Positions 1-64,000 of a stretch of DNA of 64,000 nt are shown one piece after another. Numbering within the stretch: the first letter of the stretch is position 1; every line of letters begins with the position of its first letter. Both the position numbers and the translations under genes were made by a program. The DNA comes from Candidatus Zhuqueibacterota bacterium (GTDB lineage Bacteria > Zhuqueibacterota > Zhuqueibacteria > Residuimicrobiales > Oceaniaggregativiventaceae), in NCBI GenBank assembly GCA_014728115.1, contig WJME01000336.1:13563-77562 (forward strand). The letters are read 5' to 3'. Below the pieces are notes generated by a model. It was given only the letters and a program-made list of their open reading frames with translations, searched no databases and was not told the origin of the DNA.

Positions 1-2122
1 GCTGCGAACCAAAGCAGTTATCAAAGGCATTTTCCAGCACTGCCATCGAATTCAATGAAACTGGAACCATGACATCAGATTCACTGGGATGAAATCTGAA
101 CCACACATTACGATATCCCCAGACTTGAATGTCTTTGCGACCGGTTTCCTCCTGATAAATATGCAGCGCCTGTGCCAGGGTTTGCAAGACTTTGTAATGA
201 GTCGATGGTCCGCTTCCTTCCGGATCATACGCCACGGTGACCACTGTCGGTTGAATGGTTCGAGCAAGATTGAGTACGGGTTCGACATCACGAACTCGAT
301 CGATGGTCGATCCAAACATTCCGCCCCCATAAAATCCAAGGCGTAAGTGATGCACATTAGAGCTGTTAAATCCGAGATAACCCCATAACAAATCCGCTTC
401 CCACTCGCGAATCATCCCTTTGAGCTGTTGGATATAGGGTAAATCTTTTTTACCAGGATATTGGCTATCAAAATAAAGAATCATCTCCGAGATTCGATTG
501 GTTAACTGAGACAGGTTATCTTCATCAAAGATCTTCATCAAATTGCGCAAGAGACGACGGGCTTCACCCTCTTGTTTGGTGGTGCGACTATGGGCAGCCA
601 CTCCATCCAGATATTGATAGATATCCCGATTACGACCGATCTCGTTATCCGGATCAAAATATCCCTCGCTCATCATATCAACAAAGTGTGGATTTTTTAT
701 GAATTTTTGCAAGTTGACCAAAAGACGTTTGGCATAGGCATTGGTCACAGCGTTGAATCCGCTGGTCATATAGTTAAAATGATGAACATTTTTGGGACTG
801 CGCACCAGATGGATGATATATGCCCAGTACCCCAACATGATATCATCATGATGCGGTGCAGTATGCATGAACACATGATTTTCAAGAGGCGCAATGCCCT
901 TGTTTATCTTGGTCTCTATGCGATCTCGTACCTCAAGCGAAAGATCTAAAGCCGATTTTTTCGTCGTTTTCAAGATCCACTTTGAGGAACGGACGGTTTC
1001 AAAATCGGATTTCTCCAAATCAACGAGTTTCTTGTTGAAATCCAGTCCCAGATCGATAACAATCCGATCGATCTCATTATCCGGGACCGGATCCATGCGT
1101 GTGACATCTTCGAAGCGACGCTCGACCAAAAGAGACGCGGCTCCACGCGTCAAATAAAACCGGGAATTCTTTAGTTTTTGCAGTGCGGTCGCCGGATACA
1201 GATTGCTCGGCGCATTTTCAATGGAATCTTTGATCACTCCTGCATGATCTTCACCGGCTGCCATGACAAGGCCCACACAGTTCCGATTATAGGTAATCGT
1301 CGACAATCCTATGGTCATCACCAGACGATTACGCGCCACTTCAATGCCACCGAGGTCGGTTGCTGCTGTGGCCTGTGTTTCGTAATTGGTCCCGGTAAGA
1401 CGGGTTGTGGAATAATGATCAGAGCCACGCACATTAAAAGAGATATGACCGTCCGGTCCAATACCGCTGATGTAAAACCCGATCCCTTCCATCTCGCGAA
1501 TCTTGTCTTCATAGTTTGTACAATATTGATCTACCCGTTCGATGATCTCTTTTTGCAAACGTTCGAGTCGGGTCCGGCCATAACGGGTTCGCAGGGAAAG
1601 ATCAACAATATCATCCGGGAACACATCCGCCGGCGTCAAGCCGTTGGGCATTCCCGTTGTCCAGGCATTCATGAGCAACGTCTTTTTAGGATCGATGCCA
1701 AATCCGCGGTTATAGTACTTTGATATAAAATACCGAAAACTATTATTTTGTGTGGGATTGATGGGGTAAAACTCTTCAGCCTGTACAAACCGGAGCTGAT
1801 TCATCTTGGGTTTTTTACCCGGATCGATCTGATAGGTTTCCAGCTCGTTCTGAATCTCTTGTACCTGCCAGTTTTCCAGTAAATAGATCACATTTTTGAT
1901 AAAGTGTTCAGGAGTTTTTCCCACAGGAAGAGATACAATACCCTCCGGATTCTCCTGAACCCATTCGATAAAACGCAAAGCAACGAGTTTACCCAACGCA
2001 GGATAATTATCTACCTCTAAAACCGGAATCTTTTCAGTTGGCTCGTAAATAAACTTTCTGTTGCTCTGTTGCAAAGCCACCTGCTCCAGTCTGGACTGTG
2101 GGGTTCGTTTTGACTTGTTCAT
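1..2122 (-). CDS. Glucosamine-6-phosphate deaminase-like (NagB) + PIG-L/LmbE deacetylase fusion, 3' end runs off the window
   Basis: Absent from the ORF track. Manual translation from ATG at 2122 (MNKSKRTPQSRLEQ...) gives in-frame SLPVGKTP, FVQAEEFYP, GIGPDGHISFN (NagB) and HTAPHHDDIMLG (PIG-L), ending ...NAFDNCFGSQ at position 2. Confidence 0.85.
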   Translation of the reverse strand, partial: MNKSKRTPQSRLEQVALQQSNRKFIYEPTEKIPVLEVDNYPALGKLVALRFIEWVQENPEGIVSLPVGKTPEHFIKNVIYLLENWQVQEIQNELETYQIDPGKKPKMNQLRFVQAEEFYPINPTQNNSFRYFISKYYNRGFGIDPKKTLLMNAWTTGMPNGLTPADVFPDDIVDLSLRTRYGRTRLERLQKEIIERVDQYCTNYEDKIREMEGIGFYISGIGPDGHISFNVRGSDHYSTTRLTGTNYETQATAATDLGGIEVARNRLVMTIGLSTITYNRNCVGLVMAAGEDHAGVIKDSIENAPSNLYPATALQKLKNSRFYLTRGAASLLVERRFEDVTRMDPVPDNEIDRIVIDLGLDFNKKLVDLEKSDFETVRSSKWILKTTKKSALDLSLEVRDRIETKINKGIAPLENHVFMHTAPHHDDIMLGYWAYIIHLVRSPKNVHHFNYMTSGFNAVTNAYAKRLLVNLQKFIKNPHFVDMMSEGYFDPDNEIGRNRDIYQYLDGVAAHSRTTKQEGEARRLLRNLMKIFDEDNLSQLTNRISEMILYFDSQYPGKKDLPYIQQLKGMIREWEADLLWGYLGFNSSNVHHLRLGFYGGGMFGSTIDRVRDVEPVLNLARTIQPTVVTVAYDPEGSGPSTHYKVLQTLAQALHIYQEETGRKDIQVWGYRNVWFRFHPSESDVMVPVSLNSMAVLENAFDNCFGSQ

Positions 2123-2191
2123 AATTGAATCCGACTCAATTGGTTATATATAGAGTAAACTATTTGATACAAGCGTTCATTTCGCAGGATC

Positions 2192-2218
2192 AAAAAAAGG
2201 GTGGAAAATCCACCCTTT
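2192..2218 (-). terminator. Intrinsic terminator
   Basis: Hairpin aaagggtgg-aaaat-ccacccttt followed by a T-run on the minus strand, immediately after the stop at 2220. Confidence 0.7.
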
Positions 2219-2219
2219 G

Positions 2220-3209
2220 TCATTCAAATTTCTTGACATAGTCTAAAAAGGCTTTTGCCGTTTTATCGAGATTTTCGATACTCCCTCCCCCTCGAAGCAC
2301 CTCACACATTTCATACACCAGATATCCCTGGTAGCCGATATCGCGCAAAGTAGAGATAAACGTGTCATAGTCAATGATCCCCTGCTCGCTAAGGGGTATG
2401 GCACGAATCTGGGCCTGAACAGCCTTATAATTGGTTTTTTCGGGAACATATCGATATTGGGGCATTCTTACATATTGAGCTAAAATGGTATTGACGAGGT
2501 AAGGCTCTAATAACCGGATTCCCTGAGAAATCTCTTGCGGATTCAAGCCCTCAAGAGTGGGAGACCAGGCATCGAATCCCACTTTAACATTGGGCATATC
2601 GACCTCTTGCATCAACCAGTACATCTCGTCATGATGAATGGCAATATCATGATGGTTTTGTACTGCCAGCGTGACATCCCATTCGGCTGCCTTTTTTCCG
2701 GCGAGTTTCAAACCTTCAACAACCATCGCATACTGTTTATCGTAAGGAATATCCGGGCGGATATATCCGGTAAAGATCCGCACCATATCGGTCCCCAGAT
2801 CATGCGCCAGCTTGGCGACCTCGCCCACGTAGCTTGCCTGAATCTCAACATTGGGGATTCCGGGTTTATCACAGCCGGCCGTAAAATCAGTGTAACCGGC
2901 CAGGCCGACCAATTCCAATCCCAGGTCTTTGATCTTTTGACGCAGACGCTGGCGTGCTTGTTGATCGTAATCAAAAGGCGATACATGCGGTCGTTTTGCG
3001 ACCAGCATCACACCATCATATCCCAGTTCTTTGGCTTTGACCAGAAAATCATCCACAGAGAGAAAAGAGTGACCACGCCACACCCCGGCATAGCTAACAG
3101 AGTGCAAACAGGTTTTGACCTGAAAATCGCTGGGATTTCCCGTGGGCACTGCTTGCCCCCATAATTGAGAAAAGACCAATAACATGATCATCGAGGCGAG
3201 AGATTTCAT
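2220..3209 (-). CDS. Sugar phosphate isomerase/epimerase (xylose isomerase-like TIM barrel) with N-terminal signal peptide
   Basis: GYDGV, VRIFTG, LAVQNHHD, GFDAW and GYQGYLVYE motifs; aggagg RBS. Confidence 0.8.
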   Translation of the reverse strand: MKSLASMIMLLVFSQLWGQAVPTGNPSDFQVKTCLHSVSYAGVWRGHSFLSVDDFLVKAKELGYDGVMLVAKRPHVSPFDYDQQARQRLRQKIKDLGLELVGLAGYTDFTAGCDKPGIPNVEIQASYVGEVAKLAHDLGTDMVRIFTGYIRPDIPYDKQYAMVVEGLKLAGKKAAEWDVTLAVQNHHDIAIHHDEMYWLMQEVDMPNVKVGFDAWSPTLEGLNPQEISQGIRLLEPYLVNTILAQYVRMPQYRYVPEKTNYKAVQAQIRAIPLSEQGIIDYDTFISTLRDIGYQGYLVYEMCEVLRGGGSIENLDKTAKAFLDYVKKFE

Positions 3210-3504
3210 AGGTTCCTCCTTTTATTGCTGAATTGGATCAATGGTTTGCAAATTTACAGCCTCAAAAATCTTATCGAGGCTCCAGTCGGTAAAGTCCCTC
3301 TGGAAACTATTCATCTAAAGACACTGCTGTCCAAAATAGCGAGTTGTGCACATTTTTTCTGTCTATTTTGGACAAGAGTAATCTAAAATATAAATTTATT
3401 ATCTAAAATCAAACGAAAACATTCCGCAGGTAGAGCTTGCAATTAATTGAAATAGAAAATATTTTGCAGCTGTTTCTCTTACTGAAAATAAACAGGAGGA
3501 TAAA

Positions 3505-4350
3505 TTGAAAAAACTATTGTCACTTTTGGCTGTATTGGGGCTTTTTACCGCTTCTTACCCGCAAGATAACGACAAACTACCTATGGGGTGGAGCAAAAGC
3601 ATCGTAGGAGTGCTGAACTTGACGCAAACCCAATTCGATAATTGGTCGCAGGGAGGTGAAAATTCACTGGCCTGGCAGACGAATTTGAATGCAGAATTTA
3701 TTAAAAATGATTCAGGTTACACCTGGACGAATACCGGTAAATTTTCTTATGGTAAGATCAAAGTGGGCGACCAGGACGCGAGAAAGTCTATCGATGAAAT
3801 TAAACTTGAATCTGTTTACATGCTGAAAATACCTCTCTTTTTAAAACCCTATCTGTCCGCAAGCGCAGAAACCCAAAGCACCACGGGGTACAAATACGTA
3901 GAGGATGAAGCGGTGGCCATATCGAAATTTCTCAATCCAGCCTATTTTTATCAGAGTCTGGGCCTGGGATATGTGATCGAAAAACGCTTCAAAACGCGGT
4001 TGGGTATAGCCCTCAAAGAAACATATGCCCCGGATTATCCCGAACTCTATAGCGATGATCCCACGACTGAAAAGATTGAAGAATTGCGATTCGAAGTCGG
4101 AGCAGAATCATCAACCTCTCTGAAACAAAAACTCACAGAGACGACACTGGTCGATTCCGAACTGCAGCTATTTTCAAATTTGCAAAGATTCGATGAAATC
4201 GATGTAAGATGGAATACCCTGTTTTCAACCAAAGTATCTGATTATATCAATATTAATTTTAATTTTATCCTTTTTTATGACAAAGACATTTCCAAAAAGC
4301 GTCAGATCAAACAATCGCTGGCCTTGGGTCTTACCTATACTTTTTTATAA
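3505..4350 (+). CDS. DUF3078-family outer-membrane beta-barrel protein
   Basis: Signal peptide, FDNWSQGGENS motif, C-terminal LGLTYTF beta-signal; ggagga RBS before TTG. Confidence 0.75.
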   Translation: MKKLLSLLAVLGLFTASYPQDNDKLPMGWSKSIVGVLNLTQTQFDNWSQGGENSLAWQTNLNAEFIKNDSGYTWTNTGKFSYGKIKVGDQDARKSIDEIKLESVYMLKIPLFLKPYLSASAETQSTTGYKYVEDEAVAISKFLNPAYFYQSLGLGYVIEKRFKTRLGIALKETYAPDYPELYSDDPTTEKIEELRFEVGAESSTSLKQKLTETTLVDSELQLFSNLQRFDEIDVRWNTLFSTKVSDYININFNFILFYDKDISKKRQIKQSLALGLTYTFL

Positions 4351-4524
4351 TTGACGATTTCATTTTGCAATGCAGGCATTGCATTTTGACCATATTGATA
4401 CATAATTTTTTATTCATCATTTCCTAACCACTCCCCAAGTGATTGATTTTTATGAATCACAAAACGCGACTATAATGGCGCAAAATTTGCAACATTACAG
4501 GTATTGACAAATGGGGAGCTGGTT

Positions 4525-4896
4525 ATGAAATGTATACAGTGTTTTATTTTCGTGGCGTTCCTGTATAGTATGGGATGGGCAAACGAAAAGCAGGCGGATT
4601 CGAAATGGGTGCGTGTTGCCAATGAAAAACCGGACCAATTTACCGTAGAAACTCTGGCCAATCCATTTCAACAAAGCCAGAGATTGATTTTGAGCCTGCC
4701 ACAAAAAAGTTATGTCGATTTATCCATACAGGACAGGCAGGGCAATATATTATTGGATATCTATCGTGGTGAACAAAATGCCGGCATTTACAATCTGGAT
4801 TGGCAAACAGATGAATTGAATAGCGGAGTCTATTATTTCAGAATCAAGGTGGACAGTTCGAGTACGACGCTCCCCTTTGCATGGTTAGATCAGTAG
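4525..4896 (+). CDS. Small secreted protein consisting mostly of a T9SS-CTD/FlgD-like Ig domain
   Basis: Signal peptide, then ANPF...LSIQDRQG...AGIYNLDW...LNSGVYYFRI. ATG at 4525 follows ggag. Confidence 0.6.
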   Translation: MKCIQCFIFVAFLYSMGWANEKQADSKWVRVANEKPDQFTVETLANPFQQSQRLILSLPQKSYVDLSIQDRQGNILLDIYRGEQNAGIYNLDWQTDELNSGVYYFRIKVDSSSTTLPFAWLDQ

Positions 4897-4965
4897 GCCC
4901 CCGAACCCCCCCTCTGGGTCATCCCCCCGATGACCTCCCAATAGGTGTTGACCGACACTCACTCC

Positions 4966-5265
4966 TTATTCATCATCACTATTAAAATCAAAACCATCGC
5001 CCTGGCTTGCCCGTGTCACCACTCGATTATACTCGGCAAAAATTTCATCCTCAAGATGAGAGCGAAATTGCTTGCTGATCGGATGAGCGATATCTCTTTG
5101 AGCACCATCGTCTGATTTTCTTGAGGGCATGCATAACAAGAGCCCATCCTTACTTTGAATGATTTTAAGTCCTTTGACTGCAAAGATGTTGTCAAAGGTA
5201 ATGTTCACAAACGCTTTGAGCTTTTTCTCATTTCGAAGTCGGATGCTAATCTCGGTAATCTCCAT
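4966..5265 (-). CDS. spoVG: SpoVG family DNA/RNA-binding regulator
   Basis: MEITEISIR...LKAFVNITFD...KII...MPSRK...RDIAHPI signature. Confidence 0.92.
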   Translation of the reverse strand: MEITEISIRLRNEKKLKAFVNITFDNIFAVKGLKIIQSKDGLLLCMPSRKSDDGAQRDIAHPISKQFRSHLEDEIFAEYNRVVTRASQGDGFDFNSDDE

Positions 5266-5429
5266 TCAACTCCCCTTACCATTAAAGTTGCTTGCAGAAT
5301 TTGGTGAGCTATTATTCATAAAGACGCACGTTCTATTTGCCAAGAATTGGAGTATGAAACGCGGTGCTGAAATTCACTCAATACTACAGGCAAACCGAAA
5401 CATTCGCGAACAACAGACCGAACTTTTTT

Positions 5430-5948
5430 CTATTTTTTTTTCGGCTCTGCCGTTTTGCATCCTCTGGTTTCCTTGAACTCCTGGAAAGAGACATCTTTTT
5501 CATAACATCTCTGATCGATATATTTCAGTATGACTAGAAATTCCTCGGCCGGGATGTAGCCGGGAATGACGGTGACCAACTCACTCTCATGATTCAGGAA
5601 TGCCAGTGAAGGAAACCCTGTAACGCCAAAAGCTCGGGTGAGCTCAGGATAGGTATAGGTTTTTCCCTTAAAATGCACACTCTTTTTCTCATTCTCGGCA
5701 TCGATACGCACTGTAATGAATCGGTCTCCCAAATAAGAGGAAACACTCTTTTCCTGAAACGTTTTTTCATCCATTACTTTACACCAGTGACACCAGTCAG
5801 TGTAAAAGTCAATTAAACTGTGTTTATTCTCTTTTGCCGCTTTTTCTATTCCGGATTCAAAATCGATCCATTCAGCATCGCTGGCAACAAGATTTTGCAC
5901 AAACACGAGCAAAAGACTGGAAATAACAATCATCATCCATCGCTTCAT
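5430..5948 (-). CDS. Secreted thioredoxin-fold protein (DUF255/SoxW-like)
   Basis: Signal peptide, DFYTDWCHWCKVM, cis-Pro motif GFP. Confidence 0.85.
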   Translation of the reverse strand: MKRWMMIVISSLLLVFVQNLVASDAEWIDFESGIEKAAKENKHSLIDFYTDWCHWCKVMDEKTFQEKSVSSYLGDRFITVRIDAENEKKSVHFKGKTYTYPELTRAFGVTGFPSLAFLNHESELVTVIPGYIPAEEFLVILKYIDQRCYEKDVSFQEFKETRGCKTAEPKKK

Positions 5949-5974
5949 ATCATTCTCCCGGGTTTATCGGTTCA

Positions 5975-7267
5975 TCAGGGTAAGGCAGGATTGAAATAGC
6001 CGAAACGAATCCATGGCGCGGCTTGTTTTACCTTTTTCATCCAATCTAGAATCCCCATGGTCGGTGTATCAAAATTTTCCATACCCATGGATTCTATATA
6101 CCACTGCGGATCAATATTCAGGTTTCTCATTTGAATCATATCGATCCGAAATAAAGTAACCCATTCGAGTAGCTTATTTATTTCCTCATCCTGATTGGTA
6201 AACCCCGGAAAAATAAAATAGTTCAAAGATATCCATTTATCAAGAGATCTGGCAATTTCCATGGATTGCAAAACCTGATCGAAACAATAGCCTCGGGGAC
6301 GAAAATACCGATGATAAGGTTCCGGCCGAACACTGTTCATGCTTACACGTAGACTATCCAGTCCTGCCTGACAGAGACGTTCAATCGCCTCAGGAAGGCT
6401 GGCATTGGTATTCAAATTGATCGTCCCGGTACGGGTTTGCTTCCGGATCAATTTGATCGCCTGCTCGATAACCCCGGCTTGCATCAGCGGCTCACCTTCG
6501 CACCCTTGACCAAAACTGACAACAGCTCCGGGAACGGCATGGATATGCTCCAAGGCCACCCCCGCAATCTCTGATGACGAAGGAACAAAATTCAATCTGC
6601 TTTGGCTGGCAACCACACCGGTTTCACTGGGCTGCCGGGAGATACACCCCACGCAATCCGCATTGCAGGAAGGACTCGTAGGCAATGGGCATTCATATCG
6701 TTTCAGCACAAAATTGCGTGCCGCGGGACAACCATAGCGCCTTACACAGTTTTGCACCAGATGGACAGCGAGACGATTATGACCCATTCGTTCCAGCACA
6801 GATTCTGCACCAGATGCTATTGCCGCTTCATCTATCCCGGACAAGTCCTGTCTGGGATCCTGATCCACTCTAACGGCCGTGACATAAAAGTCGTCCTTTA
6901 ACCATCCTACAGCTGTATACGCATATAGAGGCAAGCGTACAGCCCCCGGCTCGGAAGAATACGCACTCTGATAGAGTTGTGTATAGGCCGGTGCCAAAAA
7001 AGCTGCAACCGGCCGAACGCGCCTTCCCCTATAAAATTCGATTTGTACAATGTCGTCCCGTTCCGGATCAAATGCAACAATATGCCGGTCCGGTAGAACA
7101 TATAAATCACTGCCAAATGGCAAAGGAATATAGTCTTGAAGCTCCGGGAGTGCAGGATGTATGCCCTGCATCCCTAATGCGTATAACCCGGGCAATTCAA
7201 AAATATGCCCATCCTCATCTGCTGCAAGGGCAAGCGGTAAGGATTGAAAATCATCAGGAACAGTCAT
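5975..7267 (-). CDS. Radical SAM protein of unknown function
   Basis: CNADCVGC (CxxxCxxC), SFGQGCEGEPL, NLNTNAS. Confidence 0.85.
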   Translation of the reverse strand: MTVPDDFQSLPLALAADEDGHIFELPGLYALGMQGIHPALPELQDYIPLPFGSDLYVLPDRHIVAFDPERDDIVQIEFYRGRRVRPVAAFLAPAYTQLYQSAYSSEPGAVRLPLYAYTAVGWLKDDFYVTAVRVDQDPRQDLSGIDEAAIASGAESVLERMGHNRLAVHLVQNCVRRYGCPAARNFVLKRYECPLPTSPSCNADCVGCISRQPSETGVVASQSRLNFVPSSSEIAGVALEHIHAVPGAVVSFGQGCEGEPLMQAGVIEQAIKLIRKQTRTGTINLNTNASLPEAIERLCQAGLDSLRVSMNSVRPEPYHRYFRPRGYCFDQVLQSMEIARSLDKWISLNYFIFPGFTNQDEEINKLLEWVTLFRIDMIQMRNLNIDPQWYIESMGMENFDTPTMGILDWMKKVKQAAPWIRFGYFNPALP

Positions 7268-7362
7268 GAGTATCCAACAGCGAACAGTTTGATCTATGCA
7301 TGCAAGATAGGAAAATTAAATCATACAAAAAACAGAAAAATTGAAAAAGATGATTTTTTAAA

Positions 7363-7391
7363 TTGACATTGTGATATAAATGAGTTACAAT
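7363..7391 (+). promoter_or_regulatory. Sigma70-type promoter
   Basis: TTGACA (7363-7368), 17-bp spacer, TACAAT (7386-7391), upstream of the 7473 ORF. Confidence 0.6.
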
Positions 7392-7472
7392 ATACCCGAA
7401 AGTAATTTTTAGAAAAAGGGATGGATCGCTCTAAACCATCGCACAATTCCGGTCTAAATAATCAGTTGAACT

Positions 7473-9875
7473 TTGACACAGGAAAGCTGCTTGAAACAAT
7501 TGATACAACCCACAGCAAGATGGTTGTTCGTTTTCCTGGTCTTGAATTTACACCCTCTTTGGGCAGACACTTTTGTTGTCACCAATACAGAAGATCTGGG
7601 TGAAAATTCATTAGCATGGGCAATCGATAAAAGTCAACAGCATCTAGGACCAGATACCATCGCATTTCAAATTCCAACGACTGATCCACGCTATGACAGC
7701 GAATCAGGCGTATGGGTCATTACCATTACCACTCCATTGCCGGTCATGACAGATGACGGCACTGTGATCGATGGGTCATCTCAAACCCGTTTTGCCGGCG
7801 ATACCAATCCGGACGGATTCGAAATCGAAATATTCGGTTTAAACGCTCCCCATGAAGCTCCGGGGATCGTCATCTATTCCGCTTATAATCATATTCATGA
7901 TCTGAGTATCGGGGCGTTTCGAGGATTCACGATCTTTATCAGAGGAGAAAAAGCCCATCATAATGTTATCGAGGGCTGTTATATCGGCCTCGAAGCCGAT
8001 GGGAAATTCGCATATCGTGCATTGAAAAGCTGCGGCGTGCGGATCGACAGAGGCGCTGCTTATAATCGCGTCGGCGGCCCCCTGCCGGAACAACGGTGCA
8101 TTATCGGCGGACAGTACGAACGTGCGATCTATATGGAAGGCACTCATCACAATATCATACAGGGCAATTATATCGGCGTCAATGTGACCGGTGTCGAACC
8201 TGTACCAAATGGATGGGGCTTTTTCGAAAAATCAAACTCTTTACGTGACGCCTATAGTGGTATCTATCTCTATATCGAAAGCCATAACAATGTCATCGGA
8301 GGACCCAACCCCGGTGAAGGCAATGTTATTTGCTCCAGCTATCGTGCCGGAATCCGCCTCGAGTCAACCGGAAGCGACAGTAATCTTTTCCAGGGAAATT
8401 ATATCGGTGTCGGTGCAGATGGCCAAACTCCCCTGCCAAACGGAGAAACCGGAATTTGGGTGGCCCCGGACAGCGACGATGATCCCTTGACCGGAGGTCC
8501 CGCCTATAATCTTATCGGCGGAACAGAACCCGGTGCCGGGAATGTCATCTCGGGGAATCACTCGAGCGGTATTCAGTTCCGATGGGCAAGCCATAATAAT
8601 CAGGTGATTGGAAATAAAATCGGCACAGATGCACTGGCTTCCAAGCTCGTACCCAATGAACATAATGCAATTTATTTCTTTGGAGATACAGGTAAAGGCG
8701 GACCTCGGAACAATACTGTCGGCCCGGATAACATCATTATCGCCAACAGTCCCACCACCGAACAAAATCCCTGGGCCGCCATTCGTCTCGATCACGAAAC
8801 AACCCGCCAGAATCAAATATTCGGCAATGTGATCGGCACCAACCCGGATATGGATTTGAAAAGCCAATATAACCCAGCGATTCTACTCAGAGATGGCGCC
8901 AACAAGAACATCATCGGGCCGGATAATGTGATCGCCAATTCTCCCTCTTATGGTGTATGGATAAAGGATGAGAACACATGGCATAATACCATCACCAAAA
9001 ATAAAATTGTCAATCATGAACAACATCCCATCTTTATCGAACCTCCATTGTCCAGAGCGATCGAGCCCCCGATTATCACCTTTGTCGACCGCCAGGGTAT
9101 CCATGGTGTGACACTGCCCTTTGGTCAGGTGGAGATTTTTGCCGGCACAGAAAATGCCCTGATTTCGTTCCTCGAAGAGGGGCAGGCCGACAGTATGGGA
9201 TTTTTTGTGATCGACGTCCCGGCAGATACCTCGAGCGTCATCGCAACAGTAACCGATACCTCGGGGACGACCTCGATGGTTTCCAATAGCCGCACCGTCC
9301 CTATCGAGCTGGCCTCATTTTATGCCATAGCTCTGTCAGATGGCCGGATTCATTTGCAATGGGAGACGATGAGCGAATTGAATAATTTTGGTTTCTATAT
9401 CCAGCGAAGTACAGATAATACGTATTGGCAGGATATGGGCTTTGTTGCAGGGGGTGGCACGCGAACGACTCGCGCGCAGTATGAATTTTACGATACACCT
9501 CCACAAGGACAAGATCTTTGGTACCGGCTTCGACAAATCGATTTTGATGGTAATGAGAATCTTTCCAAAGCAGTCTTTATCGAGCAATCACAACCCAGGG
9601 CGTTCGAACTCTATCCGCCGTTTCCCAATCCCTTTAATAGCATGACACAGATCAACTTTGATCTGAACAAAGACTGCCATGTGAGTCTGAGAATTTTAAA
9701 TCTAAAGGGAGAAACAGTCATCGAACTGTTGGATGAAGAACTCTCTATGGGAAATCATCAGGTAGAATGGATTGGAAACGACATCAATGGCTCGACGGTC
9801 GCTTCGGGGGTTTATATCGTCCAGCTGCATACCGGAACCGAAACCCAGATTCAAAAAATTGTCTATGCCAAATAG
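7473..9875 (+). CDS. Large secreted parallel beta-helix repeat protein with PNPFN/FlgD-Ig C-terminal domain
   Basis: Repeated NxIxGNYIG and GNVISGN units, VPIELASF, FPNPFN...SGVYIV. Start codon uncertain. Confidence 0.75.
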   Translation: MTQESCLKQLIQPTARWLFVFLVLNLHPLWADTFVVTNTEDLGENSLAWAIDKSQQHLGPDTIAFQIPTTDPRYDSESGVWVITITTPLPVMTDDGTVIDGSSQTRFAGDTNPDGFEIEIFGLNAPHEAPGIVIYSAYNHIHDLSIGAFRGFTIFIRGEKAHHNVIEGCYIGLEADGKFAYRALKSCGVRIDRGAAYNRVGGPLPEQRCIIGGQYERAIYMEGTHHNIIQGNYIGVNVTGVEPVPNGWGFFEKSNSLRDAYSGIYLYIESHNNVIGGPNPGEGNVICSSYRAGIRLESTGSDSNLFQGNYIGVGADGQTPLPNGETGIWVAPDSDDDPLTGGPAYNLIGGTEPGAGNVISGNHSSGIQFRWASHNNQVIGNKIGTDALASKLVPNEHNAIYFFGDTGKGGPRNNTVGPDNIIIANSPTTEQNPWAAIRLDHETTRQNQIFGNVIGTNPDMDLKSQYNPAILLRDGANKNIIGPDNVIANSPSYGVWIKDENTWHNTITKNKIVNHEQHPIFIEPPLSRAIEPPIITFVDRQGIHGVTLPFGQVEIFAGTENALISFLEEGQADSMGFFVIDVPADTSSVIATVTDTSGTTSMVSNSRTVPIELASFYAIALSDGRIHLQWETMSELNNFGFYIQRSTDNTYWQDMGFVAGGGTRTTRAQYEFYDTPPQGQDLWYRLRQIDFDGNENLSKAVFIEQSQPRAFELYPPFPNPFNSMTQINFDLNKDCHVSLRILNLKGETVIELLDEELSMGNHQVEWIGNDINGSTVASGVYIVQLHTGTETQIQKIVYAK

Positions 9876-9880
9876 TATCT

Positions 9881-9922
9881 AAAAACAAAGAGAGAGCTAT
9901 CGAATGGCCCTCTCTTTGTTTT
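9881..9922. terminator. Bidirectional intrinsic terminator
   Basis: aaaacaaagagag...ctctctttgtttt hairpin between convergent genes. Confidence 0.7.
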
Positions 9923-9931
9923 GCTGTACAT

Positions 9932-10807
9932 TTATCCCACAATATGGTTTACCCGTTTTATCGTATCCACGATCTGCTCAGGAGCCACAAACCCAATCGT
10001 CATGGCATCTACATTTCCACTCTTTAAAACATATCGCAAACTCTTTTCACGTTGTTCATCTTTGACCAAATTACCGCATCCAAAGATTTTCATGCCAATA
10101 ACTCCCTTGCCTTGTGCATGCATTTTGGCAAGGATGGGCATAATCACAGAAGGATCGCCATCCATTCTGTCTCCATTATAGTTGATACGGGCCAAAATCA
10201 CATCCACCCAGGAAAGTTCCGAGGCCCGTTTCAAAGCTTCGAGAGAATGGCAGGATACACCATGTGCACGGATGATTCCCTTTTCCTTGGCTCTAGAGAG
10301 TTGCTCCAGCCAGGATTCATATTTCTTGTCCCATTGTACATCTACTTGACTGTGCATAAGCACGAGGTCGATCATATCGACATTCATTTCTTTTCGAAAC
10401 CGATCCAGGGCGGCGTTGGCATCCTTGACCTGCAACCAGTTATTGGGTTGAGTCCACACCTTGGACATGATGGTAAATTTATCCCGTGGAATGACATTCC
10501 ACAGTTTTTTCACATAGTGATGAGATCCATATATATCCGCCACATCAAGAAACGTAACCCCATGATCATAGGCAAACGCCGCGAGATCGTTAAAGCCCTT
10601 GAACCCGAGCTTGGTTTGATCCGAACGGTTTTTCCAGCCATGAGTGCCGGTTCCCAATGCCAACCGGGACACCTGCAACCCTGAATCACCGAGAGCGACT
10701 CGATCCACAAGATCGGCCTCTTTTTGAGCATAGAGATGGCGGGGAATAAAAGAAGAACCGATTATACCAGCCATGGATTTTAAAAATAGTCGTCTATTAT
10801 AGTGCAT
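9932..10807 (-). CDS. Tat-exported aldo/keto reductase
   Basis: NRRLFLK Tat motif, LGDSGLQVSRLALGT, DVADIYG, GVSCH. Confidence 0.88.
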   Translation of the reverse strand: MHYNRRLFLKSMAGIIGSSFIPRHLYAQKEADLVDRVALGDSGLQVSRLALGTGTHGWKNRSDQTKLGFKGFNDLAAFAYDHGVTFLDVADIYGSHHYVKKLWNVIPRDKFTIMSKVWTQPNNWLQVKDANAALDRFRKEMNVDMIDLVLMHSQVDVQWDKKYESWLEQLSRAKEKGIIRAHGVSCHSLEALKRASELSWVDVILARINYNGDRMDGDPSVIMPILAKMHAQGKGVIGMKIFGCGNLVKDEQREKSLRYVLKSGNVDAMTIGFVAPEQIVDTIKRVNHIVG

Positions 10808-10951
10808 AACAAGACTCCCCTGTAATGAGATTTAATCAAGCGTCACGAACACGATGACCTATATCATTGTCTTCCTTGCCCAAATGGGTAACATGAAAAC
10901 CCTGAATAGATATTCCTGGGATTCCTTTTTACATCTCAAATGAGCTTGATG

Positions 10952-12244
10952 TTAATTCGCCCAGGCCTGTGGAAAGTAGGCGGGCAGCTTTTTCTCTGCC
11001 ATCTTGGGTTCAAGGCGAGAAAATCGTTGAAGCCCGTTGATCGTGGGGACGCTGGGCCAGTCTTCACCGATGAGCGGTCGAGCATATCGATAAAAATCAT
11101 CTGTGACATCGATCCGGTTCGGTGTGATCCATGATCTGGGAAATTCCCGTTCTGAATTAGCGACGAGAGCCAGAGGCACATGGGTATAGTCCACATTGTA
11201 AATCACACCGGGTCTTCGCAAAATCGTAGACATGCTTCCGGTTCCCTGTTCCAGGGCAATGAGGACACAATTTTGTCCCAACTTGTAGGCTTCATCAAGA
11301 TCAACCGTAGAAGCATAGATCATGGTATCGCGCTGATCAGTTCCGGCCACTTGACCTCTTGCAAGGCCCTTTGCCTTGATTCCAGAACGATTCAGATGAT
11401 TGACAATGATCTGTTCGGCGGTTAAACTGCTTGAACCAAAGATGGTGCGGCCAAACGAGTCTTTGGCTTGTCCTACATCGCCCACATCCAGTCCTTCACT
11501 GACCACGACCAGGCATCTGCCGCGTCGATTCAATTCATCATTGACATTATCTGTGATTTCTTCCAGCGAGAAACCGGATTCGGGCATATAGATCTGTAAT
11601 GGCATTTCCCGTTTAGGATCTGCCAAACGTGCGGCAGCGGGCAGAAAACCGATTCTGCGCCCCATCACTTGTAAAACAAGAACAGGATCAGAGCCTCTCA
11701 TCCCTCTGTTTTCTTGATCAGCATTCTGTACCACATAAGACCAATAGCGGGCGACACTGCCATAGCCGGGTGTGTGATCGATTAATTTGAATTCGCTGTC
11801 GCCCATATCATTATTGATGGTTTTTGCTGCACCCACGACGACCAGATCAATATTTCGTTCTTTGGTAAGTTGATCGATTTTGAGAGCTGTGGTCATGGAA
11901 TCATTGCCACCGATATAAAAGAAATACCCGACCTGATGAGCCTGAAAAACATCGATGAGACGTTGGAAATCTTTTTTCTGATCATTTTTCAATCTATAGC
12001 GGCATGTTCCAATGGCACCGGAGGCAGGTGTGGTCCTCAACAGCTTGATCTCTTCTTCCGGCTGTAAAGAAAGGTTCAAAAGATGTTCTTGCAGCAATCC
12101 TTCAATTCCAGACACACTTGCATATAGAGTGGAGAAGGTATCAGGATACATTTGGCATGTTTCAATAATACCCCGTAGGGTATTATTGATGACCGGCGAA
12201 GGTCCGCCTGATTGAGCAATAATGACATTTTTGTTCGCAGGCAT
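10952..12244 (-). CDS. PfkA-family, PPi-dependent-type kinase (diphosphate-fructose-6-phosphate 1-phosphotransferase-like)
   Basis: AQSGGPSPVIN, IGGNDS, AKTINND, VMGR motifs. Confidence 0.8.
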   Translation of the reverse strand: MPANKNVIIAQSGGPSPVINNTLRGIIETCQMYPDTFSTLYASVSGIEGLLQEHLLNLSLQPEEEIKLLRTTPASGAIGTCRYRLKNDQKKDFQRLIDVFQAHQVGYFFYIGGNDSMTTALKIDQLTKERNIDLVVVGAAKTINNDMGDSEFKLIDHTPGYGSVARYWSYVVQNADQENRGMRGSDPVLVLQVMGRRIGFLPAAARLADPKREMPLQIYMPESGFSLEEITDNVNDELNRRGRCLVVVSEGLDVGDVGQAKDSFGRTIFGSSSLTAEQIIVNHLNRSGIKAKGLARGQVAGTDQRDTMIYASTVDLDEAYKLGQNCVLIALEQGTGSMSTILRRPGVIYNVDYTHVPLALVANSEREFPRSWITPNRIDVTDDFYRYARPLIGEDWPSVPTINGLQRFSRLEPKMAEKKLPAYFPQAWAN

Positions 12245-12308
12245 GCCTGTTCCTCCAAAGCGTTCTGTTTATGCATTTACCTGCCATTGCAGGAATGATC
12301 AGTTCGAA

Positions 12309-13571
12309 TTATTTAAAAGGATCATCCTCTAGTCGGTACAACATCTCCCCTGCTTTAGGGACATAGAGGACACCCTGATCCTCCCGTCCTTGCCATTCTT
12401 GCACATCGATAGACTCGGGGTCACGATATCCCAGGTTGATCTTTTCACAGGTCGTTTTTGGGATTCGAGTGGCCAGTACGACATTGATTCTCGGTTTTTC
12501 GATGCCGTTTTCCATACTCCCCACACCTTTAACATGCGTGGAATGTGCCATTACCCCTTTGGGAACATCTGAGAACGCTGACATTTGTTGGACAAAATAA
12601 TCGCGCACATGATAACCGATTCTCTCGATAATATGGCCATGGGTAGCAGAGACCTCTTTGATATGGGGAGCATAAATAATCAGTTCACCGCCATCTGCCA
12701 CCACAGGTTCCAGTTTATACATGCATTTCCCCCCCGTCCAGATGTCATCATACATTTGTGGCGCCCTAGAAAGCACGCTGTGAAACGGTTTGTCCTTGTA
12801 GACAATATGAAGCTGATCCGAGAGATCCGATGCTGCTGACCAGGCTTCCTCGGGTGTCCCGATATAGAGGCCTGCTGCATCATTGCCTTTGACCACAAGG
12901 CTCATACACATTCGTTCCATCGGCAAAAGCCGGGCAGCCCTGTCCACCACCTTCCTGACAGGTGTATATTTGGTGCCAATGATTCTCGGATTGGTGATCA
13001 GAGCGCCTAGCCAATGAAACATGTCGATAATTTCTTGTCCCGATATGCCAGGAAAGAGATACTTGTTCCCCCCGGAAAACCCAACCACTTCATGAGGAAA
13101 AGTGGGTCCCACAATAGTGAGAACATCGTAATCGAAAATCATTTTATTTATCGTCACATCAACGCTTTCTCTCATCAATCCGCTGGAAATTTCAGCGACC
13201 TCGTCCTCGGAAATGGTTCCGATTTCAGTGAGATGGGCAGGATCATTCCAGTGATGATTAAAGAATCTGGCTTTGGGATATTTTGTCTTTCGTTCTTCTG
13301 TGGTGATCCCCACCCGTTGATTGATCATCTCTTCGGATATGGGTGGATGAGTCCCCAGAGCGATAATAAAATCGAGCAATTTGACACGATCTGCCAGTAG
13401 TTTATAAACAGTACGAAACATCAGATCGATAGGGGCAGTTCTTGAATGGTCGGGAATGATGAACAAAACTTTTTTCCCATCCAGCTGTTTTTGTTCCAGA
13501 GCTTCTGCACAGAGCGAAAAAATTTCATTCTCACTCAGAGGATGTGAGGTAGAGCCTTTGCCAATAACCAT
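12309..13571 (-). CDS. LarA/DUF2088 family nickel-pincer racemase/epimerase, probable aldonate 2-epimerase
   Basis: PDHSR, ALGTH, PHEVVGFSGGNK and FHW motifs match LarA catalytic and cofactor-binding residues. Confidence 0.8.
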   Translation of the reverse strand: MVIGKGSTSHPLSENEIFSLCAEALEQKQLDGKKVLFIIPDHSRTAPIDLMFRTVYKLLADRVKLLDFIIALGTHPPISEEMINQRVGITTEERKTKYPKARFFNHHWNDPAHLTEIGTISEDEVAEISSGLMRESVDVTINKMIFDYDVLTIVGPTFPHEVVGFSGGNKYLFPGISGQEIIDMFHWLGALITNPRIIGTKYTPVRKVVDRAARLLPMERMCMSLVVKGNDAAGLYIGTPEEAWSAASDLSDQLHIVYKDKPFHSVLSRAPQMYDDIWTGGKCMYKLEPVVADGGELIIYAPHIKEVSATHGHIIERIGYHVRDYFVQQMSAFSDVPKGVMAHSTHVKGVGSMENGIEKPRINVVLATRIPKTTCEKINLGYRDPESIDVQEWQGREDQGVLYVPKAGEMLYRLEDDPFK

Positions 13572-13747
13572 AATTCACCTTGTGTTAATATCAGAATGAG
13601 GTAACTCTTTTTTTTCATAAAGAAACGTGGTATTTCAGTCCATAAAATTGCAACTCTGAATGTACAGAGACGCTTTTGTCACCCCTATGCATCACCTCCG
13701 CACACTAGATTTCAACTCAAAAATGCCGAAAAAGATTCACAAGCGCT

Positions 13748-14527
13748 TTACAGATTGGCGAGCCAGCCACCATCGACATAGAGCGATTGTCCGGTTACAA
13801 AGTCCGAAGCAGGAGATGCTAAAAAGAGTGCCGCTCCGACCAATTCGTCGGCATTTCCCCATCTTCGCATAGGAGTGCTGTCGATAACGAATTGATTAAA
13901 TGTGGGGTTCTGCACCAGGGGGGCGGTCATTTCCGTTTCAAAGTAACCCGGACCAATAGCATTGACATTGATTCCATACTCTGCCCATTCGACAGCCAGC
14001 GCCTTGGTCAATTGTTTGATGCCTCCTTTGCTGGCAGTATAAGCAGGAATCGACGGCCTTGTCTGCTCACTGAGCAGAGACGAAATATTGATGATTTTGC
14101 CGCCATGTCTTTTTTGCTTACAAGCCAGACAAAATTGTTGGGCAAACACAAATGGTGCCGTAAGGTTAACATCGAGTACGAACTGCCAGGTTTTGGCATC
14201 AAAAGTTTCGGCCTTGTTCCGTAGATTCACGCCGGCCACATTGGTCAGGATATCTATACGACCTACTTGTTCACGCATCTTTTCAAAGACTTTAGGGATC
14301 TGGTCGGTACGAGCGACATCGTGCTCAAACACAAAAGCCTTGCGCCCCATTTCTCGGATCTCGTTGGCGACCTCTTTAAGAGTTTCGCTATTTCTGGACA
14401 GCAATATCAAGTCTGCTCCGGCATTGGCAAATCCCAGCGCGATGGCTTTACCCAGTCCTCTGCTGGCCCCGGTAACCAGAGCGGTTTTTTCGTCCAAACG
14501 AAATAATCGGTCGGTATTCACACACAT
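13748..14527 (-). CDS. SDR, gluconate 5-dehydrogenase (IdnO)/KduD-like
   Basis: TGASRGLG, YTASKGG, NAIGPGYFETEMT, TPMRRWG. Confidence 0.8.
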   Translation of the reverse strand: MCVNTDRLFRLDEKTALVTGASRGLGKAIALGFANAGADLILLSRNSETLKEVANEIREMGRKAFVFEHDVARTDQIPKVFEKMREQVGRIDILTNVAGVNLRNKAETFDAKTWQFVLDVNLTAPFVFAQQFCLACKQKRHGGKIINISSLLSEQTRPSIPAYTASKGGIKQLTKALAVEWAEYGINVNAIGPGYFETEMTAPLVQNPTFNQFVIDSTPMRRWGNADELVGAALFLASPASDFVTGQSLYVDGGWLANL

Positions 14528-14569
14528 TCCTTTTGGTTAAATGCAAAAAGGGGGCGAGTGCCCCCTCTA

Positions 14570-15991
14570 TTATATTTCGAGCCATTCAGTATGAAAGAAT
14601 TCACCGCGTGGCTTGTCTACACGTTCATAGGTATGAGCCCCAAAATAGTCGCGTTGAGCCTGCAGGAGGTTGGCAGGCAGGCGTTCGCTGCGATAGCCAT
14701 CATAATAGGCTAATGCGCTGCTAAAGGCCGGAACAGGAACGCCCCATTCAACGGCCCGGGCAACCACATGGCGCCAGGCTTTTTGGGCATTGTCGATCGC
14801 CTCTTTGAAATAGGGGGCCAACAGCAGATTACTCAGATCGGGTTGTTTGTCATAAGCGTCTTTGATCTTGCCGAGGAATTGAGCGCGAATGATACAGCCA
14901 TTTCGCCACATCAAGGCAATATCCCCAAAACTCAAATCCCAGTTATATTCTTGTGCTGCCGCACCCATAATTTGGTATCCCTGTGCATAGGAACAAATTT
15001 TTGAGGCGTACAGTGCCTGGCGAATCATTTCGATGAATTCTTTTTTGTCGCCCTTGAACTCTGAAACAGGCCCATTCAGCTCTTTGCTGGCAGCAACGCG
15101 TTCATCTTTGAGGGCGCTCATAAAGCGGGCAAATACGGCTTCAGCAACGGTTTGTGCGGGCACACCCTGATCCAGTGCTGCCTGGGAGGTCCATTTACCC
15201 GTGCCTTTTTGTCCGGCTGTATCCAGAATGACATCCACCATTGGCTTTCCGGTTTCTTTATCGGTTTTGCTTAGGATATCTCTGGTGATTTCGATGAGAT
15301 AACTGTCGAGCTCGCCTTTATTCCACTCGGCAAAGACATCGCTCATCTCTTGCGGGCTCATTCCCAGGGCATTGCGCATCAGGGCATAAGACTCGCAGAT
15401 CATTTGCATATCCCCGTATTCGATCCCATTATGAACCATTTTAACAAAGTGACCGGCGCCGTCAGCCCCGACCCACTCACAACAGGGCGAGCCATCCGGG
15501 GCCTTGGCCGCGATCCCCTGAAATATCGGCTTGACATGTTCCCATGCAGCCAGAGATCCACCCGGCATAATCGACGGGCCCTTTAACGCGCCTTCTTCGC
15601 CACCGGATACTCCGGTTCCGATGAACAGAAATCCCTTTTCTTCCAGGTATTGGGTTCTGCGAACAGAATCAGGGAAATGGCTGTTTCCGCCATCGATAAT
15701 GATATCGCCTTTTTCAAGATGGGGTAAAACCATTTCAATAAAATCGTCGACAGGTTTTCCGGCTTTGACCATCAACATGACCTTGCGGGGTCGTTTAAGG
15801 CTGGCGGTCAATTCTTCGATACTATGGCATCCCTTGATATTCTTTCCCTGTGCCCGGTTTTCGATAAACCGATCGACTTTGGAGACCGTCCGATTAAACA
15901 CCGATACAGAAAATCCGTGGTTAGCCATATTGAGCACGAGATTTTCACCCATTACAGCCAAGCCGATTAAACCAATGTCGTAATCACCCAT
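14570..15991 (-). CDS. gnd: 6-phosphogluconate dehydrogenase, decarboxylating
   Basis: [42 protein letters not shown]. Confidence 0.97.
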
Positions 15992-16047
15992 GATAACTCT
16001 CCTTTAACATATCACAATTCATGCATATCAAAATTAATTCAAGTAGA

Positions 16048-16827
16048 CTATATAGTCATGGCCGTATATCCCCCATCGACCCGTAAAAGCGCACCGGTCA
16101 CAAAGGATGAGGCTTTGTAAGATGCCAGCCAGATCACAGCACCTCCCAGTTCTTCAGCTTCTCCGAACCGGTTCATCGGTGTATGACGCATAATGTCGGC
16201 AATTCTTTCCTCGGTCAGGATTTTGCGGTTTTGCTCAGCCGGGAAAAATCCCGGGGCAATTGCATTGACACGCAATCCCTGAGTGGCCCATTCGCGAGCC
16301 AGGAAACGGGTCATGTTATTCACGCCGGCTTTGGAAACACTATAGGTAAATACCTTAGACAGAGGTAATTCAGACGAAGCCGACGAGATATTGATAATAC
16401 TCCCCTTGATGGCTTTTTCGATCATATTTTTTGCAAAGACCTGGCAAGCAAAAAACATGGATTTCAAATTGACATCCAGGATTTTTTGCCACTCTTGTTC
16501 AGAGATATCAAAAAATGGAGTACTGGAATTGATGCCAGGGGCATTGATCAGAATGGATGTATGCCCCAAGGTATTGGCAATTTTTTCGTCAGCATCGGCA
16601 AGATCTTTTTTCGAGGTCGCATCGACCTGAATGGCCATGGTTTCTGTGCCGGATTGAGCCACCTGATCGGCAATTTTTTCAGCATTTTCCATATTCAAAT
16701 CGAGTATTGCGACCTTGGCACCCGCCTTTCCGAGCGCTTCAGCCATGGAACCTGCCAGGACCCCTCCCCCACCGATCACGGCAGCGACCTGGCCATCTAG
16801 TTGAAACATTTCTTGTACAAAACTCAA
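16048..16827 (-). CDS. SDR, D-mannonate oxidoreductase/fructuronate reductase-like
   Basis: GGGGVLA, PLSKVFTYSVSKA, NAIAPGFFPAEQNRKIL, HTPMNRFG; TTG start after aggagg. Confidence 0.75.
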   Translation of the reverse strand: MSFVQEMFQLDGQVAAVIGGGGVLAGSMAEALGKAGAKVAILDLNMENAEKIADQVAQSGTETMAIQVDATSKKDLADADEKIANTLGHTSILINAPGINSSTPFFDISEQEWQKILDVNLKSMFFACQVFAKNMIEKAIKGSIINISSASSELPLSKVFTYSVSKAGVNNMTRFLAREWATQGLRVNAIAPGFFPAEQNRKILTEERIADIMRHTPMNRFGEAEELGGAVIWLASYKASSFVTGALLRVDGGYTAMTI

Positions 16828-16866
16828 ATCAAACCTCCTATTATGTTTAAATCCAGAATAGCAGCA

Positions 16867-17910
16867 TCAAGGAACAGAAATTCTGACCGTTCCTTTGGGA
16901 TTGGCGCCGCAGGTTTCACGGACGATGAGTTGCGTTGGCAAAAAGATTTGCCGGGTCGAGATCGACTGATTGCGATTTTGAATGCGACGCCATAAAAGAT
17001 CCATAGCTTTGGATCCGATTTCATGTGCAGGCTGTGCTACCGTCGTCAAAGCAGTTTCCAGGTAGGCCGAGACTCTGGAATCATCGACGCCAATGACACC
17101 CATATCACGAGGAACCTGTACACCCGCTTCGTTCATGGCCCTGATGAATCCAATGGCCACAGAGTCGTTATAACAAAAAACACCGTCTGGTTTATCATCA
17201 GACGATTCAAGCATTGCCTGACCGGCGTGATAGCCGTGCTCAATACGCCAGCCGCCATTAAAGACCCATTCATCTTTTGGCGAGATTTGATGTTTTACGA
17301 GTGCGCGCCGATACCCCTGCAATCGCCGGTCACTGGCAAGGGCACTCTTGGGTCCCGTGATATAGGCAATACGTTGCTTTCCCAAACGAATAAAATGCTC
17401 GGTGGCAGCAAAGGCCCCTGTTTCATCATCTGCACGGACCAGGTCGGCATCGACTCCCGATACTTCGGCCAAAAGGACAAAAGGATAGTTTTCCGTTGCC
17501 AGATCATAAATATGTCCCAGATCAGATCCTTTTTGCAAGGGAAAGATAATCAAGCCATCGACGCGGCGGCGTTTTAAAAGATTGATATTGGCAATTTCCC
17601 GTTCATGCTCCTTGTGGGTATTGCCCATGATCACGCTATAGCCCCGCTCTGCGCATGCTTGTTCCACTCCGAGTGCAATCTGGCTATAGAGTGGATTCGA
17701 GATATCCTTGACCAAAAGGCCAATCATACCGGTTTGTTTACGAGCCAGTGCCCTGGCGACTTCGTTCGGTTTATAATTGTGTTCAGCGATGATGGCCAAC
17801 ACCTTGGCTTTGGTCTTTTCACCGACAGCCGGACTCTGATTCAGCACGCCAGAGACGGTAGCGCGTGATACACCTGCCAATCGAGCAATGTCAGATATTG
17901 TCATGGCCAT
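16867..17910 (-). CDS. LacI-family transcriptional regulator
   Basis: TISDIARLAGVSRATVS HTH, periplasmic-binding-protein-type domain, LTTVAQP. Confidence 0.95.
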   Translation of the reverse strand: MAMTISDIARLAGVSRATVSGVLNQSPAVGEKTKAKVLAIIAEHNYKPNEVARALARKQTGMIGLLVKDISNPLYSQIALGVEQACAERGYSVIMGNTHKEHEREIANINLLKRRRVDGLIIFPLQKGSDLGHIYDLATENYPFVLLAEVSGVDADLVRADDETGAFAATEHFIRLGKQRIAYITGPKSALASDRRLQGYRRALVKHQISPKDEWVFNGGWRIEHGYHAGQAMLESSDDKPDGVFCYNDSVAIGFIRAMNEAGVQVPRDMGVIGVDDSRVSAYLETALTTVAQPAHEIGSKAMDLLWRRIQNRNQSISTRQIFLPTQLIVRETCGANPKGTVRISVP

Positions 17911-17912
17911 AA

Positions 17913-17926
17913 TTGAACCGCTTTAA
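17913..17926. promoter_or_regulatory. Putative LacI operator (autoregulatory)
   Basis: TTGAACCGCTTTAA just upstream of the lacI start; one mismatch to the site at 20815-20828. Confidence 0.5.
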
Positions 17927-17937
17927 GTTTAACGAAA

Positions 17938-17969
17938 ACAGCACCCGCAACAAATCATGCGGGTGCTGT
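17938..17969 (-). terminator. Hairpin/terminator after the TRAP genes
   Basis: Perfect 12-bp stem acagcacccgca/tgcgggtgctgt. Confidence 0.6.
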
Positions 17970-17973
17970 GAGA

Positions 17974-19272
17974 TTAATTAAAACCAAACATTTGTGGTAT
18001 GAGCAAGGAAATCGCAGGTACAAACGTCGTGATCAACAAAACAACAATCATAGCAATGAAAAAGGGGATCAAATGCCGAATCACATTGGTAATCGTGGTA
18101 TTGGCAATTCCACATCCTACAAACAGACAGGAACCCACAGGCGGTGTACAAATACCGATACACAGATTCATGATCATGACAATCCCAAAGTGAATGGGAT
18201 GCATGCCCAGATCCGTGACAATCGGCAGAAAGATCGGCGTAAAAATGAGCACCGCCGGTGTCATGTCCATGAACGTTCCCACAAAGAGCAACAGCATATT
18301 AATGATGAGCAGAATGATGATCCTGTTATCCGTCAATCCCAACAAGGCGGCACTGATATCCTGGGGAATATTTTCATAATTCAGTACCCAGGACATTGCT
18401 GTCGAGGTTCCGATCAACAGCATGACCACAGCAGTGGTGATACCGCACTGAAGCAGAATATCAGGAATCTCTTTTATAGGGACTTCGCGATAAATGACCA
18501 CAGAGAGCAGCAACGCATAGACCACTGCGATGGCAGAAGCTTCGGTCGCTGTAAAGAATCCCGCCAAAATACCGCCCAGTACCAAAATAACGAGAAAGAG
18601 AGGCGGCAGGGCTGCAAAGAATTTTATGATGCCTTCTTTGAGGCCGAATTTCACTCCGCGACCATAATTGCGTTTGATGGAAATGATGCCACTGACAATC
18701 ATCAATCCCAGCCCCATCAAAAAGCCCGGAAAAAAGCCGGCCAAAAAGATCGCCGCAATGGAAACCGCACCACCGGTCGCCAAAGAATATACGATCATCA
18801 CATTGCTCGGCGGGATCAAGAGCCCGGTTGTAGCAGCGGTAATGCTCACAGACGCATTAAAATCGCGAGCATATCCCTCCTTGTTCATAAGAGGGATCAT
18901 AAAACCACCCACGCTGGAGACAGCAGCAACTGCTGAACCAGAGATGGCACCGAACAGCATACAGGTGATAATATTGACATAGGAAAGACCGCCGGGAAAT
19001 CGACCCACCAAGACGTTGGCGAAATCGATGAGACGGCGGGCAATGCCTCCCCGCCCCATCAAAAGACCGGCGAGGATGAAAAAGGGTATTGCCAATAGAG
19101 CAAAGTCATCTATTCCTGTCGCAATTCTCTGGGCTACGATCTGAAACGCAGGCATTCCCCCAATTGCAAACAGAGTGAATAATGTTGACAATCCAATGGC
19201 AAAAGATATAGGCACATTCATAACGAGCAAAAAGATAAAGCTCGTCAACAATACAATGAGAGGCAGGTCCAT
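17974..19272 (-). CDS. dctM: TRAP transporter large permease
   Basis: LLAIPFFILAG, ISGSAVA, LIPPS, TATEA, TPPVG. Confidence 0.95.
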   Translation of the reverse strand: MDLPLIVLLTSFIFLLVMNVPISFAIGLSTLFTLFAIGGMPAFQIVAQRIATGIDDFALLAIPFFILAGLLMGRGGIARRLIDFANVLVGRFPGGLSYVNIITCMLFGAISGSAVAAVSSVGGFMIPLMNKEGYARDFNASVSITAATTGLLIPPSNVMIVYSLATGGAVSIAAIFLAGFFPGFLMGLGLMIVSGIISIKRNYGRGVKFGLKEGIIKFFAALPPLFLVILVLGGILAGFFTATEASAIAVVYALLLSVVIYREVPIKEIPDILLQCGITTAVVMLLIGTSTAMSWVLNYENIPQDISAALLGLTDNRIIILLIINMLLLFVGTFMDMTPAVLIFTPIFLPIVTDLGMHPIHFGIVMIMNLCIGICTPPVGSCLFVGCGIANTTITNVIRHLIPFFIAMIVVLLITTFVPAISLLIPQMFGFN

Positions 19273-19286
19273 TCGAACACCTTTGT

Positions 19287-19808
19287 TTAATCTACTTGTA
19301 CGATAGGCGCATCGGGTTTATCTTGTTTTTCTTTGAATTTTCTCAAGGTTTCGACAAGAAACTCTATGCTATACATAGCGATGAAAAAGCCTGCAATAGG
19401 TATCGCGAGATAGATATAACCCATTTTTATTCCCAGTGCAGGAGTGGTTTGATTTTGCATAAATGTCAGACTTACCAGCCGAACTCCGCCAATAAATAAA
19501 ACAAAAATGGAAAAGAATCCGGTACAGAGATAGACAAACACTTCTGCGATCAAACGTTTTTGAGTCGACAGTTTGCCGACAAAATAGTCTATTCCCAAAT
19601 GCGCACGTCTGTTCAATGCAACGGCAGAGCCCAACAATCCCACCCAAATCACCAAAAAGGTCGCCAACTCTTCGGTCCAGGAACTGGGTTGCTTGAGAAT
19701 AAAACGGGTAATCACCTGCCAGGTCACATCCAACACAAGGACGCCCATAGACACCCCTGTAAGCGTTTCAAGGCTCCTGTCAAGCCACAATTTGATTTTT
19801 GAGAACAT
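19287..19808 (-). CDS. dctQ: TRAP transporter small permease
   Basis: QVITRF...WTEEL, HLGID; four TM segments; lies between dctP and dctM. Confidence 0.92.
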   Translation of the reverse strand: MFSKIKLWLDRSLETLTGVSMGVLVLDVTWQVITRFILKQPSSWTEELATFLVIWVGLLGSAVALNRRAHLGIDYFVGKLSTQKRLIAEVFVYLCTGFFSIFVLFIGGVRLVSLTFMQNQTTPALGIKMGYIYLAIPIAGFFIAMYSIEFLVETLRKFKEKQDKPDAPIVQVD

Positions 19809-19810
19809 TC

Positions 19811-20797
19811 TTATTCTACCTCTTGAATCTTTTTGGCCAGTTCACCGATTTCAGTACCATCATACTCTTGCCACAGCTCCTGTACCTGTGCCTGAAAAGG
19901 AGCTTTGTCAGGCGTATAGACCGTCAGTCCGGCGGCTTTCATTTCTTCCATACTTTGAGCGACAAATTCTTCCCAGAGCTGGATTTGATAAGGTACGGAT
20001 TCTTTGGCAGATTCCATGAGAATTTGCTGATGTTCCGGACTTAATTTATTCCAGGCGATGGTGCTGATGAGAACAATATCCGGTACCATGGTATGTTCAT
20101 CAAGACTATAATGCTTGCACACTTCATAATGACGGGCCGTATAAAGACTGGGAGGATTGTTTTCGGCACCATCGACAACACCTTGCTGCAAAGACGTATA
20201 AAGCTCACCCCATGAAATGGGTGTAGGTGATCCCCCCATTGCCTTGATCATCCTGATCGCCATGGGACTTTGCTGGGTGCGGATCTTGAGGCCTTCCAAA
20301 TCTGCGGGCTCTAGAATGGGTTTATCAACGGTATAAAAACTACGGGCACCTGCATCATAATAAACCAGTCCCTTTAATCCCTTTTGAGCGCCTTCATCCA
20401 AAAGCTGTTGACCGATAGACCCATTCAAAACTTTCCACTTGTGATCGGCATCCCGGAACAAGTACGGAAGGGCAAAAACCTGCATGGAAGGAACAAAGGT
20501 CTCGAGTGCAGAGCTCGACACTTTGGTCATGGCAACACTGCCGATTTGTAACTGTTCGATCAATTCTCGTTCATTCCCCAATTGCTCACTCGGATAGATA
20601 TCGATTTTAATCTTGCCAGCCGATTTTTCGGCCGCTTTTTCAGCCATATAAACCATCCCCTTGTGAACGGGGTGTGTGGTATCCAGACCATGACCCATTT
20701 TTAAATTTACCACACCGTCACCACCTCCGCATCCTGTAAGAATAAAAGCAACGGATGCAAAAAGCAGGATACCTCTCATTGCGAGCTTGGATTTCAT
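19811..20797 (-). CDS. dctP: TRAP transporter substrate-binding lipoprotein
   Basis: Lipobox LTGC, QLGNE, DLEGLKIR, LQQGVVDGAENN; ATG at 20797 after ggagga. Confidence 0.93.
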   Translation of the reverse strand: MKSKLAMRGILLFASVAFILTGCGGGDGVVNLKMGHGLDTTHPVHKGMVYMAEKAAEKSAGKIKIDIYPSEQLGNERELIEQLQIGSVAMTKVSSSALETFVPSMQVFALPYLFRDADHKWKVLNGSIGQQLLDEGAQKGLKGLVYYDAGARSFYTVDKPILEPADLEGLKIRTQQSPMAIRMIKAMGGSPTPISWGELYTSLQQGVVDGAENNPPSLYTARHYEVCKHYSLDEHTMVPDIVLISTIAWNKLSPEHQQILMESAKESVPYQIQLWEEFVAQSMEEMKAAGLTVYTPDKAPFQAQVQELWQEYDGTEIGELAKKIQEVE

Positions 20798-20813
20798 TTG
20801 CTCCTCCAATCGA

Positions 20814-20829
20814 TTTAAACCGGTTCAAA
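20814..20829. promoter_or_regulatory. Putative LacI operator of the TRAP/sugar-acid cluster
   Basis: Near-palindrome TTTAAACCGGTTCAAA with the central CG typical of LacI-family operators, directly upstream of the dctP RBS. Confidence 0.6.
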
Positions 20830-21043
20830 AGTTTTATCAATATAAACAATCTGCAAAAGATTGTCAACGGAAATCAGGGTTTATATTCAATAGGTTTATA
20901 AACATGGCCACTGCTGTCACAAATGAACAATGGCGACCTCTGCGTTGATCTTTGTCTGTCTGAACAAGCGTGAAATATAACACATTTGAAAGAGTCGGAA
21001 ATGTAACAGAGTTCAAAGCAGGGCTGTCCCCTCAGGATGATAT

Positions 21044-21077
21044 AAAAAAATGGCTGGCTCTCGGTGAACCAGCCATT
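21044..21077 (-). terminator. Intrinsic terminator after ferredoxin
   Basis: aatggctgg...ccagccatt hairpin with a T-run on the minus strand. Confidence 0.65.
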
Positions 21078-21096
21078 CTATATAAAAACCGGTTGG

Positions 21097-21285
21097 CTAT
21101 TCTTCAATAAAGATGCATTCGGCAGGACAGGATTCTGCACATTCGCGAGCCAATTCTTCCTGATCTTCCGGGACAACGTCGACGATTACTTTTGCCACAT
21201 CATCACCCATTTCAAAAATCTCGGGAGCCGTGTCAGTACAGAGCTCACATGCTGTGCAAAGATCCTCATCAATTTTAACCTTCAT
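21097..21285 (-). CDS. Monocluster [4Fe-4S]/[3Fe-4S] ferredoxin
   Basis: CTACELC...CP; ATG at 21285 after ggagga. Confidence 0.92.
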   Translation of the reverse strand: MKVKIDEDLCTACELCTDTAPEIFEMGDDVAKVIVDVVPEDQEELARECAESCPAECIFIEE

Positions 21286-21479
21286 TTTATCCTCCAATAT
21301 GGTTTTTAATTAAGGTGGTTTCCTGAAATCGGGTTAATTTACAAACAAGTTTACTACAATTCAAGTATTTTATATTTATTCAGCAAGTTTATGAAATTTC
21401 GATTGAATGTCTCCTAAAAAATTGTATTTTAATGACAACCATAAAGACAAGCCGCACTATCAATTCCGGGAGTCTTGCT

Positions 21480-22727
21480 ATGATGAACTATGTCTGGCTC
21501 TTTCTCGTGGCCATTGCCATCCTTGTTGCGTTCATCACCGGCAATGTCAAAGAGATCACAGACGCCGCATTCGAATATGCAGAAACATCCGTAAATATCG
21601 CATTCAGCCTGATCGGTATCATGGCTCTCTGGCTGGGTATCATGAAAATCGCAGAAGAAGCCGGGCTCATCAGACTATTAGCCAGGGCGATCCGGCCCGT
21701 TAGCCGGTTTCTCTTTCCTCAAATCCCTTCTGACCACCCCGCAATCGGGGCTATTGTCATGAATCTGTCTGCCAACTGGCTGGGACTGGGCAATGCCGCC
21801 ACGCCCATGGGTATTAAAGCCATGGAACACTTGCAGGAACTCAATGAAGACAAGGAAACCGCCTCAAATGCCATGATCATGTTTCTCGCGCTCAATACCG
21901 CCAGTATTACCCTCATTCCTATGACGGTGATCGGTATCCGGGCCGGACTGGGATCTCAAAATCCGGCGGCAATCATCGGCACTACGATTTTCGCATCGAC
22001 AATGGCCACAATCACAGCCATCACGATGGTCAAGCTCTTTTCAGCCATTGAAACAACAACAGAAGGGTTTGGTTCCTTTGTCAGTGAAAACCTCAAAGGC
22101 ATCCTCGTCTTTTTGGCGCTGGTCGCGTTTATCCTCACCTTTTGGTTGTCCGGTCTTGCCTCGATTGTCACATCGATCCTGCCGGAAAACCTGTTCAATG
22201 TCGTGATCAGTACCCTGTCTAAATATGCCATTCCAGTGGTGCTCCTGATCATCCCGGTTATCGGCCTCATCAAAAAAGTCAAGGTCTATGAAACATTTGT
22301 AGAAGGAGCCAAAGAAGGATTCCAGGTGGCTATTCGCATTATCCCTTATCTGGTGGCCATCCTCGTCGCAATCGGGATGCTGCGTGCCTCTGGCGCTATG
22401 GAAGCGTTTGTGACCCTGTTGACACCCCTGACCAAGCTGATCGGCATGCCCGCCGAAATCCTGCCCGCCGCGATCATGCGTCCGCTCTCGGGCAGCGGGG
22501 CCCTCGGTGTGATTACTGAACTCATCAAAACGCACGGCCCGGACTCTTTTATCGGCCAGCTGGCTTCGACGATTTATGGCTCTACGGAAACAACTTTTTA
22601 TGTCATCGCGGTCTATTTTGGCGCCGTCAATGTGAAAAAAATCCGGTATGCCATTCCAGCCGGACTCGTTGCAGATATCGCCGGTATCCTTGCCGCTGTT
22701 TTTATTTGCAGATTGATGTTCCTGTAA
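21480..22727 (+). CDS. SpmA/SpmB fusion membrane protein (nucleoside-recognition gate domains)
   Basis: ANWLGLGNAATPMGIKAM, MRPLSGSG, GSTETTFYVIAVYFG. Confidence 0.9.
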   Translation: MMNYVWLFLVAIAILVAFITGNVKEITDAAFEYAETSVNIAFSLIGIMALWLGIMKIAEEAGLIRLLARAIRPVSRFLFPQIPSDHPAIGAIVMNLSANWLGLGNAATPMGIKAMEHLQELNEDKETASNAMIMFLALNTASITLIPMTVIGIRAGLGSQNPAAIIGTTIFASTMATITAITMVKLFSAIETTTEGFGSFVSENLKGILVFLALVAFILTFWLSGLASIVTSILPENLFNVVISTLSKYAIPVVLLIIPVIGLIKKVKVYETFVEGAKEGFQVAIRIIPYLVAILVAIGMLRASGAMEAFVTLLTPLTKLIGMPAEILPAAIMRPLSGSGALGVITELIKTHGPDSFIGQLASTIYGSTETTFYVIAVYFGAVNVKKIRYAIPAGLVADIAGILAAVFICRLMFL

Positions 22728-23017
22728 TATACAGCCTGAATTCTCATAAAAACACGGAAGGAAGGATTGCCCTGATCTTTGACTGCCTTGATTTTGGCGG
22801 CTGGCCCCCCCCGGGGATGCAGACCTGTTATGCTGATCCTTGACTATCCTGAAAAAAGAGTGGTGTATACCTGTCTGGACAAAACAGCTCAAACTGATAC
22901 TACAAAGTCACAGAACCCATAAGAAATTGACGCAAATGTCGAAAAATAAAATGGCATATAAATTGCAATGAGTTCAGAAAAATCAAAAAATACTCACCAC
23001 CCCCCCCCCATACCCAT

Positions 23018-23056
23018 ACAGGGTCTGATCAGCATAGATGTTGATCAGACCTGTTT
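23018..23056. terminator. Hairpin between convergent genes
   Basis: ggtctgatcagcat...atgttgatcagacc inverted repeat. Confidence 0.55.
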
Positions 23057-24730
23057 CTATGGATCAGCGGTTTCGGATAACGCTCCATGAAAGGCATGGG
23101 GAGCATCGGTGACAAACCATCGAATCCCCAAAGATTTCAATTTTGCAAGCGATACCGGAGTAAAAACAAAAGGCCGCACCTGAAGAACCAGCCCTCGCTC
23201 TGCCAATACAGTAAAAGCGTACTTTAACCACTCGGACTCGATATCATAGACGACCACTCCCTGTTCCTCATGGCCATGGAGATGGACCTGCAATTGATCG
23301 ATTCCGGCAAAAGCCTGTTCATTCAGGGTTTCAAACTGTTTCTTGATTTCACTTTCCGTTCCCGAAAGCCATGTCATGGTGCGGCTCAATAAAAATTTTG
23401 CTTTGAGACGACGCAACTCGTCGGGTTCACCATGTACGAATATCAGACGGGATTCGACACCCGTCTCTGCAATCATGCTCTCGAGCATCCCTGAATCGAC
23501 GTCTCCTTTCAAATCGATATAAAGCTGCCTGCCGGGATCTTTGACCATCATCTGCAGCACTTGCTCCAGCCTGGGTATTTTTTCTTCCTTGAAAGATGCG
23601 TCAAAATGAGATCCCACATCGATATTCTTGATTTGATTCCAGGTCAATTGCGAGACCGGTTTTGTTTTCCATGCAAATGAATCAGGTGCCGTCATTTCCA
23701 GTGTTTCATCATGCAAAGCCACCAAAACACCATCCGCTGTGTGTCGAACATCGATCTCAGGAATCGCCCCCGGGATAGCCCAGGCATGTTTCAATGCGGC
23801 CAGTGTGTTTTCAGGAGCTTCATCCACAGCCCCACGATGCGCCTGAAAATAAAAAAGCGGGTCCGGCTCTTTTACATAGTCATAATGAGCGATAACCGGA
23901 AAGTGATCGCTGGGATAAAGCCTGTCATAGTCACGATTATCGATAATCGCTTTTTGTGCCTTGATAGGTCCCCTCGCCAAAATCCAGTCGATACGACGAC
24001 CCCCATCATGGGGTCCGTATCGAAAACCGTTAAAAGTATCGAGACCTTCCCCCACCCGCTCACTAGCCTTGAGCCATGAATCCTCAAAGGCTGCGGCTTT
24101 GGTCAGGATATCATAAGCAGGATGTTGCCCTGCCTGAGCATTGAAATCGCCGACCAGGATGACAGGTGTCCCGGATTCAATATCGCGTGTCTTTTTCTCT
24201 ATCAGGAAGGCACTGTTGACGCGTGCCAACTCTACACGATGATCGAAATGGGTATTGATAAAGACAAATTCCCTTGAAACCTGTTTGTCCCTGAACTTTA
24301 CCCAGGTAACCATTCGCCGGTTGGTATTGCCCCAGCTTGCCGATGCCATGGTCAAGGGGGTATCGGAAAGCCAAAAGTGATCGAATTCCAGAGGCTGTAA
24401 CCGTTGCGTATCATAATAGACGGCCATGAATTCATTGCGACTGCCGCCATCCCGCCCCAGCCCGATCCACTCATAGCCAGGCAATGCTTCATCCAAATCC
24501 TTGACCTGATTGTAAAATGCTTCCTGAACACCAAAGACATGAGGGGCATGATCCTCGATCACCTCTTTGATTTTTGGCAAGCGGCTCTGCCAGTCATTGG
24601 GAGGTTCCTGATACCGGTTCTTGATATTAAAGGTCATGACGATCAGCGTCGAATCCGCGGCATGCAGAGGTTGATGAATCGGATTGGCCATAAAAAAATA
24701 AACGAGTGACAGACAAATAAATGGCTTCAT
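23057..24730 (-). CDS. Secreted EEP (endonuclease/exonuclease/phosphatase) + glycerophosphodiester phosphodiesterase fusion
   Basis: MTFNI, GVQE, NTHFD, GDFN, IDWI, SDHFP, then AHRG...PENT...EIDV...HD. Confidence 0.85.
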   Translation of the reverse strand: MKPFICLSLVYFFMANPIHQPLHAADSTLIVMTFNIKNRYQEPPNDWQSRLPKIKEVIEDHAPHVFGVQEAFYNQVKDLDEALPGYEWIGLGRDGGSRNEFMAVYYDTQRLQPLEFDHFWLSDTPLTMASASWGNTNRRMVTWVKFRDKQVSREFVFINTHFDHRVELARVNSAFLIEKKTRDIESGTPVILVGDFNAQAGQHPAYDILTKAAAFEDSWLKASERVGEGLDTFNGFRYGPHDGGRRIDWILARGPIKAQKAIIDNRDYDRLYPSDHFPVIAHYDYVKEPDPLFYFQAHRGAVDEAPENTLAALKHAWAIPGAIPEIDVRHTADGVLVALHDETLEMTAPDSFAWKTKPVSQLTWNQIKNIDVGSHFDASFKEEKIPRLEQVLQMMVKDPGRQLYIDLKGDVDSGMLESMIAETGVESRLIFVHGEPDELRRLKAKFLLSRTMTWLSGTESEIKKQFETLNEQAFAGIDQLQVHLHGHEEQGVVVYDIESEWLKYAFTVLAERGLVLQVRPFVFTPVSLAKLKSLGIRWFVTDAPHAFHGALSETADP

Positions 24731-24970
24731 TGTTTCTTTCCGGTCTATGCGTTAAACAGAATCAGCAGGATTCATCAGGACACACAGAGAATAAACTTGA
24801 GAAAAAACAGTAAGATATTGCACCATCATTTTTTACAACCAAACATTTCTCAATGGAAAAACTCTATGTTTTTACCGCTTTGGAGAAAAACTGTGAATCT
24901 CTGTGATTTCTGCGGTTCTCTTTTACGGGGTTAAAAATCCATCTTGAACGATAATAGTACTAATGAGAAA

Positions 24971-25000
24971 CAAAATGCCAGGCGATCACCTGGCATTTGA
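24971..25000 (-). terminator. Intrinsic terminator
   Basis: aaatgccagg-cgatca-cctggcattt hairpin after the GH109 gene. Confidence 0.6.
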
Positions 25001-25001
25001 C

Positions 25002-26363
25002 TCAAACTGTAACGATTCCCAGAGGCGGGTTGGTTTCCCACTTGCCCCGGGTAAAATCCGGAAAATCCACAGGCCGGCTCTTGTTTGCCACGGATTCCTC
25101 ACTCAGGGGCCCGACCACACTCCAGGCCGCCGCATCATAGACATCCATATCCATGGGTTTGCCTTCGCGCAGGCACTGGATCAGTCGATAGTCTTCGATA
25201 TAGTCCATGCCGCCATGACCGCGTCCTGCACCCCGTTCGGCAATGGCGGTCCAGAGCGGATGATCGTATTGTTCATAGTAATCTTCCATGGGTTCCCACT
25301 CGTGAGCCGGACTCTTGCCTTCGATATGTAACCGGTTGGGCCACCCCTGTGCCAGGCCTTTGGTGCCCTGCACCATATTGATGCGAGAGTAGGGACGGGG
25401 CAGGTTGCAATCATGAATCAGAATAATGGTTTTGCCCAGTTTGGTTTTGATCAATGAGGTATTGACATCACCCAGTTTAAACGTCTCCTGATTATAGGGA
25501 TGATTGGACGGATAGTTTTCTTTGGCATAGAGCTGCAAGCCACGCGACGGACTGCTCATGGAGACCAGGAAATCAAAGGCATCACCACGATTGATGTTCA
25601 TGGTCTGGGCAACCGGACCCAGTCCGTGCGTCGGGTAGAGATTGCCGTTGCGATCCCAGGAGTGGTTTCTGCGCCATAATCCCTCGCCTTTTTCACTGAA
25701 TTTGATGGCTCGCAAATCGTGCAAATAACCGGCTTCGGCGTGCAGGATCTCGCCAAACAGGCCCTGGCGTACCATATTCAAAACCATGAGTTCCGGACGA
25801 TTGTAGCAACAGTTCTCCATCATGACACAATGCTTTTGATATTTTTCCGCTGTCTCTACCAACGCCCAGCAGCCGTCCACCGTATAAGCAGCTGGAACTT
25901 CGGTGGCAGCGTGCTTGCCGTTTTTCATGGCTGACACGCATACCGGTACGTGCCATCTCCAGGGGGTGGCGGTGTAGACCAGATCCAGTTCTTCGGTTTC
26001 ACACATGCGTTCAAAATCATATTCGCCCCGAGAATAGCCTGTGGGCCTGGGTTGCCCGGCTTCCACAACCCATTTTTGAATACGTTCTACTTTTTCCGGA
26101 ACGATATCGCACACGGCCTTGATCTGAGCCCCCGGAATATTCAAAAGATTGCGTACATGGTTCGACCCCATGCCACCGACGCCTACATAACCGATACGAA
26201 CGGTCTCGATAGGATCCACTTTGAATTCAGTCAATGCCTCTCCTGTGCCACGCGGCGATCCACACCCGGCCATCTTTGAAGCAATAAACAATGAGCTCAG
26301 ACCGGCTGTGCTGATTTTGATAAAATCTCGCCGCTGAAAATCCCGTTCCTGGTGATCATACAT
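25002..26363 (-). CDS. GH109 NAD-dependent alpha-N-acetylgalactosaminidase-like protein (Tat lipoprotein)
   Basis: RRDFIK Tat motif, ATPWRWH, TEVPAA, MENCCY, YPTHGLGP, GHGGMD. Confidence 0.9.
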   Translation of the reverse strand: MYDHQERDFQRRDFIKISTAGLSSLFIASKMAGCGSPRGTGEALTEFKVDPIETVRIGYVGVGGMGSNHVRNLLNIPGAQIKAVCDIVPEKVERIQKWVVEAGQPRPTGYSRGEYDFERMCETEELDLVYTATPWRWHVPVCVSAMKNGKHAATEVPAAYTVDGCWALVETAEKYQKHCVMMENCCYNRPELMVLNMVRQGLFGEILHAEAGYLHDLRAIKFSEKGEGLWRRNHSWDRNGNLYPTHGLGPVAQTMNINRGDAFDFLVSMSSPSRGLQLYAKENYPSNHPYNQETFKLGDVNTSLIKTKLGKTIILIHDCNLPRPYSRINMVQGTKGLAQGWPNRLHIEGKSPAHEWEPMEDYYEQYDHPLWTAIAERGAGRGHGGMDYIEDYRLIQCLREGKPMDMDVYDAAAWSVVGPLSEESVANKSRPVDFPDFTRGKWETNPPLGIVTV

Positions 26364-26602
26364 TTTTCTCCTCCTTCACTAATGCCCCTGGGTTATGCCG
26401 TTCTTTCGTTCTCTTTCAATCTATCACATTCAGCGTTGGTAAGCAAATCATTTTTACATACTGTTGAATTGTTGAACCGTTAAATTGTTTAAATGAATTG
26501 TTCTCTCCATTCTAATCAAGCTCTGCGTATTTGAAAAGACTCGTAACATCCAGCACACCAAAGCCTCGAGGCAAAGCACGAGAAGCAGAGTCGAGTACAA
26601 AC

Positions 26603-28948
26603 TTAATCACCGATTTCAGTGCTCATCGATGGGGGTGCAGCCTGGGGATCACTGGCCCATTCTTTGTTCGGAGTAGGTCCCAGTTCGAGTTCCAAAGTCC
26701 CTCCGTGCACGAGCTCATCATGATAAAACCAGGCTTTGTTCAACTCGACACCATTCAGCCGGGCAGACTGAATATAGACAGTAGAATCGGAATTGTTTGA
26801 AACATTAATCTCAAACGTTTTGCCCGGATAATAGTCCGGATCCAATTCGATCACGATACGATCAAAGACCGGACTCGTCAATTCATAGATGGGACGAATA
26901 TCTGCGCCACCGCGCATCTGAAAGAGTCCCATGGACATCAAGGCACTCAATGATCCCATGAGCCCTTGATCTTCATCATCATTATAACCGCTCTCGGGTG
27001 TGATGCCTCCAAAGGCGAACTCATTGACGCGACGAATCCATTCCTGGGTCAACCATGGTGCGCCGGAATAATTGAAAAGATGTCCCACCTGTGTGGCTGG
27101 CTGGTTGCCGTAATTGAGATGGTCATCATATTCGCCATGGGACGAAACAAACCGGTGTGGTTCTGCCTGCTCGAAGGCAAAGTTTAACTTGTTGTTAAAA
27201 ACATTGCTGCCCCCCACGAGTTCGATCAATCCTGCCACATCATGCGGCACATACCATGTGGCCTGATAGGCATTGCTCTCGACGAATCCGGTGCGATCGG
27301 CGGGATCGAATGGCGTGATCCAGGACCCATCCATCATGCGTGGCCGCATATAGCCGGATTCTTTGTCATACAAATTCCGGTAATTGCGAGCCCGTTGCAT
27401 AAACAATTCATAGTCGTCTGCTTTACCCAATGCTTTGGCCATCTGAGCCAGACACCAGTCGTTATAAGCGTATTCCAGGGTCTGACCGGCACCTGAAACG
27501 TGAAAAGCCCTGGCTTTAATCCCCAACGGTATATATCCCCTTTCGATATAGTATTCTATCCCGCCACCCTCAGAAGACTCGTGTTCATAGCCGGCCTTGG
27601 ACATGAGACCCCCCGGAAAATGATTTTTTCGCATACCCTCATACGCTTTGTCGATATCAAAATCCCGTATGCCTTTCATATAATTAGAGACAATAAACGG
27701 GGTGGTCTGGGCCGAGGTCATCACAAAAGTATAATTCCCGCCCGAAGGTCCGCGGGGGATCAACCCGCCATTGTCATAATAGTCGAGAAAGCAGCGTGTA
27801 AACTCGCTGGCCACACGCGGATACACCAGGGACCAGAGCGTGTTCAAGGTCCACTGTGCGCCCCAGAATGAATCAGAGTTATAGTGGTGATATTCAGGAT
27901 TGCCCCACTCGTCCAGAGGAATCTGGCGAGTCACGGGCTCGTCACCGGTCATGTCACAATACATACCATTGACATCGCTGACGATTCGTCGTCCCAGTAT
28001 CGAATGCCAAAGATCGGTATAGAATTTGATTTTTTGTGCCTCGGTTCCGCCCTCGACCCTGACCTTGCTCAGCCATTCATTCCAGATGCGGCGCGAATCC
28101 TGGCGCACCCGATCGAAATTCCAGTGCGGACATTCGGTTTGCAAATTTCGCCGGGCCTGGTCGATGCTGACATAGGAAATCGCAACCTTGATTTGCAGAA
28201 CCCGGTCTCTTGAAGAATCGAACGTGAGCCATACGCCAATGTCATCGCCCTGGATATCTGTTTCATACATAAGGGTCTTTGAGCCGTCCCAGCAGCGAAA
28301 TCCCAGCATCGGTTTGTCAAAAAATGCCACAAAATAGATCCGCGTATCTTTGGGCCGGCGGCGTGTTCCTTTGGCTGTCACATACCCTTCGATTTCGCGG
28401 TTATTGACCTGACGGGACAGACAATCCACCATGTCAGAGGGACCCAGCTCTGCACCCAGGTTAAACAGCACATGCAAAGGAATGTCGTCCTCGGTCGTGT
28501 AGCGATGAAATCCGACCCGGGTAGTAGAGGTCAGCTCGGCAGTGATTTTGTGATCCTTGAGATAGACTTTGTGATATCCCGGTGCGACCACTTCATCCGC
28601 ATGATCGAAATTGGACCCGTATAAGGCAGAGCCCACTGTGGGATCGAATTCACCTGTCACCGGCATCACCGGAATACCCGAGAGTTGCCAGGCATGAATG
28701 TGGCTGAAACTGTGAATAAAGGTTTCATTGTAACGGTATCCCGAATTCCAGGCGCCGTCGAGCTGGGTATCCGGACTCAGATTGATCATGCCAAACGGCC
28801 GGCAGGCTGATGAGAAAAAGAACCACCGTGAATTGGCGGAATCGATCCAGGGATCCACATAATCCACAGGCTCTTTGAGGGATTGGGCTCCCCCATGTGA
28901 GATCCCCAAAACTAAAAAAACTATCCATCCCCATTTATTTTTCTTCAT
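26603..28948 (-). CDS. GH92 alpha-mannosidase
   Basis: PFGMINLSPDT, TLEYAYNDW, FVESN, YGNQP, DEDQG. Confidence 0.92.
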   Translation of the reverse strand: MKKNKWGWIVFLVLGISHGGAQSLKEPVDYVDPWIDSANSRWFFFSSACRPFGMINLSPDTQLDGAWNSGYRYNETFIHSFSHIHAWQLSGIPVMPVTGEFDPTVGSALYGSNFDHADEVVAPGYHKVYLKDHKITAELTSTTRVGFHRYTTEDDIPLHVLFNLGAELGPSDMVDCLSRQVNNREIEGYVTAKGTRRRPKDTRIYFVAFFDKPMLGFRCWDGSKTLMYETDIQGDDIGVWLTFDSSRDRVLQIKVAISYVSIDQARRNLQTECPHWNFDRVRQDSRRIWNEWLSKVRVEGGTEAQKIKFYTDLWHSILGRRIVSDVNGMYCDMTGDEPVTRQIPLDEWGNPEYHHYNSDSFWGAQWTLNTLWSLVYPRVASEFTRCFLDYYDNGGLIPRGPSGGNYTFVMTSAQTTPFIVSNYMKGIRDFDIDKAYEGMRKNHFPGGLMSKAGYEHESSEGGGIEYYIERGYIPLGIKARAFHVSGAGQTLEYAYNDWCLAQMAKALGKADDYELFMQRARNYRNLYDKESGYMRPRMMDGSWITPFDPADRTGFVESNAYQATWYVPHDVAGLIELVGGSNVFNNKLNFAFEQAEPHRFVSSHGEYDDHLNYGNQPATQVGHLFNYSGAPWLTQEWIRRVNEFAFGGITPESGYNDDEDQGLMGSLSALMSMGLFQMRGGADIRPIYELTSPVFDRIVIELDPDYYPGKTFEINVSNNSDSTVYIQSARLNGVELNKAWFYHDELVHGGTLELELGPTPNKEWASDPQAAPPSMSTEIGD

Positions 28949-28961
28949 ATCAGGTTCCTGT

Positions 28962-30752
28962 CTATTCTGTAATATCCAGCCAAATTCTCGACCGTGCGCC
29001 GATGGTCATCTCTATACCGGATTCGTTGATCGGAAAGTTTCTGGATGATAACCGATCGACCGCCTTTTTCATGGTTTCGTGCATAAAACGAACGATAACC
29101 GGCTCGTTTTGATAATTCTGGATAAACCATTGTCCGGTCCCCATGGGTTGGCACGTGACCCAGGCCGGGGCTTGCAAGGTATAATCCTGAGAGACAAGGA
29201 ACTCTGCCCGGAGACGGTTGACCACAGGATCGGGAAGATCCAAGAGTCCCAGGGGTTTGGGGGAAAGCAAGACCTCTCCCACGGCATCGAAATCTTTTTG
29301 TGAGAACGTATGGGTATTCATCACCAGCACGTTGTTCAATTTTGTCAGAAAAGGAATGGGTGTATTTTGATATTGCACCCGGATCAAGGGTTTTGCACCG
29401 AGGAGACGTACCCTTGCCTCACAATCCACTGGCTGGTCCAGAGAAAAAACTTGATCATCCAGCAAAATCCGGCTCGCTGCAAATGGCTCACCGTCGAGGA
29501 ACCGCACACCTGCGATTTGTTCCAGTTGTGTTTGCCAATCAGCGGGTGCGTGTTTGAGAAAACCCGCCGTCAGGATAACGGTCTTTTTCTGTGCGACGGC
29601 ATCTTTGAGAATTGACATGATTTCAGGATCGGCCGTGGCCTGTGTGGGTAAGAAAAGCAATGGTGTGTTGAGATCCGGATCGGAAACCGGGACCAGAGGA
29701 ATCCCCAGCATTCCCAAAAAATCCATGATATAGAGATCTCCGCCGGCATCGCTATTGGCCGGTTTATAGGCAGAGATCCCGGTTACCGGATGCTCGCTGA
29801 TAGCCCGGTGCAGATTAACAAGTCCCGGCCATTCGCGGCGCAGGCGATGATGAGCCGGGTGGCCCTGAACCAGGTTGTTGAAATTGAAAATCATCAGTTC
29901 CGGGGCACCGGCCAGCACGCTCTGATAGGCCTGATCCATAAAATCATCGGCATCCGTATCCCCGTGGTCGAACCATGCGCCGGCCATCTTGTCGCCGCTC
30001 ATGCTGGCAATCCAGCGATAGTTCACAAAGCTTTCATAGGAAGGTACAAATCCGAATCGCTGCGTACGTGCGCCACGGCTTTCAGTACCTACCCATACAG
30101 AGTCGAATTTGGCTGACATGCGCGGCACGTCATATCCGAACAAATGAAATCGGTCATACCACTGCGGGTATTTGATGATCATGGTCATGTCATCATTCAC
30201 AGGATCTAAAAAAATCGTATCACATAATCGTGTCAACAGATCGCGGCGGTATTCGGACCATAATCGCTCTCCTCTGGCCTGTTTTGAAAGATCACTGGTA
30301 TCAGCCGTGCACAGAAAATCATCCACAATGAATGTATCGAAAACCCTGGCTTGTTCGGACATGATCTGCCTGAGATCCTGTTGGGTTTCGGGATGCTGCC
30401 AGTTGAACCAGTGCAACTTGCCTTCCTGTGGCACCCCTGTATCTCCACCGGGTACCGTAGCGATACCCCCGGCGACCCCGAATCCGGCCACCTCAAAACG
30501 ATCCCGGACACTCTTTAGCGTGGGCACCGGCACGACACGTCCTGACCGGTAGACCTCGAAAAATACGCGATCCACATTCAGCGAATTCAACAGGTTGATG
30601 GCTGCTTCCTGATCCGCGGGCGTAGAGAGATACCGGTCGATCGAATGGGCTGTGACATAGACTGCGAGGCGCAACTCTCCGGCACGCGTGCTCACCGCTA
30701 AAACCAGAGTTCCTGTCAGGACCAGAAACAATCTGTGCATGTGTTTCAACAT
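28962..30752 (-). CDS. Secreted hypothetical protein, possible glycoside hydrolase
   Basis: 596-aa ORF with signal peptide, 13 bp upstream of GH92; conserved-looking IVDDF, IIKYPQWY and VGTE segments. Confidence 0.55.
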   Translation of the reverse strand: MLKHMHRLFLVLTGTLVLAVSTRAGELRLAVYVTAHSIDRYLSTPADQEAAINLLNSLNVDRVFFEVYRSGRVVPVPTLKSVRDRFEVAGFGVAGGIATVPGGDTGVPQEGKLHWFNWQHPETQQDLRQIMSEQARVFDTFIVDDFLCTADTSDLSKQARGERLWSEYRRDLLTRLCDTIFLDPVNDDMTMIIKYPQWYDRFHLFGYDVPRMSAKFDSVWVGTESRGARTQRFGFVPSYESFVNYRWIASMSGDKMAGAWFDHGDTDADDFMDQAYQSVLAGAPELMIFNFNNLVQGHPAHHRLRREWPGLVNLHRAISEHPVTGISAYKPANSDAGGDLYIMDFLGMLGIPLVPVSDPDLNTPLLFLPTQATADPEIMSILKDAVAQKKTVILTAGFLKHAPADWQTQLEQIAGVRFLDGEPFAASRILLDDQVFSLDQPVDCEARVRLLGAKPLIRVQYQNTPIPFLTKLNNVLVMNTHTFSQKDFDAVGEVLLSPKPLGLLDLPDPVVNRLRAEFLVSQDYTLQAPAWVTCQPMGTGQWFIQNYQNEPVIVRFMHETMKKAVDRLSSRNFPINESGIEMTIGARSRIWLDITE

Positions 30753-30804
30753 AATGACTCCACATTTATACCACGATCTTTTTCTCAGGCTTGGGCGTTC
30801 GAAA

Positions 30805-30842
30805 AGAAGCCTCCTGAAGAACCCGTCTGCAGGAGGCTTTTA
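30805..30842 (-). terminator. Intrinsic terminator after lemA
   Basis: aagcctcctg...caggaggctt hairpin. Confidence 0.6.
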
Positions 30843-30863
30843 AAAAAAAAAGTTTATCGACGA

Positions 30864-31478
30864 TCAGTTAAATTCGACACGAGGAGCTTGCTGCGCCTCT
30901 TCAGGCGCTTCAAAATAAGGTCTGGTTTCAAAACCAAAAAATCCGGCAATGATATTGGTCGGAAACTGGCGCAGCGTCTGATTGTACTCCCGCACCACAT
31001 CATTAAAGCGTCTGCGCTCTACAGCGATACGGTTTTCCGTTCCTGCCAGCTCGTCCTGCAAGCGCAGGAAATTCTGATTCGCCTTGAGCTCGGGGTACCG
31101 TTCTACCACCACCATCAGCCGGGACAGTGCAGATGAGAGCTGATTTTGCGATTCCAGATACTGGTTCATCAGTTGCGGATTTTCCATGAGCGATTCGGCA
31201 TTGACCTGAGTTCTGGTGGCATTGGCACGAGCCTGGATCACCGCTTCCAGAGTCTCTCTCTCGAACGACGCATATCCCTTTACGGTTTCGACCAGATTGG
31301 GAATCAAATCCATACGACGTTGCAAAACATTCTCTACCTGGGCCCAGGCATTGTTGACGCTTTCGTCCAGGGTCACCATCTTGTTATAGGTATTCTTGAA
31401 AGTACTGTAACCGATAATCAACACCAGGACGAGGACAATGACGACCCCGATACATCCGAATTTTAAGCCCTTTGACAT
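30864..31478 (-). CDS. lemA: LemA family protein
   Basis: QRRMDLIPNLVETVKGYA, ERYPELKANQNF, TENRIAVERRRFN. Confidence 0.95.
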   Translation of the reverse strand: MSKGLKFGCIGVVIVLVLVLIIGYSTFKNTYNKMVTLDESVNNAWAQVENVLQRRMDLIPNLVETVKGYASFERETLEAVIQARANATRTQVNAESLMENPQLMNQYLESQNQLSSALSRLMVVVERYPELKANQNFLRLQDELAGTENRIAVERRRFNDVVREYNQTLRQFPTNIIAGFFGFETRPYFEAPEEAQQAPRVEFN

Positions 31479-31488
31479 GATTTTCTCC

Positions 31489-32214
31489 TTATAGCTTGTC
31501 GACTAGCAAAGCACATTTGCGTATTTCATGTATCAATTTTTCAGCGAGTTTAACCAGTTCGGTTTCAGAAGGATCCAGAGAACCCTCTCGCAGAGCCAAC
31601 AAATTTTTGAATACCACCTCATCCAGTTCAAAAACCTGCGCGGTTTTCGGCAGAACCTGCACTCCCTGGCCGGTGACCTCGATATCCTTAAGGGTCAACA
31701 AAGCTGCGAAAATCGAGGTAAACGCCGGGACTGTGGCCTTTAACAGATTTTTCAGAGCCTGTTTCTTGCCCAGGGTGCCCAGAAACTGTTCGCGCAGATG
31801 AAGCAGCTTGCCCTTGATTTGGGCTTCCACCTGTAACCGCAGATGGTTTCTGTCGATATTCAGATGCCCGAGAGCATCTTTGCCATAGACCACCTTGTAA
31901 GCGCTTTTCATGTTCAGAAACTCGATCGGAAAGCTGTCCAGAGATGATTCGATATACTCTGTGGTCACAAAAAGCGGGGTAGCGACATTGCTTTTACGCC
32001 ATTTCTTGACCAGCGGAAAGGCAGCACTCAGGTTTTGAATCCCTTCAAGAGTGAGCACGAGCATGAAATTGATATCGGACTTTTTGCGGATATAGTCCCC
32101 CCTGGCTCCGCTGCCATAGAGGATAATGGATTCCAGCTGATCCCCATAAAGAGAAAGAAAATCCGATTTGAATTCATCAAAAATATCTTCCGGCCTGTTT
32201 GGAATTTTAGCCAT
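31489..32214 (-). CDS. Pol-beta-like nucleotidyltransferase domain protein
   Basis: ILYGSGARGD...SDIN, DSFPIEF, YKVVYGKD. Confidence 0.75.
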   Translation of the reverse strand: MAKIPNRPEDIFDEFKSDFLSLYGDQLESIILYGSGARGDYIRKKSDINFMLVLTLEGIQNLSAAFPLVKKWRKSNVATPLFVTTEYIESSLDSFPIEFLNMKSAYKVVYGKDALGHLNIDRNHLRLQVEAQIKGKLLHLREQFLGTLGKKQALKNLLKATVPAFTSIFAALLTLKDIEVTGQGVQVLPKTAQVFELDEVVFKNLLALREGSLDPSETELVKLAEKLIHEIRKCALLVDKL

Positions 32215-32491
32215 AATATTCTCCAATGTCAGTTAGCAGCCCAAAAATTTCTCATACGAGTCGGTAGGACGCCAAGGATTAAAGGTAAAATTTATAACAA
32301 ATTGTTTATTCATAGATTTATCCAACCCATTACATATAACCAAAGTTAAAGGAGCAGTAGAATAGAACTATTTTTTTCTTTGCGGCCTGGCGTCTGTGCG
32401 AAAGAACAAACTCTGCATTTATCTGTTTCCTTTGGGATCTCTAAAATTCCGGATTCGACCGATCCCTTAAATTCGATCCTTGACACAAATT

Positions 32492-33271
32492 CTAATATCC
32501 GCCGCTGGCGCCGCCACCGCCGGACATGCCGCCGCCGAATCCTCCGAACCCGCCGCCACCGCCGAACCCGCCACCAAAGCCACCGGAACCGAATCCTCCT
32601 CCAAAGCCGGAATGACCACGGTTTCCACCGCCCAGGGCACTAAAAATCAGGAAAGGAAAGATCCCCCGCCGGCCAAAAACAAGAAAAAACAAAATAATAG
32701 CAATGATCGAACACAAACCGCCAAAAGGAGAATCATCTCCTTGCGATCGGGATTCGCGTCGTACTCGTGCGGGAATCTCACCGGAAAGCTCTACTCCGGC
32801 ATCCTGCGCCACCATGGCTGCGATGGTCTGAGACGCTTGCAAAAATCCCTGACCGAAATTACCTTGCCTTAAATACGGAGCCATATCCTGCCGAATGATA
32901 TCTCCGGCCCGGGCATCGTTGATCAGGTATTCCAATCCGTATCCCACCTCGATGCGGATCTTGCGAATACCCGTGACGTTGAGAATCAGGACTCCCCGGT
33001 CCTCTCCTCTGAGGCCGATCCCCCAGGTCTCATAAAGACGTACCGCATAATCCTCGAATGCATCATCCGGAACCGACTCGATCGTAACGATGACCAGTGC
33101 GCTGTTTGTCTTTTCCCACAACTCGGTGGCCAGCTGCTCTATTTGCTTTTCGTAATTGGCAGGAATGACATTGGCAAAATCATTCACAGCACCCTGATGT
33201 TGCGGAAAATCCTGGGCAAACAGGGCATGAGCACTGAAAAATAATCCGATGAATAAAATCCACTTTTTCAT
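32492..33271 (-). CDS. TPM-domain (YgcG-like) protein with Gly-rich tail
   Basis: VNDFANVI, WGIG, RIEVGYGLE, TM helix, GGFGGG tail. Confidence 0.9.
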   Translation of the reverse strand: MKKWILFIGLFFSAHALFAQDFPQHQGAVNDFANVIPANYEKQIEQLATELWEKTNSALVIVTIESVPDDAFEDYAVRLYETWGIGLRGEDRGVLILNVTGIRKIRIEVGYGLEYLINDARAGDIIRQDMAPYLRQGNFGQGFLQASQTIAAMVAQDAGVELSGEIPARVRRESRSQGDDSPFGGLCSIIAIILFFLVFGRRGIFPFLIFSALGGGNRGHSGFGGGFGSGGFGGGFGGGGGFGGFGGGMSGGGGASGGY

Positions 33272-33356
33272 ATCTTGTCGCCTTGTTTCGCGTGATTGTC
33301 AAGTCATAAATTACGGCGAAAGTTTGGGAAAATCAAGCACCGGTTTAAAAGATGCA

Positions 33357-33392
33357 AAAAAAAAAGGCAGCCATGTAGCGTAGGGCTGCCTT
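33357..33392 (-). terminator. Intrinsic terminator after sdhB
   Basis: aaggcagcc...ggctgcctt hairpin followed by a long T-run on the minus strand. Confidence 0.75.
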
Positions 33393-33438
33393 GAAAAACA
33401 TTCAAGCGCTCGAGGATAATTCCCATTGATTTGCATCG

Positions 33439-34191
33439 TTAATAAGGAATAGCTTTAAAGGCCTCGCGTCGCATGATCGCAATACTGCGGATCGAGATAG
33501 ATTTTGGACATACGGCCTCACATTCCGCATGATTGGAGCAATTGCCAAAGCTGGAGGCGTCCATGGCACCGACCATTTGCTGCACGCGTTTGGCCCGCTC
33601 CGGATGTCCCTGAGGCAAGAGAGCAAACTGGGCGATCTTGGCAGCTCCGAACAGCGCAGCCGAGGCATTGGGACAAGCAGCGATACAGGCGCCGCAGCCA
33701 ATGCAGGTGGCATAATCAAAGGCCTCCTCAGCTGTTTCTGTGGCAATGGGGATATTGTTGGCATCCGGTGCACTGCCGGTATTGACCGACACATAGCCTC
33801 CGGCACGAATGATCGTATCCATGGCCTCGCGATCCACAACCAGATCTTTGATGATCTTGAATGCCTTGGCGCGAAAAGGCTCGATCACCATCTCGTCACC
33901 GTCCTTATAGTGCCGCATGTGCAACTGGCAGGTGGCGGTGCGTTTTTCCGGCCCATGTGCGGTACCATCGATGACCACACCACAGGATCCACATATCCCT
34001 TCCCGGCAATCGCTGTCAATAGCCACCGGGTCTCTGCCTTCTTTTTGCAATCCTTCGTTCAGCACATCGATCATCTCCAGAAATGACATATGCGGAGAGA
34101 CGTCAGGCACCTCATAGGATTCCAGACGGCCTTTGTGCCCGGCATCCTGCTGGCGCCATATCTTTAATTTTATTTTCATATTCTCACTCAT
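33439..34191 (-). CDS. sdhB: Succinate dehydrogenase/fumarate reductase iron-sulfur subunit
   Basis: CREGICGSC, CIGCGACIAACP, CSNHAECEAVCP; start MSENMK after ggag. Confidence 0.95.
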   Translation of the reverse strand: MSENMKIKLKIWRQQDAGHKGRLESYEVPDVSPHMSFLEMIDVLNEGLQKEGRDPVAIDSDCREGICGSCGVVIDGTAHGPEKRTATCQLHMRHYKDGDEMVIEPFRAKAFKIIKDLVVDREAMDTIIRAGGYVSVNTGSAPDANNIPIATETAEEAFDYATCIGCGACIAACPNASAALFGAAKIAQFALLPQGHPERAKRVQQMVGAMDASSFGNCSNHAECEAVCPKSISIRSIAIMRREAFKAIPY

Positions 34192-34201
34192 AGACAACTC
34201 C

Positions 34202-36115
<1,914 letters not shown>

Positions 36116-36116
36116 A

Positions 36117-36806
36117 TCAACCTCCGAAATATAATATCACAGGAATCGACACATACCCGGCCGCGATCACCACAGCCAGAACGATACCGGCGCTATAAAT
36201 GACCGGCGTCAAACGCGGATGATGCACACCCAGCGTCTGAAAGGCACTCCAAAAACCGTGTCGCAGGTGAAAAAAGACCCAGATCAATCCGACGATATAA
36301 GCCAGCGAAATCCACGGATTCTGGAAACTGGTCATGACCAGGGTGGAAAAGGCCCGAATAGGCTCACCGTCCACCATGACCGTATACTCTTTACCGCCAA
36401 AGATCGCATATTTGAAATGCAAAACATGCAACACCACAAACACCAGAATGACGAGTCCGGAATAAATCATGGTCTTGGAGGAAAAATTCTTTTTACTGGG
36501 CGAACCGGCATCCCTGACCCTCTCGTAACGATCAGGCCGGGCACTGCGGTTTTGTAATGTGATGACCACAGCAAGATAGATATGAACCAGAAAGACCAGA
36601 GCCAGAGCAATCTCTATTGCGATCAGCAACGGTCCAAGCGAGAGCAGGGTATGTGCATACACATCCAGTGCTTGCGGATTGTCGCCAAGGATTAAAAGGT
36701 TGGCCGACAAATGCATGATCAGATAACCCAGCAATCCGAGACCAAAAAGCGCCAGCACCATTTTCCGCCCCACTGAGGACCGAAAATAAACGAGTCGTTG
36801 AGTCAT
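36117..36806 (-). CDS. sdhC: Succinate dehydrogenase cytochrome b subunit
   Basis: Five TM segments with His ligands, [20 protein letters not shown]; immediately upstream of sdhA. Confidence 0.92.
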
Positions 36807-36967
36807 AATTGCCTCTTGAAATGATTGATGTGGAAGGGATCAAGTGTTGAGGTTTTTCTATAATACGCATTAATCGAAACAGGATCAAGGAGGAATTGGA
36901 TCGCATATCGATATTACGATAAATTGCGTCAATGGGCTTTGGGATTTGAGAGGGAGTGAGGGGAGGT

Positions 36968-37804
36968 TTATTTTTCCAGTTGAAGGACGATGGCCCAATA
37001 GAGTTTTGACAAGACAGGGAAATGGTTGACAAGCCAAACATCCATTTTGTCAAGTGTGGTTTCGAATCTTTTTATTCCAGGGAACCGGGTGAGTTTTCTC
37101 AGAAAGAGAAAATATTCCATGTGCAGGATACTGAAATTTTCCGCAAATCCCTGGATATCTCTGTCTGTGAGCTGGGATCCGCCCGGGGATTCATAGCATC
37201 TTGTCGGGATCAGACTGCGTATGTGAATCAACCCCTTGTACGGAATTCGGGGTTCGAGAAATAGGGCTTTTCCGCCAGGCTTTAAAACCCGGGAGATCTC
37301 TTTGCTTGCGAGGTCGAGGTTCAGGTGGTGCAGGATGCCCATACCCACGACATAATCAAAGGTCTGGTCAGGAAATTCGAGATTCTGTGCCGACATGAGC
37401 CGGGCCTGTATAAGGTGCTGCACCTGATTGAACCCGGCATTTTTTTGGGTGAGCTCGATCATTTTGGGCGAGATATCGATGCTATCGAGCCTGGCACCTC
37501 TTTTGGCGAGATTTACCGAACTGAATCCATACCCGCATCCGATGTCGAGAATCCGCTTGCCTTTGACCCGTTCCAGTCGAGAATAAAAAAATCTATGGCT
37601 GAGGGGCATGGGCTCATCCGGATCATAACGGAAAATATCGCTTTCGAAATCCCGCAGATATTTCTCAGCTTCAGTATCATAAAACTCTCTCTCGAGCCGG
37701 TCCTTGAGCTCTAGATTTTCCGATCGTTTCAACGGATTGTCATACGACGCCCGAATGCGCCTGCCATTCTCGCAATATGCTCTGATTCGCCTGCCGAGAT
37801 TCAT
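36968..37804 (-). CDS. Class I SAM-dependent methyltransferase
   Basis: ILDIGCGYG, IDISP, FDYVV, LHHL, RVLKPGG. Confidence 0.88.
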   Translation of the reverse strand: MNLGRRIRAYCENGRRIRASYDNPLKRSENLELKDRLEREFYDTEAEKYLRDFESDIFRYDPDEPMPLSHRFFYSRLERVKGKRILDIGCGYGFSSVNLAKRGARLDSIDISPKMIELTQKNAGFNQVQHLIQARLMSAQNLEFPDQTFDYVVGMGILHHLNLDLASKEISRVLKPGGKALFLEPRIPYKGLIHIRSLIPTRCYESPGGSQLTDRDIQGFAENFSILHMEYFLFLRKLTRFPGIKRFETTLDKMDVWLVNHFPVLSKLYWAIVLQLEK

Positions 37805-37959
37805 TATTCTCCTCGAGTTCTACCACGCCAGTGTCCGATTTTTTATTGACCACCATGGGAAACAAAGGGACAGAAAGATATAAACTCCTTTATCACATGG
37901 TCTCCTGTTCCCTCCGTCACTTTGTCTCTTCGTCTCTTCCTCACTCACTCCTTCACATA

Positions 37960-39720
37960 TCACAACTCGATCTCTTTACCCAAAATCCCTCCGCGGACAG
38001 AATCAACCCTGATCATCGCACGGTCATTTCCCTTGACGATCCATCGTACCTGCACCGTGTCCATACCCTTGATCGTTTCCACGTGGAGGGTCCCGGGATG
38101 GTGGGTCTGTTCCTGTACATGTTTGAGGTATGGATCGAGAACTGTGAATCCGGTGATCACCTGCATGTCATCCCCGGTTATCGAGACGCGATCCGGAAGA
38201 GTAATGCCGTTTTTCACATCCCAGTCCGAGCGGGTAGGAATGATGCGCTGATTATGCACAATAACATCGACTTGCAACAGCCCATCTTTCAGCTCTTTTA
38301 CATGTACGGAATCGATGGCGAGTTTGGGCATCTGGTCGGCATGAAACAGGGTAAAGGCCATATTGCGATGGCACATCTCTTCGATCAGAAACGATGGAGC
38401 TGTGCGCGTCCAGTTCTTTTTGACACCCCCAATCTCGATCTTGCCATATTGTGGATGGTCGATGGGCGTCCATTCGACAATCCCTTCCCCAAAGAGCAGC
38501 AGGCGGTCGAAACGATAGACATCTTTTTGGCGACCGAACCAGCCCTGTTCGTTGTTTTCATCCTTGAACATATTCAGGGAACTCCACAGTTCGTTCGTGA
38601 ATGTATAGATTCCCCGGCCGCCATAGAGCCAGTCCAGTTCCCCGCCGACCGCAGAATACATGTCTTTATATAGCACGACATAGCGATAAAACGGCAAGAT
38701 TTCCTCACCCTTTTGGGCCAAAAAATCATAAATCTGCGTATCTTCACGGGTATAGACCTCGGTATCGGCTTTGCTGCCCGGTCCCCGAACAAACATACCG
38801 CCCGAGTTGTGATAGGACTGGGCTCCGGCAATATTGGGGTGGTCGACGACAAATTCGGCCACAGCCCGGTTTTCAGGAATGGAGAACGGATACTGATCCG
38901 ACCCGTATTGAATATATTCCGGCACCCAGCTAAACGCCCAGTTGCGGTTAGGATCATAGTACCCTGGCCCATCTTCATTGATCCGGCCATCGCCGTCGTT
39001 ATCCTTGCCTTCCCATCCCAGGATCGTATACTTGCCGGGCTGGTCCGGCTCAGCTCGCTTGAGCATGCGCGGGTGTTCGGGATCCTCGATATATCGCCCG
39101 GCTGGATCGAGCTTGCGCATCTGAACGATCGAGCCGTCATTGTTCAGGTCATCATAGCCGTCTTCATCTACCAGGCCATCGCCGTCATCATCTCTGGGCA
39201 GCATCCCCGAACGGGGTGAATGAGGGGTATTGGGATGGTGGATAAACCAGTCCCGCGCATCGGGATTGATCGTAGGCACGATATAAAACACGACCCGGTC
39301 GAGCAGGTCGGTGATCCACTCGATTTTGCCATATGACTCGGTCAGATACCATGCGGTATACAGCGCCACCTCGCTGCCCTGAATCTCGTTCGAATGAATA
39401 TTGCCATCGATATAGAATCCGGGTTTGTTTTCGGGGTTTCCGCCCTGTTTAGAGGTCACCGTAAGCAGATAAAGAGGCTGGCCTTGAACAGATTCACCGA
39501 TCGTAGAACGCGATACCAGATCCGGATAAGCAATGGCGATGCGTTCGCCAATGTCGGCCAGTTCCTGAGAGTCATAATAGCGATTCCACACGATACTGAC
39601 TTTTGGGTCATTGGGCGCACCCATGGCCTTGAAGCTGCTCTGCACCGGCACCTGATTTTGGGCCAGGGCCAGGCTGGCCAGTAGAAAAAGTATGCTCGAA
39701 ATATATGTGAATGTTTTCAT
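37960..39720 (-). CDS. Secreted M14 zinc carboxypeptidase family protein with intact motifs
   Basis: GNIHSNE (HxxE), NPDAR, NRN, SYH; DDDGDGLVDED Ca-binding-like inserts; start MKTF after gagga. Confidence 0.85.
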   Translation of the reverse strand: MKTFTYISSILFLLASLALAQNQVPVQSSFKAMGAPNDPKVSIVWNRYYDSQELADIGERIAIAYPDLVSRSTIGESVQGQPLYLLTVTSKQGGNPENKPGFYIDGNIHSNEIQGSEVALYTAWYLTESYGKIEWITDLLDRVVFYIVPTINPDARDWFIHHPNTPHSPRSGMLPRDDDGDGLVDEDGYDDLNNDGSIVQMRKLDPAGRYIEDPEHPRMLKRAEPDQPGKYTILGWEGKDNDGDGRINEDGPGYYDPNRNWAFSWVPEYIQYGSDQYPFSIPENRAVAEFVVDHPNIAGAQSYHNSGGMFVRGPGSKADTEVYTREDTQIYDFLAQKGEEILPFYRYVVLYKDMYSAVGGELDWLYGGRGIYTFTNELWSSLNMFKDENNEQGWFGRQKDVYRFDRLLLFGEGIVEWTPIDHPQYGKIEIGGVKKNWTRTAPSFLIEEMCHRNMAFTLFHADQMPKLAIDSVHVKELKDGLLQVDVIVHNQRIIPTRSDWDVKNGITLPDRVSITGDDMQVITGFTVLDPYLKHVQEQTHHPGTLHVETIKGMDTVQVRWIVKGNDRAMIRVDSVRGGILGKEIEL

Positions 39721-39763
39721 AAAATCCTCATTTGATCTCATCATAAATCCTGACAACAACCGG

Positions 39764-41419
39764 CTAGTCATTTTTCAGTTCCAACAGATATTCAGCACGA
39801 CCTGCAGCAGGCGATTCGGCCAGCAACCGGAGATCGTTTTGACGGGTTTGCAGTACCCACTCTATTTTGTCGTGGCTGCTGAACCCCTCCAGCCGGTCGA
39901 GCGTCAGTCGCTCCTGGCCGCTGATCAGACGGCCACCGGACGGCAGCTCGATGCTGACTCTGATCTTGGGCACCCATTTCATACGGCTGCCGATCTCGCT
40001 GGCTGTGGGCAAAAAACCACTGTTATGCAGAACCGCTTCGATACGGTAGACATTTTCCCCCAGAGAAACAGCGCGTACATGATCCCACTGCAGCTGTGGC
40101 CGCAAATCGACAAATTGCGACAGCAGAGATTCATGCTTTTCAGCCAGGGCATCGAGAGAATCTGCTGGAGGCACAAAACCGAAAAAGGGATGAAATCCCC
40201 CCACCCTGACCGTACGACCGGGGAAATCCTCATGTTCGATGGATTTCCAGGCTGTAAAGCCATCGCCGATGTGCCGGCTATACTGGATCCACCGGCGTTT
40301 TTGTTGCAGATCGTTATCCTCGGTCTTGACTGAATCTTTGGAAACCTGCGGTGGCCACCACGCCGATGCCGCGACGGAATAGCGTCCGGTGTGGAAATAA
40401 GCCCATTCCGGCAGTGCCCCTTGTCCGAATTGCGCTTCCGGGGCATTCTCGGGCTTGAGAGTATCCTGGTAGAGCCGAGTCATATAACGATAATAGGAAG
40501 CGTCTGCCGCCGGGACGAGCTTGAGATCTTTTTTGACATCGCGATCCGGTTCACCTGCGTGCTCATTTTTTTCAGCTTTCCAGGGCTCGATGAGATTGTG
40601 ATGACGCGAAAATGAATACACCATAAAAATATTGGCATGGCTGAACACAAAATCCGCCACAGCCTTGCTCTCCAACTCGCTCATCTGAAAAAGGCCGCTG
40701 TGCTTGGCGAAAAAAGGATAATCATAGGTGAAATTCTTGTTGAGATCCACCCCACCCACCGGATCTTCATCGATCTTGCCGTCTTTGTCATTGTCTTTGC
40801 CTTCGGGCAAGAGTTTATAGCGGCCGGTTTCGCCCTTTTCCTTGTCTGCTTTACGCATGATTTCGGGATAGAGAGAATCAGCCATCCACTCGCCGGCCGG
40901 GTCCTCGATCAGCATCCACGTGATCAGGCCATCACCATCGAGGTCGTCATGCCCGTCTTCATCGATACGCGCATCTCGGTCATCGTCATAGGCATGGCCA
41001 TTGATAAACGATTCGCTCTGTGGTACGGCAAAATAGGCCATGGCGGCATCAGGATTCAATCTGGGAATCCAGTAAAAGGTCACGGAATCCAACAATGCCG
41101 GATTGGATTGCAGGTTTTCCGCCCACGTTTCGATGACTCGCAAAGCGATTTCGGTGCTGGTGAGATCCGGGCCCTCGAGTCCGGAGATATATAGCACCGC
41201 CGGATGCGTCTGTGCCTCTGGTGTACCCAGAGTCAACAGCCAGATATCATGTCCCGCCGGACTCTTTGTCAGCGATTGCACGGTCATGATCTCTGTGAAT
41301 CGTTCTCGCATCTGCATGACCTTTTTTGTCAGTTGCTGTTGTGTGTGGATATCCTGAGCCGTCGCAGTGACTGTCATAAGCGATAGAATCATCAGGATAC
41401 CGAGCCATTTTCTGGCCAT
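39764..41419 (-). CDS. Secreted M14 carboxypeptidase-like paralog with degenerate zinc ligands
   Basis: Same scaffold (NPDA, DDDRDARIDED, DLNKNF), but HxxE is replaced by EGPD and SYH by SFS. Confidence 0.8.
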   Translation of the reverse strand: MARKWLGILMILSLMTVTATAQDIHTQQQLTKKVMQMRERFTEIMTVQSLTKSPAGHDIWLLTLGTPEAQTHPAVLYISGLEGPDLTSTEIALRVIETWAENLQSNPALLDSVTFYWIPRLNPDAAMAYFAVPQSESFINGHAYDDDRDARIDEDGHDDLDGDGLITWMLIEDPAGEWMADSLYPEIMRKADKEKGETGRYKLLPEGKDNDKDGKIDEDPVGGVDLNKNFTYDYPFFAKHSGLFQMSELESKAVADFVFSHANIFMVYSFSRHHNLIEPWKAEKNEHAGEPDRDVKKDLKLVPAADASYYRYMTRLYQDTLKPENAPEAQFGQGALPEWAYFHTGRYSVAASAWWPPQVSKDSVKTEDNDLQQKRRWIQYSRHIGDGFTAWKSIEHEDFPGRTVRVGGFHPFFGFVPPADSLDALAEKHESLLSQFVDLRPQLQWDHVRAVSLGENVYRIEAVLHNSGFLPTASEIGSRMKWVPKIRVSIELPSGGRLISGQERLTLDRLEGFSSHDKIEWVLQTRQNDLRLLAESPAAGRAEYLLELKND

Positions 41420-41622
41420 GTTTCTTCCTTTCTGCTTGCCGATCCTGTTAGAATCAGCGGTTCTATCATCATCGGTTAATAGTTAAACGCAAAGAGAATT
41501 CAATGCTTGTATATTATTCTAGGTTGATTGTATGATTTTGCTACATTGACACATACCGTGCCTTTATTATTTAGAACTGTCGAAAATAACGACTGTACAT
41601 GGAAAATACAAGGAGAAAACCC

Positions 41623-44600
41623 ATGAAAGGCCTGTTGACCTGGCTATTCGGCTCGATTCTCCTCTCTGGCGTTTTGGCACAATCCCCTGAAAACGAATTA
41701 CTTTTTTCAACGCAACATCTCGATTATGGTTCGATTCCTGTACGCGCAAAAACTTTACAATTCGTGGCCATCAAGAATCCCCATGAACACAATATCCGGA
41801 TCACTGGCATCTCTACCGATCATTCCGCTTATCAGGTGAGCATTGACAGCAGTCAGATCCTGCCCCCTGTTCCGCCGCCCCTGGGGTCGCCCGTGACCCA
41901 GGCAGACTGGCTCGAACAGCCGCTGACCTTAAAGCCGGACCAGAGCATACTCCTGACCATCACTTTTATTCCTCAGACCATCGGATCTGCCCCCGGGGAG
42001 CTGATCATTTCTACTGAAAATGACAATTATGCAATCCAAATAACCGGATACGGTTATGAAATGTGGACGACAAGATGGCAAATCTCTGCCCATGAAACAG
42101 AATGGTTCGATCAGCAGAACAGCATCCGGGGAATGGCTTTCGCAGCTCAAAAGGGACACCTCTACATTGCCGGACGAAATGCCATCCATTGTCTGGATGC
42201 CGAAACCGGCAAGCGCGTCAAAGAGATTGCACTGCCCAAAGAGATCAAGGAATCGATTCCCGGTCGTATTGTGGTTACCCGGAAAGGAAAACTCATCATC
42301 GGAAATATCGCTCCGCAGAACGACTCGTTTGTTTTGTATACGTACGCACATGAGGATTCGCAGGCGGTCAAGATCTTTGAGGGCAAATTAAAAGGGAGAA
42401 ACGGCGACGCCCTCGCTGTTCACAACAACGGAAATGATCTCGAAATTTATGTTTCGGGACTGGACAACGAACTGGTGCATGTGCTTCGGCAGACAAAAGA
42501 GGATACTTTTTTTCTCTTGCACTCTGTTGCGTTACCCACAGCAGGTGCGGCCGGTTATTCCATATCTCCTGCGATGGATGCTGAGCACTGCTTTATCACC
42601 GGACCGGATCAACCCCTTCGATACATCCGCAACGATGGTACCGTGCTTAAAGAGATCGACGATCACACGGGCACAACCTGTTCCTTTTTCAGTATTGAAA
42701 AAAAGAATGGTCACACACGTCAGTTTGTGGCCCTGGCCACAGGAACCCGACCGGGAACCCAGATCATCGAATGCCTGGGCACCCCGGGTGACTCGTTGTG
42801 CAGCCTGGTGCATGCAGTGGGAGCCCCAACGTTTGCATTTGCACAAGGTGATAATCCCCTGGGCATCGCTCAAGTGCTCTATGACTCACAATACCATCAG
42901 CTCCTGGAAATGGTCAGCAACGTGGGTGTGGCCGCATTCGACATGAAGAGCATCGAGCCGGATGCGATCATTCCCAGCGGAAGCATTGCAGGCGCAGTGT
43001 GGTCAAATCATTCACAGGAGCCCCTCACAGCCAGGCTCTATCTTGAGGATTCCCCGTTTGAGGCCTTTACCGACGAAGCCGGAAAATTCCGAATTCAGCA
43101 GGTGCCGATCGGGAACCATATCATCGTCTGCAATGCCCGGGACCATTTTCTCGTCCGGGACACTCTGCAGGTCATGGCCGACACCACGATCATTAAAAAT
43201 TTTCATCTCGATATCAAGACCTATCCGCCGGTGCGATTGACCGTACAGACCCGAGCAACCGAGGCGCACCTGAGCTGGAATCTGCAGCGACCCGATACCC
43301 TGATCGCCTATCACGACGATGAACCGGCCAGCGGTTGGTTTCAGAAACAAAACCGTGCCTATGGAGTGATCTTTGACTTGCAACAGGTCCCTGGGGCGAC
43401 CATCGAACAGCTCGATTTCTGTCACTATAGCTGGCAGACACAGCAGGGTCCATACGACTATCGGGTACATCTCTTTGACTGGCAGGACTCTACACTGATC
43501 ACTTCTTTCCAGCAGGTTGCGCAGGATGCCTATGCTGAGCCCAAATGGGAATATGCCATCGACCTGGGATCGCGGGAATGGGTTCCTCTGCTCGGGGTTT
43601 TTATAGAGCCGCTGAGCGGCACTCCGGATGATGCTCATCCTGCGCTTTCAACAGATAATTCTGTTCCGGCTGTTCGCGGCACCAGCATGCTTGTCATGGA
43701 TATCGAAAATCCCTTTGACAGTGTCATCGATGCTGTGGATCAAAATCCGGGAATGGGTGATTTTCTCATGGACCTGTGGATCGATGTGCCTGATCAGCAT
43801 CAAAAGGCAATTAAACAACCTGCCCCGGCAATGGCTTTTGTTGCGTCTGCGGCCAGGGGCGAAACCTCGGAACGAGGGTTGCTCAGCAGGGATATGCAGA
43901 TCGTCAAGATGCCACACATGCAAACCGAACGGCTGACCGGATTTCAGTTATTCAGAGGCATCAACCAAGAGCGCCTTGAACGCTTAGCCGAGGTACCGGC
44001 GGATGAACAGAGGTTTATCGACCACAGTCCTGTGGCCGACACGACCCTGGTCTATGGCATCAGTGCGATCTATGATATCGGCCAGAGCGACACTGTGGTT
44101 ACCCCTTACCATCATCCTCCCCTGCTGCCGATCGGCGAGGCCAGAAAAGACAGTGACCTGGATTTTGTACCGGATTTTCTGGGCAACATCGTCACCGTGC
44201 ACGGTACCATAACGAGTCCGAATTTTAGTCCAAGCCGCTCAAACTTTTTTCTCCAAGACAGCACAGCGGGCATCAACTTGTTTTCCGAGCATCACGACCT
44301 CACCGCCTCCTATGAGCTGGCTGCGGGAGATCAAGTCTATATCACCGGACAAATCGCACAGGTCCGTGGACTGACACAGATGTTATTGTCCGATGCGGCC
44401 CACTTTACCCTGGTAAGCCGGGGAAACCCGTTGCCGGATACCGTACAAACTAGCCTGTCGGTTCTGGGTGAATCGCTGGAATCGCAGTTGCTTTATATTC
44501 CGGAGCTCCGGCTCGTAAAGCCGGAGGCCTGGCCCCCGGAAGGACAGAACGGTTCTCTTTGGGTGACCGACGGACAGGACACCACGATCCTCTTTATCGA

Positions 44601-45036
44601 CCGCGATACGGATCTGGACGGCTGGTCATCGCCTCCGGACGTGTTCGGGTTGGTGGCGTTGTTGGCACAATATACACAGTCAGCACCGGCAGATGACGGA
44701 TACGAGTTACGTCCCCGTTCCCGGGCGGATTTCATTCCGGTTACGGCAGTGCAAGGGGATCATGCAGAGCCGCTGGCTTTTCTTTTGATGCAAAATTATC
44801 CCAATCCGTTCAATCCACACACCGTAATCCGGTTTATGCTCCCCCAAAAAAGCCCGGTCGAACTGGCAGTCTTTGATCTCTTGGGCCGGCAGGTGCATAG
44901 GTGGTCGTCCCCTGGCTTGTCTGCGGGTGCTCACGAGCTGATCTTTGATGCGACCGGGCTGAGCAGCGGCAGTTATTTTTATCGCTTGACAGCGGGTAAT
45001 TTTATACAGGTGCGCCGGATGGTGATCGTAAAATAG
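41623..45036 (+). CDS. Large secreted multidomain protein (Ig-like, beta-propeller-like, carboxypeptidase-regulatory-like, OB-like, PNPFN C-terminal domain)
   Basis: Signal peptide after aggaga RBS; TDEAGKFRI; QNYPNPFNP...LSSGSYFYRL. Confidence 0.75.
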   Translation: MKGLLTWLFGSILLSGVLAQSPENELLFSTQHLDYGSIPVRAKTLQFVAIKNPHEHNIRITGISTDHSAYQVSIDSSQILPPVPPPLGSPVTQADWLEQPLTLKPDQSILLTITFIPQTIGSAPGELIISTENDNYAIQITGYGYEMWTTRWQISAHETEWFDQQNSIRGMAFAAQKGHLYIAGRNAIHCLDAETGKRVKEIALPKEIKESIPGRIVVTRKGKLIIGNIAPQNDSFVLYTYAHEDSQAVKIFEGKLKGRNGDALAVHNNGNDLEIYVSGLDNELVHVLRQTKEDTFFLLHSVALPTAGAAGYSISPAMDAEHCFITGPDQPLRYIRNDGTVLKEIDDHTGTTCSFFSIEKKNGHTRQFVALATGTRPGTQIIECLGTPGDSLCSLVHAVGAPTFAFAQGDNPLGIAQVLYDSQYHQLLEMVSNVGVAAFDMKSIEPDAIIPSGSIAGAVWSNHSQEPLTARLYLEDSPFEAFTDEAGKFRIQQVPIGNHIIVCNARDHFLVRDTLQVMADTTIIKNFHLDIKTYPPVRLTVQTRATEAHLSWNLQRPDTLIAYHDDEPASGWFQKQNRAYGVIFDLQQVPGATIEQLDFCHYSWQTQQGPYDYRVHLFDWQDSTLITSFQQVAQDAYAEPKWEYAIDLGSREWVPLLGVFIEPLSGTPDDAHPALSTDNSVPAVRGTSMLVMDIENPFDSVIDAVDQNPGMGDFLMDLWIDVPDQHQKAIKQPAPAMAFVASAARGETSERGLLSRDMQIVKMPHMQTERLTGFQLFRGINQERLERLAEVPADEQRFIDHSPVADTTLVYGISAIYDIGQSDTVVTPYHHPPLLPIGEARKDSDLDFVPDFLGNIVTVHGTITSPNFSPSRSNFFLQDSTAGINLFSEHHDLTASYELAAGDQVYITGQIAQVRGLTQMLLSDAAHFTLVSRGNPLPDTVQTSLSVLGESLESQLLYIPELRLVKPEAWPPEGQNGSLWVTDGQDTTILFIDRDTDLDGWSSPPDVFGLVALLAQYTQSAPADDGYELRPRSRADFIPVTAVQGDHAEPLAFLLMQNYPNPFNPHTVIRFMLPQKSPVELAVFDLLGRQVHRWSSPGLSAGAHELIFDATGLSSGSYFYRLTAGNFIQVRRMVIVK

Positions 45037-45108
45037 GCCCGGATACATTCTTATTTTGAAATGAGCAATGAACTTGTAAAAACACGCAACCAGAGAATAT
45101 GAAAATGA

Positions 45109-45196
45109 CGATCCTGGGGTCGGACCTCAGCCATCGCTAAAAAACAACAATTTAGATGATGCAATAGGCCGTTTGAACCGGTTTAATAGGCTGTTT
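45109..45196 (+). repeat. 88-bp direct repeat, copy A (left-end fragment of the MITE-like element)
   Basis: 78/88 identical by manual alignment to 49758-49845; starts cgatcctggggtcggacctcagc. Confidence 0.9.
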
Positions 45197-45469
45197 ACCC
45201 GCTCTTCTTTCGTTTCAAGGCAGCGTAATTCAAATCATTCACGACGCGATGGATCCCGGTTTACCTCTTACAAATGTTTTCCTTGCATTAAAGACATAAA
45301 TTCTTTAATAATCTTATCACGCCCCAAACGCAATAATAATCATATGGACGAGCTCAATGATTGCGATCACTAAAAACTCGCATTCATTTGTGTTCATTCG
45401 GGTTTATTCGTGGTAAAAATTGAACCGTAAATAAACTAAACCATCCCTTGACCAAACCCACTGAGAAAA

Positions 45470-46051
45470 ATGAAAGCTCGCATACAAAAACAAATCGAAT
45501 TCATCCTGGAAATCGACAAGCTCAAACACATTTTGCGTCAATCCTATCTGTTACAAAATCTCCGGCGGGAAAACTCTGCCGAGCACAGCTGGCAGTTGGC
45601 ACTTATGGCCATGGTGCTCGCCGAATATAGCGATGAATCCATCGACCTGCTGCATGTGATCCGCATGGCGCTGGTGCATGATATCGTAGAGATCGATGCC
45701 GGGGATACCTACTGTTACGGCGATCAATCGGATAAATCCCAAAAGGAACAAGCAGCAGCCGAACGGTTATATGGTCTTTTGCCGGACGACCAGGCAAAAG
45801 AACTGCATGCGCTCTGGATGGAATTCGAGACCCGTGAAACCCCGGAAGCCCGCTTTGCCGCTGCCCTGGACCGGCTCATGCCGCTGTTGCTCAATTACCA
45901 CACCCAGGGCCAATCCTGGCTCGAACACGGCGTGCGCAAGGACCAGGTGCTGGAACGGAACTGCCACATCGCCGAAGGATCTAAAGAGTTATGGGACTAT
46001 GCGGAAACGCTGATTCAAGATGCCGTAAAGAAGGGATTTTTGCTTGAATAG
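45470..46051 (+). CDS. HD-domain hydrolase (YfbR/HDDC2-like 5'-deoxynucleotidase family)
   Basis: ENSAEHSW, LVHDIVEIDAGD, EARFAAALDR. Confidence 0.9.
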   Translation: MKARIQKQIEFILEIDKLKHILRQSYLLQNLRRENSAEHSWQLALMAMVLAEYSDESIDLLHVIRMALVHDIVEIDAGDTYCYGDQSDKSQKEQAAAERLYGLLPDDQAKELHALWMEFETRETPEARFAAALDRLMPLLLNYHTQGQSWLEHGVRKDQVLERNCHIAEGSKELWDYAETLIQDAVKKGFLLE

Positions 46052-46070
46052 GCAAAAGAGCAAAACTCGA

Positions 46071-47130
46071 TAATCATGATCATTTAGGACCGCTACGGCT
46101 CTGCCACCTCGGCAGTCCTCTACAATACCTGCTGGTTATTTTAAGTTACTTTTATTTCTTATTTCAGCCACATTGTTCAGCGCCGCGGTGCCAGGATCCT
46201 GCGCGGACTCGGCAACATTTTCCTTTTCAGAGCCTTGGTTCTTTGATGTTCTGTAATCGTGATCATTGGGGACCGCTTCGGCTCTGGCCCCGCGGCCGTC
46301 CTATACATTTCCTGCTGGTTATTTTAGTTTACTTTTATTTCTTATTTCGGCCACATTGTTCAGCGCCGCGGTGCCAGGATCCTGCGCGGGCTCGGACGCG
46401 CTTCCCCCTGGACCATGCAGAGATCCTTTTAAGCTCAGTAAAAATTTGTGCGCCTGGGTTATGATCTTGACATTCCCTAATGCATGGCCCAGGGGGCGAT
46501 CGCGCCTCGCTATCATTTAGGAAAAAGCTCTATAAATAATGGTTCGGATGAATTGGATTTTCCCTATTGTTACCATTTTATCTCTCCCCTTTTTGTTTTT
46601 TATCACTTGATCTCTGACATTGGATATCTGATCGCCTCTAGCGAGCTTTGTCTTTGAGTAATTCTGCTCTATCCAGAAATCTGAAACCATATATTTAATA
46701 TAGTGTATCGGTTGTAGAGCTTTTTCCCCACATTCAGCGAGGGGCGATCGCCCCCGGAGCCATGCATAGACAAGCTCAAAAGGCAAGAGGGAGATATAAA
46801 GTCCGCTGAAACAAAAGGGTATCCTGCATGGCGCAGGGGGAAGCGCCACGAGCCCGCGTAGGATCCTGGACCCGCGGCTCCTGAAGAGTATGACAAGAAA
46901 AAGAAATAAAACCAAACCAAAATGGTCATCAGGAAACAATAAAGAATAGCCGCGGAGACAGAGCCGGAGCGGTCCCCAAATATCAAAGTCTGGACCTAAA
47001 AAAACACTCGACTAAAGAATAGGACTATCGACGAATCTGCAAAGGATCCTGGCACCGCCACAACTATAACTGAAAAGCAGGGGCTAAAACAGACAATTAC
47101 AGGCAACACAACCCAAATAGCACCACCGGG
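46071..47130. repeat. Non-coding symmetric array: two direct copies (183-bp period) followed by two inverted copies of a structured unit
   Basis: 46071-46212 matches 46254-46395; 46266-46532 is an imperfect reverse complement of 46715-46979; 46185-46200 is the exact reverse complement of 47043-47058. The right boundary is approximate. Confidence 0.85.
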
Positions 47131-47243
47131 ATTGCTGCATACAGTAAAGTTGTTTAGTAGAGTAAACAGCGAAATGAACAAACCCTCTACCTGGCATTCA
47201 ATAAGAAGTATGATAAAAATTGTCAACGTTGGGAGACAGTATC

Positions 47244-47801
47244 ATGAAATTTTTAGCCAGCGTTTTGGTGACAATTCTGGGTTTTGCCGTGGCAGCGTTA
47301 ATTGTCATGTATAGCGGCGCTGTCAGTGTCAGCGTGCTGGATAAACCTTCCGCATTTCAATCCTGGATTCTTTCCACAACCATGGAAAATTCGGTCAACT
47401 CTCGTGCCGGGGATATCACAGTACCAGACCTGGAAAAAGAAGTGATGATAGAAACCGGCGCTACACATTATGTGACCATGTGCCAAACATGTCACGGGGC
47501 ACCTGGCGTAAATTTATCTGCAATGGCAAGGGGCCTGGAACCCATCCCCCCTTTGCTATATCACAAAGAGGAAGCCGAAGAATGGAGCGCTGCAGAAAAA
47601 TTCTGGATTACCAAAAACGGAATCATGATGACTGGTATGCCATCATGGGGCGTTACCCATTCGGATGAGGAGATATGGGCGATTGTGGCTTTCTTACAAA
47701 AGTTGCCCGGGTTGTCAGAAGCAAAGTACAAAACAATGACGCAGAGCACAAAAACTGAATCTGGCCATTCGCATGCTGACGGCGATGGACATAGTCATTG
47801 A
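47244..47801 (+). CDS. Membrane-anchored monoheme cytochrome c with His-rich tail
   Basis: CQTCH, GIMMTGMPSWG, C-terminal GHSHADGDGHSH. Confidence 0.88.
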   Translation: MKFLASVLVTILGFAVAALIVMYSGAVSVSVLDKPSAFQSWILSTTMENSVNSRAGDITVPDLEKEVMIETGATHYVTMCQTCHGAPGVNLSAMARGLEPIPPLLYHKEEAEEWSAAEKFWITKNGIMMTGMPSWGVTHSDEEIWAIVAFLQKLPGLSEAKYKTMTQSTKTESGHSHADGDGHSH

Positions 47802-47842
47802 TGATTTGTATATCAACCGGCAAAGAAATAACCAAAGGAGGT

Positions 47843-48166
47843 ATGAATATCATGCGAACCTTGATAATTTTCACAGCACTTTTAATTTTACCTTTCGTCT
47901 CCGCCTGTAACAATGATACCGATCACATGGATGACCACATGGGAGACATGCATAACAATTCTTCCCAATACATGATGGACATGAATTCCATGATGAATAA
48001 TCAGAATTTGATAAACAATCCAGACACCAGGAATCAACTGGAGCAAATGCAAAACCATATGAGCGTACTGATGCAAAATTATGAGAATATGCTGCAAAGC
48101 ATGAATGAGGTGCAGGAAAACGCCCGGGAAGATAGTCATAATATGCACCACCGTGAAACGTTTTGA
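47843..48166 (+). CDS. Small Met/His/Asn-rich lipoprotein, possible metal-binding
   Basis: ggaggt RBS, lipobox [15 protein letters not shown]. Confidence 0.65.
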
Positions 48167-48263
48167 TAATATCATCAAAGGTTTCATTACCGATATTGGG
48201 TTGCCGCAGAGGCTTGGACCGCAGTTAGATCAAAATACATGCAAGAGGAATAGAGGGGTAACA

Positions 48264-48821
48264 ATGGATCAACAAAAGAAAAAGACAGGAATGAGTTGGG
48301 GGCGTTTTACGGCGATGATCGCGACTTCGATCCTCATGATGATTTTCTTAATGTATCAGCTCGTCTATTCTTTTGACCACGCACTGTTTAGTGTAAACCG
48401 TCTGATCGCCTCATTGGTCATGGGGTGCGTGATGACGGTCGTGATGCTGTCCTTCATGTGGACGATGTACAAAGGAACAGGAACCAAAATCACAGTTCTC
48501 GTCCTGGCCTCGCTGCTGGCCGTGGCCTTGCTGTTCGTAAATAGAAGCCAGGCCGTGATCGGGGATGTCAATTTTATGAAATCGATGATTCCCCATCACT
48601 CTATTGCCATCAACAACGCCCGCAAGGCGAGCATTAGTGATCCGCGCGTTCGCAAACTGGCAGATGGAATAATCAGGGCTCAGGTCTTGGAAATAAAGGC
48701 AATGAAGCGACTCATTGATGACATTGAAGAAAATGGAGAACGGGGTATAAAAGCGCTACCTCCGCGTTCCACCGAGATGACAGAAGAAATGAAACACGAG
48801 ATCGAAAAATTGGTAGAGTGA
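48264..48821 (+). CDS. DUF305 (CopM-like) membrane protein
   Basis: Three TM segments, then [13 protein letters not shown]...AQVLEIKAM. Confidence 0.85.
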
Positions 48822-48944
48822 ATGGGCGCATAGATGCAAAGTTATGAAAACAAGACCGAGTTGCTGGAATATGCGCGAAAAGAGTATTGAAGGGATGGGC
48901 TATTATGCAGCTGTTTGGCAATATCACTGAAATGGAGGGTTACC

Positions 48945-49340
48945 ATGAAATATGTGTTTGGATTCAGCATAATTTTTCTTTTGACTGGTTTCCCGTTTGC
49001 GGGATGCGAAAAGAACGAAAATCCAAATATTCATGTGATTTCGGCAGACAGCCTCAACATAATGCTGCAAGATAAAGATTTTACGCTGGTCAATGTTCAT
49101 ATTCCCTATGACGGTGAAATTCCGCAAACCGATCTGTTCATACCCTACAATGAAATAAAAGACCATTTGGAGGAATTGCCGCCAAAAGATAGTACGATTG
49201 TACTGTACTGCCGCAGCGATCGCATGAGTGGCATTGCGGCCAACACTCTGGAAAATCTCGGATATTCAAAACTCTATAATGTCAAGGGCGGCATGCGGGC
49301 CTGGAAGTCGGCCGGCTTTGACCTGATTCGCAAACATTAG
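48945..49340 (+). CDS. Rhodanese-like lipoprotein
   Basis: Lipobox FAGC, IVLYCRSDRMS, VKGGMRAW. Confidence 0.85.
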   Translation: MKYVFGFSIIFLLTGFPFAGCEKNENPNIHVISADSLNIMLQDKDFTLVNVHIPYDGEIPQTDLFIPYNEIKDHLEELPPKDSTIVLYCRSDRMSGIAANTLENLGYSKLYNVKGGMRAWKSAGFDLIRKH

Positions 49341-49363
49341 CATAAAATGAAAAGGAGACAAAT

Positions 49364-49582
49364 ATGTGGCATGACATGGGTTGGGGCGGTATGTGGTTCG
49401 GATGGGTATTCTGGATCATTGTTATTGGACTCGTTGTCTATGCGATCGTCCGTGCTACAACCGGACGACAACAAACATCACAATCATCAAATGAAACCCC
49501 TCTCGATATTTTGAAAAAAAGATATGCCAAAGGGGAAATCAACAAAGAGCAATTTGAAGAGATGAAAAAGAATTTGGAATAG
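49364..49582 (+). CDS. SHOCT-domain membrane protein
   Basis: One TM segment, then PLDILKKRYAKGEINKEQFEEMK. Confidence 0.88.
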   Translation: MWHDMGWGGMWFGWVFWIIVIGLVVYAIVRATTGRQQTSQSSNETPLDILKKRYAKGEINKEQFEEMKKNLE

Positions 49583-49613
49583 TTCCACTCATCCATTTAA
49601 AAAAGAGTTAGAC

Positions 49614-49751
49614 ATGCCGAAATTAAACCGGCGGGAATTCATTAAAATATCAAGCACCAGTGCTGCGACAGCAATTCTTACCGCAGGAATGAGACTGGCT
49701 TGCCGTGATGGCAATGGGTCTGCCACTGCACCAAGGAACTCTGGTCGGTGA
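49614..49751 (+). pseudogene. Truncated Tat-exported protein (signal peptide only)
   Basis: MPKLNRREFIKISSTSAATAILTAGMRLACRDG... stops after 45 aa, immediately before the MITE-like element; not in the ORF track. Confidence 0.6.
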
Positions 49752-49763
49752 ACCGATCGATCC

Positions 49764-50016
49764 TGGGGTCGGACCTCAGCGGTTTTTAAAAAACAACAAT
49801 TTAGATGATACAACAGGCCATTTGAACCGGTTCAATAGCCTGTTTTCACCCCCCGAAAATCGACTGTTTGAAAACTAAAAGAGGGTTGATTTTGACCCCC
49901 AAAATCAACCCTCTTTATTTATTTAGGCTCATATTTTCAATAGGTTAGCCACCCTCGTTTTCCAAGAAATCCACATATTCTCAATAAAATCAGCCACCGG
50001 CTGAGGTCCGACCCCA
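49764..50016. mobile_element. 253-bp MITE/REP-like non-coding element with 17-bp terminal inverted repeats
   Basis: tggggtcggacctcagc (49764-49780) and gctgaggtccgacccca (50000-50016); internal perfect hairpin at 49878-49916; second partial copy at 45109. Confidence 0.65.
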
Positions 50017-50033
50017 ACGGTGGGGCTTAAAAA

Positions 50034-52541
50034 TTAAAATTCGACCATAAACGTCCGCACCTGGTGATGGCCGATATCCACGGTGAACCGGTTTTTCGAG
50101 ATCTTGATCTCGGGCTGATCGGCCAGAACCTCTTCGATGTGGTTGGTCTCGACGACACTCTTGGCCGGCGCCGGCAGTATCACCGTCACCCGGTCGTCGC
50201 GGCCCTCGGTTTCGAACAGACGTAAAACCACATTGTGTGGGGACCAGTCACCTTGCTGCACCTTGAGCGCCGAGATGACCACATGATCGCTGTTGCAACC
50301 AAAGAACGAGTGTTCCGACGGCAAAGACCATTCGTTCTTGCGCGCCCAGTTGGGCAACGCACCATCGTGCATGGGCTCTTGTATGGGGATCATGGGCTGG
50401 TTGAGCTCCATGGCCGCCCTGGGTACATCCCCTTCGCGCCAGTCGCCGGCATGGCTATAAAGCGCATAACGGAACGAGTGCACTCCCTCGTCCATGCGCG
50501 GATCCATGTCCCGTGCACCCCGCACAACAGACATGCGCATGACATTGTCGCGGATATCGAATCCGTATTTGCCATCATTCAGCAATGCCACGCCATGCAC
50601 ATCGGTCGAGAGCGCAACCCAGTTCTGAGCCACCCATTCCTGACCATCGGTATCCCGCTGAATATAGCCATAAGGCTGTTCATAGAACGCCTTGCCCTGC
50701 ATGACATTGACCGGGAAAATCACCTTGAGCAAACGGTCGCTGTCATGCCAATCCACATTCATCTCAAAATCAACCTGGGACGAGCCGCTGTTGAGAATCA
50801 TGCGACGGTTGAAATAAGACTGCTCGCTCTTGTCGCCCCATTCTACGACCACTCTCAGCGGAGTCCGCTCTACAATCCTCGCCTCGCCCACCTGACGTAA
50901 AGGGATGGTAAGGTGAGTCAATGAGAGATCCCAGGACGAGCTGGAGGATTCCTGAATCAGCTGCAGCACATTCCCCGTACCGCTCAGTAGTTCTCTTTGC
51001 AATCGCTTGTCATAAATCGAGGTCACACCGGTGTTGTCATACCGCACCACCAGGTATTCATTCTGCACCATATCCGTACCGACTTTGATCTCCAACTCGG
51101 CGGGATTCTTTTCTTCATTGTACACGCGATACAATTTATACCCCATGGCAGGCACGTCCTTTGCATACAGGGAGACATATGCGACGAGTCCGTCTTGAGA
51201 CCATCCCCTGACATAAAACAGCGAGCGATTGCCCTGCTCATCATTGATGTTAATGTCGTCCGGTGCAGTCGGAAAGCGGATTTCTGCATCCACCACATGA
51301 CTGCGAGACCATGACAACGGATTATAAATCACCAGCGGTATGCCCCGGCCCCGGGTATCGATGCGCGAACCGATGACCTCGAGTCCGAACTGCATGAGCC
51401 GATAGCCTTCCGACTCTATCGCATCATAATCGATCAATGCATCATCCGCAGCGTCGCCGATACAGGTGCCGGGCAGGATATCATGAAACTGGTTGAACAG
51501 GACTTTTTTCCAGACCTGACGAAAATCCACACGCGGGAATAAAGGCTTGCGCTGCAGCATGGATCCGATGGTGGCGAATTTCTCAGCGGCCAACAACAAG
51601 TTCTCACTCTGGCGATTGCGCTTTTTCAGGCGTGCCTGGGAGGTATAAGATCCGCGCCATTTAGTGGGTTCCACCTCGCCGTCCTCGCCGGTGCCGATAC
51701 CGATCTCACCGCGGTGCACCGGCCACGACTGCTCCGATTCCAACAAACCGTTCAGAAACCCCTCGGGCGTGCTATAATATACGTCCGGGAAATCGCTCTC
51801 TCGCTGCAACCGCCGGATATTCTCTACATCCCCCATACGCGGCCCACCGCCATGATCACCTTCTCCATAAAGCAACATGGCGCGATCGATATCAGCGACC
51901 ATGAACCACTCTTTGAGCTTGAGCATGATATCAGGGGTGGGTTTGATGTTATAGTGAATGGGAACATTATACGCGAGGATACGCGAGCCGTCCGGACTCT
52001 CCCACCAAAAAACACGCTTGTCTTGCGGAGCTCCGCGGCTGAACACATAGGTTTTCATACCGCAGCCGCTATAGATCATGGGCAGAGTCAGGGCCTGACC
52101 GCAAAAGCTATCCGGTACCCAGGCGACATCGATGGAATCGACGTCCAGTTCAGTAGAAGCATACTCTTTACCGATGAGAAACTGACGGATCAGGCTTTCA
52201 CCACCGGGAAGAATGGCATCCGGCTCGACCCATTGGCCGCCCACCACAGACCATTTCCCTTCTTTGATTTTCTCTTTGACAGCCTTAAACAGATCGGGAT
52301 AATAGATCTGCATGGTTTCATAAAGCACCATCTGGCTCTGGGCAAACGTCATATCCGGTTCTGCCTGCATGGTTTTCAGGACTCCCCAGAACGTATCCGG
52401 CACCACCCGGTCCACCGTTTCGTTCCAACGCCAGCGATAGGCCATATCGATATGCGCATTCCCCACCAAATACAGTGCAGTGGGATCCACCTGAGCAAAG
52501 GACACCACGGTCCATAACAACAACCAAGACAGACGCTTCAT
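50034..52541 (-). CDS. GH38 alpha-mannosidase
   Basis: GNAHIDMAYRW, GGQWVEPD, GESLIRQ, WVPDSF, GDHGGG, NQFHDILPG. Confidence 0.93.
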   Translation of the reverse strand: MKRLSWLLLWTVVSFAQVDPTALYLVGNAHIDMAYRWRWNETVDRVVPDTFWGVLKTMQAEPDMTFAQSQMVLYETMQIYYPDLFKAVKEKIKEGKWSVVGGQWVEPDAILPGGESLIRQFLIGKEYASTELDVDSIDVAWVPDSFCGQALTLPMIYSGCGMKTYVFSRGAPQDKRVFWWESPDGSRILAYNVPIHYNIKPTPDIMLKLKEWFMVADIDRAMLLYGEGDHGGGPRMGDVENIRRLQRESDFPDVYYSTPEGFLNGLLESEQSWPVHRGEIGIGTGEDGEVEPTKWRGSYTSQARLKKRNRQSENLLLAAEKFATIGSMLQRKPLFPRVDFRQVWKKVLFNQFHDILPGTCIGDAADDALIDYDAIESEGYRLMQFGLEVIGSRIDTRGRGIPLVIYNPLSWSRSHVVDAEIRFPTAPDDININDEQGNRSLFYVRGWSQDGLVAYVSLYAKDVPAMGYKLYRVYNEEKNPAELEIKVGTDMVQNEYLVVRYDNTGVTSIYDKRLQRELLSGTGNVLQLIQESSSSSWDLSLTHLTIPLRQVGEARIVERTPLRVVVEWGDKSEQSYFNRRMILNSGSSQVDFEMNVDWHDSDRLLKVIFPVNVMQGKAFYEQPYGYIQRDTDGQEWVAQNWVALSTDVHGVALLNDGKYGFDIRDNVMRMSVVRGARDMDPRMDEGVHSFRYALYSHAGDWREGDVPRAAMELNQPMIPIQEPMHDGALPNWARKNEWSLPSEHSFFGCNSDHVVISALKVQQGDWSPHNVVLRLFETEGRDDRVTVILPAPAKSVVETNHIEEVLADQPEIKISKNRFTVDIGHHQVRTFMVEF

Positions 52542-52559
52542 GACTCTCTCCCAAGTGTC

Positions 52560-53978
52560 TTAGGGTTCGTCGATCACCCGCACGTTAAAGTCCCAGTCCC
52601 ACTGATCGAAATAGAGGTTTCCACCGGCCCATTCCACCTCGCCGCGCTGAAAATCGATGGTCTCCGAACGGGGATGGATTTTGGCAGGATAAAACCTTAC
52701 CGAAAAGTCGTCATTGACGATCCATCGCCAGGCATCCATGCCCCCTAAAAAGAACCACTTTATTTGCGGATCGTCGACCGGCTGTTTTTCATAGGTCACA
52801 TCCATGGGCAACCAGCCATACGGTTCCAGATAAAACTCGCCCCAGTCGTGCATGGTCCAGTCACTGGGTTCGACCCACCAACCGGATTGCCAGCGCGCCG
52901 GGATGCCGTTCATGCGCATCAGGGTGATGAGAAAAAGGGTCTGCATGCCACAATCCGCATGGCGGTTTTCCAGGATATAATCACAGACAGAGGTAAACGT
53001 AGAATATTCTCTTGCTGAAGCCCAGGGAATATTATCGCTGATCCAGCCGAATAACTGCTGGGCGATCCTGTAAGGATGGGTTTCGTCGCCGACGATATCC
53101 CGGGACAATGCCCGCATTTCCGGAGAAAACACGATATGAGGCGGACGCTCTTGCAAATAGGGCTTGACCGAATCAGGCAACTGTGTGGATACGCGATCCG
53201 CATCGATAGCCTGAAAATAGGCATAATGCGTCATTTCAAAACTCACGTTGAACGTCATGGCCGAATCCTCTCTGGCGATTTGCTCAAAATAGATCGAGCG
53301 GTGAAAATCCCGCTGATCCGGAGAAAGCAGATATTCGGCAGGTGCTGTATCCACGATATGGATATCTGTCTGGCGATCGGGTACAGATTTGGGAAACGGC
53401 AACCAGGCCCTTACCACCTGCCCATCGGGAACCGTATTGGCAGGAACGGTGATACGATAATCGATGCGCACACGCGCCGGTTGGGTATAGGGTGAATCCT
53501 GTGCATTCCGGACAATAGATCGCAAATCCGCCAGACGGTTGTATTCCGGTTCCACCTGTGGGCCATCGACCTGCTTTTTCAACTCGCGCAACTCTGGCAC
53601 GATGCGAAACAGGTTGCGTGCCGCAGCATGAAAGTAGCGCTTTTGACCGTCGATAACCCGGACCTCCAGGGCATTGGATTCTTCCCATTTTAACAGATCA
53701 TCGACTTCCACATCCGATATATAGCGGGAAATATAGGCGATCATGTCAGATCGGTCTTTGTTAAAATCCTTGCGAATCCGTTCCAGCCGTTCGATTTCGA
53801 AAATCATTTTTTGCCGCAGCATGGCATCCATCTCGGGCTTTATCGCCATCAGCTGCCGCATATCGTTTTGTGCCTGTGTAAATTCACCCCGTTCGACAAG
53901 ATCCCGAATCGATTCGGGCAAGGTTTGTCCTGTGACAATCGTGGTCATAAGCAAGAGTCCAAAGATGAGTTTATTCAT
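52560..53978 (-). CDS. Secreted transglutaminase-like domain protein
   Basis: ADCG (Cys), GIPAR, HDWGEFY, WLPMD triad; start MNKLIF overlaps the upstream stop (ATGA). Confidence 0.85.
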   Translation of the reverse strand: MNKLIFGLLLMTTIVTGQTLPESIRDLVERGEFTQAQNDMRQLMAIKPEMDAMLRQKMIFEIERLERIRKDFNKDRSDMIAYISRYISDVEVDDLLKWEESNALEVRVIDGQKRYFHAAARNLFRIVPELRELKKQVDGPQVEPEYNRLADLRSIVRNAQDSPYTQPARVRIDYRITVPANTVPDGQVVRAWLPFPKSVPDRQTDIHIVDTAPAEYLLSPDQRDFHRSIYFEQIAREDSAMTFNVSFEMTHYAYFQAIDADRVSTQLPDSVKPYLQERPPHIVFSPEMRALSRDIVGDETHPYRIAQQLFGWISDNIPWASAREYSTFTSVCDYILENRHADCGMQTLFLITLMRMNGIPARWQSGWWVEPSDWTMHDWGEFYLEPYGWLPMDVTYEKQPVDDPQIKWFFLGGMDAWRWIVNDDFSVRFYPAKIHPRSETIDFQRGEVEWAGGNLYFDQWDWDFNVRVIDEP

Positions 53979-54301
53979 ACGCTCCTCGAGAGTTTCTTTT
54001 GGGTATAGAACGCCAATCCCCAAATACCAGCCCACAGGACCGCCAGTACAAAGCGGCCACCCCAGATCAGGGCTGCGACATTAACGGCATATAAAACATG
54101 GAAAAACCATTCCGGCGCCTGTTGCTGCGTTCGCTTTAATTTTGTGGTTTTTGCTCCGCTCATCGCCGCGATACGGGCGATCAGCATGACAATGGTATAA
54201 ATCATTAAAAGCAAAAACATCAAGTTTTGTTTCACCAAAACCGAGACCAGAATATAAAGCGTCACCGCCACATCCCACACCACATATTTGAACCATTTCA
54301 T
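53975..54301 (-). CDS. Small hypothetical membrane protein
   Basis: 3-4 hydrophobic segments, gaggtg RBS, translationally coupled to the next gene. Confidence 0.65.
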   Translation of the reverse strand: MKWFKYVVWDVAVTLYILVSVLVKQNLMFLLLMIYTIVMLIARIAAMSGAKTTKLKRTQQQAPEWFFHVLYAVNVAALIWGGRFVLAVLWAGIWGLAFYTQKKLSRSV

Positions 54302-54379
54302 AATCACCTCTCCCCTTTTCCCGTTGAGCCACGTTTTTCCAATCTAAAATCTCTAGTCACCCTCTGATTTATCCAGTCC

Positions 54380-56545
54380 TCACTTTTCACACCGAATCCA
54401 CCGCCCGTCATAGGCAGGCACCACGAGCATTTCTTGCATGGACCACTCTATACCGGTGACCGCGTCTATGGCGGAAGAGTAATTAAAATCCTCCACATTC
54501 AGTTGCACCGGGCGTTCCGGACCATCATTGATGATAAAATAGTGATCCGCTTCCGGAGCAGCCAGGCGATATACAATGGCGCCGTTACAGGTAAACCGGG
54601 GACGGTGCGTGCCAAGCGTGTACCTCAGCAGCATTTCTTCGGCAAGAGTATTCCCGGGTTTGAAACAACTCCTGGAGGCCTCATAGCCCAGCAACACAGC
54701 AGAGCCCTCTCCCACGAATGCTTCAGTGATCGCAGGACGCCCATTGTCATAAGCGGCAAGGACACTGCTATGGGTGGGATCGAGATCCACGACAAATCCC
54801 TGCAAATCCATCCCATCGAGCCGGACAGGACGATTGATGCCGGCGCCCTGATACTCGTTGATAATGGTGCCAAACGTTTTTTCAAACAATGAGCCCTCGT
54901 CTGTGGACAACAATGCGCCGAATTCATCATAATAGGCCGAGGGCATATCCATCACCAGACGACCGCCCTGTTCGACATAATCGACCAGAACAGGCATAAT
55001 GTCGGAAGGAAGCGAAATGACAAAGGGCATATAAATAATACGATATCGCTGGGCCAGGCCTTTGCGCAAGTCACGATCAGTGACATATTCATATGGAATA
55101 TTGCCATTGATCAAGGCCCGGCTAATCCCCACACGCGCATCGATGGGATCCTGTCTGAGATGCTCCCGGCCCTGGATAGACATGGCTGCCCAGATCGCTT
55201 CGTTATCCCAATCCTGATACACACCGACCAACGGTTCTTTATGGGACTGCCACAGCTCATCGCGATAATGCTGCGCTGCTTGTCCGATTTTTCCTACGCG
55301 GATGGCTCTTGGGGTGACCTTGTTATGGCGGTCGAGCAGACTGTATTCGCCGGCTTCCCAGCCTGCCGAGCGGGAGCTCCAGGCCCACATGCCAAAGCCT
55401 TTGTATCCGGCAGCCAGAAAACTGAGCATGAGCTGGGTCATGGTTCCTTCATCCACCATAAAGGTATTGCCGCCTTTGCCACCGCTGAACTGCTGGGGCC
55501 CTCCGGTGGATTCCCAGGTGGCAGACCAGCCGCCCTTGAAATAATCATGGGTCAGGGCAGCCTGCATATAGATCGGACGTGTAATCTCGTGATCCACCTC
55601 ATCGAAATGCCAGGCCAGATGAATGGACGGATAGAATGACCCCACATCGGTCATGAGTTCGGCAATGCCTTCCATATCGACGCCCCTGTAACTAAACGGC
55701 AGAAACATGCCCATCTCGCCACCGGCGCGAAAGGGTTGTTCGGTATCGAATTCCATATGCTGTTGGATGCGGGTTTTGATCAGCGTTTCACGGTTATCTG
55801 CCTTGAACCGAAAAATATCGCGCAGATGACGGTATTCTTTATTGTTCAGCTGTTGCCATCGTTCCTCAAAGTCAGGCCAGGATTGAAAAGGCTCTCCCTC
55901 TCTGGGCGCGAGTCCGAAATGGTGCTGGTTATAGACAAGATTGAGGCGATCAATGGTGCCATACTGATCTTTAACCCATTGTACAAACAAAGTCTTGCCT
56001 TCCTCGGTGAGACCGGGACCGACACCCCCTACCTCGGGTACTCTACCGCGGAAGCGAGTCGACCGCCCTTGTTTGTGCCATGCGATGGCTTTTTGTAGCC
56101 GCTTTTTCAAAACCTCGTTCTGGTATTCGAGCATGCGCGGATCCTCACGAATCTCTTTTATATCTCGAGATTCGATACCGAGTTTATCCAGCAGTTCATC
56201 GGTGATAGCCTCCCAGCCACCCTGCCCATACCACCACGGGATAATGCCTTCATCCAAAGCAATGAGCCCGATTTGTTCACGGGTCCATCCGGGACAATTC
56301 ATGATCTGTTTGAGTGCGGTATACCCCAGCTCTCGCATGGTGCGAAAATGTTCGCGCATTTCTACTTCGCCCTCGCCCGGACGTTGAATATAAACACTGG
56401 CGACGGGAATAGGCGCGATCTTTTGGAATTTTTGCTGTGTTGGCGAGTCGTGCAGCGCGTCATAGACTTTTATGAGATAGGGATCAGAATGATCGACAGC
56501 GTATACAAAAGAAATTAAAAACAAACACCATATCATTACGCGCAT
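54380..56545 (-). CDS. GH42-like glycoside hydrolase with beta-galactosidase trimerisation domain
   Basis: FVQWVKDQYGTIDRLN, WESTGG, AGWEAGEYSLLD, YVEQGGRLV; signal peptide. Confidence 0.75.
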   Translation of the reverse strand: MRVMIWCLFLISFVYAVDHSDPYLIKVYDALHDSPTQQKFQKIAPIPVASVYIQRPGEGEVEMREHFRTMRELGYTALKQIMNCPGWTREQIGLIALDEGIIPWWYGQGGWEAITDELLDKLGIESRDIKEIREDPRMLEYQNEVLKKRLQKAIAWHKQGRSTRFRGRVPEVGGVGPGLTEEGKTLFVQWVKDQYGTIDRLNLVYNQHHFGLAPREGEPFQSWPDFEERWQQLNNKEYRHLRDIFRFKADNRETLIKTRIQQHMEFDTEQPFRAGGEMGMFLPFSYRGVDMEGIAELMTDVGSFYPSIHLAWHFDEVDHEITRPIYMQAALTHDYFKGGWSATWESTGGPQQFSGGKGGNTFMVDEGTMTQLMLSFLAAGYKGFGMWAWSSRSAGWEAGEYSLLDRHNKVTPRAIRVGKIGQAAQHYRDELWQSHKEPLVGVYQDWDNEAIWAAMSIQGREHLRQDPIDARVGISRALINGNIPYEYVTDRDLRKGLAQRYRIIYMPFVISLPSDIMPVLVDYVEQGGRLVMDMPSAYYDEFGALLSTDEGSLFEKTFGTIINEYQGAGINRPVRLDGMDLQGFVVDLDPTHSSVLAAYDNGRPAITEAFVGEGSAVLLGYEASRSCFKPGNTLAEEMLLRYTLGTHRPRFTCNGAIVYRLAAPEADHYFIINDGPERPVQLNVEDFNYSSAIDAVTGIEWSMQEMLVVPAYDGRWIRCEK

Positions 56546-57108
56546 TGGTTTGAGCTCCTCTCTGCCCGTTTGAAAAGTTCTTATCAAATAGAAAATAGCG
56601 GATACATAGAATCATCAAGAAATAGGCGAAATTAATATAGTAAACTGTGATTTTAAACACAAGTGATCTTGCTTTTTTTGACATTATTACCTATATTTAA
56701 AATGCCCGCACCATTTTGTTCAGCAATCTTGCCTGCAACCTTTCGAGTCCATAGGATTTAATTCTCATGCCCATTCGCACTGAAACCCGTATCAAAGAGG
56801 AGCCATGATGCTCTGGCGGCTGCTTTCCGGTGCATTTATGATACATTTTGATGTTCACCGATTTCACTCTTGGAGAATTCTTGTGCTCATTATCAGTCTG
56901 CGTGACCCACAAAGATAGCAGAAAATCATGGATCGAAAAATCGTTCGATCCGGAATCTGTAAGATAATGAGGGGTAAAGATTTGAAAATGTTGAAATTTT
57001 TATGTGTTCGATTCGGCATTTTGATCACTTTGTCGTATAAATAGATGGGCACCCTGTATAGAATCAGGGATCAATAACATGACAGGCAAATTGTTTCCGG
57101 GGAAGAAC

Positions 57109-58953
57109 ATGAATTATACAAAAGTCATTGCGGCTTTGTTTTTATTACTTTTTGGCCTGGTTTCTCATCCCTATTCCAAAGACAAAACGAAAATAACAGA
57201 CACGCCTCCGACCTTGAATAAAGATGGTAGCTGGTCCAACATGGAATTGAATCTCGACCTATCAGGCTGGCGTATGATCACCGATGAAACCGGACACCCT
57301 AAACTCCTTCCACCCCAATCTTTATCATCCGATCACGATCAGACTCTGGCAACAAACTGGAGTCAGGTCTTTGTTGGCAATGGCCTCAACGGCAAGATCA
57401 GGTCTCTTGTCAGCCTTGGGGCAAATGTCTATGCAGGCGGATATTTTTCTGATGCAGGAGGTGTCTCCGTCAACAGAATCGCTCGCTGGAATGGCAATAA
57501 CTGGCTGGCGATGGGCAGCGGCGTCAATAGCACGGTCATGGCCCTGGCAACAGATGGAACGAATATCTATGCCGGTGGATTCTTTACCCAGGCTGGCGGC
57601 AAAGACATCAACTATGTCGCCAAATGGGATGGCAGTGAATGGCATGCCCTGGGTATAGGTGAAAACAATGGCACAGATGCAGCGGTTTATGCGCTCGCCT
57701 GGATCGATGGAGCCTTGTATGCCGGAGGTGACTTTGCCAATGCAGGCGGTGTTTATGCACCTTACCTGGCCAAATGGAATGGCAGCAATTGGAGCAATGT
57801 CGGAACGAGTCTGGGCAATACCGTCTATGCCATCACCGGACTGGATGGCGATATTTATGCCGGAGGCTATTTTACCAACCATTTTGCAAAATGGGACGGA
57901 GCATCCTGGACTTATCCCGGTTCCGGCACGGATAACCTGGTCAAGGCATTGGCGGTTCAGGACAATGATATTATCGTCGCAGGACAATTTTTAAATGCTG
58001 GTTCCACACCAGCGAACTATATCGCCCGGTGGGATGGGTCTGCCTGGTCAGCGCTTGGCAGCGGCACCAATGGAATCATAGAAGCACTGGCAGTGGACGG
58101 ATCCACAGTTTATGCCGGCGGTTTGTTTACGCAAGCCGGTGGCAACCCGGCCAACTATGTCGCAAAGTGGGATGGAACGAGTTGGTCTGGTCTCGACTCG
58201 GGGACCAACTCGTTCATCCGCGATATGGTACTGTCCTTTACAAATCTCTACGTGGGGGGAGATTTTACCACAGCAGGCGGCTATACGTCTGAGTATATCG
58301 GACTCTGGGGGCAGGCTGCATCCACGGTCCAAATAAAGGCCTTACTGGAGGGGGCCTTTCGCGGATCACAGATGACAACCGGACTCGGCTCGTGGATACC
58401 CGACACCTCGCCTTATAGTCAAGACCCGCGTACCGTCACGTCCCTGCCTGCTTCTTGTGTAGATTGGATACTCTTGCAATTGCGGGAATCAGATGGCACC
58501 ACTGTCGCTCAAAACCGCAGTCTGTTTCTGCGTACAGACGGCGTCATTATTGATGAAAATGGCAACTCTGCTCATGCGTTTCCAGGTCTCCCGGATGGTG
58601 ACTATTATGTGGTGGTTTACCATCGCAACCATCTGGCCGCGATGAGTGCCTCTACTGTCTCGATCACAGGAACCACCTCTGTGGGTTGGGATTTTACTAC
58701 CGCCGGCACTCAATATTACGGAACCCAGGGTGGTAAAGAACTGGTCACAGGCACCTGGGGATTGTGGTGTGGCGATTCCGACCGCGATCAAACGGTGGAC
58801 CTGGATGACTATACCCAGTGGCGAACCGAAGCGCTGGTCAACGGCTTTGGCTATTCACCCTATGACCTCAATTTCGATACACGCATCACGACATTGGACT
58901 ATGTTTATTGGATGAATAATTATAGGATAGGAGCCACCTCTCAAGTTCCCTGA
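57109..58953 (+). CDS. Secreted beta-propeller repeat protein with dockerin-like C-terminal module
   Basis: About six YAGGxFTxAGG...A(K/R)WDGxxW repeats; C-terminal LLEG...HRNHL...GDSDRD...DLNFD. Confidence 0.8.
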   Translation: MNYTKVIAALFLLLFGLVSHPYSKDKTKITDTPPTLNKDGSWSNMELNLDLSGWRMITDETGHPKLLPPQSLSSDHDQTLATNWSQVFVGNGLNGKIRSLVSLGANVYAGGYFSDAGGVSVNRIARWNGNNWLAMGSGVNSTVMALATDGTNIYAGGFFTQAGGKDINYVAKWDGSEWHALGIGENNGTDAAVYALAWIDGALYAGGDFANAGGVYAPYLAKWNGSNWSNVGTSLGNTVYAITGLDGDIYAGGYFTNHFAKWDGASWTYPGSGTDNLVKALAVQDNDIIVAGQFLNAGSTPANYIARWDGSAWSALGSGTNGIIEALAVDGSTVYAGGLFTQAGGNPANYVAKWDGTSWSGLDSGTNSFIRDMVLSFTNLYVGGDFTTAGGYTSEYIGLWGQAASTVQIKALLEGAFRGSQMTTGLGSWIPDTSPYSQDPRTVTSLPASCVDWILLQLRESDGTTVAQNRSLFLRTDGVIIDENGNSAHAFPGLPDGDYYVVVYHRNHLAAMSASTVSITGTTSVGWDFTTAGTQYYGTQGGKELVTGTWGLWCGDSDRDQTVDLDDYTQWRTEALVNGFGYSPYDLNFDTRITTLDYVYWMNNYRIGATSQVP

Positions 58954-59338
58954 TTCTTTGTAAACCCATTTTTCCTGATTTCAGGAATACAAACTGTGCG
59001 CCGATAAAGCTTTGGCACATCATATAACGATCAGTCTCTGCAATGAAACTGCATTCTGCTTGCACTATTTCCAATTTCTGGGAATTTGTGATTCATGACA
59101 ATAAATATTTTAGTAAATTTATCATTATTACACTATTGTCCAAAATATGCAATAGTAACATCTTTCTCCTTGGAAAACCAGAGATTGCGATGACAATAAA
59201 AAAAACATAGAATAGGATAATTGTCAACCGATCATGCAAGACCTTTCTTCGCACCTCTTTTCTGCGTTGATCTTTGTCTATTTTGAAAAAACAGTATCAT
59301 TCGTTTAAAGTATTGTGCCCATCCCGAAAGGATATTTT

Positions 59339-62300
59339 GTGAAAATTAAAAGTATGCTTGTAATTCTTGTTGTTTTTTTTATTTGTTTCGCACCTCTGCA
59401 TAGCGCACGATCACAAAAACCGTCGGATGTAAACCTTGAAAAATTGGATGGCCGTTTCCGACAGTTGCTGCAAAAAGCAAAGGGCTGGGATATTCGAGGA
59501 CTGGCCCCCATGGATAAACAGTTGAAAAAAGTCAAAGATGGCAAAGAGGTCTATGGAGCGATTATCTATGCTCAGGATATTAAAGCGTTGCGCAGGGGAG
59601 GGATCGATGTGCAAAGCGAACAACAAACCTTTGCCACAGCTCTGGTCGATGACAATGACCTCATAAAACTGGCCCGTATGGATGGGGTGACCTGGGTCGA
59701 TGCCGGCGCCCTCGATACCTTGCACAATGATGTCGCCCGGATCGCTTCGGGCGTGGATCTCGCCAATAACGGATTTTTTAATAACACCGAATACAAGGGT
59801 CAGGATGTGCTGATCTGCATCGTGGATACCGGAATCGACTGGGAGCATCTGGACTTTCGTGATCCCACGGATCCCACACAGTCGAGAATTCTGGCTATCT
59901 GGGATCAGACCATTTCGCCCCAGGGAAGTGAAAGCAACCCAGCTGATTTTACCTACGGCGTCGAGTATACGCAAGCCCAGATCAATGATGAGCTGGATGG
60001 CTCACCCGCCGGATTCGTGCGCAGCCAGGATACCCACGGTCATGGAACCCACGTCGCAGGTACGGCAGCAGGCAATGGCGCCGCCTCGGTCGACGGTTCA
60101 AAATTCGCCGGAATGGCGCCAAAAGCAGACATCCTGGTGGTCAAGGCGGGCAATGGCAGTTTTCCCACAACGAATATTATCGATGCATTGACCTGGGCAG
60201 ACGATAAAGCCGACGATCTGGGAATGCCACTGATCGTCAATATGAGCCTGGGAAGCAATTCAGGGCCTCACGATGGCACCGATTCCAAAAGCCAGGCTAT
60301 CGATGATTTAGTTCAGCCGGGACGTTGTGTGGTCGTATCTGCAGGAAATGACGGTGACGATAATATCCATGTGAGTGATCAGATCAACGGCAGTCAATAC
60401 GATGACATTACGGTCTCTGTTCCCTCATATACGGCAATGGCAGGAAGCAATAATGATATTCTTATCATGGAATTCTGGTTTGATAGCAATCTGGATATCA
60501 GTGCAACAGTGACCTCACCCAATGGCTATTCGCTAACGGTTGGGCCCGGAAATCAAAATGACTCGAATACTGCCGATGGCACAATTTATATCAGCAATTA
60601 TACTTTTAGTGGCAATTTGGATCGATATATCTATGTAAAACTCTATGATCAGATCCAGACAACTCCTCCGCAAACGGGGTCCTGGACCGTCCGCCTTACC
60701 AACCAAACGACCACAACAGCAACCACTTTTCATGGCTGGTTCGCGGATCGCACTATCGGTAATCCCCTTACCCAGGCGTCCCTATCAGGGGCAGACGCTG
60801 CCTATACGCTCGGCAACACTGCCACAGAAGCCATTATCGTAGGTTCGTATGTTTCGCGATGGCGATGGCTTGCCAGCAATGGCTTACACTATTCCGGGGG
60901 TGGAACAGATATTTCTGATGACATTTCGCTCTTTAGCAGTTTTGGTCCGACACGGTATGGCATCCAGGATAAACCCGATATAGCCGCACCTGGTCAGGCT
61001 ATCGTCAGTAGCCGGTCTGCAGACACCAGTCCCAGCCCCGGTTCCCTTGTGGCAAACGATCAACATCTAAAAAGCCAGGGAACCAGTATGGCTGCGCCAG
61101 TGGTGGCCGGAGCCATGGCCCTGCTGCATGAAATCAATCCGACTGTAGATCCTTCCACCCTTTTATCTATTGTAAATCAAAATGCCATCAAAGACAATTA
61201 TACCGGAGCGGTTTGGGGTGAGCAATGGGGAAACGGCAAACTGAATATTGTCGAATGTATCAATGACCTGATCAATCCTCAAAAAAGTATAGCGAGTGAA
61301 ACACTTGTCTATGATGAATGGGGAAGTAACTTTTCTTATATCACACTGCCCACAAGTGATAAACTTGCATTAAAAATCAATCCCACGCTCAGCGGCTTTC
61401 TCTCGGGTATTTGGCTTCATATGGGATGGGACGAAGTGACATCTGACATCAGGATCACTGCGTACAATGAGGCTGCTGGCAAACCTGCTAATCCCATCGG
61501 AGAATCAGTAACGATACCGGCGAGTGGCTTGCTGGCCTATAGCTGGAATTTAGTGAACCTGGCAAACAGCCATGTGGCATTGAAACAAGACTCTACTTAT
61601 TTCGTTGCTGTAGAACCGATCTCAGCCAGCACTTCATTTGGACTCGAGACAGGGACAAGCGATACCCGAACGTCTTATTTTAATGGGTCGGACTGGTACC
61701 TGCAGTCCTGGAACCTGCGTCTCCGGCCGGTTATTGCGCGCGATGGCATCTTGCTGGTGGCCAAACTATTCTTACAAGGCGGATATAATGATGCCAGCGG
61801 TACCATGAATATCAATATCAACACAGATCTTCCCCTGACCTCACCCTATGCTGAGGACCCGAGAACTTTGGCGACTATGCCCCCCGGCATTGTCGATTGG
61901 GTTTTGATCCAGTTGACCGATCCGGCAACGAACAGTGTGGTCGCTTCTCATAGTGCATTGCTGCACAGCAGCGGCTGTATCGTCGCAGACGATGGGGCGA
62001 CCGGCGTGGTCTTTCTCGATGTCGTGCCCGATGACTATCGCATCCTGCTCAAACATCGCAACCATGTGGTCATTGCATCAGCCTCCACTCCAACAATGAA
62101 TGGGTCGAATGACACACTGTTTGATTTTACAGATTCGGCCAATCTCTATGATCAAAACGGAGCCGTCGAGCTGCAAACAAATATATGGGGACTGTGGTGC
62201 GGGGATAGCGACGGATCTGATTTGGTCAACAGTACCGACTATACCGTCTGGTACAATGCCGTGCGAGCCTCGGCCTCGGGGTATGAAGCCGCAGATATCA

Positions 62301-62383
62301 ATTTGGATGGCCTTGTGGATCAGACGGATTACACGCTTTGGCAAAACAGCGCTTCTGCGGGGGCGCAGGCAGTACTGCCCTGA
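59339..62383 (+). CDS. S8 subtilisin-like serine protease (Csp-like insertion) with dockerin-like C-terminal module
   Basis: IVDTGID, HGHGTHVAG, SAGN, GTSMAAP triad. Start codon uncertain (59315-59354). Confidence 0.9.
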   Translation: MKIKSMLVILVVFFICFAPLHSARSQKPSDVNLEKLDGRFRQLLQKAKGWDIRGLAPMDKQLKKVKDGKEVYGAIIYAQDIKALRRGGIDVQSEQQTFATALVDDNDLIKLARMDGVTWVDAGALDTLHNDVARIASGVDLANNGFFNNTEYKGQDVLICIVDTGIDWEHLDFRDPTDPTQSRILAIWDQTISPQGSESNPADFTYGVEYTQAQINDELDGSPAGFVRSQDTHGHGTHVAGTAAGNGAASVDGSKFAGMAPKADILVVKAGNGSFPTTNIIDALTWADDKADDLGMPLIVNMSLGSNSGPHDGTDSKSQAIDDLVQPGRCVVVSAGNDGDDNIHVSDQINGSQYDDITVSVPSYTAMAGSNNDILIMEFWFDSNLDISATVTSPNGYSLTVGPGNQNDSNTADGTIYISNYTFSGNLDRYIYVKLYDQIQTTPPQTGSWTVRLTNQTTTTATTFHGWFADRTIGNPLTQASLSGADAAYTLGNTATEAIIVGSYVSRWRWLASNGLHYSGGGTDISDDISLFSSFGPTRYGIQDKPDIAAPGQAIVSSRSADTSPSPGSLVANDQHLKSQGTSMAAPVVAGAMALLHEINPTVDPSTLLSIVNQNAIKDNYTGAVWGEQWGNGKLNIVECINDLINPQKSIASETLVYDEWGSNFSYITLPTSDKLALKINPTLSGFLSGIWLHMGWDEVTSDIRITAYNEAAGKPANPIGESVTIPASGLLAYSWNLVNLANSHVALKQDSTYFVAVEPISASTSFGLETGTSDTRTSYFNGSDWYLQSWNLRLRPVIARDGILLVAKLFLQGGYNDASGTMNININTDLPLTSPYAEDPRTLATMPPGIVDWVLIQLTDPATNSVVASHSALLHSSGCIVADDGATGVVFLDVVPDDYRILLKHRNHVVIASASTPTMNGSNDTLFDFTDSANLYDQNGAVELQTNIWGLWCGDSDGSDLVNSTDYTVWYNAVRASASGYEAADINLDGLVDQTDYTLWQNSASAGAQAVLP

Positions 62384-62582
62384 GTGGTGTTTTCACCAAA
62401 AGATCGGGATATAGCCTTTTAGGAGTCATGACAGAAATACAGCTGGTCAAAATCAGAATCATTGCCACTGATTTTATTACGCTTAAAAGATAAAAAATTT
62501 ACCTCTGCTCGTTTGAGAATGGTATAATTTTTGTCAATCTGTTCTTTGAAATAATAAATCATAAACAAAGGTAGAGCAGCTT

Positions 62583-64000
62583 ATGTCCATCCAGCCATGG
62601 GTTTGTGTCTTGACCCTCGTTCCTGCCCTCTGTCTTGCCAAAGCAACAAAGTTACATCAGCCCGTCAGCACCGTTACGCCCAGAGAAATTGCTTCCTCGG
62701 GGTGCGCAACAGGAAGTGAAAACCCTGTCCCTGACAATGAGTCCTATGAACTCGAGGTGGTCTATCTCACCAATCTGGAACGACAGGCCAATGGCGTCGC
62801 ACCGCTCAAGGCGACGGCAGGCAATGCCCTCTCCAGAGCCGCCCGGTATCATGCTCAGGATATGGGAGACGATAATTACCATGATCATGATACACATGAT
62901 CGCAATCAACAGGGCGATCTGGTCCTGACCTGTGGCACCTGGGAACGGGTCGGTGCGTTTTTTTCCTACTGGGCAGCCGCCGAAAATATTGCTGCCGGCT
63001 ATCTCACTCCCGCTGATGTGGTCAACGGATGGATGAACAGCTCAGGACACCGGGCCAATATCCTCAATGCCAACCTGTGGGAGATCGGTGTAGGCTATGA
63101 TTATGAATCTTCCAGTGACTATGATCGTTACTGGGTACAGAATTTTGGCAAACGACCGGATATCTATCCTATCGTCATCGAACTCGAAGCGATGGAAACC
63201 GATCAGCAAACCGTGGATATTTATGCGTATGGTCAATCCCAGTTCGATGAGATCCGGTTTTGCAATGAAACCGGAACATGGTCGGATTGGCAACCGTTTA
63301 CCCAATCCGGGTTTACCTGGCAACTGAGCGCAGGATCGGGGCTCAAGACCGTAACCGCCGAGATGCGCAACGGCTCGACCACTCTTGCCAGCTCTGACGA
63401 GATTCTGTATTCGGAACCCCGGGTGTTCTCGTCTCTCAAGGTGTTTTTGCAAGGCGGATTCAACGGCACGGGTCAAGGGACTCTTTTGCAGCCTTTATTG
63501 CCCTTCCAATCCCCCTATCCCGATGCCAAACAGGTTTCACAGTTTCCTGCAAACGCTTCTGACTGGATTTATCTGCAGCTGCGGGAATCGGATGGCAGCA
63601 CGGTTGTGGCCGAAAAGAGCGCCTTTCTCATATCAGACGGCTCGATCACAGATGAAGATGGCTCGAACCAGATCGAATGGCCGGGGGTAGCAGAAGGCTC
63701 TTATTACCTCGTGGTGATCCACCGCAATCATCTCGATATGATGAGCCGGAACCCTGTATCTTTATCCGATGCATCTGCTGCTTGTTATGATTTTACTACA
63801 GATAGCAATCAAGCCTATGGCACCCACAGCATGATCCAACTGCCGGCAGGAGTCTGGGCCATGGTTGCCGGAGATATCGATGCCAACGGCGTATTGGATG
63901 ATGCAGACTATACCGAGTGGATGACCCGTGCAGCCTCGGGATCTGCAGGATATTTATATGCGGATTTGAATCTTGACGGGAATGTAAATACCCTGGACTA
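62583..64000 (+). CDS. CAP/SCP-domain secreted protein with dockerin-like C-terminal module, runs off the window
   Basis: Not in the ORF track. Manual translation from ATG at 62583 gives TNLERQANG, AARYHAQDM, ENIAAG, WMNSSGHRANIL, YWVQNFG, then KVFLQGGF...HRNHL...GDIDANG. Confidence 0.85.
   Translation, partial: MSIQPWVCVLTLVPALCLAKATKLHQPVSTVTPREIASSGCATGSENPVPDNESYELEVVYLTNLERQANGVAPLKATAGNALSRAARYHAQDMGDDNYHDHDTHDRNQQGDLVLTCGTWERVGAFFSYWAAAENIAAGYLTPADVVNGWMNSSGHRANILNANLWEIGVGYDYESSSDYDRYWVQNFGKRPDIYPIVIELEAMETDQQTVDIYAYGQSQFDEIRFCNETGTWSDWQPFTQSGFTWQLSAGSGLKTVTAEMRNGSTTLASSDEILYSEPRVFSSLKVFLQGGFNGTGQGTLLQPLLPFQSPYPDAKQVSQFPANASDWIYLQLRESDGSTVVAEKSAFLISDGSITDEDGSNQIEWPGVAEGSYYLVVIHRNHLDMMSRNPVSLSDASAACYDFTTDSNQAYGTHSMIQLPAGVWAMVAGDIDANGVLDDADYTEWMTRAASGSAGYLYADLNLDGNVNTLD

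What the first reader, a model, noticed from the sequence alone, without database searches (positions are those of the whole stretch)
46071..47130. ~1-kb non-coding symmetric array (two forward, two inverted units; 183-bp period; centre near 46622)
Seen: unit 1 (46071) and unit 2 (46254) are direct repeats. 46266-46532 is mirrored by 46715-46979, and a degenerate fourth copy keeps an exact 16-mer at 47043-47058. The four CCAGGATCCT boxes are placed symmetrically: 46200+47043 = 46383+46860 = 93243. GC-rich blocks are conserved between arms, while the AT-rich linkers have diverged in sequence yet kept nearly the same length, and the ~180-bp core is not palindromic. Inference: selection on blocks and spacing rather than a recent inversion, as expected for paired structured RNAs/ssDNA hairpins or a phased recombination, transfer or replication site. 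I do not recognise it as any described element.
Basis: partly seen in the sequence, partly recalled or inferred. Interest (0 to 1): 0.75.

Follow-up and report, generated by a model that had tools for sequence, protein, structure and literature searches.

The report
Cluster of dispersed two-hairpin repeat elements
The 1-kb symmetric array is a local pile-up (two forward, two inverted copies) of a roughly 290-base, two-hairpin non-coding repeat that occurs about 25 times in this genome and in all its close relatives, a new family of the well-known class of palindromic intergenic repeats whose mobiliser and function are still unknown.

Summary
The array is not a unique site. It is 3.5 copies of a dispersed intergenic repeat, here called EL, about 290 nt long. 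EL has the order box1 CCGCTCCGGCTC, helix H1, box2 GGATCCTGCGCGG, helix H2, box3 GATCGCGCCTCGC, tail. nhmmer gives 35 hits on 19 contigs of the own genome, 18 of them full length. The left arm and the reverse-complemented right arm are colinear over about 465 nt, so a [truncated EL + EL] dimer was duplicated in inverted orientation en bloc. A covariance model of hairpin I finds 3-30 copies in 7 of 7 genomes of the same family, in 1 of 1 of a second family and weakly in 1 of 14 of a third. It finds none in 0 of 19 and 0 of 1 genomes of two others. Helix sequences differ between lineages and copies but stay paired (90.6% of cells against 32-45% when slid; 17 of 26 pairs changed on both sides), while the boxes stay fixed. 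There is no Rfam match, and no link to RAYT, TnpB, IS110 or integron attC. Mismatches show no RNA-strand bias. Best reading (0.5): a new family of mosaic hairpin repeats like REP/BIME or BOX elements. A structured small RNA is not excluded (0.27).

The parts
45470..46051 (+). Left flanking gene, HD-domain phosphohydrolase (not part of the element). Its stop codon lies 20 nt before the array.
   Evidence: Pfam HD_3, E 1e-54; ORF list
46071..46253 (+). EL copy 1, truncated: box1 variant CCGCTACGGCTC at 46090-46101, helix H1, box2 at 46194-46206. It breaks off about 45 nt later and hairpin II is missing.
   Evidence: nhmmer model positions 3-151 (contig 59641-59776 = window 46079-46214); CM hit 46086-46206, 74.4 bits, E 3e-14; direct repeat D1
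46254..46545 (+). EL copy 2, full length: box1 46273-46284, hairpin I 46269-46389, box2 46377-46389, hairpin II 46390-46510 with box3 at 46498-46510, tail ending near 46535-46545.
   Evidence: nhmmer positions 3-300; CM hit 46269-46389, 79.7 bits; coordinates; sequence
46536..46711 (.). AT-rich unique core between the 3' ends of the two convergent full copies. It is not palindromic and has no other copy in the genome.
   Evidence: blastn of the core against the genome finds only itself; GC 0.36
46704..46985 (-). EL copy 3, full length, inverted: hairpin I 46854-46976, box2 46854-46866, hairpin II 46735-46866.
   Evidence: nhmmer positions 3-303 on the minus strand (contig 60266-60545); CM hit 46854-46976, 86.8 bits, E 4.9e-17; inverted pairs I1-I4 and I8
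46986..47130 (-). Decayed fourth unit, the mirror image of truncated copy 1. Only the box2 region 47031-47058 is still recognisable.
   Evidence: D2 direct repeat with spacing 183 and I6/I7 inverted pairs; colinear arm alignment
47220..47801 (+). Right flanking gene, c-type cytochrome (not part of the element).
   Evidence: Pfam Cytochrome_CBB3, E 1.3e-15

Best explanation
The array is a local cluster of copies of a previously undescribed family of mosaic, hairpin-forming intergenic DNA repeats. They work like REP/BIME, REPIN or BOX elements.

Each full unit (about 290 nt here, about 200 nt in some relatives) is itself a tandem dimer of an ancestral 'GCTCCG box + long hairpin' module. Three short boxes are invariant. 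The two long imperfect helices between them change sequence freely but stay paired, and their distal parts are variable.

Inferred mechanism: the boxes and the folded stem bases are recognised in trans by a still unidentified protein of this lineage, most plausibly acting on single-stranded, folded DNA during replication or transfer. Copies spread, are exchanged and are homogenised by that activity together with ordinary homologous recombination between copies.

At this locus a tandem [truncated unit + full unit] arose and was then duplicated in inverted orientation around a 176-nt spacer. The outer right unit has since decayed. The boxes and stems of the other copies match the family consensus, through selection or through conversion by other copies.

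Shown: the repeat family, its architecture, the covariation, the taxonomic range, the mosaic structure, the en-bloc inverted duplication, and the lack of a known partner. Inferred: action at the DNA level, the existence of a trans-acting protein, and mobility.
For: Multi-copy and dispersed: nhmmer gives 35 hits on 19 contigs, 18 full length. The boxes are over-represented: box1 65 found against 17 expected, box2 31 against 4.8, box3 27 against 4.9.

Several contigs start or end inside a copy, and box depth in other metagenome assemblies is 10-17 times the flank depth.

Copy number varies from 3 to 30 among the ten genomes with matches.

In the well-assembled relative G002 the copies lie mostly alone between ordinary genes such as Band 7, peptidase C69, beta-galactosidase and a histidine kinase.

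Orientation relative to neighbouring genes is mixed.

Mosaic and decaying forms occur. Some copies are truncated. Some have deletions between the internal direct repeats: 2 copies in G000 and 1 in G002. A second box1-led module of about 140 nt precedes 6 of the 18 full copies and also occurs alone. In G002 another palindromic repeat is attached to 5 of the copies examined.

Structure is preserved. Over the first 14 positions of H1, 75% of cells form Watson-Crick pairs in register, against 24-36% when shifted, in 36 elements. In the CM alignment of 57 sequences 90.6% of cells pair against 32-45% when slid, 17 of 26 pairs have changes on both sides, and 0 of 500 shuffles reach the observed values. 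That alignment is fitted to the model.

There is no RNA-type strand bias among helix mismatches: G.T 19 (plus one invariant T.G pair), A.C 39, transversions 79.

Copies and adjacent accessory cassettes are shared between genera at 80-90% nucleotide identity, whereas the other flanking ORFs compared between these genomes are 34-50% identical in protein.

The left and right arms are colinear through both units.
Against: No mobilising enzyme was found. The Y1 transposase genes of this genome are flanked by other, small REP-like hairpins. The one Y1 gene near a copy is not linked to copies in other genomes. There is no TnpB. IS110-type DEDD domains lie on two unrelated contigs.

I could define no terminal inverted repeats or target-site duplication, and no clean filled-versus-empty orthologous site was found, so mobility is inferred and not shown.

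The three boxes are invariant across at least two families, and an AATTTT-type T-rich tract follows hairpin II in all lineages examined. Both would also fit a transcribed RNA with an intrinsic terminator.

The invariance of box1 and box2 in the loci found by pattern scan is circular, because the pattern required them. They are, however, also kept in BLAST- and CM-found copies.
Confidence: 0.5

Rival explanations
1. A family of structured small RNA genes, or cis-acting RNA elements. Each unit would be transcribed from the strand I call '+', starting near box1 and ending at hairpin II plus its U-rich tract. This would give a two-hairpin RNA of about 200-290 nt whose invariant boxes bind a protein or a target. 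The window would then hold tandem and convergent paralogues.
For: Covariation-supported helices combined with invariant internal-loop or box sequences are typical of functional RNAs. The boxes are deeply conserved across families. A T-rich tract (AATTTT, ATTT) directly follows the GC-rich base of hairpin II in G000, G002, G005, G007 and G010 copies. The only terminator-like site in the region lies there, at 46493-46508 plus tail. The '+' strand folds more stably than the '-' strand as RNA, summed over 22 copies: -2215 against -2067 kcal/mol. A T-rich stretch, often with TTTG, precedes box1.
Against: No Rfam family matches. No promoter consensus is shared between lineages, and the sigma-70 scan finds no more sites than in shuffles. 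I did not scan formally for the Bacteroidota-type promoter. Helix mismatches are not biased towards G.U on either strand: 19 G.T against 39 A.C. The fold energy of the window copy is ordinary for its composition, z -0.9 to -1.9. The greater stability of the '+' strand can follow simply from its G+T richness. Many copies are truncated or internally deleted. Up to 30 copies per genome is high for an sRNA.
Confidence: 0.27
2. Structure-specific recombination sites that punctuate exchangeable gene cassettes. This would be an integron-like system using folded sites unrelated to attC and an unknown recombinase.
For: In the fragmented parts of G000 the copies cluster 0.4-4 kb apart, mostly in one orientation, with small accessory cassettes between them. 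Examples are MNT-HepT on C41, DUF6883-DUF4926 on C161, a NucS/Shedu-like gene on C18 with type I restriction-modification and PIN genes adjacent, and RHS and PIN genes next to the pair of copies on C316. AbiE, NACHT and type III CRISPR-Cas genes lie beside copies at contig ends. The block EL - MNT - HepT - module Y recurs in another genus at 85% nucleotide identity in a different outer context. Conserved base boxes with a conserved T.C mismatch and a variable distal part resemble attC logic.
Against: In G002 copies are mostly solitary between housekeeping-type genes. Orientation relative to the cassette genes is not constant: it is opposite on C41 and C161. Breakpoints of truncated or hybrid copies are scattered, with no single crossover point. 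No recombinase is consistently adjacent. The genome's own integron remnant carries classical attC-like sites with RYYYAAC/GTTRRRY cores, which EL lacks. The clustering may simply reflect accumulation of repeats in variable islands.
Confidence: 0.1
3. A locus-specific functional site made of phased repeats: a replication or transfer origin, or an invertible switch flanked by the inverted arms.
For: Long inverted arms flank a 176-nt AT-rich unique core. One contig of run X5 shows a joint between opposite strands, 46359 to 46942.
Against: The arms are ordinary members of a genome-wide family. Contigs from three runs carry the core in the same orientation as the window. The single opposite-strand joint is asymmetric about the centre and can come from another copy. 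I saw no iterons, DnaA boxes or relaxase or recombinase genes next to the array in the parts I annotated.
Confidence: 0.03
4. An assembly artefact: a chimeric palindrome made by the assembler at a repeat.
For: The window comes from a metagenome-assembled genome with 338 contigs and 5.16% contamination. Repeats of this family break contigs elsewhere.
Against: Independent assemblies of other runs bridge the 3' box of copy 2, the core and the inverted copy colinearly. Other contigs cover 45605-46418 piecewise with few differences. The two arms differ by about 25-30%, so they are not a collapsed or mirrored read artefact.
Confidence: 0.02

Closest known systems
REP / BIME elements and REPINs of Proteobacteria (mobilised by RAYT Y1 transposases)
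   Same: Both are multi-copy, intergenic and non-coding. Both form imperfect hairpins whose pairing is preserved. Both occur singly, as inverted pairs and as mosaic clusters with other short modules, and both persist within a lineage. This background comes from passages of PMC3733652 and from recall for REPINs.
   Different: EL is about ten times longer (200-290 nt against 20-40 nt). It has two long helices with variable distal parts and three invariant boxes. Apart from a GTAG in the lineage-specific tail, read on the opposite strand, I saw no GTAG or CGTC tag at its ends. It is not found flanking any Y1 gene: the Y1 genes of this genome carry their own small REP-like hairpins.
BOX elements of Streptococcus pneumoniae, and ERIC and Correia-type repeats
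   Same: Both are modular (sub-elements combined in different numbers), 100-300 nt long and intergenic. Both are predicted to fold stably, have no known transposase of their own, and can be co-transcribed with neighbours. This is recalled and was not tested here.
   Different: There is no sequence relationship and the phylum is different. EL shows deep conservation of its boxes with helix covariation across families. I did not compare this with those elements.
Integron attC sites
   Same: Both are recognised by structure rather than by sequence: conserved base, conserved mismatch, and a variable terminal part of variable length. Both are found between small accessory cassettes, including toxin-antitoxin pairs.
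   Different: EL has no RYYYAAC/GTTRRRY cores and has two hairpins of 100-150 nt instead of one of 55-140 nt. It has no adjacent integron integrase, many copies are solitary, and orientation is mixed. The genome's own integron remnant has unrelated, classical attC-like sites.
Multi-copy structured sRNA families (for example tandem NsiR1 genes of Nostoc; recalled)
   Same: Both show tandem and dispersed paralogues of a hairpin-rich non-coding unit, and a T-rich tract follows the last hairpin.
   Different: No promoter is shared between lineages and there is no G.U bias. Many copies are truncated. No expression data are available (one search listed no RNA holder).

Membership tests
REP/REPIN-RAYT system | Short (20-40 nt) imperfect palindrome carrying a conserved terminal tetranucleotide (GTAG or CGTC) | tested here: not met
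   Units are 200-290 nt with two long helices. A GTAG is present only in the lineage-specific tail of G000-type copies, read on the opposite strand, and is not a general feature. The definition comes from passages of PMC3733652.
REP/REPIN-RAYT system | A RAYT (Y1 transposase) gene flanked by the repeats | tested here: not met
   There are 8 Y1_Tnp matches in the genome. A copy lies within 600 nt of only 1 of the 8 (C41, on one side only). Relatives of that gene in 10 other genomes show no copy in the 11 loci fetched from other genomes and from a second G000 site. Four of the 8 are flanked on one side by other multi-copy sequence containing small hairpins.
MITE (non-autonomous DDE-transposon derivative) | Terminal inverted repeats, target-site duplication, and a parent IS with the same ends | tested here: inconclusive
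   The ends are not inverted copies of each other, and the boundaries differ between subfamilies. I recognised no duplication. No longer element with EL ends was seen among the nhmmer and CM hits. Only 18 full copies were inspected by eye.
Integron attC site | Paired R''/R' cores (RYYYAAC ... GTTRRRY) closing a single 55-140-nt hairpin, in arrays beside an integron integrase | tested here: not met
   A crude core-pair scan found 0 sites on 10 contigs, 8 of them with EL copies (consensus recalled). EL stem bases are GC boxes. Integrase fragments lie on C143 and C224 without EL. The inter-ORF regions on C143 carry classical attC-like sites.
Any Rfam 15 RNA family | A covariance-model match | tested here: not met
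   With the E-value threshold, window 45000-48000 gave 1 match, outside the array, at E 0.35. Six further loci with divergent copies gave 1 chance miRNA match at E 0.09.
IS200/IS605 end, or TnpB omega-RNA (stand-alone right end) | Sequence shared with the ends of a resident IS200/IS605 element; tnpB or iscB present | tested here: not met
   PF07282 gave 0 matches in the own genome while 8 of 14 control genomes matched. The genome is 98% complete but fragmented.
Mosaic palindromic intergenic repeats in the broad sense (BIME- or BOX-like) | Multi-copy, intergenic, non-coding, hairpin-forming, built from sub-modules that recombine; present as single, tandem and inverted copies | tested here: met
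   This is a descriptive class, not a homology family.

The most novel reading that the evidence does not exclude
EL is not a selfish repeat but a new class of functional folded element. It would be a two-hairpin unit of about 200-290 nt whose three invariant GCTCCG-containing boxes are read by a lineage-specific protein, and it is conserved across at least two families of an uncultured marine-sediment Bacteroidota-like order. It would act either as a multi-copy structured RNA or as a folded single-strand recombination site that marks the borders of horizontally exchanged defence and toxin-antitoxin cassettes, in which case it would be an attC-independent cassette system.
Probability: 0.2. Interest if true: 0.7.

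Novelty: new variant of a known kind. Interest (0 to 1): 0.45.

Why it matters
If the reading holds, this adds a large and unusually elaborate member to the palindromic intergenic repeats, in a phylum-level group where such elements are hardly described. The family comes with a ready-made covariance model and dozens of copies across ten genomes. It also breaks assemblies of these uncultured sediment bacteria and sits at the edges of defence and toxin-antitoxin islands that are shared between genera. Knowing it therefore helps binning, annotation and the study of gene exchange in that community. The open question is which protein reads three invariant boxes flanked by freely covarying helices, and on DNA or on RNA. 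That question is directly testable, and its answer could reveal a new recombinase-site or RNA-protein pair.

Tried and rejected
**Expression.** No RNA holder was listed among the 6 runs found, so nothing can be said about transcription.

**Filled versus empty orthologous site.**
- The HD gene gave 0 of 5 relatives and the cytochrome gene only 26-30% identical hits.
- Two other loci had true orthologues in the same-genus genome G001 (91% and 88% protein identity). One contig ends inside the gene. At the other, synteny breaks about 20 nt upstream of the start codon. No clean comparison was possible.

**Known partners rejected.**
- RAYT/Y1.
- TnpB.
- IS110. The IS110-like ORF near copies on C21 has only the C-terminal domain.
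- Integron integrase and attC.
- CRISPR repeats. The arrays on C24 and C106 have an unrelated repeat; a copy merely lies after cas2 on C285.

**Rejected readings.**
- Cyanobacterial HIP1-type origin of the GCGATCGC core of box3: only 146 copies genome-wide at 46% GC.
- Coding: short ORFs only, no Pfam family, and the helices covary.

**Collections and scans.**
- Phage or viral origin: 0 matches in viral contigs.
- The pattern scans also returned 7 of 16 (genome contigs) and 11 of 22 (metagenome contigs) GC-rich chance matches, which I set aside after nhmmer and composition checks.
- Sigma-70 promoter and terminator scan: no excess over shuffles.
- Thermodynamic z-scores: not significant.
- A plain MAFFT plus RNAalifold run on full copies misaligned the swapped helices and was not used.

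**Earlier findings and literature.**
- Earlier findings of this scan gave nothing on this element.
- One full-text search (Bacteroidetes + MITE + intergenic + hairpin) listed 2 papers. I read passages of one, PMC3733652. I made no search that could show the element is absent from print.

Full report
**1. The observation**

- Units at 46071 and 46254 are direct repeats: 142 nt, 89% identical, 183 nt apart.
- Eight inverted pairs link 46182-46535 with 46712-47058.
- A second 183-nt spacing exists on the right side.
- The exact 16-mer at 47043-47058 and the two coordinate sums of 93243 can be read directly.
- A global alignment of the left half with the reverse complement of the right half is colinear through both units (325 of 504 columns identical). 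The outermost right unit is almost erased.
- The 176-nt core has no other copy in the genome.
- Only short ORFs overlap the region. The two I scanned have no Pfam family.
- Contigs assembled independently from three other public runs pass colinearly from the end of copy 2 through the core into the inverted copy. No single contig spans the whole kilobase.

**2. What it is**

The array is not a unique site.

- A BLAST of the region against the window's own genome (6.96 Mb, 338 contigs) gave 49 matches.
- A profile built from the copies found 35 hits on 19 contigs, 18 of them full length.
- The three conserved boxes are several-fold over-represented in the genome.

The full unit, which I call EL, is about 290 nt long and has this order:

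- box1, CCGCTCCGGCTC
- helix H1, with a distal part of about 70 nt
- box2, GGATCCTGCGCGG
- helix H2, made of an outer and an inner stem, with a distal part of 7-70 nt
- box3, GATCGCGCCTCGC
- a tail

In window coordinates:

| Unit | Coordinates | Strand | State |
|---|---|---|---|
| Copy 1 | 46071-46253 | + | truncated after box2 |
| Copy 2 | 46254-46545 | + | full |
| Copy 3 | 46704-46985 | - | full |
| Fourth unit | about 46986-47130 | - | decayed mirror of copy 1 |

The right side repeats the 183-nt offset of the left side, so a tandem [truncated EL + EL] was duplicated in inverted orientation as one block.

Box1, the 3' half of box2 plus the bases after it, and box3 all contain GCTCCG. The hairpin I model also hits hairpin II at lower scores. 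EL is therefore itself a dimer of an older 'box + hairpin' module. Deletions between these internal repeats occur in 2 copies in G000 and in 1 copy in G002.

**3. Relatives**

- The neighbouring genes carry type IX secretion sorting domains.
- In the scan of one genome per species, 16 loci matched the box1-gap-box2 pattern. Nine of them are true family members, all from three records titled 'uncultured Cytophagia bacterium'. The other seven are GC-rich chance matches.
- The metagenome scan gave 22 loci. Eleven have about 46% GC and the same architecture, with new helix sequences.
- The viral collection gave none.
- BLAST found the unit in 6 of 7 other genomes of the same family and in 0 of 33 genomes of four other families of the order.

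A covariance model of hairpin I (135 positions, 26 pairs) gave, over all 43 genomes of the order:

| Family | Genomes with a match |
|---|---|
| f1 (own family, G000 excluded) | 7 of 7 |
| f4 | 1 of 1 (14 matches) |
| f2 | 1 of 14 (weak) |
| f5 | 0 of 19 |
| f3 | 0 of 1 |

Genomes with matches hold 3-30 each.

**4. Structure**

The helices change sequence but remain paired.

- In 36 elements anchored on the boxes, the first 14 positions of H1 are 75% Watson-Crick in register, against 24-36% when the register is shifted. Positions 1-9 show two to four pair types each, and position 3 carries a recurrent T.C mismatch.
- At least a dozen different stem sequences are seen.
- In the model-fitted alignment of 57 sequences, 90.6% of cells pair, against 32-45% when partners are slid. 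Seventeen of 26 pairs have changes on both sides, and none of 500 shuffles reaches the observed values. The tool warns that a fitted alignment leans towards its structure and that relatedness inflates such counts.
- H2 shows the same behaviour by eye. Its inner stem has at least seven unrelated sequences in different lineages and subtypes. I did not test it statistically.
- The window copy folds no better than shuffles of itself, z -0.9 to -1.9. The evidence for structure is therefore comparative, not thermodynamic.

**5. DNA or RNA?**

- Excluding one invariant T.G pair, helix mismatches are 19 G.T, 39 A.C and 79 transversions. Neither strand shows the G.U-rich, A.C-poor pattern of a constrained RNA. 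The events are few and not independent.
- The '+' strand folds more stably as RNA over 22 copies, but it is the G+T-rich strand.
- A T-rich tract follows hairpin II and another precedes box1 in all lineages examined. The only terminator-like site in the region lies at the base of hairpin II.
- No promoter motif is shared between lineages, and no Rfam family matches.
- No RNA run was available.

I therefore rank a DNA-level repeat first and keep a structured RNA as a serious rival.

**6. Context**

In the fragmented parts of G000 the copies cluster 0.4-4 kb apart and lie among accessory genes:

- MNT-HepT
- DUF6883-DUF4926
- type I and type II restriction-modification genes
- PIN and RHS genes
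- AbiE
- a NACHT protein
- a type III CRISPR-Cas locus

The block EL - MNT - HepT - another repeated module recurs in a genome of another genus at 85% nucleotide identity. The other flanking ORFs compared between these genomes are 34-50% identical in protein. The copies therefore travel with a shared accessory gene pool.

In the best-assembled relative (G002, 60 contigs) the copies are mostly solitary. They lie between ordinary genes and in both orientations relative to them.

EL combines with other modules:

- a box1-led module of about 140 nt that precedes 6 of the 18 full copies and also occurs alone
- a third module
- heptamer or octamer tandem repeats
- in G002, a different palindromic repeat

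This mosaic behaviour is that of BIME- or BOX-type repeats.

**7. Known partners excluded**

- The eight Y1 transposase matches of the genome include four flanked on one side by other multi-copy sequence with small REP-like hairpins.
- The one Y1 gene 400 nt from a copy has relatives in ten other genomes without copies nearby.
- There is no TnpB.
- Only two IS110 catalytic domains exist, both elsewhere.
- The genome holds fragments of an integron integrase. The inter-ORF regions next to one fragment carry classical attC-like sites unrelated to EL. A crude attC scan of 10 contigs, 8 of them carrying EL, found none.

**8. Verdict**

It is, however, a local inverted duplication inside a genome-wide, lineage-wide repeat family. 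It is not a dedicated origin, transfer site or switch.

I file it as a new variant of the palindromic mosaic intergenic repeats (confidence 0.5). It works like REP/BIME or BOX elements but fails the membership tests for REP-RAYT, MITE, attC, IS200/IS605 ends and every Rfam family.

The main open alternatives are a multi-copy structured RNA (0.27) and a folded recombination site bordering exchangeable cassettes (0.10).

Interest is moderate. The family is elaborate, deeply conserved and undescribed as far as my one literature search and the Rfam scans can tell, but its kind is familiar and its function is not resolved here.

Noticed in passing
G000 contig C143:1-3306 (locus L102) and C224:60851-61407 (locus L101): This is an integron remnant. 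An N-terminal integron-integrase fragment lies on C143, divergent from four ORFs that include a Gp49/HTH pair. The inter-ORF regions hold classical attC-like sites (CTAAC ... GTTAG cores). C-terminal integrase fragments on C224 (137 bits to TIGR02249 positions 210-291) are interrupted by small palindromic inserts containing ACCTCCCGGAGGT.
   Followed up: partly
G000 C150:9683-10000, C220:9105-9612, C11:1-300, C162:12860-13405: Y1 (IS200/RAYT-like) transposase genes are flanked on one side by multi-copy sequence (10-15 other hits). On C150, C220 and C11 it contains small 20-25-nt GC-rich hairpins of classical REP type. This is a separate REP-like system in the same genome.
   Followed up: partly
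Flanks of EL copies, e.g. G000 C18 below 20527 and below 23364, C218 near 52490 and 53210, C253 near 75990, C316 near 5190, C285:6690-6740: Runs of 3-9 tandem heptamers or octamers (GCCGTCT / GACGTYT, TTGAACTG, GTTTAAnT, TGACCTC types) lie directly next to many copies. Their origin and any role are unexplained.
   Followed up: no
G000 C41:3480-3625, C161 (six places), C21:45450-45577 and others: A second repeat module of about 140 nt starts with a box1-like sequence and is followed by small hairpins. It precedes 6 of the 18 full EL copies and also occurs alone on contigs without EL (C5, C254, C270). A third module ('Y', about 165 nt) also recurs beside copies.
   Followed up: partly
G000 C41:1944-2661 and G006 C450 (locus L021:392-1061): An MNT-HepT toxin-antitoxin pair together with its neighbouring EL copy is shared between two genera at 85% nucleotide identity (77-90% protein), far above the other flanking ORFs compared (34-50%). 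This suggests recent exchange of the cassette.
   Followed up: partly
G000 C285:1-6771 (locus L109): This is a type III-like CRISPR-Cas adaptation and effector neighbourhood. It holds Cas6, two Card1-type CARF nucleases, and a 959-aa fusion of reverse transcriptase with a TOTE-type archaeo-eukaryotic primase domain directly upstream of Cas1-Cas2. The contig ends in heptamer repeats and the start of an EL copy where the CRISPR array would be expected.
   Followed up: no
G002 loci L166, L167, L170, L172 (downstream of EL): In this relative, 5 of the EL copies examined are followed by one or two copies of another palindromic repeat (CATCCCACGGGGCTTGCCCCCGTGGGATG type). This is a lineage-specific mosaic partner.
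   Followed up: no
G000 C21:51771-53060: An IS110-like ORF has only the C-terminal Transposase_20 domain. Its apparent N-terminal 200 codons contain copies of the box1-led module, and sequence upstream of it recurs next to an EL copy in G006. An IS110 element may have inserted into, or been broken by, the repeat array.
   Followed up: no
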